Source: an uncultured archaeon
Lineage (GTDB): Archaea > Asgardarchaeota > Thorarchaeia > Thorarchaeales > Thorarchaeaceae
Reading direction: 5' to 3'
Length of the DNA: 32,000 nt
Assembly (NCBI GenBank): GCA_964648855.1
Contig: CAZYLT010000004.1
Location: forward strand, 49,532-81,531
Shown: one piece after another, positions 1-32,000 of the stretch
Position numbering within the stretch: position 1 is the first letter of the stretch
How the letters are laid out: every line of letters starts with the position of its first letter
Program-made: the position numbers and the translations under genes
Notes under the pieces: generated by a model
The model's database searches: none
Seen by the model: the letters and a program-made list of their open reading frames with translations, nothing else
Told to the model about the DNA's origin: nothing

Positions 1-38
1 CCGGGGTTATCTTCCAACAAATCCTTCGGTTTTGTCAT
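1..38 (-). CDS. 5' end of a gene running off the left edge (MTKPKDLLEDNP...), product unknown; position next to the ORBs would suit an Orc1/Cdc6 or other replication gene
   Basis: ATG at 38 preceded by GGTGAATTAGGTT (RBS-like GGTGA); frame open to the window edge. Only 12 codons visible. Confidence 0.5.
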   Translation of the reverse strand, partial: MTKPKDLLEDNP

Positions 39-161
39 AACCTAATTCACCACAGGCACATCATACCAACAATTTCAGCGACACTCATATTGTGTATCAG
101 TGTTGTGGTACTGGAATACTACTTAGAACACGTGTTCCAGTTAATATTCGCTGGCTAATAT

Positions 162-183
162 ACCCCTTCGTTTCCACTGGAAG
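162..183 (-). promoter_or_regulatory. Origin recognition box (ORB)
   Basis: Reverse complement reads CTTCCAGTGGAAACGAAGGGGT: inverted-repeat core plus G-string. Confidence 0.85.
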
Positions 184-304
184 TATAGAAATGGGGTACG
201 ATCAAGGCGCCCGTTGTATGATATATATAGAAATGGAGATAATATCGGGATGCATATACTACTATTTATACTTTACTAATTAGCTTCTTTGTAATTTATA
301 CCTG

Positions 305-326
305 TCTGGAGTGGAAACAATGGGGT
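305..326 (+). promoter_or_regulatory. ORB (degenerate left half)
   Basis: TCTGGAGTGGAAACAATGGGGT: AGTGGAAAC core plus G-string. Confidence 0.7.
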
Positions 327-409
327 GTACGAAGACTTAGAACACGTGGTCTAAATGTATTCCAAAAACGCCCGGTGCAAGCAAAATGTATTATCTGTAT
401 TACAGTGTC

Positions 410-703
410 TTACAAGTACACTTCTGATTCAACTTTGAAAATTTTGATTTTCAATATGTCACGGTAATACAGGAACAGCTCGTCGAACTGATCTTTGCAA
501 CCATCGGGAACCAAAATCGCAGAGTCTGTAACCGACTCAGCTCCCATACACTCCTCAATAAGTCCGACCTTTCTCTTCGTCTTGGTGCCCGACTTAGTCT
601 TCCATGAATAGGTGAATCCGTAGAGCTCTTTTGTGAAAGACACTCTCCTGGCGTTACTCTCCCTAGCCGCAACACAATCATAGATGTACAAGAACGCCAA
701 CAA
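410..703 (-). CDS. Small hypothetical protein, predicted Cas2/VapD-like ferredoxin fold
   Basis: TTG start with GGTGA RBS just upstream. N-terminal strand FLYIYD, helix NARRVSFTKELYG, then SAILVP and KIKIFKV strands. Confidence 0.6.
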   Translation of the reverse strand: MLAFLYIYDCVAARESNARRVSFTKELYGFTYSWKTKSGTKTKRKVGLIEECMGAESVTDSAILVPDGCKDQFDELFLYYRDILKIKIFKVESEVYL

Positions 704-839
704 CTGTCACCGAAAAACTAGAACACATGTTCTCAATTTCTTAGTTTGTAATATATCTCCTCGATGGAAACCTTAAAGGACAAGTAGCATCGCTCACCCG
801 CTCAGCCGAAGGTGAAACTTCAGCTCGGGAGGTCTACTT

Positions 840-2144
840 GTGAATAAGATTGGGATCAGAAGAGAGGAAAAAGCATTCGAGGCCCGGGCACCAATTATTC
901 CTGCCCATGTAAAGGAGCTGAGCCGAGGCCATGGGATAGAGTTCATAGTTGAACCGAGCGATTTGAGGGTGTTCGACGAAAAACTCTACCTAGAAGCTGG
1001 CGCCGAAACGGGATTACTGGACGGGGAAGAGCCAAAGGTAATAATTGGCATCAAAGAGATGCCAGAGGATTTCTTCCAATCTGGTAAGGTATATCTCTTC
1101 TTCAGTCACACGATAAAAGGTCAGAGGCACAATATGCCCATGCTTGCACGCATTCTTGATGAAGGTGCAACTCTTCTTGATTATGAACTCATAGTAGACG
1201 ATGAAGGTAGACGATTGGTATACTTTGGAAATTGGGCTGGGATGGCTGGAATCTCCGACACATTCAGGGTCCTTGGTGAGCGACTCGAACTAGAAAACAT
1301 TAGACCCAATCCATTTCACGGAATGAAACCCACCTTACAATCAAAAGGGCTCTCAGGCATAGAAAGAGAGTTCGGAACCTTAGCAAAAAGAATCCAGGAA
1401 GACGGTCTTCCCAAAGAGCTTACTCCTTTTGTTGTGGGTTTTGCAGGCTATGGCAACGTGTCCAGAGGAGCACAGAGAATGTTCGATATCTTGCCCCATG
1501 AAGTGATAGCGCCCGACGATTTGCCATCTCTACCAGCAAAAACGGATGTATTGTACAAATGCGTCTTCAAGGAGAAAGATATGGTGGCTCCTAATGATGA
1601 CAATGTGGAGTTCGAACTACAAGATTACTACACTCACGGGCTTGAGAAATATCACGGGATATTCCACGAACATGCAAAATACCTTACCGTGTTGATGAAT
1701 TGCATATACTGGTCTCCCAAGTACCCTCGCTTGTTAACCAAAGATTTCATTGAGAGTCAATGGTCGAAGACAAAGAACAAGCTCATCGTAGTAGGCGACA
1801 TCTCATGCGACATTGAAGGTGCGATTGAATTTACCGTTAAATGCACTAAGCCGGATAAGCCTGCCTTCACATACAATACAACAGCGAAAACAGCAGACTC
1901 AGGTGTCACAACTAATGGGCCTGTGATTATGGCGGTAGACAATCTCCCATGTGAATTGCCAATAGAGTCGTCAACCTCTTTCAGTGAAACCCTATTGGAT
2001 TTTGCACCTCCACTAGCAAAAACAGATTTCACTGTCGATTTCAACAAGCTTGATCTCTGCCGAGAGCTAAAAGACGCAATAATTGTCTATCAAGGGTCTC
2101 TCACTAAACCATACAAGTATCTAAACAAATATCTCAACAGGTGA
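840..2144 (+). CDS. Lysine-ketoglutarate reductase / saccharopine dehydrogenase (lysine-forming), AASS N-terminal-like
   Basis: IRRE..E.RAP, GIKE, FFSHTIKGQ, LLDYE, FGNWAGMAG, GYGNVSRGA, NCIYW, DISCD..GAIEF and VDNLP.ELP motifs of the LKR/AlaDh-PNT family; GGGAGGT RBS. Confidence 0.92.
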   Translation: MNKIGIRREEKAFEARAPIIPAHVKELSRGHGIEFIVEPSDLRVFDEKLYLEAGAETGLLDGEEPKVIIGIKEMPEDFFQSGKVYLFFSHTIKGQRHNMPMLARILDEGATLLDYELIVDDEGRRLVYFGNWAGMAGISDTFRVLGERLELENIRPNPFHGMKPTLQSKGLSGIEREFGTLAKRIQEDGLPKELTPFVVGFAGYGNVSRGAQRMFDILPHEVIAPDDLPSLPAKTDVLYKCVFKEKDMVAPNDDNVEFELQDYYTHGLEKYHGIFHEHAKYLTVLMNCIYWSPKYPRLLTKDFIESQWSKTKNKLIVVGDISCDIEGAIEFTVKCTKPDKPAFTYNTTAKTADSGVTTNGPVIMAVDNLPCELPIESSTSFSETLLDFAPPLAKTDFTVDFNKLDLCRELKDAIIVYQGSLTKPYKYLNKYLNR

Positions 2145-2151
2145 ATAAACC

Positions 2152-3465
2152 ATGAAGACTGTTCTATGTCTAGGAGCGGGTCTCGTCGCCCGACCCTATG
2201 TTCAATATCTATGTAAAAGAGGATTTCATGTTATCGTTGCTAGCCGAACAAAGGAAAAGGCCGAGAAATTGATCCAAGGCTGCAAGAGCGCAGAAGCTGT
2301 GCAATTCAACATCAAAGATGATGATGAGCTCCTTCAAGAACTAGTAAACAAATCTGACCTGGTATGCTCCCTTCTTCCATATACTTACCACGTTAAGGCA
2401 GCAGAAGTAGCAATTGAGAATAACAAGCACTTCTGTACCACTTCTTACATTTCAAACGAGATGCACGAGCTGGACAAACCTGCAAATGAATCCAATGTTA
2501 TTCTTCTCAATGAGTGTGGTGTAGATCCTGGAATTGACCACATGAGTGCGCAAAAAATCATTGATGAAATTCATGATCAGGGTGGCAAGATAATCAGTTT
2601 CACTTCTTTCACTGGCGGCTTGCCTGCTCCAGAAGCAAATGATAATCCATTTGGTTACAAGCTATCATGGAGTCCTCGCGGTGTCCTGCTTGCAGGACGA
2701 AATGATGCTCAATTCTTGCAGGATGGCGAAGAGGTAACCATTCCCGGTTCAGAGTTGTTCAACAATTGCAACATTATGGAAATCCCCGGAATGGGTGAAT
2801 TCGAAGGATATCCCAATCGAGATAGCCTCTCTTACATTGATATCTATGATATCAATGAGGTCCAAACAATGTTGAGGGGCACATTGAGATATCCTGGCTG
2901 GTGTGATACCATCCAAGCAATTGCTGATTTGGGTCTTCTAGACCTGACGGAACGAAAGCTATCTGGTATAACATACAAAGAGATGATTCAACAAATCGTA
3001 TCCGAAGACAGCAATCCAAGAGAAGCCGTTGCCAAGGAGCTGAGCTTAGAATCTTCTGATCCGATTATCGAACGACTCGATTGGCTAGGATTATTTTCCG
3101 AAGATACAATGCCTGATGACAGGAATACATACCTTGATGCTCTATGTAATCTGTTCGAAGAGAAACTGCAGTATGCTACTGGCGAACGAGATATGATTGT
3201 GATGCATCATGAATTCGTTGCCAAATACCCAGAAAAGAGAGAGAAGGTAACATCGACCTTGATTGATTATGGTATCCCCAACGATGACACCTCTATGTCT
3301 AGAACTGTGGCATTACCTGTCGCTATTGCATCTAGACTAATTCTACAAGACAAAATTGACGCTAGGGGAGTACATCGGCCTATTCTTCCTGAGATCTATG
3401 AGCCTATTTTGTCTGAGCTAAAGGAACTCGGGATAGAGCTCAAAGAGAGAACAACAAAACTGTAG
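2152..3465 (+). CDS. Saccharopine dehydrogenase (glutamate-forming), Lys9 / AASS C-terminal-like
   Basis: Rossmann LGAGLV, SLLPYTYH, TTSY, NECGVDPGIDHM, GGLPAPE..DNPFGYK.SWSP.GVL, RGTLRYPG, M.RTVALP. Confidence 0.95.
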   Translation: MKTVLCLGAGLVARPYVQYLCKRGFHVIVASRTKEKAEKLIQGCKSAEAVQFNIKDDDELLQELVNKSDLVCSLLPYTYHVKAAEVAIENNKHFCTTSYISNEMHELDKPANESNVILLNECGVDPGIDHMSAQKIIDEIHDQGGKIISFTSFTGGLPAPEANDNPFGYKLSWSPRGVLLAGRNDAQFLQDGEEVTIPGSELFNNCNIMEIPGMGEFEGYPNRDSLSYIDIYDINEVQTMLRGTLRYPGWCDTIQAIADLGLLDLTERKLSGITYKEMIQQIVSEDSNPREAVAKELSLESSDPIIERLDWLGLFSEDTMPDDRNTYLDALCNLFEEKLQYATGERDMIVMHHEFVAKYPEKREKVTSTLIDYGIPNDDTSMSRTVALPVAIASRLILQDKIDARGVHRPILPEIYEPILSELKELGIELKERTTKL

Positions 3466-3505
3466 TAGATAGAACTTCAAGCTGAGCAGAGGACTGAAGC
3501 TGAAT

Positions 3506-4132
3506 CTATTTGCCGACTTGCAAGTGAATCAGTGAAAGAATCTCTTCAGACCTTTCCACTTCCTTCTGTGTTTCTTTTAATTCAGTCTTTAGTCGGTATG
3601 TATAGCCCGAGCGATTTCCATACCTCTCTACATGCCCCTCTCCCTCATCCCACATTCTTGCAAGATAAGTAGACGCAGTGCTCTTTGGAAGCGACTCATT
3701 GAAGGTACTCTCATAGATTTCAGCTACATCAAGAGAAGAGAATTTGCCATGTTTGAATGATGCGTATATTACAACCTGCATCTTCTCGTAATTACTCATG
3801 GCTTCAAAGTCCAATTCAGGCGAACCTGTCGATGGTGCCTCCATTTTGGTTTCAGGAAAGCTATATCCTGTGCTAGTTTCAAGAAATACCCTGAACTTCT
3901 GGATCATCTCATCAATGTCGCCCTTAACTTGAAAGCTGGATTCTTCTCCCGTGGTTTCTGAAGATATTACTATCTTGAAATCAAAAGGAGATTCTGTGAG
4001 TGATACTATCTTTTTGAAACGTTTTAGAGCCTCATCCGGGGAAACGTATTTGCACCGGAAGATTTCCTTCATTCCTGGTCCGGAGCTATAGGTGAACTCG
4101 TAGATGTAATTTGTCCGAATTTCTTCACTCAC
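3506..4132 (-). CDS. Winged-helix DNA-binding protein with duplicated N-terminal beta-beta-alpha modules
   Basis: GTG start with GGTGA RBS. C-terminal FSSLDVAEIYE..F...LPKSTASTYLARM.......VER.G....YTYRL is a typical wHTH. Confidence 0.75.
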   Translation of the reverse strand: MSEEIRTNYIYEFTYSSGPGMKEIFRCKYVSPDEALKRFKKIVSLTESPFDFKIVISSETTGEESSFQVKGDIDEMIQKFRVFLETSTGYSFPETKMEAPSTGSPELDFEAMSNYEKMQVVIYASFKHGKFSSLDVAEIYESTFNESLPKSTASTYLARMWDEGEGHVERYGNRSGYTYRLKTELKETQKEVERSEEILSLIHLQVGK

Positions 4133-4643
4133 TTTGATTCACCATAATCAGTACTGAAACCCAAGGGTACCGTACACCTGATTCACATGTGGTAACGTTG
4201 CAATCCAAATAAGTGTGAGTATGTGAATCGACTATACACACATAACGTCAAGATATTACCCAACATAGCTTGATTAGCTTCTAAACCTTCAATTAGAGTA
4301 TTCTAAGACATTATAGTAACCATTTCAATATAAAAAACCCTCATAACTCTTATTTTACACCTTTAGGTGATTTCTCCAACTTAACTACTATTCACATGCT
4401 TATCATGCTTGTGAACATGCTATAGTATTATTCATATCTCTAATTACTCATCTCCAGTGGAAACGAAGGGGTGTCTTTATTCACATGTATGAACGGGGTT
4501 ATGAGGGCTTTTCTAATGAAAATAAGACAAATGACATTCTTTTGCAGTAATTCATTCACAAAAATGGCGCCATTCACAGATAATGGTTGTGAAAATGTGT
4601 TAATGAGGTGAATAATTGAAAGGAAGACTAGTGAAAGAGGATT
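4133..4643. other. Putative origin-like region B: ORB, AT-rich DNA, TTCACA repeats and a long imperfect inverted repeat
   Basis: ORB 4453-4472; ATTCACA or its inverse at 4181, 4222, 4390, 4479, 4554, 4572; inverted repeat about 4323-4349 / 4496-4521. Confidence 0.65.
4453..4472 (+). promoter_or_regulatory. ORB identical (inverted) to 162-181
   Basis: TCCAGTGGAAACGAAGGGGT, a 20/20 match to the reverse complement of 162-181. Confidence 0.85.
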
Positions 4644-5648
4644 CTACGCTAGAATTGGTAGGAAAGAGTTCGAAGATTGTCCTCCCAGGACAATCTGCTT
4701 ATGAAATCCAGAATGCCGACTTATCACCGATTCCAGCTTACCAGACACCCTCACACTCGTTCCTTCACGCGCACATTCTGTAAATCTACTCTGATGCCCC
4801 ACAATTTTGGTCAAGAATGGATCGTTATCACACTCAACAGAATATTCACAGGGCGTAAAGATAGCCTTGTAATCATCAATAATTCTGCACGTTCTATTTA
4901 CTAGCCCTGACGATTTTGTGATATAATCTCCGTATTGAAAGCTAGCATCTGATTCATTTGGAACTAGACGGATGAAAAAATCTCTGGAGCGAAAATGTCC
5001 TTGCAAGACTTTTTGTTCTTCAAGCATTTCGAGCACTGCCGCGTTCTCCCTGTTTCCCCATCGCAATTGGGTGTGCTCAGTCAATTCTCTTCCCGAATAT
5101 CTTTCTAATTCGTCATCATCTTGAGAAAAAATCTCTCCCATCTCTGCATACAACTTCTTCCCTATATCGTATCCGTAGACAATAAGATCAATATCGGAAG
5201 AAGAATGGGCCAAACCTGCCAAGTTTGATCCTATAATCCCCATGTTGTCAAGGCTTACTCCGGTTTTTGTAGATAACCTAGTCGCCAAATCAATTATGTC
5301 TCGCTCGAGATTTGATGCCGCACTACATTCAAGTAATTCTCTCAAATGTTCGATTGGATTTAGAACCCGCACGATATCATTTTTTGGAACAATCTGAACA
5401 ACTCGATCTTTGGTGGTATCAAAATGCAGATAGGATGCAGTCTTCGTCTGAGCATACCTCATTTTTTCGGGGAGTGTTGGTATTTTTCTGTAAGTACATC
5501 CATCTTTTGACTCTCTATCTCCATCTTCACTTCTCACATATCTCGCATAAGCAATGTATCCATCAGAAGGATGCACTAGACCTCTTACCTCAAATATATC
5601 TCCATTATTGACCTCGAGAAAGTCGCCTTCAATCACATTACCCTGCAT
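4644..5648 (-). CDS. Predicted archaeal nucleotidyltransferase (COG1665-like, Pol-beta superfamily)
   Basis: EGDF..., F.V.G..HP...IAY.RYV, and the GS-DxD signature GIIGS.LAG.....SDIDLIVYG. Confidence 0.8.
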   Translation of the reverse strand: MQGNVIEGDFLEVNNGDIFEVRGLVHPSDGYIAYARYVRSEDGDRESKDGCTYRKIPTLPEKMRYAQTKTASYLHFDTTKDRVVQIVPKNDIVRVLNPIEHLRELLECSAASNLERDIIDLATRLSTKTGVSLDNMGIIGSNLAGLAHSSSDIDLIVYGYDIGKKLYAEMGEIFSQDDDELERYSGRELTEHTQLRWGNRENAAVLEMLEEQKVLQGHFRSRDFFIRLVPNESDASFQYGDYITKSSGLVNRTCRIIDDYKAIFTPCEYSVECDNDPFLTKIVGHQSRFTECAREGTSVRVSGKLESVISRHSGFHKQIVLGGQSSNSFLPILA

Positions 5649-5707
5649 TCTTCTTTCAAACCAATCGAAATCATCAGAGTTAAGACCTACTGGTCCTGAA
5701 TAAGAGT

Positions 5708-6919
5708 ATGCCTGAAATAGAAATACGAGAAGACTTTCCCCTATTCGAAGCTAATCCAGCATTAGTATATCTTGACTCTTCAAGTACAACACTTGTTCCT
5801 GAAACAGTTATCTCTGCATCGTCAGAATTTCTGCGCAATATTACTGTGTCGTCCAGAAGAGGTGCATACCAACTTGCAGTTAAAGGTGGGCAGATAGTTG
5901 AGGATGCTAGGAAACGATTGGCCTCCATGCTTAGTACTAATGCCAATCAAATATCATTCCACGGAAGCCTACCATCTGCAATTACGTCGCTAGTCCTAGG
6001 CTATGATTGGAGCTCGGGAAAGAAAGACTCGATAATAATATCAGAGGCAGAACACAACTCAGTCATCATTCCTTTACGACGAGTAGCTGAAATTCTGAAT
6101 ATTGACGTGCATATCATCCCGACGAATGAGAATGGGGTTGTAGATATTCAGGAACTGGATAGAATCACCAACAATAGAACAGGAATTGTAGCCGTATCGG
6201 AATGGGTGCCTGGAACTGACAAACACAACCCGCTAGAAACTATATCTGAAATCGCACACGACTCGGGTGCTATTTTACTCACAGAAGCAAGCAGAGAAGT
6301 CGCATTTTCCGAAGACATATCCTTCCCCTCCTTTGCTGACGTCGCATTCTTTTCAAGCAATAGATGCCTGATGGCGCCACCGGGAACTACAATCCAATGG
6401 GCTTCAAGGGAAATAGGAAACAGAGTCAAGCCTGGAATTCTAGGAGCAAACTCGGTTTCCGTTGTTGAAGAATCCTCATTTGAAACAGCGCTTCCCCCTG
6501 ACAAATTTGAATCGGGCATTTTGCCAATATCAAGTATTGCAGCTATTGATGAGGCAATCAATTATACCCGAGGCCTTCGGAGCAAAGGCCTTCTAAAGCA
6601 CATGAGAACTCTATCCAAGCACCTAGTAGAGTCTCTAAATGGCATCCCATCATTAACTCTCTACGGGAATCCAACTAGTGAGAATGTCTCAGTCATTTTC
6701 AACATTGGCAAGGATGCCGGTGTCAGTTGCCATGACATTGCACTATTCCTGAATCAAAGCAACATAGCCGTGAGATCGGGCCTATTATGCTCATCACTCT
6801 TGATGAAGAAGTATTCCGATGCTGGTGTGATTCAAGTTTCTCTTCATGGTTATAATACCATGTCCGATATTGATAAGCTCTCAAAACAGCTGAACCTAAT
6901 TGCTTCTCAACTCATATAG
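5708..6919 (+). CDS. SufS/cysteine desulfurase-like class V aminotransferase-fold protein, degenerate PLP site
   Basis: IREDFP, VYLDSSSTT, EHNS, P.KFESG, IAVRSGLLC, VSLHGYNT..DID. The canonical SGHK motif reads SSNR. Confidence 0.85.
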   Translation: MPEIEIREDFPLFEANPALVYLDSSSTTLVPETVISASSEFLRNITVSSRRGAYQLAVKGGQIVEDARKRLASMLSTNANQISFHGSLPSAITSLVLGYDWSSGKKDSIIISEAEHNSVIIPLRRVAEILNIDVHIIPTNENGVVDIQELDRITNNRTGIVAVSEWVPGTDKHNPLETISEIAHDSGAILLTEASREVAFSEDISFPSFADVAFFSSNRCLMAPPGTTIQWASREIGNRVKPGILGANSVSVVEESSFETALPPDKFESGILPISSIAAIDEAINYTRGLRSKGLLKHMRTLSKHLVESLNGIPSLTLYGNPTSENVSVIFNIGKDAGVSCHDIALFLNQSNIAVRSGLLCSSLLMKKYSDAGVIQVSLHGYNTMSDIDKLSKQLNLIASQLI

Positions 6920-6939
6920 ATATCAACAAATAGTATTAG

Positions 6940-7191
6940 TTACCCAAGAGCGAAAGTTGGGGGATAAAAGACGAAGTATTGAACAACTATTGCCAACAAA
7001 ATACCGCTGAATACGAGACTTTTACCCCTCTTCGAATTGACGTCAGTAAACCATAGAATAGCTCCTGACAGAACCACAATCACTGCTGAAACTCTTGCGA
7101 TGAACACTAGAAACTCCCATATTTCTGCAAAGTATGTAGCAATTAATGAAGCAAACTCGGTTAATGGTGTTAAGAGCATCCAACAATTCAT
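6940..7191 (-). CDS. Small two-TM membrane protein, VirB2/TrbC pilin-like topology
   Basis: Two hydrophobic segments separated by a short charged loop: GAILWFTDVNSKRGKSLVFSGILL. Confidence 0.55.
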   Translation of the reverse strand: MNCWMLLTPLTEFASLIATYFAEIWEFLVFIARVSAVIVVLSGAILWFTDVNSKRGKSLVFSGILLAIVVQYFVFYPPTFALG

Positions 7192-7233
7192 TATTCACAC
7201 ATGAAATATAGTAGATTTCGTAATATAAGCCCC

Positions 7234-9057
7234 TCAAAGAACTGTAACAGACTTCGCCAAATTTCTGGGCTTGTCAGGATCATAACCCTTTCTGGTGGCC
7301 ATGTAGTAACTAACAAGCTGTAAGGGTACTACATAGGCCATGGTTGTGAATTCCGCTTCGACGCCCCTCGGAATAACAAATGAATGGTCAGATAATTCTA
7401 GCAATTCATCATCCCCCTTCTCAATCACAGATATGATGGAAGCTCCCCGCGCCTTCATCTCCATAATATTGCCTATTATCCTAGAGCGCGTGTCATCAGT
7501 CGGTGCCACAAAAAATACAGGAAAGCCGTCTTGTACGAGTGCGATAGGCCCATGCTTTGATTCTCCGGCAGAATAGCCCTCTGCATGATTGTATGCAATC
7601 TCTTTGAGCTTCAAGGCGCCCTCGAAAGCAGTGGCCATTGAAATACCTCTCCCAAGGAATAACATACTTGGCCTATCATAGAATAGTCCTGCAATCTGAC
7701 GAGCATGTTCCTCCTCCATTGCTATCACACGTGAAACAATATCAGGAACACCATGTAATGATTCCCTCTTCTTTTCTAATTCTTCAGTCCGAAGTTTCCC
7801 AGATATTTCACCCAGCTTCAGTGCTATCTGAGCAAGAGAAGTGAGCTGAACCATGAATGTCTTTGTCGCGGCTACACCTATCTCGGGGCCTGCCTGAGTT
7901 ATCAAAGTGTGGTCAGATATGCGGGTTATCGAGCTACCTACGACGTTTGTGATTGCAAGGACTTTTGCACCCTGTTGTCTTGCAGACTTCACGGCAGTGA
8001 TAGTATCGGTTGTTTCACCAGATTGCGTTATCGCAATGACAAGGTCACTCTTGGTAATAGTATCATAGACTGTATCAGCAAAATCACTTGCTAGTTCCGA
8101 AGTTGCCAGAACACCACCCAGAGAGGCAAACATATGCCTGCCAGCAAGGGCTGCATGCCCAGAGGTACCCATAGCCAATAGGAACACCCTTTTAGCATCA
8201 TTAATCATCTGAGCAGCTTTCTCGATTTCTTCCTCTCGCAGTCTCAATGTATTTCTAATCGCATCTGGCTGCTCATGAATCTCTTTTAACATAAAATGTG
8301 GATAGCCGCTCTTTTGTGCTTGATCTGCGGTCCAACTAATTTTAATGGCTTCTCTCTCAACCTTTTCCCCATCGCTCAGTTTCTCAATTTCAATGTCATC
8401 TACAGTTAATACTGCTATCTCACCATCGAGTAGTAGTACCATATTATCTGTCAGTGGAAGGAAAGCAGGTATATCTGATGAAACATAGACAGCATTCTCT
8501 TTCTTTCCAATCACTAGTGGATTACCATCTCGTGTCACGACTATTTTGCTTGGTTCCTTTGTACACATCGCCACAACAGCGTATGTTCCCTCAATAATCA
8601 AGGCAACTTCTTTCACTGCCTCTTCTAGACTACATCCGTTTTTCATGTAATCTTCAATCATATGTGGGATTACTTCAGTATCAGTTTCAGATTCAAAATG
8701 ATGTCCCCTATTCTTCAATTCTCGCCTTAGCTCCATGAAATTGTCTATTACCCCGTTATGAACAACAGCAATCTCATTAGAACAATCAAAATGAGGATGA
8801 GAGTTTAGCATAGAGGGAATACCATGAGTTGCCCATCTAGTATGACCTATACCGGTAGATCCGGGCAAATCATCTAAGTCTAATTTCTTATGAACCTGAT
8901 CTATTTTCCCTTTGTCCTTTTTCATGTAAAGCTGATTATCCGCAATTGTAGTTACGCCTACAGAGTCGTAACCTCTGTATTCCAGTCTTTTCAGAGCTTG
9001 ATGAATGAACGGTGCCACTTCACCCCTTTTCTGTATCGCACCTATAATTCCACACAT
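7234..9057 (-). CDS. glmS: Glutamine-fructose-6-phosphate transaminase (isomerizing)
   Basis: MCGI, LEYRGYDS, GHTRWATHG, HNG, QSGET, C-terminal PRNLAKSVTV; GGAGGAG RBS. Confidence 0.98.
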   Translation of the reverse strand: MCGIIGAIQKRGEVAPFIHQALKRLEYRGYDSVGVTTIADNQLYMKKDKGKIDQVHKKLDLDDLPGSTGIGHTRWATHGIPSMLNSHPHFDCSNEIAVVHNGVIDNFMELRRELKNRGHHFESETDTEVIPHMIEDYMKNGCSLEEAVKEVALIIEGTYAVVAMCTKEPSKIVVTRDGNPLVIGKKENAVYVSSDIPAFLPLTDNMVLLLDGEIAVLTVDDIEIEKLSDGEKVEREAIKISWTADQAQKSGYPHFMLKEIHEQPDAIRNTLRLREEEIEKAAQMINDAKRVFLLAMGTSGHAALAGRHMFASLGGVLATSELASDFADTVYDTITKSDLVIAITQSGETTDTITAVKSARQQGAKVLAITNVVGSSITRISDHTLITQAGPEIGVAATKTFMVQLTSLAQIALKLGEISGKLRTEELEKKRESLHGVPDIVSRVIAMEEEHARQIAGLFYDRPSMLFLGRGISMATAFEGALKLKEIAYNHAEGYSAGESKHGPIALVQDGFPVFFVAPTDDTRSRIIGNIMEMKARGASIISVIEKGDDELLELSDHSFVIPRGVEAEFTTMAYVVPLQLVSYYMATRKGYDPDKPRNLAKSVTVL

Positions 9058-9139
9058 CTGTGACTCCTCCGGATGGTATTCAAACTAGATTCTACACTGT
9101 GTTCTTCATAGAAAGAGTTTGTGTAGTAATACTTGTGCA

Positions 9140-9451
9140 TCAACCGGTTAGTTCAATCTCAATATACACAGATTCAGGAATTCTGACCCGCATAATTTGA
9201 CGAATGGCTCTTTCATCAGCATCAATATCAATTAGTCGCTTGTGTATTCGCATCTCCCACTTATCCCATGAATGAGACCCCTGACCACAGGGTGTCTTAC
9301 GTGTAGGGACAACCATTCTTCTAGTTGGAAGTGGTATAGGTCCTGACATGCGAACACCTGTTTTGCGTGTAATTCGCTTAATCTGATTACAGACGCCATC
9401 AAGATGTTCTGTACTTGTACTTGACAACCGAATTCTTGCTCTCTGAGTCAT
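9140..9451 (-). CDS. rps10: 30S ribosomal protein S10 (uS10); start corrected to ATG at 9451
   Basis: [39 protein letters not shown]. Confidence 0.97.
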
Positions 9452-9588
9452 ATAAGATACCACTCCATCTACAGAGATGTTAAACCCAACCAAAAAGGGT
9501 TCGGATAAAAAGGTTGTCTTATGTATGAGTTCAACAATGCAGATGAACAGTCAAAACGATGATAAGCAATCTTGAATCAAATTGAGAT

Positions 9589-10392
9589 GTGACGCCTTTG
9601 TACAATCCAGTGATACTCAAACTCGGAGGGTCAGTTATTACTTACAAAGACCGTTCTCCCCCCGAGATTAATCATGAGTCGATTTTTCGTATTGCTCAAG
9701 AACTGAAAATATGTGATGATCCTCTTATATTGGTACTCGGGGGAGGTGCTCATGGGCACCAACCTGCACAAAAATACGGCTTTGGAGACCCCTCCACCGC
9801 ACCGAAAAGACGTCTGGATGGAATCCCTGAAATCCGTCATAACATGAATCTGCTTGCATCAGGAATTCAAGTATCGTTATCTGAAAACGAAATTCCTTCA
9901 ATTGTAATTCCTCCAATGGCAATTACGAAACTTGACAATAGCGTTGTTGATACAATATGTCTCTCCTCCTTTAGAAGTGCTCTGAATGCTGGCATCACAG
10001 TCATAACTCATGGCGATGTCTGCTTCGATAGCGAACTAGGTGCAGCAATTTTGAGTGGTGATACTCTTTCAGTGCATCTTGCCAGAGAATTAGATGCCAA
10101 ATCAGTTCTCTTAGGTACGGATGTTGATGGGGTCTTAGATGCTAATCCGAACAGCGATCCCAATGCAAAACTGATTCCCATAATCAAAGCATCACAAGAT
10201 ACTCCTGCTCTGAATGCCACAGGCCCCTCAAGATCCATTGATGTCACAGGTGGGATGACTCGAAAGCTAAAAGAATTACTTCCTTTGGCAAACAATAAAA
10301 CCGACATTATTGTCTTCAATCTTAATGCCCCTAACCGTCTTAGAAAAATCCTCTCAGGACAACGTACAATAGGAACTCGTATTGTAGCTTAA
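9589..10392 (+). CDS. ipk: Isopentenyl phosphate kinase (amino-acid kinase fold)
   Basis: LKLGGSVITYK, GGGAHGH (catalytic His), HGDV, ILSGD, DVTGGM..K. Confidence 0.9.
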   Translation: MTPLYNPVILKLGGSVITYKDRSPPEINHESIFRIAQELKICDDPLILVLGGGAHGHQPAQKYGFGDPSTAPKRRLDGIPEIRHNMNLLASGIQVSLSENEIPSIVIPPMAITKLDNSVVDTICLSSFRSALNAGITVITHGDVCFDSELGAAILSGDTLSVHLARELDAKSVLLGTDVDGVLDANPNSDPNAKLIPIIKASQDTPALNATGPSRSIDVTGGMTRKLKELLPLANNKTDIIVFNLNAPNRLRKILSGQRTIGTRIVA

Positions 10393-13300
10393 CGAAGAAG
10401 ATTGACCTGCTGACTATCCAAATATCTGAAAATTATATTGTCAGATACATTTTCTTGCTCGTCAAAATATTCAGATGCACTCAATATGCAAACCACTTTT
10501 TTTGAGTTGCATTTTCTACATATTACCTCAGATTGAAGATGCAATAAGGTGCTCAGTTGTTGCTGATTTGGAAATACCACATACGATGCGTCATCAGCAC
10601 ATAAATCAAAATATTCATGATTTTTGTAAATCTCATGCCCTTGTCCTCTCAAACTAGTTACTAAGCAATCTAAGACCCAATCTCTCAATTTTATTAAAAC
10701 ACTGGAATTCACAATCCAAAGTCCTGAGCTTATTCCCTCAAAGTCGAAATTTTCTCCAACTCTTACTGCAGTAAGAGCCTCATCTGCTAATAATTCAGTG
10801 ACAGCTCGACGCCCCTCATCTGAATTCAAAGGTACTGTTCGTGCTCTTTTGGATTGCAGTACAGTAGTTTCAATAAACTCCAAAACTGCCCTCCAAGTTG
10901 CCATGCCCTCTGAGATGTCAATGAAATCCTGAATCAGTCCTATCCAAATCCGAATCTGGATTGCTCGGGTGGCCGTGGTACCTCTCTTATTTACCACGTC
11001 TATGAATTCAAATTCATCTTCCTTGTCTGGTAAATCATTCTCCCTGCCACTATCGTAACAAGCACAATCCTCTCCCCCAAATTCTGCAATCATTCTATCT
11101 AGCGAACTCGGAAAAGCGGATAAGACACTGACAGAATCGAATTCTTCACTCTGAGCTATTTTCTCTCTAAGTTTGGCCGCAGCAACACTTCCTCTTACAA
11201 TGACATATAGCCTTTCCACACCATGCCCAAACTTGTTCATTTTCAAACGAATGTAATTTTCTGTATGATTCAATGAAGAAACGCGTATGTGTTCTCCAAT
11301 TATTATGATTGCAATATCACCTATAACGAGCTCAAAATCGTCTGTCTGGACTGTATTCTTCTCAAGACCCAACTTATCTTGAAGATAGGTCAAAATTATT
11401 TCTGATACTGCTTTCTCGCCTTTTCCGGGCAATGTAAACAAAAATCCCCCATCAACAAACGGAATTGCCTCCCTCACAATAGTGCCCAGTGAGATCAAAC
11501 TATGAATCATCTCGTCAATTTCAGTGTCTGTTGACTGTGGGCTCAGTACGCTAATGAACCTCCTAATCTCTTTTTCAACTACAAACTTCTTTGATGCAAT
11601 AAACGCAACCAATTGATTGTTGATTTCTGATGCCCGATTGAAGTGCTTGGAAGAGGACTCACTTACAAACTCGGTAACCGGTGTTCCGAGTGCATCTATG
11701 TCTGACCGGATATCCATTTCTTCACTTGAAGCAATACTAGTTTCATTCTCTTTCTTCAAGTGTTCTTCCGAAATGCAATCTGCATAATTGCTCCACCGAA
11801 AAACATCCGATTCTATTTCAAAAGTTTCCAGTCCGGGAAGTGATATCAGAGCTCTACCTCGTTTGAGAACGCGAAGATATCGTTCTTGCTGTTGATTGAT
11901 AGATAGATATCTGCCTCCCACCTCACTATCATATGGCAACCTAAACGCAACTTTGGTGGCAGTGTTTGCAAGAATGTTAGTGGATATGTTTGGTCTTGTT
12001 GAAACAACAACCACACCTTGTCCTGTGGCTCTTTGCAACATGACCATTGACTCCCCTGTTGATATATCCGCTGCAGAAGACCTCGTATAACTCTCTGGAA
12101 CAAGATTACTAGCCTCCTCCAAAACAACAACATGATTCAAATTCGGAGATATACCTCTGCGCATCGCTGCTTCAAATATTCTCTTTGCCACTAGATTGTA
12201 AAGCAGACGTGCCGCATCCATTCCTCCAATCCGGGCAACATACCGAAGGTCAAATACAACCCTTCTTTTTATTAAATCCATAATGTCTGTCTTATTCTTC
12301 CCGCCTGAGAGAATAGCACCAAGAGGTTCTCTGGTCAATATTTCTAAGCGATTTAGCAGCGCATCTCTTGTCATACTTCCTACTTTACTATTATCCGAAA
12401 CCTCTTTGATTAGCTCAACAAGACAATCCGAACCCATTTTTTTCCCTTGGCTATGGGCTAGTCGCTTAACCGCCTTGGAAAGCAACTGCTCCATTGCTGG
12501 AGACAATTCTGAAGACGCCTCTTCTCTAATGAGTTCTCTCAATAAGGTAAATGTCGACTGAGCTTGGATAGATTCTGAAGAATGTGAAGAGTCCACTAAC
12601 GGAATTGAAAATGTGGGATCGAGACCAGGTCTTATAACCAACACATTTTCAATCTTCTGGAATTCAGAATATTCATTTCCTTTGACATCGAATATCCACC
12701 AAGGTACATCCGTTTTCATGCTTAGTTCTACCATTAGTTTTTTCACTAGTGTTGTCTTTCCAGTCCCAGTCGCACCAAGAACAGTCATATGCTCTCTCAA
12801 CATCTGAGCGCTTAGGCCAACTTTACTGACTTCCTTGCCTTGATAGATTGCGTGTCCAAGAGATAACTCATTATCGATTTCCTGCAGTGAAGGAATATTG
12901 AATGTGGGTTGCGCATTCTTAGACATCATGGGTAAGGATTGAACTGGCGTATTTACATAGGCAGCAGCTCTACTTGCATGTAGACGTGTGTTAGATATAG
13001 ATCTCCTTGTTATCAAACGAGCTTCAATTCTCTTAGTGATTTTTCTTTGCTTGATCGAAAACGAATTATCCCCGCCCCAAATTGACTGAATCATACCAGA
13101 TACGCTCTCAGTGTTGGATATCGCTTCATTCTCACACTCAGATTTTACTAGTACATAAGTGGAACAATCAAACCATCCACTCTCACTCTCGGTTTCTTGA
13201 TAACGAGTAAGAAGTTTCTTTTTTGTTGCCCAGTCTTCCAAGCTTGCTTCGTTACGGTTTTCCCTTTCCATTATTTTGTCCCAAGTGCGTTCCATCCTCC

Positions 13301-14138
13301 TCTTTTCGGAACCACCGTCTGCAACTGAGAGAACCGATGTAATCTGAGTCGATATCCCTTTCTTCACGGCGGTGGATAAGAAAACTCCAATTTGCGAAGA
13401 TGTCGCTGTGGCCTCTAACTTTGGATTCCCTCTTATAACAAAGAGGGTAGTTTTAGGATTAAAAACGAAAGAAGATTCTCCCTCAAGAGGGCTTGATATT
13501 CCGACTGCTTCTCTCAAGTTTGAGCCACTTAGAGGATGAAATTCGATGTTTCTTATGGATGATAGAAGAATGGCCTCCAATTTCATTCTCTCCCTCATCA
13601 AGATGTCCTTTGCAGCTTCTCTGTTTTTCGAGTAAGTGCTGATAAAGAAGCGGAGATATGGCCCAGTACGATTTGTTCCTGCTTCAAATGCAAGACTCGT
13701 ATTCTTCTGTAATCCAGATCTCAACGCTCGAAGAAAAGAGGAATCGTAGATGGTGTTTCCATTCTCCCCATTCACCACCGAACTGGTCGTATTTGATATG
13801 TCTAGACAAGAAACACCCACCACACTATCACCGACCTCATACCAAAGAAACTCGTCACTCATCAAAATGCAGGGCGAAAGCGTCATGAGATGTCTGGATG
13901 CTGTAATGATTGCTCCCACGACAGGTATCAATACAATAAGAACTTCAATGAAATATCTCCCTGGTATGAGAAATGTTACACCCAAAGTCGTAGTCGGCAG
14001 TATGTAAATTAAAAGGAGATAAATACCAGCAAAAATACTCGACAGGAACCATAACAATCTTGTAAATCGAATCGAAACGCGAAACACAAATTCAGTTATT
14101 CCATCAATCACGTTCACCGGCTCCTCTATTTTGTCCAA
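10389..14138 (-). CDS. Membrane-anchored HerA/VirB4/FtsK-family (DUF87-type) ATPase with long C-terminal extension
   Basis: Two N-terminal TM segments; HMTVLGATGTGKT, IFDVKGNEY, VVVLEEA, ILANTATKVAFRL, L.RGRA. Confidence 0.85.
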   Translation of the reverse strand: MDKIEEPVNVIDGITEFVFRVSIRFTRLLWFLSSIFAGIYLLLIYILPTTTLGVTFLIPGRYFIEVLIVLIPVVGAIITASRHLMTLSPCILMSDEFLWYEVGDSVVGVSCLDISNTTSSVVNGENGNTIYDSSFLRALRSGLQKNTSLAFEAGTNRTGPYLRFFISTYSKNREAAKDILMRERMKLEAILLSSIRNIEFHPLSGSNLREAVGISSPLEGESSFVFNPKTTLFVIRGNPKLEATATSSQIGVFLSTAVKKGISTQITSVLSVADGGSEKRRMERTWDKIMERENRNEASLEDWATKKKLLTRYQETESESGWFDCSTYVLVKSECENEAISNTESVSGMIQSIWGGDNSFSIKQRKITKRIEARLITRRSISNTRLHASRAAAYVNTPVQSLPMMSKNAQPTFNIPSLQEIDNELSLGHAIYQGKEVSKVGLSAQMLREHMTVLGATGTGKTTLVKKLMVELSMKTDVPWWIFDVKGNEYSEFQKIENVLVIRPGLDPTFSIPLVDSSHSSESIQAQSTFTLLRELIREEASSELSPAMEQLLSKAVKRLAHSQGKKMGSDCLVELIKEVSDNSKVGSMTRDALLNRLEILTREPLGAILSGGKNKTDIMDLIKRRVVFDLRYVARIGGMDAARLLYNLVAKRIFEAAMRRGISPNLNHVVVLEEASNLVPESYTRSSAADISTGESMVMLQRATGQGVVVVSTRPNISTNILANTATKVAFRLPYDSEVGGRYLSINQQQERYLRVLKRGRALISLPGLETFEIESDVFRWSNYADCISEEHLKKENETSIASSEEMDIRSDIDALGTPVTEFVSESSSKHFNRASEINNQLVAFIASKKFVVEKEIRRFISVLSPQSTDTEIDEMIHSLISLGTIVREAIPFVDGGFLFTLPGKGEKAVSEIILTYLQDKLGLEKNTVQTDDFELVIGDIAIIIIGEHIRVSSLNHTENYIRLKMNKFGHGVERLYVIVRGSVAAAKLREKIAQSEEFDSVSVLSAFPSSLDRMIAEFGGEDCACYDSGRENDLPDKEDEFEFIDVVNKRGTTATRAIQIRIWIGLIQDFIDISEGMATWRAVLEFIETTVLQSKRARTVPLNSDEGRRAVTELLADEALTAVRVGENFDFEGISSGLWIVNSSVLIKLRDWVLDCLVTSLRGQGHEIYKNHEYFDLCADDASYVVFPNQQQLSTLLHLQSEVICRKCNSKKVVCILSASEYFDEQENVSDNIIFRYLDSQQVNLLR

Positions 14139-14367
14139 CTAATAGCCAAGTTACCAAACCATTCTGCAACTTGAATTTCCGTCTAACATGTGTTAATTAT
14201 GCTCAGTATTAACCACCACTGAAAACATCAGAATATTTCTCATTGTATATGAGATTAAAAACTCCTGAAATAAAGAAACTATGAATCAGTAATTGGACAG
14301 ATACCGTCTGAATCCGAACCATGACGATTTAGACAAGTTCAGAAATGACCATGTCTAGAGGTGGACC

Positions 14368-16347
14368 GTGTTGAATAGAACTAATATTGTGATTTCAGTC
14401 CTCATTGGTGCAGCATTAGTTCTAATGTTTTGTTCTCCTGTTCCTGTTGATGCAGAAGAAATTCCTATCATTTCTAGGGGTAGCAATCTAACACTAACAG
14501 CACAGGTGCTACAGAATGGGTCGTACGGAGACCCGGTAGAATTCCAACCAGTTGAGTTCTATGATGAAACCAACGACTGGTTGCTAGGTACTGAGGAAAC
14601 AGATGAGAGTGGGTATGCTACATTCTTTATGGATGTACCATTTGACTACCCTCTTGGAGAAACAGTCTTCAATGCCACATATCGAGGCAATGAAACCCTT
14701 GCTCTATACCCATCTTGCCAACGGATGCTAGTCTTGATTGTTTCATCTACAAATCTTGATGTCACTCTGTCCGATAATAGCTTGATATATGGCGATACAC
14801 TTCTTATCTCCGGTTGCTTAACTGATGACACAAATAATGCGATTCCTAATGCCGATATAATGATAATCGGTAACGGTAATACAATATGCACTATCCAATC
14901 TGATGCAGAAGGATGCCTTTCTGCAACCATCATTGCTAATAGCAGTTGGGCCTATCTTGGCGAGAATTCATTGATACTCTACTACGAAGGAAACACTGTA
15001 GATTATCATTCGCAAGCAGTTGAAGAATTAGACATTACCTTACGTCAGATTGACACCAATATAGCGACTAGTACCTCGCTTCATGAAGTTGCTCACCTTA
15101 ATACAACTTGGACAACAGATGTCTTACTTACGGACAATGACGGTGGTCTTTCTAACGAGTATATTCTAGTTCTCATAGATGAAGTCATCCATATGCAAAT
15201 ATTGACCAATGAAACTGGCTGGGCCAAAGTTGATATCGATATCAATCAATCCTTTTCCTTAGGTTCACACCAACTGGCGATTCATTATGATGGAAGCATG
15301 CGGAATAAGCCGTCTACCAAACAAGTCCAGTTATCTGTTCTTGGTCAAGCTTACATTGCGACCAGTTTTGATGCTTCAATAGCTGAAATCAATGCCCATT
15401 TGGGTTTCGAAATATCAGTTACAGATATTTTCAACCGCTCTATTGTAGATATTACCATCATTGTAAGTGATGCAACCACATTGGAAACTGCGAATACAAC
15501 CCTCATTTCTAGTACCAAAAGATTTGTTGGCCATATCTTCATGATACCGCCAAAGGGGTATCATGAGATTATTGTAAATATAACCGACAATCAATTTCTT
15601 CTAAACAGATTATCGATTACATTAATCCCAGTATGGTCACGTCCCAAAATCACACTATTAGAAAGCAATATCATGGGCTATGCATATCCGCTTCAAGCAG
15701 TAATCTATTTTGTCAATGTATCAGATTTCGATGGAAGCAACATTCAACGCAATTTGAGTCTGATAATATCGTCTTTAGATACACCAACAAATCAAACGTG
15801 GCTTACTACCAGCTTCGAAACGGGAAATATATCATTTATAGCACCAGAAAAGGAAGGAAATTACCTTGTCCAGATTCTCTATTCGGGTGACGAGTTAAGA
15901 ATGGAACTACCCAGCAATACCTTGACTGCTGTTATTGTGAGCAAACTGATACCGTTGACTATTGTTCTGAAATCCTATTCTCAATCAGACATGATGAAAT
16001 ACATCGATGTAGAGATTTTGTTATTTGCCCAAAATGGAACTCGAGATATTGACATCAATTTTTCATATTGGTGGTTCACATCAGAGAAACAAATTACAAA
16101 ATCAATTCATGGAGTTGTAAATCTGCGTCTAATAACTCCACTAGAAGCTGGCGTTTACCATCTTAGCTATGAAATTGAGAAACAATCAGGAATTGCCTCT
16201 GCTATTGGATCATTTAAAATTGTCATAACTCCGATTGATGCGAATGCTGCAAGCGGTATTGGTCCCACACCTCTTGCATCAGCTCTAACTATTTCATGTT
16301 TGATATTGCTTATTCCATTTGCTAGAAAACACTATCTTATTGGATAA
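14368..16347 (+). CDS. Secreted, C-terminally anchored surface protein with Ig-like repeats
   Basis: Signal peptide; repeated T[DN]xxG...LG....Y.G[ND] units; many N-x-S/T sequons; C-terminal TM followed by RK. Confidence 0.8.
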   Translation: MLNRTNIVISVLIGAALVLMFCSPVPVDAEEIPIISRGSNLTLTAQVLQNGSYGDPVEFQPVEFYDETNDWLLGTEETDESGYATFFMDVPFDYPLGETVFNATYRGNETLALYPSCQRMLVLIVSSTNLDVTLSDNSLIYGDTLLISGCLTDDTNNAIPNADIMIIGNGNTICTIQSDAEGCLSATIIANSSWAYLGENSLILYYEGNTVDYHSQAVEELDITLRQIDTNIATSTSLHEVAHLNTTWTTDVLLTDNDGGLSNEYILVLIDEVIHMQILTNETGWAKVDIDINQSFSLGSHQLAIHYDGSMRNKPSTKQVQLSVLGQAYIATSFDASIAEINAHLGFEISVTDIFNRSIVDITIIVSDATTLETANTTLISSTKRFVGHIFMIPPKGYHEIIVNITDNQFLLNRLSITLIPVWSRPKITLLESNIMGYAYPLQAVIYFVNVSDFDGSNIQRNLSLIISSLDTPTNQTWLTTSFETGNISFIAPEKEGNYLVQILYSGDELRMELPSNTLTAVIVSKLIPLTIVLKSYSQSDMMKYIDVEILLFAQNGTRDIDINFSYWWFTSEKQITKSIHGVVNLRLITPLEAGVYHLSYEIEKQSGIASAIGSFKIVITPIDANAASGIGPTPLASALTISCLILLIPFARKHYLIG

Positions 16348-16353
16348 AATGAA

Positions 16354-16463
16354 TGGTGCTCCGGCCGGGATTTGAACCCGGGTCGAGGGATCGAGAGTCC
16401 CTCATGCTGGGCCGGACTACAATCGGTTAGCCAATCGCGGAATGCGAGGGCATCTACCGGAGC
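16354..16463 (-). tRNA. tRNA-Glu(CUC) with a 32-nt intron at 10/11 (intron 16422-16453), encoded CCA
   Basis: Acceptor GCTCCGG/CCGGAGC, anticodon arm AGGGA-CTCTCGA-TCCCT, T arm CCGGG-TTCAAAT-CCCGG. Splice motif CGGT AG|A ... ACCG AT|T. Confidence 0.93.
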
Positions 16464-16686
16464 CAAGTCGCCGCAGTCCGAAGCGAGTCTTCTCCAAACG
16501 TTCAGCAAATAAGGCTTTCCCAAAGGTCGGCTCTGTGTGATAAGTCGGGAGAGATGATCCCTTTCAGTCTTAAGAAGCGTTGGTGCATTTGGGATTCTGA
16601 CATTATGTGTCATAAATGGATACAATCATCATGTTTGGATTGACTTTTCACACGGGGCTCCAAAGGTCAGCTCCAATATTTACTGC

Positions 16687-16887
16687 TTATGGCACAGCTT
16701 CACCAAAGATGCTCCAGCTTTCCTCTAGCATCTCTACTAGAACACTTACGACATCTTGTGCCCAACCTGTAGCTTGAAGAATTACACCTATAACAATAGA
16801 AATAGTGACAATCGCTAGACCCAACAAGAGACTCTCTTCAACCAGAGGTCCGCCATTTTGATTTTCAATCAGCTTGGTTGAAACCAT
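16687..16887 (-). CDS. Flp/Tad-like small pilin with class III signal peptide
   Basis: NQNG|GPLVEESLLLGLAIVTISIVIGVI: Gly at -1, Glu at +5, hydrophobic helix, no globular head. Lies downstream of the TadA-like ATPase. Confidence 0.7.
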   Translation of the reverse strand: MVSTKLIENQNGGPLVEESLLLGLAIVTISIVIGVILQATGWAQDVVSVLVEMLEESWSIFGEAVP

Positions 16888-17001
16888 TTTTAACCCTACA
16901 CTATCATCTCCGGATTTGCGTATTTAAGGACCTAAACAATGATGATGTGAACAATATTGATAGCTTTACTCCAACTCAATCTTGTTGGACAAATCATGAA
17001 C

Positions 17002-18681
17002 TCACGGATTCCTCCGCATTAGTTGTCCGTGATTAGATACATTGCGAAAGATAGAATCCGGAGCAGCTGTTAAATCTATACTGCAGAGACTTTCAAGAAT
17101 CTTATCATAAGTACTGGTGTGGGACTTTCTACCAACTTCCTTTGCCGCAAGTGTGAATGCCCCATTATCGCACCACTGGAAGGATTTTGCAGAGTCAATC
17201 ATTGAATATAGACTATTCAATCCTGCAAACCGAATAATACCATCACTTGATTTCCGTCTTATCTCTACTAATTCTTTGACGAAGCGTTTTGCTCTTCCAG
17301 GATTCGGTCTATCCATAGTTATGACAACATCCATCATCGCTAAATTTGTATCACTAATACCATGATTGATAGCCCATCTGCTGACAAGTCCTGATGCCGA
17401 ATTCGCATGGCATGTCTGCATGGTGTGCAGTCCTGCGGCAAGAGCCTCAAATAATGCCCGGCTATGTTCCATTGTTTGGATTTCCCCCAGAACAACATAA
17501 TCGGGTGATCTATGAAGTGATTTGACTATTTCTGTCCTTTTGCTAAGAACCCCGGCTAATTCATCAACAGGATCCACACATAAACGTAGTTGATGATGGT
17601 CCTCCAATAGCCTACTCTCTACAGTATCTTCTATGTATAGTTTCCTCCATTCACTGGGTGTAGTTGCATCCAATGCATTAAGCAGAGTAGTCTTTCCAGA
17701 TCCCGGCGCTCCTGTTATAGTAATGTTCATTCTATTATTGACCGCCAATAACAATGCCGCTGCTACTTCCCGTGTAAGAGTTCCATTTTTAATCAAAGCC
17801 AGTATTGAAAATGGGGACTTCCTTAGCCGCCTTAAACTCAAGCTGAATCCGTCATTTGCAAGTGGCCCAATTATGGCTGTGACCCTCAATCTATTACCCA
17901 AGATACTGACATTTGTTTTAAGAGATGGATTTCTCTTGTCCAAGTGCATATTGCTTTCTGCACGTAGCAAGGTAGATATTCGACTCATCTCCTCCTCCCT
18001 AAAGACTAGCTTAGACAGACAACGCCCATGTTTTGCATGATCAAAATAAATCGACTGGCCTGGTCTGTCAAGGTAGATCTCCTCAACCATGTCATCTAAT
18101 ATCAACGGGATTATAGGGCGTAGGACTGTTTCAGAATGAGCTGCTAATCGAGATACTGTTCGAAGAGTTTCCTCTTCAATCTCGGGAAACCTGCAACTAG
18201 CATCACGAAAAAGGAGCTTTATCGCATGATTAATAGAATCTTCTAGGGACTTCCGCTCATAAGATTCAACCTTCATACTATCTCGGTGCCTTTTTCTCAA
18301 ATCTTCCAGCAAAGCATGCTCCAGACTTGATCTCAATATGGGTAAAGGCATATAGGAAACGACATCATTCCTCTGCAAAAAGAATGACAAATACGAATCA
18401 ACTTTGTAAATGTCGATACACGAGTCGATATCCTGGAGCAAACAATCTTCTGTAACAATTGAATACCAACTATTCTCCTTCCAAGGCGGCATGGAGGGCA
18501 AATTCCTATCAAGGCCACCGATATGAATCAGTCGTTTCTCAGCCTCTACAAACAAAATCACTTTTGGATTTCTAATGTATGTTTCTTCATGAAGCAACTC
18601 ACATCTCGATTGCGAAGAACTGTTGCAGGATTCACAGCGGTCAATCGGACAATGATTCACGATGACGGTAAAATCTTTCAA
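17002..18681 (-). CDS. TadA/CpaF/VirB11-family secretion or pilus assembly ATPase
   Basis: VEEIY, GAPGSGKTT, YIED (Asp box), SL.RSPDYVVLGE (Walker B), QTCHA (His box). Confidence 0.9.
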   Translation of the reverse strand: MKDFTVIVNHCPIDRCESCNSSSQSRCELLHEETYIRNPKVILFVEAEKRLIHIGGLDRNLPSMPPWKENSWYSIVTEDCLLQDIDSCIDIYKVDSYLSFFLQRNDVVSYMPLPILRSSLEHALLEDLRKRHRDSMKVESYERKSLEDSINHAIKLLFRDASCRFPEIEEETLRTVSRLAAHSETVLRPIIPLILDDMVEEIYLDRPGQSIYFDHAKHGRCLSKLVFREEEMSRISTLLRAESNMHLDKRNPSLKTNVSILGNRLRVTAIIGPLANDGFSLSLRRLRKSPFSILALIKNGTLTREVAAALLLAVNNRMNITITGAPGSGKTTLLNALDATTPSEWRKLYIEDTVESRLLEDHHQLRLCVDPVDELAGVLSKRTEIVKSLHRSPDYVVLGEIQTMEHSRALFEALAAGLHTMQTCHANSASGLVSRWAINHGISDTNLAMMDVVITMDRPNPGRAKRFVKELVEIRRKSSDGIIRFAGLNSLYSMIDSAKSFQWCDNGAFTLAAKEVGRKSHTSTYDKILESLCSIDLTAAPDSIFRNVSNHGQLMRRNP

Positions 18682-18722
18682 ACCACAATCCCACCTTTTC
18701 GTTTACAAGCCAATACTCCTCT

Positions 18723-19757
18723 TTAGATGGCAATAGCTGATTTCTTTGCAATTTTCTTTATCATTCCAAAATGGTCTCTAATGCTATACTCTGCAACATC
18801 TGTTGCAACAGATGCCAATTTCTGAGTCAGAACACTCCTACAGCCATTCTCTTCTGCAACTAATCGGTCGCCCGCATAAGCAGATGAAACAGTGAAGATG
18901 AATGGATTACGCCCTCCCCTTTTGGAGCTCGGAACGAGGTCTAGTATAAAGAGCATTTTCTTTTGCAATTTACTTTTATACTCACTCAAATCCCAGCCTC
19001 TGGCCTCAACCTTACGAACTACTTCGCCATGATTTACCAACAGCGACAAAACGCGTGGAACATAATCCCTTGGCTTTCGAATTCTGGGCACATGGCCTGT
19101 AATAGACCTCAATCTAAGTGCTTCACGTACAATTGTTCGGACACTTACTCGATGTCCGCACTGTTCAAACACTTCCGCAATTTCTTCTAAAGTAATAGGG
19201 GCCTCTTGCTTAAATTCCCTCACCCCCATCAACAGGCACACTGCCATTAGTAGTATATTATTCGATATCCGGTTTTCAGCTTCAGAGAGCACTTTGTTGA
19301 ATAAGTAGGCTGCACGGTCTCGTACTTGTTCGTTTAGCATTAATAACTTAGCTACCCGATTTAGAGTGCGCAATGCACGATATTTAGCCTCGTCCTTCCC
19401 AATCCTGATTCTGGTACTGTATACCGATTTCAGGCGCCTGAATTTTTTTTGTTGTCTTCCTGAGAGCGAATGACCGGCAGAATCACGAAAATATCTGTCC
19501 TTATGATATCCTATGTAACTACCCAAACCGTCAACAATATGTAAACGGTTACCCAAGGAAACATATTGGCTAGCTTCTGGATCTCCTTCTCTCCGCTCCG
19601 CTCCCATTTGAAAAGTGGGAAGTACATACTCTCTAGATATTACCAAACCACATCTTGTGCACACAAGATGCCCTCTACTTACTATTACCTTTCCCAAGCA
19701 ATCCGGACAACTCTCAGGAATATTATAGGATTGTACCGCATCAACCAATGACCACAC
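18723..19757 (-). CDS. Divergent transcription initiation factor IIB (TFB) paralogue
   Basis: CPDC-x-VCTRCGLV zinc ribbon, GLGSYIG, cyclin-fold repeats, terminal LTQK..A....V.EYSIR. Confidence 0.85.
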   Translation of the reverse strand: MWSLVDAVQSYNIPESCPDCLGKVIVSRGHLVCTRCGLVISREYVLPTFQMGAERREGDPEASQYVSLGNRLHIVDGLGSYIGYHKDRYFRDSAGHSLSGRQQKKFRRLKSVYSTRIRIGKDEAKYRALRTLNRVAKLLMLNEQVRDRAAYLFNKVLSEAENRISNNILLMAVCLLMGVREFKQEAPITLEEIAEVFEQCGHRVSVRTIVREALRLRSITGHVPRIRKPRDYVPRVLSLLVNHGEVVRKVEARGWDLSEYKSKLQKKMLFILDLVPSSKRGGRNPFIFTVSSAYAGDRLVAEENGCRSVLTQKLASVATDVAEYSIRDHFGMIKKIAKKSAIAI

Positions 19758-19909
19758 CCAAGAGAAATCTATGCTTCTTTGCCTAACTAGATTTCACTAG
19801 CTCAAAGTTTCTAACAGCTATCTTAGAATACGGTCAATAAAATCACCAAGTGGTTTAAAGGAACAGACAAGTCACTGGCAGAAAGAGGGGTGAGCGAAAG
19901 TAATCAAAA

Positions 19910-20275
19910 TCAATCCACCATCAAATAAAACCTATCATCCGAAAAAACCTTCTTCTGTGAAGGTTTTGGGTCAGATAGAGAGAGGTTGAATTTCAACCCT
20001 CCAACTGCTGCTATCACATGGAAGCCCTTCTCATTGTCAATTTTAAATACAGTACCCTCTACGTATAACTTGGCTTGATCTCCCTTACTAATTTCCTTTG
20101 CATCAATCCTTACCTCTAGCTTGTCCTTTTCTTTGAAAGGTCCGCACAAAACCTCTGGCAATTCAAGTTCCAAGACAGCCCCATCTTTTTTGGAAATAAT
20201 TTTCATTAGCAATAATCTTCTAGTTTCTGTTTCTTCCAGTGAATCAATTGTTGCATTTTTGAGTCGAATGACCAT
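19910..20275 (-). CDS. rpo8: RNA polymerase subunit Rpo8 (RpoG, RPB8 homologue)
   Basis: OB-fold-sized protein with LYVEGTVFKI and AVGGLKF (GGL motif) and a C-terminal FYLMV strand. Confidence 0.75.
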   Translation of the reverse strand: MVIRLKNATIDSLEETETRRLLLMKIISKKDGAVLELELPEVLCGPFKEKDKLEVRIDAKEISKGDQAKLYVEGTVFKIDNEKGFHVIAAVGGLKFNLSLSDPKPSQKKVFSDDRFYLMVD

Positions 20276-20379
20276 GCTGACTATCCCCTAGTGTGTTCTA
20301 CTTTCTTGTCGAACTCAAAGAATTAAACCTGTCGTTACATCCTGTGCTGTTTTTATTCTTGCGTAGACAATAGATTGCG

Positions 20380-23082
20380 GTGGATAGAGTGAATAGAAGA
20401 CTGGTCTTATTATGCTCCTCTGTGGTCCTAGCTATTGTTCTTACGAGTGCTGTTGAAGTATCCGCTTTCCAATTTGAGCTATACTACTTCGAAACTGATC
20501 AACTCAATTACCATATTGGAGAAACAATGGAAATGGTCGCTAAAATTTTGGCTGACTTTAGCGATACGGGATGGTGTTATGTATCTTTTTCAGTTGTGGC
20601 CGATTCCGGGACCATATACGTCGATGAGAGAATGATTCCCCCATCATCCGACATAAGATATCTTTCATCAAAATATCGCATAGAGCCATCAGATTTGCTT
20701 CCGGGAGAAAATGGAACAAATGTGTATGCAATATTCAACGCAGAGCTGTTCGATGGCTACTCAGAAACAGTTACTGAAACAATTGAATTGAACATATCAC
20801 GGGGACAACTGGACTGCATAGCTCTCTCCAATCTAACCTTTGAAGAAAACACAAACACCACTTTGTATTTTCAAGTAGCAAGTCGTCACAACCAGAGCAT
20901 TGCCTATGCAGAATCCGAGTTGCTTTTTACCCTGTCAGATAACAATTCAGACAGCGTGTTCAATAGGCGTGCATACACTAACGTGTCTGGTATTGCTTCA
21001 ACACAAATCGAACATGACCTCTTATCTGCAGGAAACTACAGTCTTCAAATTCACTCTAATGCGACAGCTGCTTGGGAGCCAAGTAACGAAATCTTTGATA
21101 TTGAAGTTGTCAAAGAAAAATCCTATATTCAGATTGCATGCAGCCAAGACTCTATAGTCTGTCAGTCTCAAAGTGGAGCGTCTTACGAGAATATGACTAT
21201 TGAAGCTCAGCATTTGAATCGTCAGCAAAATACAATTGGAAATGGCTTGGTTGAATGGAGTACCTCATTTTGCAATGGCACTACAACAGTCCAATCCAAT
21301 GGAGCGTTTCTCGTTGAAATTCCAATCACAACAAATCCTGGTACATATAATCTAGATATCACGGCATCTCACCCCAACTACCAACCAGCCGCGATGAGTT
21401 TGCTCCTCAATGTCACACCACGCAGCATGGCATCAAATTTTACAGTGTATAGTGCACTTAGTCCAAATTCAATAAACGGTAGCATCCAGTTATACGACAG
21501 TCGTTCGCTTGAAGAGCTGACCAATATCAATGCAGAAATCAAGCTAGTTCTAAACTCCACCGAATTCCACTATTCTGGTCAAACAAATGAAAACGGTTCA
21601 TTATATTGGGAATTCACAGTTCCATCAACATTATGGGGTAACGGCCACTTAATTATGGAAATCAACTCCACTACTTGCTATCACAACCTTTCAACTAGTA
21701 CTCCTATCAGTATAGAATACAGTCCTCAGATTATTATTGAAGAACCACAAATAGCACTCCTAGAAAAAGACTACAATATCTCTGTTCAGCTTCTTAATCC
21801 TATTAATTTACCACTCGAAGGCATTGATGTAAAACTCACTGATAACAAGGGTCAATTTATCGATTATGGTGTCACAGATTCGCTTGGCAAAGTGTATTTG
21901 ATTTGGTATATTTCGAATGACACAAAACTGGGAGAAATTGAACTCATCATTCATGTGTCTTCTTATCCTGCTAAATTTGTTTATGAATCATTGAGAGAAT
22001 TCACAGTTGCTATCTACAACCCTATTAGCATTATCACGGATTCCAATCCTTGGTACTTTTTGCGGGGCGAAATTTCGAAAGTGAATATCACTCTCCAGTC
22101 GCCAATTTCTAATCTCAATGTTACATTACGTATCGCTGAAGCTCATGACTCTTTTTCGTTGGATAGGTTGCTTAGTTGCAATAAGAAGGAAGAACTGAAA
22201 TTTGATATTCAATCTCAAATAGATGTTGGACAATACAACGTAGAATTTACAATCGAGGATCAATACACCTTCATAGAGTCAACAAATATGATCCAAGTAA
22301 TCATTCAGGGCAAATTTTGCTCTAATGTTAACGTTCTTTCCGCCTTCTACAATGAACAAATTTCAGCCAACATATCTATTATTCAAGACAATGGTACCAA
22401 GTTAAATGAAATTGATATTCAGCTATTGGATGCCAAAGATAACACGCTACTCGCGAATGAACAGCAGGTTAATCTTTCTGTAGCCGTCCTAGTGAAGCTG
22501 CCCTCATCCTTGTTTCCTGGTTCAAATGCGATAATATTCAAATTCTCGAGCCCCTTCTATGAAGAAGAAATATACAATTCTACTATCTTTGTTTGGATGC
22601 GAACCACAGTAAGCCTTTCAATAATGATAGAGACTAATGAACCCTCTTCGCCGCCTTTGTCATCAAACCCCTCAGAAACACTTCCCGTAGCCACTCATAA
22701 TAATGGTTCAAGAATCTCTGATGGGTCAATAAGTCTACCTCCACCAATCTTGGTCAATGACACAACTTCTAATGAACCATCTACAACTCTTTCAACCTCT
22801 CGGACTAACTGTCCCAGACTCAACTCGGGCACTAATAATCTCTCTACACCTTTTGAGAATTCAATTATTGCCTTTTCCGGAAAAGGCCAAAGCGTCCTAA
22901 GTTGCATGCCTTTTATGGCCAAATCATTATTGGTATCAGTTATTGCCTGTTCTGCTGAACGTGAAGTACTGCCGAAGGAAATAATGGCCAAATCCGCATT
23001 GTTTGCTCCTACATATTTGGGTTCTGGAAATCCTTGTGCTGAGCCTACCTTTTCTTTTAGCCGTCGGACTAATTTGTCATGA
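20380..23082 (+). CDS. Large secreted Ig-like repeat protein; last ~130 codons overlap the oxidoreductase alpha gene in antisense
   Basis: Signal peptide; YTNVSG, QTNENG and VTDSLG repeat motifs; many N-glycosylation sequons. Confidence 0.75.
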   Translation: MDRVNRRLVLLCSSVVLAIVLTSAVEVSAFQFELYYFETDQLNYHIGETMEMVAKILADFSDTGWCYVSFSVVADSGTIYVDERMIPPSSDIRYLSSKYRIEPSDLLPGENGTNVYAIFNAELFDGYSETVTETIELNISRGQLDCIALSNLTFEENTNTTLYFQVASRHNQSIAYAESELLFTLSDNNSDSVFNRRAYTNVSGIASTQIEHDLLSAGNYSLQIHSNATAAWEPSNEIFDIEVVKEKSYIQIACSQDSIVCQSQSGASYENMTIEAQHLNRQQNTIGNGLVEWSTSFCNGTTTVQSNGAFLVEIPITTNPGTYNLDITASHPNYQPAAMSLLLNVTPRSMASNFTVYSALSPNSINGSIQLYDSRSLEELTNINAEIKLVLNSTEFHYSGQTNENGSLYWEFTVPSTLWGNGHLIMEINSTTCYHNLSTSTPISIEYSPQIIIEEPQIALLEKDYNISVQLLNPINLPLEGIDVKLTDNKGQFIDYGVTDSLGKVYLIWYISNDTKLGEIELIIHVSSYPAKFVYESLREFTVAIYNPISIITDSNPWYFLRGEISKVNITLQSPISNLNVTLRIAEAHDSFSLDRLLSCNKKEELKFDIQSQIDVGQYNVEFTIEDQYTFIESTNMIQVIIQGKFCSNVNVLSAFYNEQISANISIIQDNGTKLNEIDIQLLDAKDNTLLANEQQVNLSVAVLVKLPSSLFPGSNAIIFKFSSPFYEEEIYNSTIFVWMRTTVSLSIMIETNEPSSPPLSSNPSETLPVATHNNGSRISDGSISLPPPILVNDTTSNEPSTTLSTSRTNCPRLNSGTNNLSTPFENSIIAFSGKGQSVLSCMPFMAKSLLVSVIACSAEREVLPKEIMAKSALFAPTYLGSGNPCAEPTFSFSRRTNLS

Positions 23083-23816
23083 GTGCTCGGATTTGAGGTT
23101 TTTCTGAACCCATTTTCATCATGTGTTGATCCGGTTACAAGAAGATCAAGACCATCGCCAAATCTTGGCATCAAGGCATGACCTGCTTCATCCACTTGAC
23201 CGTATGATTGCTTTGCAGTCTTGGCAAATTCTCTCTTGACTGGCTTTATTTCCTCTTCAATCTCCACCCTCTCTCTTGAATGAGCAACAATCTCATCTGT
23301 TAGGACTATCACTGGGTGACGTAGCATCTCAGAAATTCTGAATGCTTCTATTGTGAGTTCATATGTTTCTTGAGCTGAGTTAGGAGCCAATACAATGCTT
23401 TCATGGTCTCCATGTGTGCCCCATCGTGATTGCATAAAATCCCCTTGTGCCGCTTTTGTTGCTTGCCCGGTACTTGGACCTGCTCTTTGTACATCTACTA
23501 TTACACATGGAGTTTCAGTCATGATTGCATAACCTATACCTTCTTGCATGAGACTGAAGCCCGGCCCCGATGTAGCAGTCATAGACAATCTACCTCCCCA
23601 AGACGCACCAATAACTGCGGATAATGCGGCAATCTCATCCTCCATCTGCAAATAAATCCCATCATTTTCAGGCAGTCTGCTTGACATAATTTCTGCGATT
23701 TCAGATGCAGGAGTAATGGGATAACCTGCAAAGAAACGGCAACCTGCTACAATAGCAGCTTCCGCACAAGCCTGATTTCCCTGCCAGAATGCTACTTTAT
23801 CATCTTGCGTCTTCAT
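22695..23816 (-). CDS. korA: 2-oxoacid:ferredoxin oxidoreductase alpha subunit (KorA-like); start corrected to ATG at 23816
   Basis: GNQACAEAA, FFAGYPITPASE, QMEDEIAA, TATSGPGFSLMQE, QRAGPSTG. Confidence 0.9.
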   Translation of the reverse strand: MKTQDDKVAFWQGNQACAEAAIVAGCRFFAGYPITPASEIAEIMSSRLPENDGIYLQMEDEIAALSAVIGASWGGRLSMTATSGPGFSLMQEGIGYAIMTETPCVIVDVQRAGPSTGQATKAAQGDFMQSRWGTHGDHESIVLAPNSAQETYELTIEAFRISEMLRHPVIVLTDEIVAHSRERVEIEEEIKPVKREFAKTAKQSYGQVDEAGHALMPRFGDGLDLLVTGSTHDENGFRKTSNPSTHDKLVRRLKEKVGSAQGFPEPKYVGANNADLAIISFGSTSRSAEQAITDTNNDLAIKGMQLRTLWPFPEKAIIEFSKGVERLLVPELSLGQLVREVERVVDGSLEVVSLTKIGGGRLIDPSEILEPLL

Positions 23817-23938
23817 TCGTACTATACCCACAACCTGCACACTACAAGGTGAAGATAAAAGTTCAGATTTGAACCAAATGCAGAAACCAAAGAGAAAATG
23901 CCGATATGCTTTTATCAAGTCCAGAATCTCCAGCTTTG

Positions 23939-24039
23939 GCGGCCGTGGTCTAGTTTGGTTAGGACGGAAGCTTCCCAAGCTTCCAACCCGAGTCAATTCA
24001 TCACAAATTGCGGGACTTCAAATCCCGGCGGCCGCACCA
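23939..24039 (+). tRNA. tRNA-Gly(CCC) with a 24-nt intron at 53/54 (intron 23993-24016), encoded CCA
   Basis: Acceptor GCGGCCG/CGGCCGC, anticodon arm GAAGC-TTCCCAA-GCTTC. Splice motif CCCG AG|T CAATT..AATTG CGGG AC|T. Confidence 0.93.
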
Positions 24040-24088
24040 CATTATCTTCATACAAGGAAACTTAAGGGCTATAGCTGCATATTTTCAC

Positions 24089-24160
24089 GGCGTGCGATGA
24101 TGGTAATGACCCCACTGAGTCCTTTGTGACAATGATGTGGATCTTGAGTTCTGAGCCGCC
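24089..24160 (+). ncRNA. Box C/D methylation guide sRNA; D guide predicted to target C34 of tRNA-Leu(CAA)
   Basis: C box ATGATGG 24097-24103, D' CTGA 24115-24118, C' ATGATGT 24132-24138, D CTGA 24151-24154, terminal stem GGCG/CGCC, upstream AGGAAA-CTTAAG promoter-like motif. Confidence 0.85.
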
Positions 24161-24258
24161 ACCAATACTTTCACCCACCTCTACCACTAATGTTCAATTA
24201 ACCGAACAAACAAGCAAGCCTTTTTATGTTAATGCACATCACAATCTCGTGGTTTCTG

Positions 24259-25452
24259 ATGCCGCGTGACTATGTTGAAGACGAACTCGGGAAGACTAGC
24301 GTATTCAAATCCGAGAAATATCTGTCAATAGATTATGTACCCGAGAATCTACCTCATAGAGAAACAGAATTGAGAACACTGGCTCAAAGTTTCAAAACAA
24401 TGATTGTTTCTCCTGGACAAACAAGTCAGAAATTCATCATCCAAGGGCCCGTTGGGACAGGAAAGACTGCAGTCACAAAGAGATTTTCTGAGCAATTAGT
24501 TCAAGCTGCAGCAAGGAGAAAAATAAGACTACGTAAAATACACATCAATTGTAGAGTCAATAAGAGTGAGTATCTTGTATATCTTAAAATTCTTCGGTCA
24601 TTCAAACCCAATTTTCCCCGTCGAGGGCATTCTCCTGAAGAAGTTCTTCAAATGATTATAGAAGTACTTGATGCTGAGGATCGATATCTTTTACTGATTC
24701 TGGACGAACTTGATTACTTCATTAAGCAAAAGGGCGTAGACATAATATACAATCTGACTCGCTTAATGGATGATCGATTAAATGCACCCCAACGACTCTC
24801 GATTATTGGTATCGGTCGAAAAATTCCCTTAGACGATAGTGTTTTTGATTCCAGTACATTGAGTACATTGCAACGCAATGTGCTATATTTTGAGAAATAC
24901 ACCTCACGCGCACTGAGGGATATTCTCTCTGAGAGAATCAAGATGGCTTTTGAACCTAGAGCAATTATGGAGGAAACGATTAATGTTATTTGTGACATTG
25001 CCTCAAACAGGGGGGATGCACGGTATGCTATCGAGCTCCTTTGGCGCGGTGGGAAACAAGCTGACGCAGTCGGTTCTGATGTCATAATCCCCGATTATGT
25101 TCGAAAGGCTAAAGCTGACACTCACCCAGAACTACGAGAAGAGGTTTTCGAAACACTTCCTTTACATAATAAATTGTTACTATTGGCTGCCGCACGCCAG
25201 TTGAAAGAGGCAAGAAGTGCATATGTGACGATTGGGGAGGTTGAGGAGATGTATCAATCAGTTTGCGAAGAGTTTGGAAAACAATCTAGAGCACATACAC
25301 AGATTTGGGAATGGGTTCAAGACTTGACTGCTCATGGCGTAATAGACGCCAGGAAATCAGGAGTAGGTCAAAGGGGTCAGACAACTCTTATCGGGTTATC
25401 AGACGTTCCTGCGGATTTACTTGAACAATTCTTGGTCAGTCTTTTGGAGTAG
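24259..25452 (+). CDS. cdc6: Orc1/Cdc6 replication initiator family protein; likely start ATG at 24259
   Basis: VF....L..DYVP..LPHRE, GPVGTGKT, HINC, LILDELD, GDARYAIELL, C-terminal wHTH with G.RGQTT.I. Confidence 0.96.
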   Translation: MPRDYVEDELGKTSVFKSEKYLSIDYVPENLPHRETELRTLAQSFKTMIVSPGQTSQKFIIQGPVGTGKTAVTKRFSEQLVQAAARRKIRLRKIHINCRVNKSEYLVYLKILRSFKPNFPRRGHSPEEVLQMIIEVLDAEDRYLLLILDELDYFIKQKGVDIIYNLTRLMDDRLNAPQRLSIIGIGRKIPLDDSVFDSSTLSTLQRNVLYFEKYTSRALRDILSERIKMAFEPRAIMEETINVICDIASNRGDARYAIELLWRGGKQADAVGSDVIIPDYVRKAKADTHPELREEVFETLPLHNKLLLLAAARQLKEARSAYVTIGEVEEMYQSVCEEFGKQSRAHTQIWEWVQDLTAHGVIDARKSGVGQRGQTTLIGLSDVPADLLEQFLVSLLE

Positions 25453-25461
25453 AAGCAAAAA

Positions 25462-25755
25462 ATGCCACTCGATAAGAAAGAAAAGAACCCGCCAATTCCA
25501 ATTGAAGAGCTTTTCTCCTCAAAGGGCAGGATGAAAATATTGAAGGAGCTTGCCCTGTCCAATGAGCTAAATATATCAGAATTATGCCGACGGGTGAGCC
25601 TAAATCATAGCACAACAAAGGGGCATCTGGAGGCTTTGATGGAAGCAGGACTCGTTGAAGAAAAAATTTTTGGCCGAATCAAAATCTATCGCTTCAAATC
25701 AGAGGATCTGAGAGCTCGTTCATTTCGGAACTTTTTGGATCTATGGCAATCTTAA
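25462..25755 (+). CDS. ArsR-like winged-helix transcriptional regulator
   Basis: LFSSKGRMKILK.L....ELNISEL.RR..LNH.....HL..L...GLVEEK.FGRIKIY. Confidence 0.85.
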   Translation: MPLDKKEKNPPIPIEELFSSKGRMKILKELALSNELNISELCRRVSLNHSTTKGHLEALMEAGLVEEKIFGRIKIYRFKSEDLRARSFRNFLDLWQS

Positions 25756-25767
25756 GGAGGCTGTTCC

Positions 25768-26592
25768 ATGCCCAAATATGCTTGCAAGCTCTTCTATTTA
25801 GGAACTGCCTACCATGGTTCACAATACCAACCAAATCTACCTACAATTCAAGGGGAGCTGATAAATGCTCTAACTAAATGGAGTGGTCGCGAGTACTCTT
25901 CAACATCGGTAGCATTCGCAGGACGCACAGACAAAGGAGTTCATAGCATTGGTCAACTGGTTTCTTTCGAAACCGAAGATAAAATACAAATCAATCAAAT
26001 CAATAAACACTTGCCAGAAGATATTATCCTATGGGCTGAAACTGTAGTTCCTATGGATTTCAATCCTAGACATAGGGTTCTATTTCGGCACTACCGATAT
26101 TATTTTGATGAAAGCCAAAGCCAAGTTGACTTCTCAAGAATCATGCATGCCGCTAATCAGTTGGAGGGGCTTCATGACTTTCAGCTCCTGTCAAAACCAG
26201 ATGACAATAGGTCTACTAACACCATTCTTCTGAATGTATGTATATCAGATGAAAAGACATTCTTTGCAGATTTTTATGGTCTTAGTTTTCTATGGAAACT
26301 TGTACGAAAGAGTGTCACTCTGCTTGTCAATATTGGAAAAGGGAAGGCTGACCCAGATATATTTAGACGACTACTTGACGGAAATAATGTTCTCCCAAGC
26401 GGAATTGAACCCGCCCCTCCCGAAAACCTGTTTCTTATGGATGCTGCCATTCCACTTCAAATGAAGGCGAACAAAAATGTAATCAATATCATTAGAAAAA
26501 GATTGAAGAAATGGATTTCACATTTTCGACGTTATCAGATAACACTTGAAGGAGTATTTACTGACTGTTTCAACGAAGAATTCCTTTGCTGA
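25768..26592 (+). CDS. truA: tRNA pseudouridine(38-40) synthase
   Basis: Y.G..Y.G.QYQP...TIQ, AGRTDKGVHS.GQ, R.YRY, G.HDF, FLWKLVRK. Confidence 0.95.
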   Translation: MPKYACKLFYLGTAYHGSQYQPNLPTIQGELINALTKWSGREYSSTSVAFAGRTDKGVHSIGQLVSFETEDKIQINQINKHLPEDIILWAETVVPMDFNPRHRVLFRHYRYYFDESQSQVDFSRIMHAANQLEGLHDFQLLSKPDDNRSTNTILLNVCISDEKTFFADFYGLSFLWKLVRKSVTLLVNIGKGKADPDIFRRLLDGNNVLPSGIEPAPPENLFLMDAAIPLQMKANKNVINIIRKRLKKWISHFRRYQITLEGVFTDCFNEEFLC

Positions 26593-27769
26593 CTTTCAGC
26601 CACTCACTGTATTGACTTTTCAAGTCCGGCTTGTTCTTTAGAATTTCTTCCAGAGCCCATAGATGCGTTTCTTGTACTCGTTCTTCAGAGGTATTTGTAA
26701 TTGCAGCTACTCTTGATGCCAATTCAGCCCTCTCAGACTGTCGTCTGTTCCCTCCCCATACCAGCAATGGCCATTCTGGTCTAGCGTAATCGACCAACGA
26801 AAAGGGAGTTTGTTTCCGGCTGTTTGATACGCCTGCTGAAAGAAAATCGTAGACATAAGCCAGCAACTTCCAATTCTGATCTCGCATAATTCTCCCCAGA
26901 TAAAGGTCAGCAAGTGATAAAGCCTCAAAACCATCCTCCAGCTCGCTAGCGGTTTTCAAGTGGAGCTGTATGTTTTCTTCAATCCAAAGGAGTAAGTCAT
27001 CATAAGAAACGTCACTCTGAGAAACTACACTTCTTGCTGCTTGTGGGTCCGTTGCCATGAATAATCTCTGTAGAGTTTCTTCCACATTTCTTCTTGTAGT
27101 ACGGTTTCCTAAAGCTGATCTCGCCTCAATGTCATCGTAGGTCGTTTCCAGATCGGCTATCGCCGCACGAAGGTCTCCCGCAGATTTTGCAACAATTATA
27201 TCCAACAAGTCTTCAGAGGTAGAGGCCGAATGTTGATCGGATATACCCTTCAATACGGTCATCATCTCATCATCGTTTATTGGATGAAACATCAGCACCA
27301 ATGACTTCTTCTTTAAATTCTTTAAACGACGATTATCGGGGTCATTAGCTGTCATTACAATAGGGTGGACAGCTTGGTCTAGTATTTTCATGATTGCTCG
27401 AACTCCGCCCCTATCGCTAGTTCCAGATAATCCATCTACCTCATCAAGAAGAATAATGCGCATCCTCCCGTCTAGTGTCTGCTGAGTGGCAGCCCTCCAC
27501 ACAAGTGTGTTAATTGCGCCCTTGTTCCTTTTATCACTAGCATTGAATTCCACTAATTCCACATTCATGTCACGTGATATAGCTCCAATCGTTGCCGTCT
27601 TGCCGGTTCCTGGAGGGCCAATCAAAAGTGCAGCCTTGTTGTGAGGCACAGAAACTCTCCATTTTTCTAGCCATCGCATCAGCTTTTCTATTGATTCTAT
27701 ATTACCTACAAGCTGGCTTCTGCTGGTCGGCCTATGCAATTCTGGCCATGGCAAGTTGCTTTCCTTCAT
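26570..27769 (-). CDS. rfcL: Replication factor C large subunit
   Basis: W.E.HRP, GPPGTGKT, E.NASD.R, LLDEVDG, TAND, GDLRAAI.DL. Confidence 0.95.
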   Translation of the reverse strand: MKESNLPWPELHRPTSRSQLVGNIESIEKLMRWLEKWRVSVPHNKAALLIGPPGTGKTATIGAISRDMNVELVEFNASDKRNKGAINTLVWRAATQQTLDGRMRIILLDEVDGLSGTSDRGGVRAIMKILDQAVHPIVMTANDPDNRRLKNLKKKSLVLMFHPINDDEMMTVLKGISDQHSASTSEDLLDIIVAKSAGDLRAAIADLETTYDDIEARSALGNRTTRRNVEETLQRLFMATDPQAARSVVSQSDVSYDDLLLWIEENIQLHLKTASELEDGFEALSLADLYLGRIMRDQNWKLLAYVYDFLSAGVSNSRKQTPFSLVDYARPEWPLLVWGGNRRQSERAELASRVAAITNTSEERVQETHLWALEEILKNKPDLKSQYSEWLKVSKGILR

Positions 27770-27775
27770 TATTCA

Positions 27776-28720
27776 TTATCCACCAAATGTAGAGAGAAGT
27801 GCAGAGATTTGTATCTCACCATTAGCCCCCTCTGCAATCCGGAACTCGGTATCTGCGGTATGCTCTAGTATCTTCATTTTGAGATTATTCTCCAAATCGA
27901 GTTTGAAAATCTCCCTGTGTATCTGTTTGATCAAGTCCAATGGCGAGACTCCCTCGTGATAAATCAATTCTCTGAGATTCATAATTGCGGCATTATAGTT
28001 TCCCTCTGTTGCAGAACCTAACATTTGACCGATACTTTTTGGATCTGCTCTTCCCGAAATCGCAAATACAATATCCGCGGTTACCAATTCTCCAGTAGAA
28101 GACGCAGCCTGCAATATGTTAATAGCGGCCCTCATATCCCCGTTTGCTAGGTACAAAATTGCATTTTCACCCTCCTCATCCATAGATACATTCTCTTTCT
28201 CCGCAATGTAACGTAGCCTATCGGCTATATCATCATCGGAGAGTCGTGAGAATTTGAATACTGCACATCTTGATTGAATGGGCGGAATTATCCTACTTGC
28301 GTAATTGCAAATCAAAATCATACGACAAGAGGTGGCATACGATTCCATGGTCCGTCTTAATGCATGCTGCGCATCACTCGTGAGATGATCTGCTTCATCC
28401 AGTACAAGAATCTTGAATGGTGCATTTCCTGCTGGCAAGGAGCGCGCAAAATTCTTGATTTGATTTCTGACTACATTAATCCCCCTTTCGTCACTGGCAT
28501 TAAGTTCCATGAAATTTCGATTAAATGAATCTCCAAACAAATCCCTTGCTAGAGCCATAGCCGCCGTAGTCTTTGCTGTCCCAGGTGGACCTGCAAAGAG
28601 ACAATGCGGCACAGCCTCTCTCTCCACAAATTTTTCCAATCGGTTCACAACGGAATCTTGTCCGACAATATCGCCTAACGTAGCGGGTCGGTGTTTTTCT
28701 GTCCATAAGTCTATTTCCAT
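27776..28720 (-). CDS. rfcS: Replication factor C small subunit
   Basis: WTEKHRP, GPPGTAKT, ELNASDERG, LDEAD.LT.DAQ.ALRR, IQSRC. Confidence 0.97.
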   Translation of the reverse strand: MEIDLWTEKHRPATLGDIVGQDSVVNRLEKFVEREAVPHCLFAGPPGTAKTTAAMALARDLFGDSFNRNFMELNASDERGINVVRNQIKNFARSLPAGNAPFKILVLDEADHLTSDAQHALRRTMESYATSCRMILICNYASRIIPPIQSRCAVFKFSRLSDDDIADRLRYIAEKENVSMDEEGENAILYLANGDMRAAINILQAASSTGELVTADIVFAISGRADPKSIGQMLGSATEGNYNAAIMNLRELIYHEGVSPLDLIKQIHREIFKLDLENNLKMKILEHTADTEFRIAEGANGEIQISALLSTFGG

Positions 28721-28903
28721 TCACAAATCCCATCCAGTTGGATATTTCATCTCGGTTCATCTTCACGTACATGGAGGCCTTAAAAGCTTCTTCGAATATA
28801 TGAAAAGAACTATCCAATATGAGTTCCACTCACATGTATCTAGTAATCCAACAAGGAGTTTATGAAGTACACTGCTGGACTATCAAATATCTGGTGAAGG
28901 GTC

Positions 28904-29464
28904 ATGATAGAGATTAGAGAACACACCTCCGATATCGTAAGACGTTCAGACATGGCTTTTCTAAATTCTTATCGGCAGTGTATCGTCAAACAAGATATGT
29001 CTGAAATCACCGTTGGTGGCAAAAAGTTTGGGCCTTTTAAGGCAGGCTCCAAGGTTCATCTTCCGAATTGGGTTATTGAAAATTTGGTTGATAGAGATAT
29101 TGCTGAGATATCACAAGAGGATGATTACGATTCTCTACGCCATCTCCAAAACATCTATCGACTAGAAGAGGACCATCCACATCGGATTCAAGAATTCCAT
29201 CCTCTTCTCTATTCCGCCCTAAGAAGAAATCTCCTCAAACTCCAACAAGATAGAACCTCCATCGACCCAAGAATCCGTGAAGAAATTAAAAAGATGCAAC
29301 GAATGATTCCTTTGATTGTGGAAACTCGCCTTTCAAAAATACTCCGGGTTGCGAAATCAGGAGCTTATCAGGATAAGAGAAAAGGCATGACTTTGGAAGA
29401 GAGGTGGCTATGTGAAGAGATGATCACTCTGCTCTCCTCCTGGCGTGCAGAAATAACAGAATAG
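28904..29464 (+). CDS. GINS complex subunit, Gins23-type
   Basis: N-terminal beta domain (GPFKAG..V.LP.W....L) followed by a helical domain with RL.KI and MT.EE; directly upstream of mcm. Confidence 0.85.
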   Translation: MIEIREHTSDIVRRSDMAFLNSYRQCIVKQDMSEITVGGKKFGPFKAGSKVHLPNWVIENLVDRDIAEISQEDDYDSLRHLQNIYRLEEDHPHRIQEFHPLLYSALRRNLLKLQQDRTSIDPRIREEIKKMQRMIPLIVETRLSKILRVAKSGAYQDKRKGMTLEERWLCEEMITLLSSWRAEITE

Positions 29465-29732
29465 TAGATCTCTAAAGACTAAAGGCACAATTTACCAATT
29501 ACTTTTCCTGACAATAAGGGACTAAAGTCCGCAAATAGAAGAGGTATCTTCAGACAATGGAGGGGCGTCTTCTTTACATACGTAAAATGAATTTGGATGC
29601 CGTTTATTTAGCTAGAAATGGGAAAGTATGAATACAGTAGCTTAAATACAACTCCAAGAAATCATTAAGTAGAACTCGGGGCAGATACTCAACCGATTTC
29701 GAGTTGCATTCAATATCTGAGGCAGGCATTTG

Positions 29733-31805
29733 ATGTCAGAATACGAAATAGGACCACAGGAAAGATTTGAGGAGTTTCTTAAATCCTATAAAGATGAACA
29801 AGGAAACGCCTTGTATTGGACTAGAATACAACAGATGTCCATTAATGAGGAAACCTCAATTAATGTTGATTTTCAGGACCTAGCTAGTTTCGACAATGTC
29901 TTCTTAGCTCTTTCCAAAGAGGATCCAATTACTTTTCTGAAAATGGCTGATGACGCATTGCGTTCTCTTCTCAGAACGGATGACCCTGATTATTTGGCTG
30001 GAATTGACGAGGGCTTAATAAGAATCAGAATTGTCAACTATCCCGAACACGTTTCATTACGTTCCATTCGCTCTCGACATATAGGAAAACTCATACACAT
30101 CAGTGGTATTATGATGCGAGCCAGTGAGGTCAAGCCTCTACTGGTTCATGCAACCTTTCGCTGTAGGAGATGCGGTGAGGAAGTTTCATTATCCCAAGAA
30201 GATGGAAGATACATAGAACCTGATCAATGTCCTGTCTGTGGGAAAAAGACTCCAGTAAGATTGGTTCCAGAAAAGTCACAATTCCGTGACTGGCAGAAAG
30301 TACGAATACAAGAGTCTCCCGAAGAATTGCCCCCTGGTCAAATGCCACGGTCCGTTGATGTTATCCTAGAAGGAGACATTGTTGATATTTCTCGACCTGG
30401 TGACCTTGTCAAAATTACTGGTATTCTCATGACCGCCCCTGACTTCTCAAGGAGAAGAGGCAGATTGGCGACGTTTAGCGTTTTCATTGAAGCTAATGGG
30501 GTTGAAATAGCAGAAAAAGAATATGAGCAATTGGAATTATCCGAACATGACGAAAAGCAAATTCAGGAACTTGCAGAAGATCCTTACGTACACGAACGAA
30601 TTGTTGCATCTATTGCACCCTCCATCAAGGGTCATGATGATATAAAGGAGTCAATTGCTTTGCTCCTCTTTGGGGGAGTAGCAAAAACACTTCCAGACGG
30701 CACACGATTGAGAGGCAAATCCAATATTCTAATGATTGGAGACCCAGGCACCGGAAAGAGCCAGATATTGAAGTTTGTTTCAAAATTGGCATCTAGAAGT
30801 CTTTACACATCCGGTAAGGGTACGACAGCGGCAGGATTGACTGCAGCAGTTGTTCATGATACAGATAGCGGCGCTATGACATTGGAGGCCGGAGCATTGG
30901 TTCTTGCCGACCAAGGAATCGCATGTATCGATGAATTTGACAAGATGGATCCAAACGATCGAACAGCCATTCATGAAGCAATGGAGCAGCATACCGTGAG
31001 CATTGCAAAAGCAGGTATTGTGGCAACATTAAATGCAAGAACATCCATCCTTGCCGCTGCAAACCCCAGTCTGGGTCGATATGAACCATCTGCATCAGTT
31101 CAGGATAACATAAAGCTGCCATTCACTATTCTTTCTCGATTCGACTTGATGTGGATACTTGTTGATACAGTTGAGGCAACAAAGGATCGTGAACTCGCTC
31201 AATTCATATTAGGGATGCATAGAATGAAGCGGAGCGAAACGGACACCAAGACTCCTCCAATACCACCAAGTTTCTTGAAGAAATACATTGGATACGCTCA
31301 TAGGTATGTGCTCCCGCAGCTTACAGTAGAAGCTGCTGAAGTCATAGAGAATTTCTATGTAGACCTTAGAAAGACGGCCGAAGGGGGTGCAGCTCCCGTT
31401 CCTATTACGGCTCGCCAGTTGGAGGCACTTGTTCGTCTTTCAGAGGCAAGAGCTCGAATGGCGTTGAGGTCTAAGGTAAGCAAAGAGGATGCCCAAGCCT
31501 CCGTGAGACTCATGGAAGAATCCCTGAAAATGGTTGCACTTGACCGTATCACAGGAAAAATCGATATAGACCGAATGGTATCTAAGATGAGTGCAGCACA
31601 AAGGAGTTCATCCGATACTATATTGAAGGTAATGAGAGATATGGAGTCGGAGGGCATATCTACTATCAGTGAAGAGGAATTAATCCGACGCGTAGAGCCT
31701 ATGGGTCTCTCAAAGGAAAGGGCAGAAGAAGTAATCAGGAAACTTGTCGCAGAGGGGATCTTGTTTAGTCCCAAACATGGTAAGTTAAAACGGGCCCAAA
31801 GTTAA
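29733..31805 (+). CDS. mcm: MCM replicative helicase (no intein)
   Basis: C4 zinc finger, QESPE..P.GQ.PR, GDPGTGKS, IDEFDKM, HEAMEQ, LSRFD, ITARQLE, C-terminal wHTH. Confidence 0.98.
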   Translation: MSEYEIGPQERFEEFLKSYKDEQGNALYWTRIQQMSINEETSINVDFQDLASFDNVFLALSKEDPITFLKMADDALRSLLRTDDPDYLAGIDEGLIRIRIVNYPEHVSLRSIRSRHIGKLIHISGIMMRASEVKPLLVHATFRCRRCGEEVSLSQEDGRYIEPDQCPVCGKKTPVRLVPEKSQFRDWQKVRIQESPEELPPGQMPRSVDVILEGDIVDISRPGDLVKITGILMTAPDFSRRRGRLATFSVFIEANGVEIAEKEYEQLELSEHDEKQIQELAEDPYVHERIVASIAPSIKGHDDIKESIALLLFGGVAKTLPDGTRLRGKSNILMIGDPGTGKSQILKFVSKLASRSLYTSGKGTTAAGLTAAVVHDTDSGAMTLEAGALVLADQGIACIDEFDKMDPNDRTAIHEAMEQHTVSIAKAGIVATLNARTSILAAANPSLGRYEPSASVQDNIKLPFTILSRFDLMWILVDTVEATKDRELAQFILGMHRMKRSETDTKTPPIPPSFLKKYIGYAHRYVLPQLTVEAAEVIENFYVDLRKTAEGGAAPVPITARQLEALVRLSEARARMALRSKVSKEDAQASVRLMEESLKMVALDRITGKIDIDRMVSKMSAAQRSSSDTILKVMRDMESEGISTISEEELIRRVEPMGLSKERAEEVIRKLVAEGILFSPKHGKLKRAQS

Positions 31806-31820
31806 AACTCGCGCTCTTTC

Positions 31821-32000
31821 ATGGGGTTGAAAGAAACGAATATAGATGAGCTACCAATCAATCAAAGAGTTATTGATCTAGTCAAAGGTAGGGGAATAGT
31901 CAAACTTTTTCCCCCTCAAGAAATGGCATTCAATACAAAGCTACTCAAGGGAGGAAATCTTGTTCTCGCATTCCCAACTAGCTCAGGTAAGACATTAGTG
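31821..32000 (+). CDS. hel308: Hel308/Ski2-like SF2 helicase, N-terminal fragment (runs off the window)
   Basis: Manual translation MGLKETNIDELP...GIVKLFPPQ...GGNLVLAFPTSSGKTLV (Q motif and Walker A). Confidence 0.88.
   Translation, partial: MGLKETNIDELPINQRVIDLVKGRGIVKLFPPQEMAFNTKLLKGGNLVLAFPTSSGKTLV

Follow-up and report, generated by a model that had tools for sequence, protein, structure and literature searches.

The locus lies at the left end of the analysed stretch of 32,000 nucleotides (the window), which belongs to an uncultured archaeon of the Thorarchaeota, and it comprises two AT-rich intergenic regions, region A (about 121-354) and region B (4133-4643), with genes for a small protein (p97), two lysine enzymes (LKR and SDH) and a second small protein (p208) between them (Table 1). 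The 20-mer TCCAGTGGAAACGAAGGGGT occurs as two exact copies only, at 4453-4472 (+) and inverted at 162-181 (-), as the original prediction had claimed, and a scan of the window with up to three mismatches returned nothing beyond these two copies; shuffled sequences are expected to yield 0.01 matches. Scanning the whole assembly (62 contigs, 3.1 Mb) revealed a third copy, TGGAGTGGAAACAATGGGGT, with four mismatches at 307-326 (+). Outside the locus, two isolated sites with up to four mismatches were judged to be chance matches and no other convincing copy was found in the assembly, i.e., the genome-wide scan proposed as a check of the original prediction finds full ORBs confined to the locus and not scattered.

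Table 1. Features of the locus and the two orc1 genes (positions within the window unless a contig is named).
Feature	Position	Strand	Remarks
Left palindrome box GAACACGTGTTC	126..137	.	exact copy; flanks ORB1; conserved there in 12/12 aligned genomes
ORB1	162..181	-	full ORB, exact 20-mer; 0-5 mismatches in family relatives
Candidate AT-rich unwinding element	182..306	.	between inverted ORBs; GC 0.29 at 201-300
ORB2	307..326	+	degenerate ORB TGGAGTGGAAACAATGGGGT, 4 mismatches; homologous-position ORB in every relative
Right palindrome box GAACACGTGGTC	340..351	.	flanks ORB2; one mismatch to GAACACGTGTTC
p97	410..703	-	97-aa conserved protein; ferredoxin-like fold, no assigned family; model pLDDT 92
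Third palindrome box GAACACATGTTC	721..732	.	one mismatch to GAACACGTGTTC; divergent p97/LKR promoter region
LKR	840..2144	+	saccharopine-pathway lysine gene
SDH	2152..3465	+	saccharopine-pathway lysine gene
p208	3506..4132	-	208 aa; N-terminal alpha/beta domain, PadR/MarR/BlaI-like winged helix, C-terminal helix (model)
ATTCACA box and invariant block CAAATAAGTGTGAGTATGTGAAT	4181..4228	.	conserved blocks in 12-genome alignment
AT-rich tract	4250..4450	.	dyad side of ORB3; GC 0.29-0.30; conserved blocks in alignment
ORB3	4453..4473	+	exact 20-mer and conserved G; 0-2 mismatches in 12/12 family relatives
Distal box array	4479..4613	.	ATTCACA (4479), ATTCACAA-N3-TGGCGCCATTCACA (4554-4578), TGTGAA (4588), GTGAAT (4607)
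orc1_1	24226..25452	+	the visible cdc6; Pfam and NCBIfam ORC1-type; ~20 kb from locus
orc1_2	C4:112804-114078		second orc1; outside the window; ~59 kb from locus

The 20-mer contains the dyad core TCCAGTGGAAA, with invariant TTCC and GAA motifs, and a GGGG string further on. The ORB1 and ORB2 oligonucleotides of Pyrococcus furiosus that are bound by Cdc6 contain CCCCC and TTTCATTTCCACTGGA, the latter being the same core on the opposite strand (Matsunaga et al., 2007; PMC1904270). The core TTTCCACTGGA together with a G/C string is common to both, and the identification of the 20-mer as an archaeal ORB, a predicted Orc1/Cdc6 site, holds. The AT-richness ascribed to both regions (GC 0.29 at 201-300 and 0.29-0.30 at 4251-4450) and their additional repeats were confirmed, with three GAACACGTGTTC-type boxes in and beside region A and ATTCAC/GTGAAT hexamers in region B. 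An Rfam search of positions 1-6000 at E values up to 1 returned no known RNA family in either region.

Region A is, by its sequence anatomy, a candidate origin core of the textbook archaeal kind, in which a palindrome box, ORB1, a 125-bp AT-rich stretch, the inverted ORB2 and a further palindrome box follow one another in an ORB-DUE-ORB arrangement. ORB2, which turns region A into an inverted ORB pair, had been overlooked in the original prediction. Within the AT-rich core the alignment shows a conserved central element, AAATGGAGAT ... TATTTATACTTT, at about 229-273, and the region A core is flipped relative to its flanking genes in 3 of 11 relatives. Being located past the 3' end of p97, the right palindrome box is not in a promoter position. 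The full palindrome TTAGAACACGTGTTCTAA is also found at about ten other sites of the genome, most of them intergenic, and the boxes may be operators of a separate dimeric regulator that would also act at about ten promoters elsewhere. That the GAACACGTGTTC box is part of a repeated gene cassette was rejected, because the genes beside the other sites have no family in common (six were compared directly, the rest match unrelated Pfam families).

In region B, which lies upstream of p208, the near-invariant ORB3 is surrounded by a GGCGCC motif and some ten TTCACA/TGTGAA boxes at fixed positions. Eight ATTCAC/GTGAAT hexamers fall within 500 bp, compared with a genome mean of 0.31, and region B is thereby the densest site of the genome, a CRISPR array excepted. 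The block at 4181-4228 is, judged from its position, the probable p208 promoter with TGTGA boxes, and an inverted pair, ATTCAC-N13-TTGTGAAC, is located at 4390-4416 within the AT-rich tract. The element GGCGCCATTCAC is invariant in 12/12 genomes and unique in this genome. ORB3 is better conserved among the family relatives than ORB1 and ORB2. A search for an inverted partner of ORB3 with up to five mismatches found none, so that region B lacks the ORB-DUE-ORB arrangement. ORB3 is intergenic, between p208 and a gene encoding a 334-aa protein (p334), and does not lie inside dp1 (PolD small subunit). The p334 gene is not linked to the origin in three distant relatives that have it and was not found in the complete genome G020. 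A 55-aa ORF at 4616-4783 (+) was discarded as spurious; it overlaps the opposite-strand 334-aa gene and has no family hit, and its only tblastn match, in a relative of the same genus, lies inside that overlap.

The small uncharacterised gene beside each region is real and conserved. Homologues of p97 form 74 clusters, the named ones being from Thorarchaeota/Promethearchaeota, they adjoin ORBs in distant Asgard relatives, and the residues Y8-D9 are nearly invariant. No sequence-level match to p97 was found in a profile search of the PDB, in Pfam or in NCBIfam. A Cas2-type ferredoxin fold would have a conserved Asp on its N-terminal strand. The p97 model aligns with Cas2/VapD chains at Z 6.6-7.8 and rmsd 2.2-3.1 Å, tied with S6, PII, NikR and designed ferredoxin folds, and by Foldseek and VIA-align Cas2/VapD could not be separated from other ferredoxin-like folds. 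The p208 protein is about 70% identical across the family, and its HMM has matches in 73 of 101 Asgard genomes, with one copy in almost every one of them. Of the 55 genomes that carry both a p208-like gene and an ORB, 43 have the two no more than 700 bp apart and 52 no more than 6 kb apart; the p208 family is Asgard-wide, single-copy and linked to ORBs. The best fold matches of p208 are PadR/MarR/BlaI regulators, and its model has one winged helix. A profile search of PDB sequences gave nothing significant, and no match to Cdt1 or WhiP was obtained in Pfam or PDB sequence searches, which a distant relationship may escape.

LKR and SDH were assigned by the LKR/SDH Pfam families AlaDh_PNT_N/C and Sacchrp_dh_NADP/C. 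The gene to the left of position 38, considered as a possible orc1, is iorA and encodes a 2-oxoacid:ferredoxin oxidoreductase alpha subunit. The cdc6 visible in the window, orc1_1, was correctly described as lying 20 kb away and without an ORB (no ORB within five mismatches and no mini-ORB core was found around it), but the origin-linked paralogue is orc1_2, which lies outside the window. An orc1_1-type gene and the ORB locus are about 20 kb apart in genome G009 and about 17 kb apart in G020; in other Asgard archaea the paralogue adjacent to the origin is a different one. Where orc1_2 and an ORB share a contig, they are no more than 3.5 kb apart in 35 of 37 cases from other Asgard families, compared with 54-152 kb in all six cases within the family. 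The dp1 gene adjoins orc1_2 both here and in the outgroup genome G019, and in the present genome both genes are about 59 kb from ORB3. Adjacency to orc1 is typical of archaeal origins and is not obligatory; this locus is about 20 kb from orc1_1 and about 59 kb from orc1_2, the nearest such genes.

Synteny was compared across Asgard genomes as the original prediction had proposed, and the same gene order with its three ORBs recurs in each of the 12 family relatives examined, which comprise 10 other genera plus the genus of this genome. The ORB of region B, whose lack of conservation would have spoken against the prediction, is kept in each of them. ORB3 lies 4.1-4.4 kb from the ORB pair in these relatives, and LKR-SDH is found between p97 and p208 in every one. 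The ORB 20-mer was found in 67 of 101 sampled Asgard genomes, with one to four matches per genome and mostly in one cluster, the reversed pattern giving three matches in total as a control. In other Asgard families the ORB pair, the p97 and/or p208-like gene and the third ORB are compact and lie directly beside an orc1_2-type gene and dp1, with 0.9-1.5 kb from the pair to the third ORB and no LKR/SDH between; LKR-SDH was likewise not found in the origin loci of eight genomes from other families. The layout in distant relatives is ORB(-), about 200 bp, ORB(+), p208-like gene, ORB(+) and orc1_2. Their loci also contain TTCACA, GGCGCC and GAACAYRTGTTC motifs, and in one of them ATTCACA-N5-GGCGCC-N-TTGTGAA is again found between ORB3 and orc1. 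Within the family, those motifs of region B that lie distal to p208 are invariant although orc1_2 no longer follows.

In bacteria origins show a minimum of the cumulative GC skew, whereas a maximum is found here. In the complete genome G020 the circularity-corrected maximum lies at 626 kb, about 3 kb from the ORB pair (622.65-622.88 kb), and the raw curve rises to a comparable height a second time at about 1283 kb, where neither an ORB nor an orc1 gene is close. The present genome has a weak local maximum at about 40 kb on contig C4, with the ORBs at 49.7-54.0 kb and similar swings on other contigs, and contig C2 of G009 shows only a weak local maximum near the locus, of the same polarity as C4 and G020. 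A skew maximum by itself marks a replication landmark and not specifically an origin.

The reading that we consider probable is that of a single candidate origin locus, ancient in Asgard archaea, with two modules, region A as start site and region B as satellite platform. Such an origin would be of an ordinary type, with a layout that is unusual and undescribed. This reading is preferred because the ORBs are unique, the layout is kept in 12/12 relatives and the modules are compact beside orc1_2 and dp1 elsewhere. LKR-SDH would have come between p97 and p208 in this Thorarchaeota family, stretching the locus to 4.3 kb, and orc1_2 and dp1 would have been moved away by a rearrangement, for which the simplest form is an inversion that spans about 60 kb and has one of its ends immediately to the right of region B; the direction of both changes is suggested by a single same-order outgroup (G019) and more distant families. 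An Orc1, most likely the orc1_2 orthologue, would bind all three ORBs, with MCM loading and DNA opening taking place between ORB1 and ORB2. ORB3 and a TTCACA-binding protein, for which p208 is the best candidate, would form a satellite nucleoprotein platform that does not fire itself and may modulate origin firing or initiator availability, either by looping to region A or by holding Orc1. The pairing of p208 with the TTCACA boxes and of orc1_2 with the ORBs is predicted from gene linkage only. The split or bipartite origin interrupted by lysine genes, one of two possibilities raised in the original prediction, is supported by the comparison, the modules being close together where LKR/SDH is missing, while the other, twin origins, became less likely.

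A further reading, held only tentatively, is that the p208 family is an Asgard-wide, origin-resident initiation co-factor and region B a second helicase-loading or origin-control site, in a multi-kb, multi-factor origin zone from which replication of the Thorarchaeota chromosome would start and which would no longer need a linked initiator gene. Here, p208 would bind the TTCACA array around ORB3 and serve as loader, licensing or titration partner of Orc1.

It appears unlikely that region B is purely transcriptional, with ORB3 as Orc1 operator and the TTCACA boxes as p208 auto-operators, a relic of a divergent p208/orc1_2 promoter. The ancestral position between divergent p208-like and orc1_2 genes, the TGTGA block at the expected position of the p208 promoter and three mini-ORB-like CCAGTGGA boxes directly upstream of the present orc1_2 fit such a role, and Orc1 paralogues can regulate transcription, an example being Saccharolobus Orc1-2 (PMC9738581). 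Promoter function alone hardly explains region B, however, because ORB3 and the distal boxes stayed invariant in 12/12 genomes after orc1_2 had left. Furthermore, the p208 start is about 430 bp downstream of the invariant GGCGCCATTCAC, which faces the 3' end of a convergent gene, ORB3 retains the full G-string form of origin ORBs, and the module always accompanies the ORB pair.

Twin origins, with region B fired independently by Orc1 at ORB3 together with p208 as a non-Orc winged-helix initiator on TTCACA iterons, would resemble the situation at Sulfolobus oriC3, where WhiP specifies the origin, and we regard them as improbable. The 200-bp AT-rich tract abutting the dyad side of ORB3 and the dense iteron-like boxes at fixed positions favour such an origin and count against the single-origin reading; the winged-helix gene next door also favours it, and Sulfolobus origins have distinct initiators, WhiP included (PMC12141716). 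Against this, region B has a single ORB, and loss of either inverted ORB abolishes origin activity in S. islandicus (PMC12141716). The p208 winged helix is single and PadR/MarR/BlaI-like, without a Cdt1/WhiP-like match in the searches, and a second origin would be of little use in other Asgard families, where the module is only 0.9-1.5 kb from the ORB pair. That the repeat is a chance match, or marks the ends of a mobile element that brought in the lysine genes, can practically be dismissed: two exact inverted copies do bracket a metabolic gene pair like the terminal inverted repeats of a transposon, but the shuffled expectation and the identity with the archaeal ORB speak against chance, all three copies are present in Asgard families without LKR-SDH at the locus, and no transposase or integrase gene lies between the copies.

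No paper describing Asgard replication origins or the present layout was found in the searchable library. If read as two modules of one origin, the locus provides a phylum-wide origin signature, composed of the 20-bp ORB, an inverted pair plus satellite ORB, a single-copy winged-helix gene, a small ferredoxin-fold gene and two more conserved DNA motifs, which is usable for placing origins in Asgard genome bins. The two uncharacterised proteins and the two motifs are candidate accessory origin factors that are amenable to experiments with recombinant proteins despite the lack of cultured organisms, and an archaeal origin would be able to lose its linked initiator gene and gain metabolic genes, yet keep all cis elements. 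Among prokaryotes, no known group is closer to eukaryotes than the Asgard archaea, and p208, if it indeed acts as initiation co-factor, would be a forerunner or analogue, in a prokaryote, of the accessory factors at eukaryotic origins.

WhiP is a winged-helix, Cdt1-like initiator encoded beside Sulfolobus oriC3, and here, too, a winged-helix gene adjoins an origin-like region with non-ORB repeats. In contrast to WhiP, p208 combines one PadR/MarR-like winged helix with an unrelated N-terminal domain and has no Cdt1/WhiP similarity detectable in the searches, and region B still has a full ORB. Saccharolobus/Sulfolobus oriC1 (ORB1-3, ucm motif, UBP) likewise has three ORBs, of which two flank a DUE in inverted orientation (PMC12141716), and in S. 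islandicus both inverted ORBs are needed for its origin activity and an accessory motif and its binding protein are essential (Dhanaraju et al., 2025; PMC12141716). Both systems have a conserved non-ORB element in or beside the origin, presumably read by an accessory protein, and the DUE core at the present locus carries one as well. In contrast to this locus, oriC1 is compact (functional core of about 130 bp) and lies beside orc1-1 (PMC12141716), and UBP, an abundant protein of the nucleoid, has hundreds of sites, whereas the TTCACA array occurs only at the locus and p208 is a single-copy winged-helix protein. As a precedent for region B, Thermococcales have, about 1.5 kb away from oriC, another ORB cluster to which Cdc6 binds both in vivo and in vitro (Matsunaga et al., 2007; PMC1904270). 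There, the satellite lies inside dp1 on the far side of cdc6, and the linkage of orc1 and dp1 to the origin resembles that in other Asgard families, whereas here the two genes are at least 54 kb away and the candidate satellite is intergenic, 4.3 kb off with four genes between, amid non-ORB TTCACA boxes and beside a dedicated winged-helix gene; the G-string starts four bases after the dyad compared with about ten in Thermococcales. With the oriC of Pyrococcus abyssi and P. furiosus the locus shares the inverted ORB1/ORB2 at an AT-rich core, the ORB core TTTCCACTGGA with its C/G string, full ORBs that are essentially unique to the locus and, in ORB3, a lineage-conserved second ORB site at least 1 kb apart from the core.

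The original prediction of a split or twin origin started from the 20-mer TCCAGTGGAAACGAAGGGGT, present once on the plus strand and once exactly inverted; both copies proved to be exact, where shuffled versions of the window would be expected to yield 0.01 matches. The window corresponds to positions 49532-81531 of contig C4. The whole assembly (3.11 Mb, 62 contigs) was scanned with up to 5 mismatches, and no further exact or near-exact copy was found in it. The same scan revealed a third ORB copy with 4 mismatches, TGGAGTGGAAACAATGGGGT, which had been overlooked, and region A therefore consists of ORB1 (-), 125 bp of AT-rich DNA (GC 0.29 at 201-300) and ORB2 (+), which is, by its predicted layout, a classical archaeal origin core. 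Region B contains one ORB3 (+) with a 200-bp AT-rich tract of GC 0.29-0.30 on the dyad side of the ORB. We consider it probable, though by no means certain, that both regions form one origin locus, in which region A would be the initiation core and region B a satellite platform for Orc1 and a winged-helix protein.

Features of the probable origin locus and related sites in the Thorarchaeota assembly (window positions unless a contig, C, or fetched locus, L, is named)
Feature	Position	Strand	Remark
ORB1	162-181	-	region A
AT-rich core (candidate DUE)	182-306		region A
ORB2	307-326	+	region A
p97	410-703	-	between regions A and B
LKR	840-2144	+	between regions A and B
SDH	2152-3465	+	between regions A and B
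p208	3506-4132	-	between regions A and B
ORB3	4453-4472	+	region B
p334		-	334-aa protein; right of region B
Class-V aminotransferase-like gene			follows p334
tRNA-like sequence	~23940-24040		upstream of orc1_1
orc1_1	24226-25452		
orc1_2	C4:112804-114078		~59 kb right of ORB3, adjoining dp1 (PolD small subunit)
Mini-ORB-like boxes	L003:2698-2803 (C4)		upstream of orc1_2
100-N scaffold gap	L001:11901-12000		directly left of window position 1
TGTAWTACA cluster	C4:28880-49927		last copy at window 396
TTAGAACACGTGTTCTAA sites	C1:132239, C2:100351, C2:263579, C6:5219, C19:16503, C11:5166, C11:73874		
Box and ORB-like site	C11:5166-5321		
CRISPR array	C9:1-800		contig end

Protein matches place the lineage in the Thorarchaeota, an Asgard group, and the locus was compared in 12 relatives, from 10 other genera and from its own genus. 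The synteny that the original prediction proposed to look for is present in 11/12, which share the order iorBA, region A, p97, LKR, SDH, p208, region B with ORB3, p334 and aminotransferase, and within region A the order box, ORB1, DUE, ORB2, box. LKR and SDH, which lie inside the origin locus in this family, are separate adjoining genes with the domain order of the eukaryotic bifunctional AASS. The exception is one genome (G004, C17:147000-162500; loci L031 and L143), in which the block from LKR to the aminotransferase is inverted, so that region B is found beyond the opposite end of region A, ~3.1 kb away and in opposite relative orientation; its region A, including the ORBs, is more diverged, and G087 from the same genus has the usual gene order. 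ORB3 carries 0-2 mismatches in 12/12 relatives and is better preserved than ORB1 and ORB2. The intergenic alignments show conservation in discrete blocks that is not coding-like. In region A these comprise the palindrome GAACACGTGTTC, which flanks the ORB pair on both sides and recurs in the p97/LKR promoter, and a central DUE element, AAATGGAGAT ... TATTTATACTTT; in region B they comprise some ten TTCACA/TGTGAA boxes, whose positions are fixed, a block near the p208 start, CAAATAAGTGTGAGTATGTGAAT, and the element TGGCGCCATTCACA, which is invariant. In 3/11 relatives (L029, L032, L034) the AT-rich core is flipped with respect to the genes on either side, a change that recombination across the inverted ORB pair would account for. 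Together with the block inversion in G004, these core inversions argue against a rigid geometric coupling of regions A and B.

The gene left of position 38, left unidentified in the original prediction, is iorA, followed by iorB (2-oxoacid:ferredoxin oxidoreductase), and an orc1 gene at this place is thus ruled out. The same 55 bp stand on either flank of the scaffold gap at this edge of the origin region, so that the iorA start appears twice, and this duplication looks like an overlap join made by the assembler. Elsewhere in the assembly, a CRISPR array with the 37-nt repeat GTTTCAATTCCCTTTCTTCGGGATTCACTTCTGCAAT occupies a contig end.

The assembly encodes two Orc1/Cdc6 genes, both on contig C4. 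Around the cdc6 gene visible in the window, orc1_1, neither an ORB nor a mini-ORB was found, as had been noted for the ORB; the sequence upstream of it resembles a tRNA gene split by an intron. The short upstream region of the second paralogue, orc1_2, has three mini-ORB-like boxes, CCAGTGGA, without the G-string and packed in ~100 bp, which may be a piece of the ancestral origin carried along with orc1_2 or else a site of autoregulation.

Across the Asgard archaea, the ORB 20-mer was detected with up to 2 mismatches in 67/101 sampled genomes, usually in 1-4 copies in one cluster, and a reversed control pattern gave 3 matches in total in the same sample. In genomes of family f12 (e.g., G059:C13:19487, G074:C57:15926, G080:C22:19817, G106:C20:1027) a contig other than that of the three-ORB cluster bears a fourth ORB-like site that these genomes share, TCCAMTGGAAACGATGGGGT, which could mark a second Orc1-bound locus. 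Outside the family two ORBs, the first (-) and the second (+), usually lie 150-210 bp apart and are followed by one or two small genes, a third ORB 0.5-1.5 kb further on and then orc1, the small genes being homologues of p208 and often also of p97. A p208-family profile was positive in 73/101 genomes, almost always as a single copy, and of the 55 genomes that have both an ORB and a p208-like gene, 43 have the two at most 700 bp apart and 52 at most 6 kb apart; in the remaining three the gene is on a different contig. TTCACA boxes, a GGCGCC motif and the GAACAYRTGTTC palindrome stand beside the ORBs in distant relatives too. Elsewhere in Asgard archaea the orc1 adjoining the ORBs is orthologous to orc1_2 rather than to orc1_1. 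Its distance from an ORB is at most 3.5 kb in 35/37 same-contig cases outside the family and 54-152 kb in 6/6 such cases inside it, and dp1 is linked to orc1_2 both inside and outside the family.

The simplest inferred history would begin with a compact ancestral locus of ORB pair, p97 and/or p208, third ORB, orc1_2 and dp1. In the lineage of the family LKR-SDH would have ended up between p97 and p208, and orc1_2 and dp1 would have been displaced, most simply via a ~60-kb inversion ending just right of region B; such an inversion would explain why orc1_2 is now directed away from the origin and why dp1 lies on the side nearer to it. Region B, located upstream of p208, might also be a transcriptional control region only. 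This is unlikely, mainly because the distal part of region B has remained invariant after the departure of orc1_2, although its neighbor on that side is now a convergent gene, whose 3' end it faces.

p208 has no match in Pfam or NCBIfam. In its model (pLDDT 76) an N-terminal beta-beta-alpha-beta-beta-alpha domain is joined through a linker to a winged helix, followed by a C-terminal helix, and by fold match the winged-helix part resembles regulators of the PadR, MarR and BlaI/MecI types. The full-length form is essentially specific to Thorarchaeota, and other lineages have proteins of ~130-220 aa that match mainly the C-terminal winged-helix part. p97 was modeled as a ferredoxin-like fold (pLDDT 92), with Cas2 and VapD among the best fold matches, tied with other ferredoxin folds. 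For neither family was a sequence relative of known structure found.

Region B is, besides a CRISPR array whose repeat contains the hexamer by chance, the densest ATTCAC/GTGAAT site in the genome, with 8 hexamers in 500 bp where the genome averages 0.31, and GGCGCCATTCAC occurs a single time in the genome. The 18-bp full palindrome TTAGAACACGTGTTCTAA has about ten more sites, mostly intergenic, adjoining mutually unrelated genes, including those for SHMT, an actin homologue, PolX and a Hjc-like nuclease. The palindrome is not origin-specific; it looks like a putative operator of some regulator that also brackets the origin core. On contig C11 some 125 bp of partly AT-rich DNA separate a palindrome box, GAACACGTGGTC, from an ORB-like site with 4 mismatches, TCCATCGGAAGCGATGGGGT, which may be a weak second ORB site or a chance match. 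For exact TGTAWTACA, 9/14 genome copies fall within 21 kb left of the origin, and copies of the GTATTACA type are found near region A in relatives too, so this cluster may be an origin-adjacent protein-binding field.

The GC skew gives some support for an origin in a relative and shows a weak local maximum in the assembly studied. In the complete 1.42-Mb genome G020, which has the homologous locus, the cumulative G-C curve climbs until 620-640 kb and declines after, with a circularity-corrected maximum at 626 kb and the ORB pair at 622.65-622.88 kb. The raw curve has another peak, about as high, at ~1283 kb, and neither an ORB nor an orc1 was found near it; this genome has a third orc1 paralogue at ~502.5 kb. 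Near the locus, contig C4 of the assembly studied and contig C2 of G009 have less pronounced local maxima, with the polarity seen in G020. The skew evidence thus is supportive of an origin in one relative, G020. That regions A and B are two independent origins is quite improbable, and of the two readings originally offered the split or bipartite origin is better supported than twin origins.

A literature search did not find a paper on Asgard ORB origins. The closest precedent for the bipartite ORBs is the arrangement of the Thermococcales, whose cdc6 has on one side oriC, made up of an inverted ORB pair with mini-ORBs, and on the other a further conserved cluster of ORBs within dp1, ~1.5 kb away; the two sites are bound by Cdc6 in vivo as well as in vitro, and a looping model has been put forward (PMC1904270). 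At S. islandicus oriC1, activity depends on the two inverted ORBs, and the accessory motif ucm, which the protein UBP recognizes, is likewise essential; the authors suggested that analogous proteins may serve the origins of other lineages (PMC12141716). The present locus differs in its 4.3-kb spacing that encloses metabolic genes, in the loss of the linked initiator gene, in an array of boxes specific to the locus that surrounds the satellite ORB and in two dedicated small genes that accompany the ORBs phylum-wide.

Follow-up and report, generated by a model that had tools for sequence, protein, structure and literature searches.

Control of archaeal replication origins beyond Orc1/Cdc6 is largely unknown, and the one characterised accessory factor that we found is UBP of Sulfolobus, described in 2025. 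In the account on which we draw, UBP is a 111-aa beta-rich saddle protein with 329 genomic peaks. It is a sequence-specific non-initiator. Its short ucm motif is found inside or beside Orc1-type origins, which depend on it for their activity, and one ucm lies inside the unwinding element (PMC12141716). The ucm motif is given as TTATACAAAC in a preprint that also describes WhiP, the initiator of Sulfolobus oriC3, as having two winged-helix domains and its origin as an IR/ucm/IR arrangement without origin recognition boxes (ORBs) (bioRxiv 10.64898/2026.08.15.744077). At dp1 of the Thermococcales, a second conserved ORB cluster bound by Orc1/Cdc6 lies about 1.5 kb from oriC, and a higher-order origin complex was proposed (PMC1904270). 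In Haloarcula hispanica, extra cis elements modulate Orc1-type origins, and an ORB-rich region apart from oriC2 acts negatively, probably by titrating Cdc6 (PMC3936714).

We analysed a stretch of 32,000 nucleotides (the window) from an uncultured archaeon of the Asgard family Thorarchaeaceae (GCA_964648855.1, contig CAZYLT010000004.1, positions 49,532 to 81,531). It carries a gene for a predicted winged-helix protein (3506-4132, minus strand) and, upstream of that gene, a 511-bp gap (4133-4643, taken without strand) that we regard as the whole docking and control region. On balance we favour the view that the gap and the protein form an origin-side, or satellite, control module rather than a second origin.

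The arrangement resembles UBP and ucm in pairing a predicted non-initiator DNA-binding protein with a short motif beside an Orc1-type origin. It differs in that the protein is a winged helix encoded by an origin-linked gene, whereas the account of UBP used here does not place its gene beside an origin, and in that about nine TTCACA boxes form one array outside the unwinding core, unlike ucm. Like the satellite ORB cluster of Thermococcales dp1, the ORB in the gap lies apart from the origin core. Unlike at the Haloarcula hispanica elements, for which no such factor was described, a dedicated second DNA-binding protein is proposed. As with WhiP, a winged-helix protein is encoded beside the origin-type sequence on which it is thought to act, but going by WhiP's description the two are set apart by a single winged helix, an ORB within the array and the lack of an unwinding element here. 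A literature search, with subscription journals and supplements outside its scope, found no description of this winged-helix family or of TTCACA boxes at archaeal origins.

Comparative genomics indicates a factor of another kind, encoded at the origin, provided with a precisely placed set of sites and conserved from Bathyarchaeia-type contigs to the Asgard archaea, the closest known relatives of eukaryotes. It yields a testable pair, one protein and one 7-bp box, together with a defined composite site adjacent to Orc1, and should help studies of how replication is controlled and how origins are built in lineages without a dissected origin. Gene and boxes may also let annotators recognise origin loci where Asgard and Bathyarchaeia assemblies are fragmented.

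An archaeal family with a predicted winged helix

The ORF at 3506-4132 is best explained, from comparison of its relatives, as encoding a member of an uncharacterised archaeal family with a C-terminal MecI/BlaI-like winged helix. Residues 1-48 of the 208-aa protein form a predicted N-terminal module specific to its own family, and residues ~49-97 a small alpha/beta module common to relatives of about 150 aa; a linker and the winged helix follow, with KSTASTYLARMW as recognition helix and GNRSGYTYRL as wing. The 208-aa protein itself has no Pfam match at E<=0.01 and none in NCBIfam or PDB. The winged helix named in the preliminary description is nevertheless supported through the relatives, as 13 of 30 members match Penicillinase_R at E<=0.01 (best E 1.7e-6). 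One relative (P0127) scores 22.8 bits against PF03965, just above the cut-off of 22.6, with the window protein giving no match, and the best PDB match among the relatives is MecI (1okr residues 36-81, E 0.02). The ESM Atlas returned archaeal clusters only, one of them with 18% Penicillinase_R, which is a lead. Alignment indicates one winged helix, and no Cdt1-type Pfam family matched the window protein or its relatives. Two similar beta-beta-alpha modules had also been proposed; these do align in the register suggested, but only at hhalign probability 1.9% (E 0.026), and an internal duplication is at most tentative.

Repressors of the BlaI/MecI/CopY group bind short inverted repeats as dimers and regulate their own genes. 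Our protein resembles this group (PF03965) in its recognition helix and wing, which align with those of MecI. Unlike them it carries the winged helix at the C-terminus, where their order is an N-terminal winged helix followed by a C-terminal dimerisation domain. It also has no BlaR1/MecR1-type sensor gene next door, and its context is a replication origin.

There are 304 homologues at 65-97% identity, and the gene is single copy in 21 of 24 host-family genomes. Across host-family loci the protein is 64-73% identical, and the product of the flanking saccharopine dehydrogenase C-domain gene 65-72%; the neighbourhood consists of saccharopine dehydrogenase genes and a nucleotidyltransferase-like gene. 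No homologue of the family was found in 72,556 plasmid or 50,697 phage records, nor, at E<=1e-5, in 72 of 251 genomes of the phylum.

A conserved array of boxes, unique in its genome

The preliminary description listed eight box copies in the gap, and all eight are exact and correctly placed: ATTCACA on the plus strand at 4181, 4390, 4479, 4554 and 4572, and TGTGAA at 4222, 4410 and 4588, the first of these extending to an exact minus-strand ATTCACA at 4222-4228. The head-to-head pairs it noticed (4181/4222, 4390/4410 and 4572/4588) are likewise present, as is a box starting at 4479, 6 nt past the ORB at 4453-4472. Three further boxes stand beyond that list: TGTGAGT at 4214-4220, GGTGAAT at 4607-4613 and a TCCA half-site at 4375-4378.

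The array stands out from both window and genome. The window holds 17 ATTCACA heptamers against 8.4 +/- 2.7 in shuffled sequence, with none of 100 shuffles reaching 17, and about 400 bp of the gap accounts for six of them. A scan of the 3.1-Mb genome places its densest cluster in this gap, with 6 heptamers or 8 hexamers per 450 bp compared with 3 or 4 in the next best, and five of the 42 close hexamer pairs found genome-wide lie here. GC content is 0.335 at 4200-4599 against ~0.42 nearby.

We aligned the gap across 20 genomes of the host's own family. Most boxes are exact in 17-20 of the 20 genomes while mean column identity is only 64%. Gap characters occur in only 9 of 416 columns, and the spacing of boxes and ORB is almost invariant while the spacer sequence drifts; a distance of 169 bp across non-conserved spacer is kept in 19 of the 20. 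No frame in this spacer is open throughout all 20 genomes, as a small ORF would be. An RNA gene in the gap was also considered and rejected: RNAalifold pairs only the invariant boxes, with a covariation term of -0.15 and one of 30 pairs compensatory, and an Rfam search gave no match at gathering score (best E = 0.29).

Closest to the gene lies box B1 (ATTCACA, 4181-4187, plus strand), whose hexamer is exact in all 20 genomes. Read along the gene strand, the box is TGTGAAT; it stands 49-55 nt ahead of the start codon and would coincide with the expected transcription start of the winged-helix gene. The AAATAAG at 4207-4213 (CTTATTT on the minus strand, that of the gene) is from its position a candidate TATA box, and its ATAA block (4209-4212) is conserved in at least 18 of the 20. 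Directly upstream of this TATA-like element, the minus-strand boxes B2' (4214-4220) and B2 (TGTGAAT, 4222-4228) stand in tandem, 8 nt apart. Each is exact in 18 genomes, and the 15-nt block that they span is conserved in at least 18.

Further upstream, the plus-strand TCCA half-site has (nearly) invariant columns in the host family and matches the first arm of the ORB dyad (TCTCCA, cf. 4451-4456). Boxes B3 (ATTCACA, plus) and B4 (TGTGAAC, minus) form a convergent pair at 4390-4416 with a start-to-start distance of 19 in 20/20 genomes; B4 is kept in all 20, and B3 retains its TTCAC core in all and the full hexamer in 11. The full ORB follows at 4453-4472 on the plus strand, an exact match to the pattern of dyad TCCAGTGGAAAC and G-string GGGGT, with its blocks TCCA, TGGAAAC and AGGGGTG conserved in at least 18 genomes. 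Box B5 (ATTCACA, 4479-4485, plus), 6 nt after the G-string, is exact in 19 of 20, and the distance of 27 from ORB to B5 is the same in all 20. Last comes a four-box dyad at 4554-4613, with spacings of 11, 7 and 15 that hold in every genome: B6 (4554-4560, plus, exact in 19/20), B7 (4572-4578, plus, 17/20), B8 (4588-4594, minus, 18/20) and B9 (GGTGAAT, 4607-4613, minus), whose GTGAAT is exact in 11/20 as counted by eye. An invariant GGCGCC (4566-4571) stands between B6 and B7.

Linkage to Orc1-type origins

The full ORB pattern occurs three times in the 3.1-Mb genome, each time within the window, and a reversed control pattern does not occur. The copy at 4453-4472 thus combines dyad and G-string, is rare in the genome and clusters at the origin locus; over its 20 nt it is identical to the ORB at 162-181. 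The likely unwinding core of the locus (121-354, no strand assigned) has an ORB(-)/AT-rich tract/ORB(+) layout, running from a palindrome, AGAACACGTGTTC, at 124-139 through ORB(-) at 162-181, the AT-rich tract and ORB(+) at 307-326 to a second palindrome at 338-353. Inverted ORBs flanking an AT-rich tract are present at 162-326 and absent from the gap at 4133-4643, which has a single ORB and a variable spacer that is GC-rich in several relatives. As this spacer is AT-rich here but GC-rich in relatives such as L004 and L005, no unwinding element is conserved in the gap. The window locus is likely to be a replication origin, with its unwinding core at 160-330, ~4 kb from the gap. GC skew on the 236-kb contig is dominated by gene orientation and gives no origin position.

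Beside the core, a 97-aa ORF (410-703, minus strand) with no match in Pfam, NCBIfam or PDB travels with the ORB pair and with GAACAyrTGTTC palindromes; in other Asgard lineages it adjoins the winged-helix gene. A second Orc1/Cdc6 paralogue is encoded at 24226-25452.

The preliminary description would have been weakened by homologues with neither origin linkage nor upstream repeats, and they have both. Relatives in many Asgard families and in Bathyarchaeia-type contigs stand beside ORBs and behind TTCACA boxes, usually with an Orc1-type cdc6 adjacent. All of the first six loci from outside the host family have ORBs and an adjacent cdc6. Among 20 further Asgard loci, 13 have an ORB core within 1.1 kb, and cdc6 lies in the examined stretch in 15 and within 1.5 kb in nine. 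Upstream of the gene, 15 of these 26 distant loci have a box-type heptamer among their most enriched words, reading TTCACA or, in one lineage, GTTAACA; the 11 without box enrichment, and the seven of 20 with no nearby ORB, are mostly the weakest homologues. In Bathyarchaeia-type metagenome loci, boxes occur at 6.91 per kb upstream of the gene and 0.57 elsewhere (62 loci with at least 600 bp upstream). At least four boxes are present in 56 of these 62 and an ORB-like site in 54, and 34 of 38 have a divergent cdc6 no more than 1.2 kb away; because the compared loci are related, all such counts overstate independence. Bathyarchaeia-type loci also have boxes oriented like B1 at about -60 to -20.

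The ORB-N6-box composite was found in 10 of 11 host-family loci scanned and in one other locus (L034). It is not general in the Bathyarchaeia-type clade, where a regex that misses variant ORBs found it in four loci. In other lineages the gap-type part and the ORB-pair core lie ~1 kb apart in a single locus. The best explanation of these gene neighbourhoods is that the winged-helix gene is part of the Orc1-type origin locus, both in Asgard archaea and in Bathyarchaeia-type contigs.

Possible roles of the array

From the observed conservation, genomic uniqueness, origin linkage and shared inheritance of gene and boxes we infer that the winged-helix protein binds the boxes with specificity for their ATTCACA sequence and probably occupies the convergent pairs as dimers. 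The proximal boxes would serve autoregulation, B2 and B2' abutting the putative TATA box and B1 lying at the expected start. The distal boxes interleave with the ORB and GGCGCC, and with Orc1-1 on the ORB the protein may build a nucleoprotein complex of fixed geometry. Such a complex would serve the origin with the 160-330 unwinding core as a satellite control module, acting beside that core and not at it. Holding or titrating Orc1 is one conceivable action and looping to the core another, and replication could be affected in one of these ways.

The protein could instead be an autoregulated transcription factor only, with boxes and ORB as operators of its own promoter and, ancestrally, of the divergent cdc6 promoter, Orc1 as co-repressor and no action on replication. 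We consider this unlikely. In its favour, B1 and B2/B2' bracket the TATA-like element, the Bathyarchaeia-type clade conserves its proximal boxes at about -60 to -20, and in most lineages the gap is the shared promoter region of cdc6 and the winged-helix gene. The Orc1-1-type cdc6 of this genome also keeps mini-ORB cores at its own promoter. However, a further seven conserved boxes stand 200-480 bp upstream together with the ORB and GGCGCC, all at invariant spacing, even though cdc6 is no longer adjacent here. The genome has no other box cluster, so the origin locus is the only visible multi-box target of the factor, and the one other palindrome of the same spacing, before peroxiredoxin genes, is at chance.

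Two candidates for a wider regulon were examined and dropped. The second-best heptamer cluster (C4:7420) was set aside as apparently lying in coding sequence. The perfect palindrome with B7/B8 spacing, at C5:82657 before peroxiredoxin-like genes, matches chance expectation.

It is also conceivable, but quite improbable, that another factor binds the boxes, which would merely adjoin the winged-helix gene; the 97-aa origin protein, a global regulator and the second Orc1/Cdc6 paralogue are candidates. Boxes do co-occur with ORBs, and six distant loci (L077-L080, L086 and L087) lack both together, with no ORB inside 1.1 kb and no sign of boxes. Yet the boxes remain beside the winged-helix gene where cdc6 or the 97-aa gene has moved away from it, and three natural rearrangements make the link between array and gene strong. 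In this genome the Orc1-1-type cdc6 (contig C4:112810-114072) is 60 kb distant; mini-ORB cores precede it, and the 0.8 kb upstream contains no TTCACA. Metabolic genes spanning 2.7 kb set the 97-aa gene and its palindromes apart from the winged-helix gene, with which the boxes remain; the 97-aa gene is found in none of 80 Bathyarchaeia-type loci, and the 56 of 62 such loci with boxes all lack it. One genome (G036) keeps cdc6 and ORBs but lacks the winged-helix gene and the box array, with a single TTCACA in 4.2 kb, where its congener G056 has the gene and eight boxes upstream. Within the window no ATTCACA heptamer occurs between 21999 and 28719, and so none just upstream of the cdc6 at 24226.

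A partition site, with the protein as an adaptor like SegB or ParB, is very improbable. A unique multi-copy array near an origin, with its likely binder encoded next door, would suit a centromere, and the preliminary description drew the SegB analogy. However, no ParA/SegA-type ATPase gene lies beside the winged-helix gene in the window, where a Pfam scan covered part of the neighbours, and none was seen among its neighbouring ORFs of 80 aa or more in the six distant loci that were mapped; its partner gene in most lineages is cdc6. Iterons are direct repeats of 17-22 bp that occur on plasmids with a Rep initiator. The label iteron-like does not suit this array of 7-bp boxes in both orientations.

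Least credible of all is an independent second origin with the protein as its WhiP-like initiator, another analogy from the preliminary description: an ORB, repeats, an adjacent winged-helix gene and lower GC would fit, but the gap has a single ORB, no AT-rich unwinding tract is conserved in it, the canonical ORB(-)/AT/ORB(+) core is 4 kb away, and in other lineages the corresponding parts share one locus.

Returning to the satellite module, a bolder and decidedly doubtful extension is that the main origin of Asgard archaea and Bathyarchaeia is specified by two components, Orc1 on ORBs and the dedicated winged-helix co-factor on TTCACA boxes, whose complex of fixed geometry would license or silence initiation. 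If true, such a two-component origin would give the lineage closest to eukaryotes an archaeal equivalent of CtrA and other cell-cycle origin regulators.

Recognition helix and box motif vary together in one lineage, which counts as one event: the helix reads LSVVSTYL in the three GTTAACA genomes and LSTxSTYL otherwise.

The box array and its conservation

The winged-helix gene (3506-4132, minus strand, GTG start, 208 aa) is preceded by a gene-free gap of 511 bp (4133-4643), bounded on its far side by the stop codon of a 334-aa gene that runs convergently. The window (contig C4:49532-81531) comes from a 3.1-Mb assembly, G000, that is 94.6% complete. The preliminary description had placed the gene and an array of ATTCACA-type boxes here, and all of its coordinates were correct when we re-checked the sequence. 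The window contains 17 copies of ATTCACA, six of them in the gap; shuffled versions average 8.4 +/- 2.7, and 0 of 100 reach 17. The whole genome holds 569 copies, about 0.18 per kb, and the gap is its top box cluster, with six heptamers or eight hexamers in 450 bp; the runner-up has three or four. Only 42 hexamer pairs spaced 6-45 bp apart exist in the genome, five of them in the gap. The origin recognition box (ORB) at 4453-4472 is identical at 20/20 nucleotides to the ORB at 162-181. With two mismatches allowed, the ORB pattern has three copies in the genome, all inside the window, while the reversed pattern, scanned genome-wide as a control, gave no match.

The 208-aa protein is present as a single copy in 21 of 24 other Thorarchaeaceae genomes, and a profile search detects it in 50 of 59. 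An alignment of this gap across 20 genomes (16 genera) has a mean column identity of 64% and 71 invariant columns; of the 416 columns from B1 to B8, only 9 contain gaps. The conserved blocks are boxes B1 (4181), B2'/B2 (4214-4228), B3 (4390), B4 (4410), B5 (4479, 6 nt behind the ORB G-string), B6 (4554), B7 (4572) and B8 (4588), a weaker B9 (4607), the ORB itself, a TCCA half-site (4375), an AAATAAG element (4207) and an invariant GGCGCC (4566-4571) that abuts B7. Box hexamers are exact in 17-20 of the 20 genomes, except for B3, which is exact in 11 and keeps its TTCAC core in all 20. Several distances are constant in every genome: B3-B4 (19), ORB-B5 (27), B6-GGCGCC (11), GGCGCC-B7 (7) and B7-B8 (15). 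B2 and B3 lie 169 bp apart in 19/20 genomes, across a spacer of unconserved sequence that ranges from AT-rich to GC-rich. Constant length without conserved sequence is what a fixed protein-DNA architecture would predict.

We considered other reasons for this conservation. A structured RNA fails: RNAalifold pairs only the invariant boxes with each other (covariation term -0.15, one of 30 pairs compensatory), and an Rfam search of the gap found nothing. A conserved small ORF fails too, with no reading frame open across all 20 genomes.

Two features fall outside what boxes and ORB explain: the B2-B3 spacer (4229-4389), with its fixed length and drifting sequence and GC content, and the GGCGCC beside B7. 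Just upstream of B2, at 4236-4270, the alignment also shows weakly conserved A/T-rich triplets (ATA, TAA, ATA, TA) with a period of about 10 bp, which could reflect DNA bending or extra weak half-sites.

The protein family and its linkage to origins

Alone, the 208-aa protein matched nothing in Pfam, NCBIfam or PDB. Its named homologues belong to Thorarchaeota (Asgard group). An exhaustive search returned 63 cluster representatives at E<=1e-3. Most of these span 130-165 aa and cover residues ~50-190 in alignment, and the broader family therefore comprises one small N-terminal module and a C-terminal domain; residues 1-48 are an addition of the Thorarchaeaceae. The two similar N-terminal modules proposed in the preliminary description do align in the register given there, but hhalign gives this alignment a probability of only 1.9%. 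In the C-terminal domain the residues follow xSTxSTYLxRL...G.L.R.G.R....YRL. Pfam Penicillinase_R (BlaI/MecI/CopY) is matched by 13 of 30 relatives (best E 1.7e-6), and the best PDB match is MecI (E 0.02), aligned across its recognition helix and wing. From these weak profile matches the domain is likely to be a winged helix.

Ten 20-kb Thorarchaeaceae loci conserve the order 97-aa ORF, two saccharopine-pathway genes, winged-helix gene and ORB-bearing gap. Five other Asgard families contribute six loci in which a homologue of 150-175 aa adjoins ORBs and directly adjoins cdc6; the 97-aa ORF is present in five of the six. The closest outgroup locus, L034 (same order), runs cdc6 (minus strand), a gap that holds six ATTCACA and a single ORB, then the winged-helix and 97-aa genes in that order, and palindrome-ORB-AT-ORB-palindrome. 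This looks like the ancestral layout. In Thorarchaeaceae, metabolic genes were inserted between the winged-helix and 97-aa genes, with the Orc1-1-type cdc6 now 60 kb off.

Of twenty further Asgard loci, from more families, 13 had an ORB core no more than 1.1 kb away and 15 had cdc6 inside the 11-16 kb examined, nine of them within 1.5 kb. Among the 26 non-family loci, the top enriched upstream words included a TTCACA-type heptamer in 11 and GTTAACA in four; another 11, mostly the weakest homologues, had no comparable word. Within the phylum, 179 of 251 genomes have profile matches at E<=1e-5; the weakest of these matches may be other winged-helix proteins.

A profile search also named Bathyarchaeia members. 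In two Bathyarchaeia genome contigs, cdc6 and the homologue diverge about a gap with ORB-like sites, and at one 12-kb locus (L090) this gap holds 7 of 14 TTCACA copies. Scanning metagenomes with aligned Bathyarchaeia-type members gave 80 loci (38-100% identity). These loci are kin, and their counts are not independent samples: box density was 6.91/kb upstream against 0.57/kb elsewhere in the 62 whose upstream sequence was 600 bp or longer, of which 56 had at least four boxes and 54 an ORB-like site; a divergent cdc6 lay within 1.2 kb in 34 of the 38 with at least 2.5 kb upstream; and the 97-aa gene was found in none of the 80. Their boxes, in TGTGAA orientation, peak at about -60 to -20, -160 to -140 and -340 to -300, and B1 of the window has the same orientation at -55 to -49. 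We found no published description of this family or its TTCACA boxes in the searchable literature.

Ownership of the boxes

Three natural rearrangements bear on which protein owns the TTCACA boxes. When the Thorarchaeaceae cdc6 moved 60 kb, its mini-ORB cores went along and the boxes remained at the winged-helix gene; the 0.8 kb upstream of the relocated gene is free of TTCACA. The 97-aa gene split off with its GAACAyrTGTTC palindromes and the ORB pair, without the boxes. Genome G036 retains cdc6 and three ORBs, has a GC-rich insert of 1 kb where the winged-helix gene would be, and carries one TTCACA in 4.2 kb; its congener G056 has the winged-helix gene and eight boxes in the 750 bp upstream. 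In the lineage with GTTAACA boxes, a single event, the recognition helix has Val in place of Thr.

The GC-rich stretch in G036 (locus L092, G036:C1:637725-641930, ~2850-3800) lies between cdc6 and the ORBs, at the relatives' winged-helix position. Neither a clean ORF nor an Rfam match was found in it, and it could be a new structured RNA or an insertion. The relocated cdc6 of G000 (C4:112810-114150, outside the window) is 60 kb distant from the ORBs. In the ~80 bp ahead of its start are three CCAGTGGA-type mini-ORB cores, without the G-string.

A proposed satellite module and its surroundings

On the gene strand the proximal gap reads ATTCACA-T-ACTCACA-C-TTATTT, ~25 bp, TGTGAAT and a variable leader of ~48 nt. 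Judged from this order, these elements would form a promoter, and the region looks like an autoregulated archaeal one. The distal gap comprises the B3/B4 pair, TCCA, the ORB with B5, and a B6-GGCGCC-B7-B8-B9 dyad; its size, distance and rigidity exceed what self-regulation alone would need. The distal array is retained though cdc6 is not adjacent, and is the sole multi-box site of the genome. The likely unwinding core, of canonical layout, lies elsewhere, at 124-353 (palindrome, ORB(-) at 162-181, AT tract, ORB(+) at 307-326, second palindrome). We therefore read 4133-4643 as a putative satellite control module of the origin with that core. In position it is comparable to the ORB cluster that Cdc6 binds in dp1 of Pyrococcus (PMC1904270), and in logic to UBP/ucm (PMC12141716) and the ORB region of Haloarcula that probably titrates Cdc6 (PMC3936714).

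The palindrome AGAACAyrTGTTC(T) flanks the ORB(-)/AT/ORB(+) core at 124-139 and 338-353 and recurs at 718-735, some 15 bp ahead of where the 97-aa ORF (410-703, minus strand) starts. It also follows the ORBs beside homologues of this ORF in L026, L030, L034, L037 and L071. The 97-aa protein and this palindrome look like a second protein/site pair of the origin.

Elsewhere in G000, a perfect 25-bp palindrome, CTTTCACAATTAACTATTGTGAAAG (C5:82655-82680, L181), lies in the short gap ahead of two tandem peroxiredoxin-like genes; it has the half-site and spacing of B7/B8 and may be a chance match. Within the window, 24226-31805 is an island of replication genes encoding a Cdc6 paralogue (~30% identity to origin-type Cdc6), an ArsR-like wHTH protein, TruA, the RFC large and small subunits, a GINS-like protein and MCM. 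Just upstream of the cdc6 paralogue, Rfam finds a tRNA at 23939-24036 (41.5 bits) that ARAGORN does not call; its 98-nt span may contain an intron.

Follow-up and report, generated by a model that had tools for sequence, protein, structure and literature searches.

A conserved box C/D sRNA of Thorarchaeota with guides complementary to the anticodon loop of tRNA-Leu(CAA) and to a motif in tRNA introns

A small RNA encoded between tRNA-Gly(CCC) and orc1/cdc6 in a MAG of the Thorarchaeota (Asgard) carries two guides, of which the D guide is complementary to the anticodon loop of tRNA-Leu(CAA) and the D' guide to a short motif, GGGGUCA(U), in introns of other tRNA precursors. The anatomy of the RNA is conserved among its relatives, and guide and intron motif co-vary across Asgard families. 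On balance we favor a dual-guide sRNA, with a D guide for C34 of tRNA-Leu(CAA) and a D' guide that would dock on introns. We infer that L7Ae, Nop5 and fibrillarin bind the RNA, that methylation follows, which tRNAs receive it and what the intron pairing serves. It is proposed, tentatively, that the intron motif is an Asgard tRNA-intron tag which, read by the second guide, holds the RNP on unspliced tRNA-Leu(UAA) and tRNA-Met for methylation of the wobble nucleotide.

The sRNA occupies positions 24089-24160 on the plus strand of the window, the whole stretch of 32,000 nucleotides that was analyzed. An earlier sequence-only reading of this DNA had placed it there, and all four boxes and the terminal stem can indeed be read at this site. 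The flanking genes, both on the plus strand, are likewise those that had been named: tRNA-Gly(CCC) at 23939-24036 (Rfam tRNA model, 41.5 bits), whose T arm is enlarged by an insertion of about 30 nt and which was not detected when ARAGORN was run on the window, and orc1/cdc6 at 24226-25452, an ORF of 408 amino acids. The terminal stem comprises 6 bp formed by 24089-24095, with U24093 bulged, and 24155-24160, a strand that co-varies with its partner in relatives. Box C (AUGAUGG, 24097-24103) agrees with RUGAUGA at six of seven positions and is followed by the 11-nt D' guide (24104-24114), whose conserved core AUGACCCC lies at 24106-24113, and by box D' (CUGA, 24115-24118), which is AUGA in most relatives with an invariant GA. 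An internal stem-loop (24119-24130) closes the C'/D' k-turn. Box C' (AUGAUGU, 24132-24138; RAUGAU(A) in relatives), the 12-nt D guide (24139-24150) and box D (CUGA, 24151-24154; just NNGA in most relatives, again with the GA invariant) complete the molecule, all on the plus strand. The last base of box C and that of box C' are off consensus, and the guide spacers, 11 nt from C to D' and 12 nt from C' to D, are near the expected length of about 12 nt. In the terminal k-turn, G24096-A-U24098 would form the 3-nt bulge, with G24099 and A24100 opposite A24154 and G24153. The element thus combines the C/D boxes and stem, the internal D' and C' boxes, the spacers of about 12 nt and the guide complementarity by which archaeal box C/D sRNAs are recognized, and it is almost certainly a genuine member of this class.

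A homolog was present in 88 of the 89 related loci examined. When 63 distinct copies were aligned, TGACCCC and GATCTTGAGT were invariant amid variable flanking bases, and the TGA of box C (alignment columns 12-14) and of box C' (columns 47-49) was retained in 63/63 copies. In the relatives the terminal stem has 7 bp and is paired in 98.2% of the cells; its closing pair alternates between U-G, C-G and U-A, and double changes convert G-C to A-U. The internal stem, with 3-4 bp, is paired in 92.1% of the cells and shows double changes at all four pairs. Over both stems, double changes were found at 8 of 13 pairs, and none of 500 shuffles reached the observed values. The sRNA is located directly upstream of cdc6 in 54 of 55 cdc6-anchored loci, and 61 of 68 distinct loci have a tRNA-Gly(CCC) anticodon loop no more than 200 nt ahead of it. 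At the Rfam gathering threshold the tRNA alone passed in the window, and no CD-box family did; at a permissive threshold all eight weak matches were to CD-box families on the plus strand, the best being SNORD103 (21.3 bits), sR1 (16.7 bits) and snoPyro_CD (16.1 bits), each with a gathering score of 45.

The D guide finds its complement in the anticodon loop of tRNA-Leu(CAA). The gene of this tRNA, on the minus strand of contig C19, was overlooked by the ARAGORN and Rfam tRNA scans because it contains two introns. After splicing, the tRNA reads GACUCAAGAUCCG, with the anticodon arm ACGGA-CUCAAGA-UCCGU. Positions 30-42 form 11 contiguous Watson-Crick pairs with the D guide, enclosed by two G.U pairs, and the fifth base of the guide, counted upstream from box D, is opposite C34; the complementarity and the D+5 position at C34, as claimed in the sequence-only reading, are therefore borne out by the spliced tRNA. 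The target string expected for tRNA-Leu(CAA) is, however, missing from the genomic DNA, because an intron splits the gene right after GACTCAAGATC. Since the spliced sequence ends in ...CCG and not in ...CCA, the last pair is G.U. In a genome search for the exact 13-mer and 12-mer targets the sole match was the antisense of the sRNA itself, and matches with one or two mismatches, located in coding-like sequence, were dropped. The duplexfold energy of the D guide with tRNA-Leu(CAA) was -19.6 kcal/mol for the spliced and -17.2 kcal/mol for the unspliced form. Relatives keep both the D guide and the anticodon arm of tRNA-Leu(CAA). Judged by pairing and register, the sRNA very probably guides Cm34 of tRNA-Leu(CAA), which by itself would be an ordinary role.

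The same role has been described in Pyrococcus, as the sequence-only reading had stated. PMC3413156 attributes the methylation of C34 in tRNA-Leu(CAA) to P. abyssi sR47 and its D guide, with the reaction reconstituted in vitro; the substrate oligonucleotide contained GACUCAAGAUCC, which is identical in the Thor tRNA-Leu(CAA) target. In P. furiosus, C34 of tRNA-Leu(CAA) is among the predicted C/D targets (Wolff et al. 2020; PMC7668247). Like sR47, the Thor RNA is a dual-box C/D sRNA with a D guide antisense to GACUCAAGAUCC and C34 at D+5. It differs from sR47 in its occurrence in the Asgard phylum, in its score of 16.1 bits against the gathering value of 45 for snoPyro_CD, and in most Thor copies having a 7-bp terminal stem and D and D' boxes that are degenerate (NNGA and AUGA, respectively). 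The second Thor guide pairs with tRNA introns, and no such pairing is described for sR47 in the passages of PMC3413156 consulted.

Two further tRNAs fit the D guide less well. On tRNA-Leu(UAA) the register is kept with a single G.U pair at position 34, and the duplexfold energy amounts to -17.4 kcal/mol spliced and -14.0 kcal/mol unspliced. On the elongator-type tRNA-Met(CAU), 9 of 11 pairs form with C34 in register and two adjacent central mismatches (-10.5 kcal/mol), a pairing that may be too weak even with help. A search of the own genome for a separate guide for C34 of tRNA-Met or U34 of tRNA-Leu(UAA) gave 12 and 6 loose matches, respectively, none of which matched over more than 8 guide bases or stood in a convincing C/D context.

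The D' guide had been left unassigned in the sequence-only reading. The search for its target yielded no conserved match in rRNA (the own 16S and the 23S of six relatives) and a match in two pre-tRNA introns: the D' core AUGACCCC is the complement of GGGGUCA(U), which lies inside the introns of pre-tRNA-Met(CAU) and pre-tRNA-Leu(UAA), and 8-9 bp form with these two introns in the own genome. GGGGTCA is kept in the tRNA-Met introns of 27 of 28 orthologs and in the tRNA-Leu(UAA) introns of 23 of 25, in each case with variable flanks. In the Thor family, AUGACCCC is opposite GGGGUCAU and the D'-intron duplex extends over 7-9 bp only; the eighth D' position is unpaired in several Thor genomes (e.g., G034, G007 and G019), where GGGGTCAA is opposite ATGACCCC. 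Among the 100 GGGGTCAT sites of the own genome, three are located in tRNA introns and one is the antisense of the sRNA. The intron of tRNA-Gly(GCC) contains GGGGTCAT in the own genome only, the relatives having a different sequence or no intron; this match was regarded as chance or lineage-specific and indicates, not being conserved, that single matches can arise by chance. Very long "introns" and SeC and Pyl calls returned by ARAGORN were apparently false and were not used. The D'-intron pairing is likely to be real.

The two complementary sites have a defined arrangement. A scan for a D-target-like site followed by GGGGTCA found, in a tRNA context, only tRNA-Leu(UAA) and tRNA-Met; the intron of tRNA-Leu(CAA), the best D-guide target, lacks GGGGTCA. 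The motif is located 10-13 nt 3' of the anticodon-loop site, as in 32 tRNA-Leu(UAA) matches, and farther away where a hairpin fills the gap. In the own pre-tRNA-Met the D' duplex is wholly intronic, 21 nt after ...CUCAUAAUC, and the D guide covers exon bases and the first intron base only, with two mismatches. On the pre-tRNA, site 1 is followed by site 2, antiparallel to the succession of D guide and D' guide on the sRNA.

The distribution of guide and motif was analyzed in a sample of 201 Asgard genomes scanned for signatures of the sRNA and of the Met intron. The sRNA signature was found in 43/43 genomes of the Thor family and in the own genome, and outside Thor in the families f3 (4/4), f4 (1/2), f7 (5/5), f13 (3/3) and f19 (6/6). 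The Met-intron signature occurred in 39/43 Thor-family genomes and the own genome, in f3 (4/4), f7 (1/5), f13 (3/3) and f19 (6/6), and in no other family; the reversed control of the Met-intron pattern gave no match in the 201 genomes. All 54 Met-intron-positive genomes of the sample were also sRNA-positive, a count that includes related genomes, which are not independent samples; the families sharing both features may form one clade, so that the co-occurrence may reflect few independent events. An sRNA without the exact intron pattern was present in G014, G017, G026, G169, G050, G052, G087, G104 and G109. In f3, f7, f13 and f19 the guide and the motif have changed together: UCUGACCCC is opposite GGGGUCAGA with 9-11 contiguous Watson-Crick pairs in 8/8 genomes checked, the tenth pair differing between two examples (10 bp in G042, 11 bp in G071), and the spacing in 16 non-Thor tRNA-Met matches is 10-14 nt. 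Stray matches to the sRNA pattern in f12, f17, f22 and G029 were not sRNA-like. The loose patterns CTCATAA...GGGGYYAR and CTTAAGA...GGGGYYAR were as frequent as their reversed controls; only two of the matches lay in tRNA-Met introns, and one Leu-like match in G052 proved to be no tRNA. When five non-Thor genomes were searched by BLAST with the own tRNA-Met, other tRNAs but no tRNA-Met were returned, and the CUAGCCC-type D' guides of f5 and f8 were matched to no target.

Based on these observations, the following sequence of events is proposed. The sRNA, transcribed from its own promoter, would assemble with L7Ae, Nop5 and fibrillarin into a 2'-O-methyltransferase RNP, and its D guide would set C34 of tRNA-Leu(CAA) at the methylation position, the job of sR47 in P. 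abyssi. The D' guide would have no target in mature RNA and would instead pair with GGGGUCA(U) in unspliced pre-tRNA-Met(CAU) and pre-tRNA-Leu(UAA). The intron would offer the RNP a place to dock and so hold it on precursors in which the fit between anticodon loop and D guide is imperfect; one sRNA could thereby serve several tRNAs, and splicing would then remove the tag. Docking as the purpose of the D'-intron pairing is a possibility that we would not yet call probable. In eukaryotes, pairing between snoRNA and substrate beyond the guide raises methylation.

Known systems share single features with this proposal. The box C/D RNA sR-tMet of Haloferax volcanii acts on the intron-containing elongator pre-tRNA-Met at wobble C34 (PMC6601510, PMC4033218). 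In the Thor RNA, unlike sR-tMet, it is the other guide that contacts the intron, at a site that is wholly intronic and lies at least 10 nt from the loop. Joardar et al. reportedly described in 2011 that one guide of sR-tMet spans exon and intron around C34; a single antisense element across the exon-intron boundary with C34 at D+5 is not what the Thor sRNA has. The intron of euryarchaeal pre-tRNA-Trp encodes a box C/D guide for C34 and U39 that acts on the precursor (PMC11408192, PMC4090602). Like the proposal made here, this system connects tRNA introns with C/D-guided methylation in the anticodon arm of precursors, but in pre-tRNA-Trp the intron is the guide, whereas in Thor the intron would be the partner that is bound, by a guide with a gene and a promoter of its own. 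Human SNORD97/SCARNA97 directs C/D-guided Cm34 of elongator tRNA-Met (PMC6601510), which involves no intron contact, and several yeast tRNA modifications require the intron (PMC4090602) but are made by proteins and not by guide RNPs. A literature search found no description of a C/D guide that pairs inside a tRNA intron in Asgard archaea.

Why archaea and eukaryotes have tRNA introns is an old open question, and a review states that no essential intron-only modification has been identified in either (PMC4090602). The co-occurrence and co-variation of a guide RNA with an intron motif over several Asgard families makes the idea of the intron as a landing pad for modification machinery directly testable, with three recombinant proteins, one sRNA and two precursor tRNAs. 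If the proposal is true, it would constitute an RNA-guided, intron-dependent modification, provide a selective reason for keeping these introns, and correspond in prokaryotes to what intron-dependent tRNA modifications and accessory snoRNA pairings are in eukaryotes. For Asgard archaea, the prokaryotes most closely related to eukaryotes, the RNA also represents a first box C/D sRNA family with good support.

In a different model, which we consider rather unlikely, the two guides act independently: Cm34 of tRNA-Leu(CAA) would be due to the D guide, and the D' guide would methylate the intron itself, which would mark or stabilize the intron or time its removal and would not aid the D guide. In the D' duplex, the D+5 rule places the fourth G of GGGG, an intronic nucleotide, at D'+5 and hence fits methylation of the intron as well as docking. 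The poor match of the D guide to tRNA-Met and the non-Thor duplex of 9-11 bp, a normal guide length accompanied by canonical C and D' boxes, also agree with independent action. Yet the tight spacing of 10-14 nt, or its filling by a hairpin, would be needless if the sites acted apart, and the second intron with the motif in Thor belongs to tRNA-Leu(UAA), the very tRNA whose loop fits the D guide but for one G.U pair. Moreover, we know of no function for the methylation of an intron that is spliced out.

It is less probable still, and in our view distinctly unlikely, that the D' guide is mainly a chaperone or checkpoint for the folding or splicing of pre-tRNA-Met and pre-tRNA-Leu(UAA), with methylation being irrelevant there. 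Such a role would suit the position of the motif in the intron interior, past the anticodon-intron helix formed by the conserved AUGAGA-type 3' end. In several tRNA-Leu(UAA) introns, UCAU can alternatively pair with an upstream AUGA-like stretch, and binding of the sRNA would therefore remodel the intron. Nothing specifically supports an effect on splicing, however, and the other intron-containing tRNAs (about 25 according to ARAGORN) must be spliced as well but lack the motif. That the true D' target is a mature RNA elsewhere, such as 23S rRNA or another ncRNA, and that the intron matches are incidental is very unlikely. The own assembly lacks 23S rRNA, so the search for rRNA targets was not exhaustive, and many tRNAs are hard to annotate; but the own 16S rRNA contained no exact D' 8-mer, and the 23S rRNAs of six relatives gave one exact GGGGTCAT, at L033 of genome G014, which as a lone match in one relative was rejected as a conserved target. 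An incidental match would, furthermore, neither co-occur by family nor co-vary, and the intron control gave no match. Least probable of all, to the point of being hardly credible, are chance box-like words in an intergenic spacer that encodes no functional RNA. The lack of an Rfam family at the gathering score and the off-consensus last positions of boxes C and C' would allow for this, but the conservation in 88/89 loci, the invariant guides, the co-varying stems and the promoter-like element at a fixed distance argue against it.

This promoter element, the TATA-like CTTAAGGG, is located at 24061-24068 on the plus strand, upstream of the sRNA. Of 68 distinct upstream regions, 66 have a TATA-like hexamer, from a motif set picked after inspection of the data, that starts 27-31 nt ahead of the stem's first base, most often at -29, and the element is retained in seven loci without an upstream tRNA-Gly. 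Of the sequencing runs searched, a single RNA run contained part of the stretch: in a salt-lake metatranscriptome, one 212-nt contig covers 23947-24158 with 96% identity, such contigs giving no ends, strand or level. It hints weakly at expression; it spans tRNA-Gly and the spacer as well, stops 2 nt short of the 3' end of the sRNA, and may be DNA carry-over. Small shares of the stretch in DNA runs were uninformative on habitat. The genome encodes fibrillarin (284.8 bits), Nop (Nop5; 230.4 bits) and two L7Ae-family matches, the proteins with which the sRNA, to judge from this gene content, would assemble.

The element at 24089-24160 (+) has the textbook layout of a box C/D sRNA with two guides, and the boxes and terminal stem described in the sequence-only reading are all present. 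In the sequence, 24089-24095 pairs with 24155-24160, and between these strands follow on the plus strand box C (AUGAUGG), an 11-nt D' guide with box D' (CUGA), a short stem-loop with box C' (AUGAUGU), and a 12-nt D guide with box D (CUGA). Its reported position between tRNA-Gly and cdc6 also holds: tRNA-Gly(CCC) lies upstream at 23939-24036 (Rfam, 41.5 bits) and an orc1/cdc6 ORF of 408 aa downstream, the protein relatives of which nearly all belong to Candidatus Thorarchaeota, an Asgard lineage. The T arm of this tRNA-Gly(CCC) carries an insert of about 30 nt at a non-canonical place, which is why ARAGORN did not report the tRNA; relatives have other insert sequences there or none. At the gathering threshold Rfam reported the tRNA alone and no family for the sRNA element; at a permissive threshold all eight weak matches on the element were to CD-box families on the plus strand, with scores far below the family cut-offs. 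The window corresponds to C4:49532-81531 in an assembly (3.11 Mb, 62 contigs, 44.7% G+C) that encodes adjacent fibrillarin and Nop5 genes and two L7Ae-family proteins. ARAGORN calls of SeC/Pyl tRNAs and of introns ranging from several hundred nucleotides up to 2,255 nt in this genome look spurious.

The sRNA element is more than a chance arrangement. Homologs of the region (BLAST, E ≤ 1.2e-8) occur in 30 of 36 genomes of the same family, and a pattern search revealed diverged copies in four of five further genomes. The sRNA is situated immediately upstream of cdc6 in 54 of 55 cdc6-anchored loci (L166-L220), the sole exception being a locus without upstream sequence, and is held by 88 of 89 loci in all. 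An alignment of 63 distinct copies revealed invariant TGACCCC in the D' guide, GATCTTGAGT in the D guide and the GA of all four boxes, with variable guide flanks, loop and stems. Pairing amounts to 98.2% in the terminal 7-bp stem and 92.1% in the internal stem, with both-sided changes at 8 of 13 pairs; these values were matched by none of 500 shuffles and by no slid register, and RNAalifold recovered the same two stems. Most relatives have degenerate forms of boxes D and D' (NNGA, AUGA), and CUGA in both is confined to this genus.

The sRNA is most likely transcribed from its own promoter, since a TATA-like element is also present in seven loci that lack the upstream tRNA-Gly. In 66 of 68 distinct upstream regions the hexamer, from a motif set picked after inspection of the data, begins 27-31 nt before the stem. 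One run of a salt-lake metatranscriptome yielded a 212-nt contig covering 23947-24158 at 96% identity, with the differences that the same-genus relative also shows. From a start 8 nt into tRNA-Gly it spans the spacer and stops 2 nt short of the sRNA 3' end. Taken alone, it would suggest read-through from tRNA-Gly and not a separate promoter; it could come from transcription through tRNA and sRNA as a pair, or from library DNA. Such contigs carry no end or strand information and may derive from DNA, and as evidence of sRNA expression this one is a weak hint at most. The spacer between the sRNA and cdc6 (24161-24225) contains blocks strongly conserved in nearly all loci of the Thor family: AATACTTTCGG..CCTCC immediately 3' of the sRNA stem, GT.C.TTTAATCGTACA, which is nearly palindromic, and, about 30 nt upstream of the cdc6 start, the element CTTTTAAG. 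These could be the cdc6 promoter together with an operator or origin-type binding site.

As an exact DNA sequence, the target of the D guide is absent from the genome, where only the antisense of the sRNA itself matches; a fitting anticodon arm is found in spliced tRNA-Leu(CAA). A scan for CAA anticodon arms located this tRNA on the minus strand of contig C19 at about 16680-16830 (L041). Its D loop contains an intron of about 30 nt and its anticodon arm another of about 26 nt, which explains why both ARAGORN and the Rfam tRNA scan of the genome passed it over. The D-loop intron is kept only in the same-genus relative. With positions 30-42 of the spliced arm (ACGGA-CUCAAGA-UCCGU) the D guide forms 11 Watson-Crick pairs flanked on either side by G.U (-19.6 kcal/mol spliced, -17.2 unspliced), which places C34 opposite the fifth guide base upstream of box D, and the same arm is retained in the orthologs of relatives. 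The precedent invoked from Pyrococcus holds as well: according to PMC3413156, sR47 of P. abyssi directs Cm34 of tRNA-Leu(CAA) in vitro, on a substrate oligonucleotide containing the same GACUCAAGAUCC as the target here. C34 of this tRNA is likewise a predicted C/D target in P. furiosus (PMC7668247), and in humans C/D RNPs also serve Cm34 of elongator tRNA-Met (PMC6601510). Because the pairing is in register with C34, the arm is kept and sR47 offers a precedent, the proposal that the D guide targets wobble C34 through a canonical match is supported. The D arm would be the functional equivalent of sR47, its predicted function being of an already known kind.

The D' guide had been left without a target. 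A search of rRNA gave no conserved match: the genome's own 16S rRNA (C19:30672-32179; 23S rRNA is absent from the assembly) contains no exact copy of the complement, GGGGTCAT, which occurs once, in a single genome, among the 23S rRNAs of six relatives. The search of pre-tRNAs gave a conserved motif in the introns of tRNA-Leu(UAA) and tRNA-Met. Among 100 sites of GGGGTCAT in the genome, one is the sRNA antisense and three lie in introns, those of tRNA-Leu(UAA), elongator-type tRNA-Met(CAU) and tRNA-Gly(GCC). GGGGTCA is kept in 23 of 25 tRNA-Leu(UAA) orthologs (17 with GGGGTCAT), the remaining intron changing freely, and in 27 of 28 tRNA-Met orthologs, after a variable, co-varying hairpin. It was never found in the tRNA-Leu(CAA) intron, and no link of the motif to tRNA-Trp was seen in this genome. 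The match in tRNA-Gly(GCC) (C11:893-1000, minus strand, L040) is not conserved: only this genome has GGGGTCAT there, and relatives have GCGGGGGTTTATCCC at that place or lack the intron, some with an insertion further 3'. The conserved AUGAGA-like 3' ends of these introns stand apart from this pattern, since pairing to the anticodon, in the usual anticodon-intron helix, accounts for them.

Pattern searches with reversed-pattern controls were extended to 201 Asgard genomes. The sRNA signature (TGACCCC, 10-45 nt, GATCTTGAG) is present in the own genome and in 43/43 genomes of the Thor family (f1), 4/4 of f3, 1/2 of f4, 5/5 of f7, 3/3 of f13 and 6/6 of f19; outside these, three families gave stray matches unlike an sRNA, f5 (21 genomes) and f9 (40 genomes) none, and the reversed control seven. 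The tRNA-Met intron signature (ACTCATAATC, 0-60 nt, GGGGTCA) occurs in the own genome and in 39/43, 4/4, 0/2, 1/5, 3/3 and 6/6 genomes of the same families, respectively, and in no other family or reversed control; all 54 positive genomes are also sRNA-positive. The tRNA-Leu(UAA) intron signature (ACTTAAGATC, 0-40 nt, GGGGTCA) is present in the own genome and 31/43 of Thor, with 0/4, 0/2, 0/5, 0/3 and 0/6 in the other five families, 0/157 in all genomes outside Thor and none in the reversed control. As relatedness makes the sampled genomes non-independent, and all positive families may belong to a single clade, compensatory changes deserve greater weight than counts. In Thor, sRNA AUGACCCC faces intron GGGGUCAU; in f3, f7, f13 and f19, sRNA UCUGACCCC faces tRNA-Met intron GGGGUCAGA in all eight genomes fetched, with 9-11 contiguous Watson-Crick pairs, and between G042 and G071 the tenth pair differs on both partners. 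Evidence of covariation within Thor is mixed: UUGACCCC faces GGGGUCAA in both introns of G015, and GGGGUCAA faces AUGACCCC in G034, G007 and G019. A conserved, co-varying pairing of the D' guide with the intron motif of two precursors is thus predicted with good support.

Through this pairing the D' guide may dock the RNP onto the unspliced precursor tRNA. In agreement with docking, the anticodon loops of the tagged tRNAs match the D guide without a shift of register, though imperfectly: tRNA-Leu(UAA) has a single G.U, at position 34 (-17.4 kcal/mol when spliced and -14.0 when unspliced), and tRNA-Met pairs at 9 of 11 positions (-10.5 kcal/mol). tRNA-Leu(CAA), the perfect D-guide target, would need no intron tag. 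The distance between loop site and tag is 10-13 nt in 32 tRNA-Leu(UAA) matches and 10-14 nt in 16 non-Thor tRNA-Met matches, the longer gap in Thor tRNA-Met being occupied by the hairpin, and the two sites follow each other along the pre-tRNA in an order antiparallel to that of their guides in the sRNA. The D guide of genus g6 has A, not G, as its first base; in all three precursors this A is paired with the first base of the intron, and with spliced tRNA-Leu(CAA) it is unpaired, a small hint that precursors may be the substrates. Alternatively, the intron itself may simply be methylated via the D' guide, since the D'+5 rule points to a G within the intron, which counts against docking. Also against docking, the D-guide match to tRNA-Met may be too poor, and the exact intron pattern was not found in nine sRNA-carrying genomes; the docking mechanism is unproven.

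The pairing between D' guide and intron would be the new part. Links between tRNA introns and C/D guides are known in two forms, the pre-tRNA-Trp intron that is itself a C/D guide (PMC11408192, PMC4090602) and sR-tMet of H. volcanii, which is reported to act on intron-containing pre-tRNA-Met. Unlike in the pre-tRNA-Trp system, the guide here is separate and would read an intronic tag at some distance from the modified base, an arrangement of which our literature search found no description.

Some genomes of genus g2 contain second loci with the two-guide signature, possibly paralogs: a near-duplicate sRNA in G185 (C197:4816-4857) and divergent copies with GCGGA replacing box D' in G017 (C124:7925-7967) and G027 (C18:10567-10609). 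Loci from other Asgard families, L222 (G040), L223 (G060) and L229 (G043), keep the D guide and carry CUAGCCC(C) or CCAGCCC as the D' guide.
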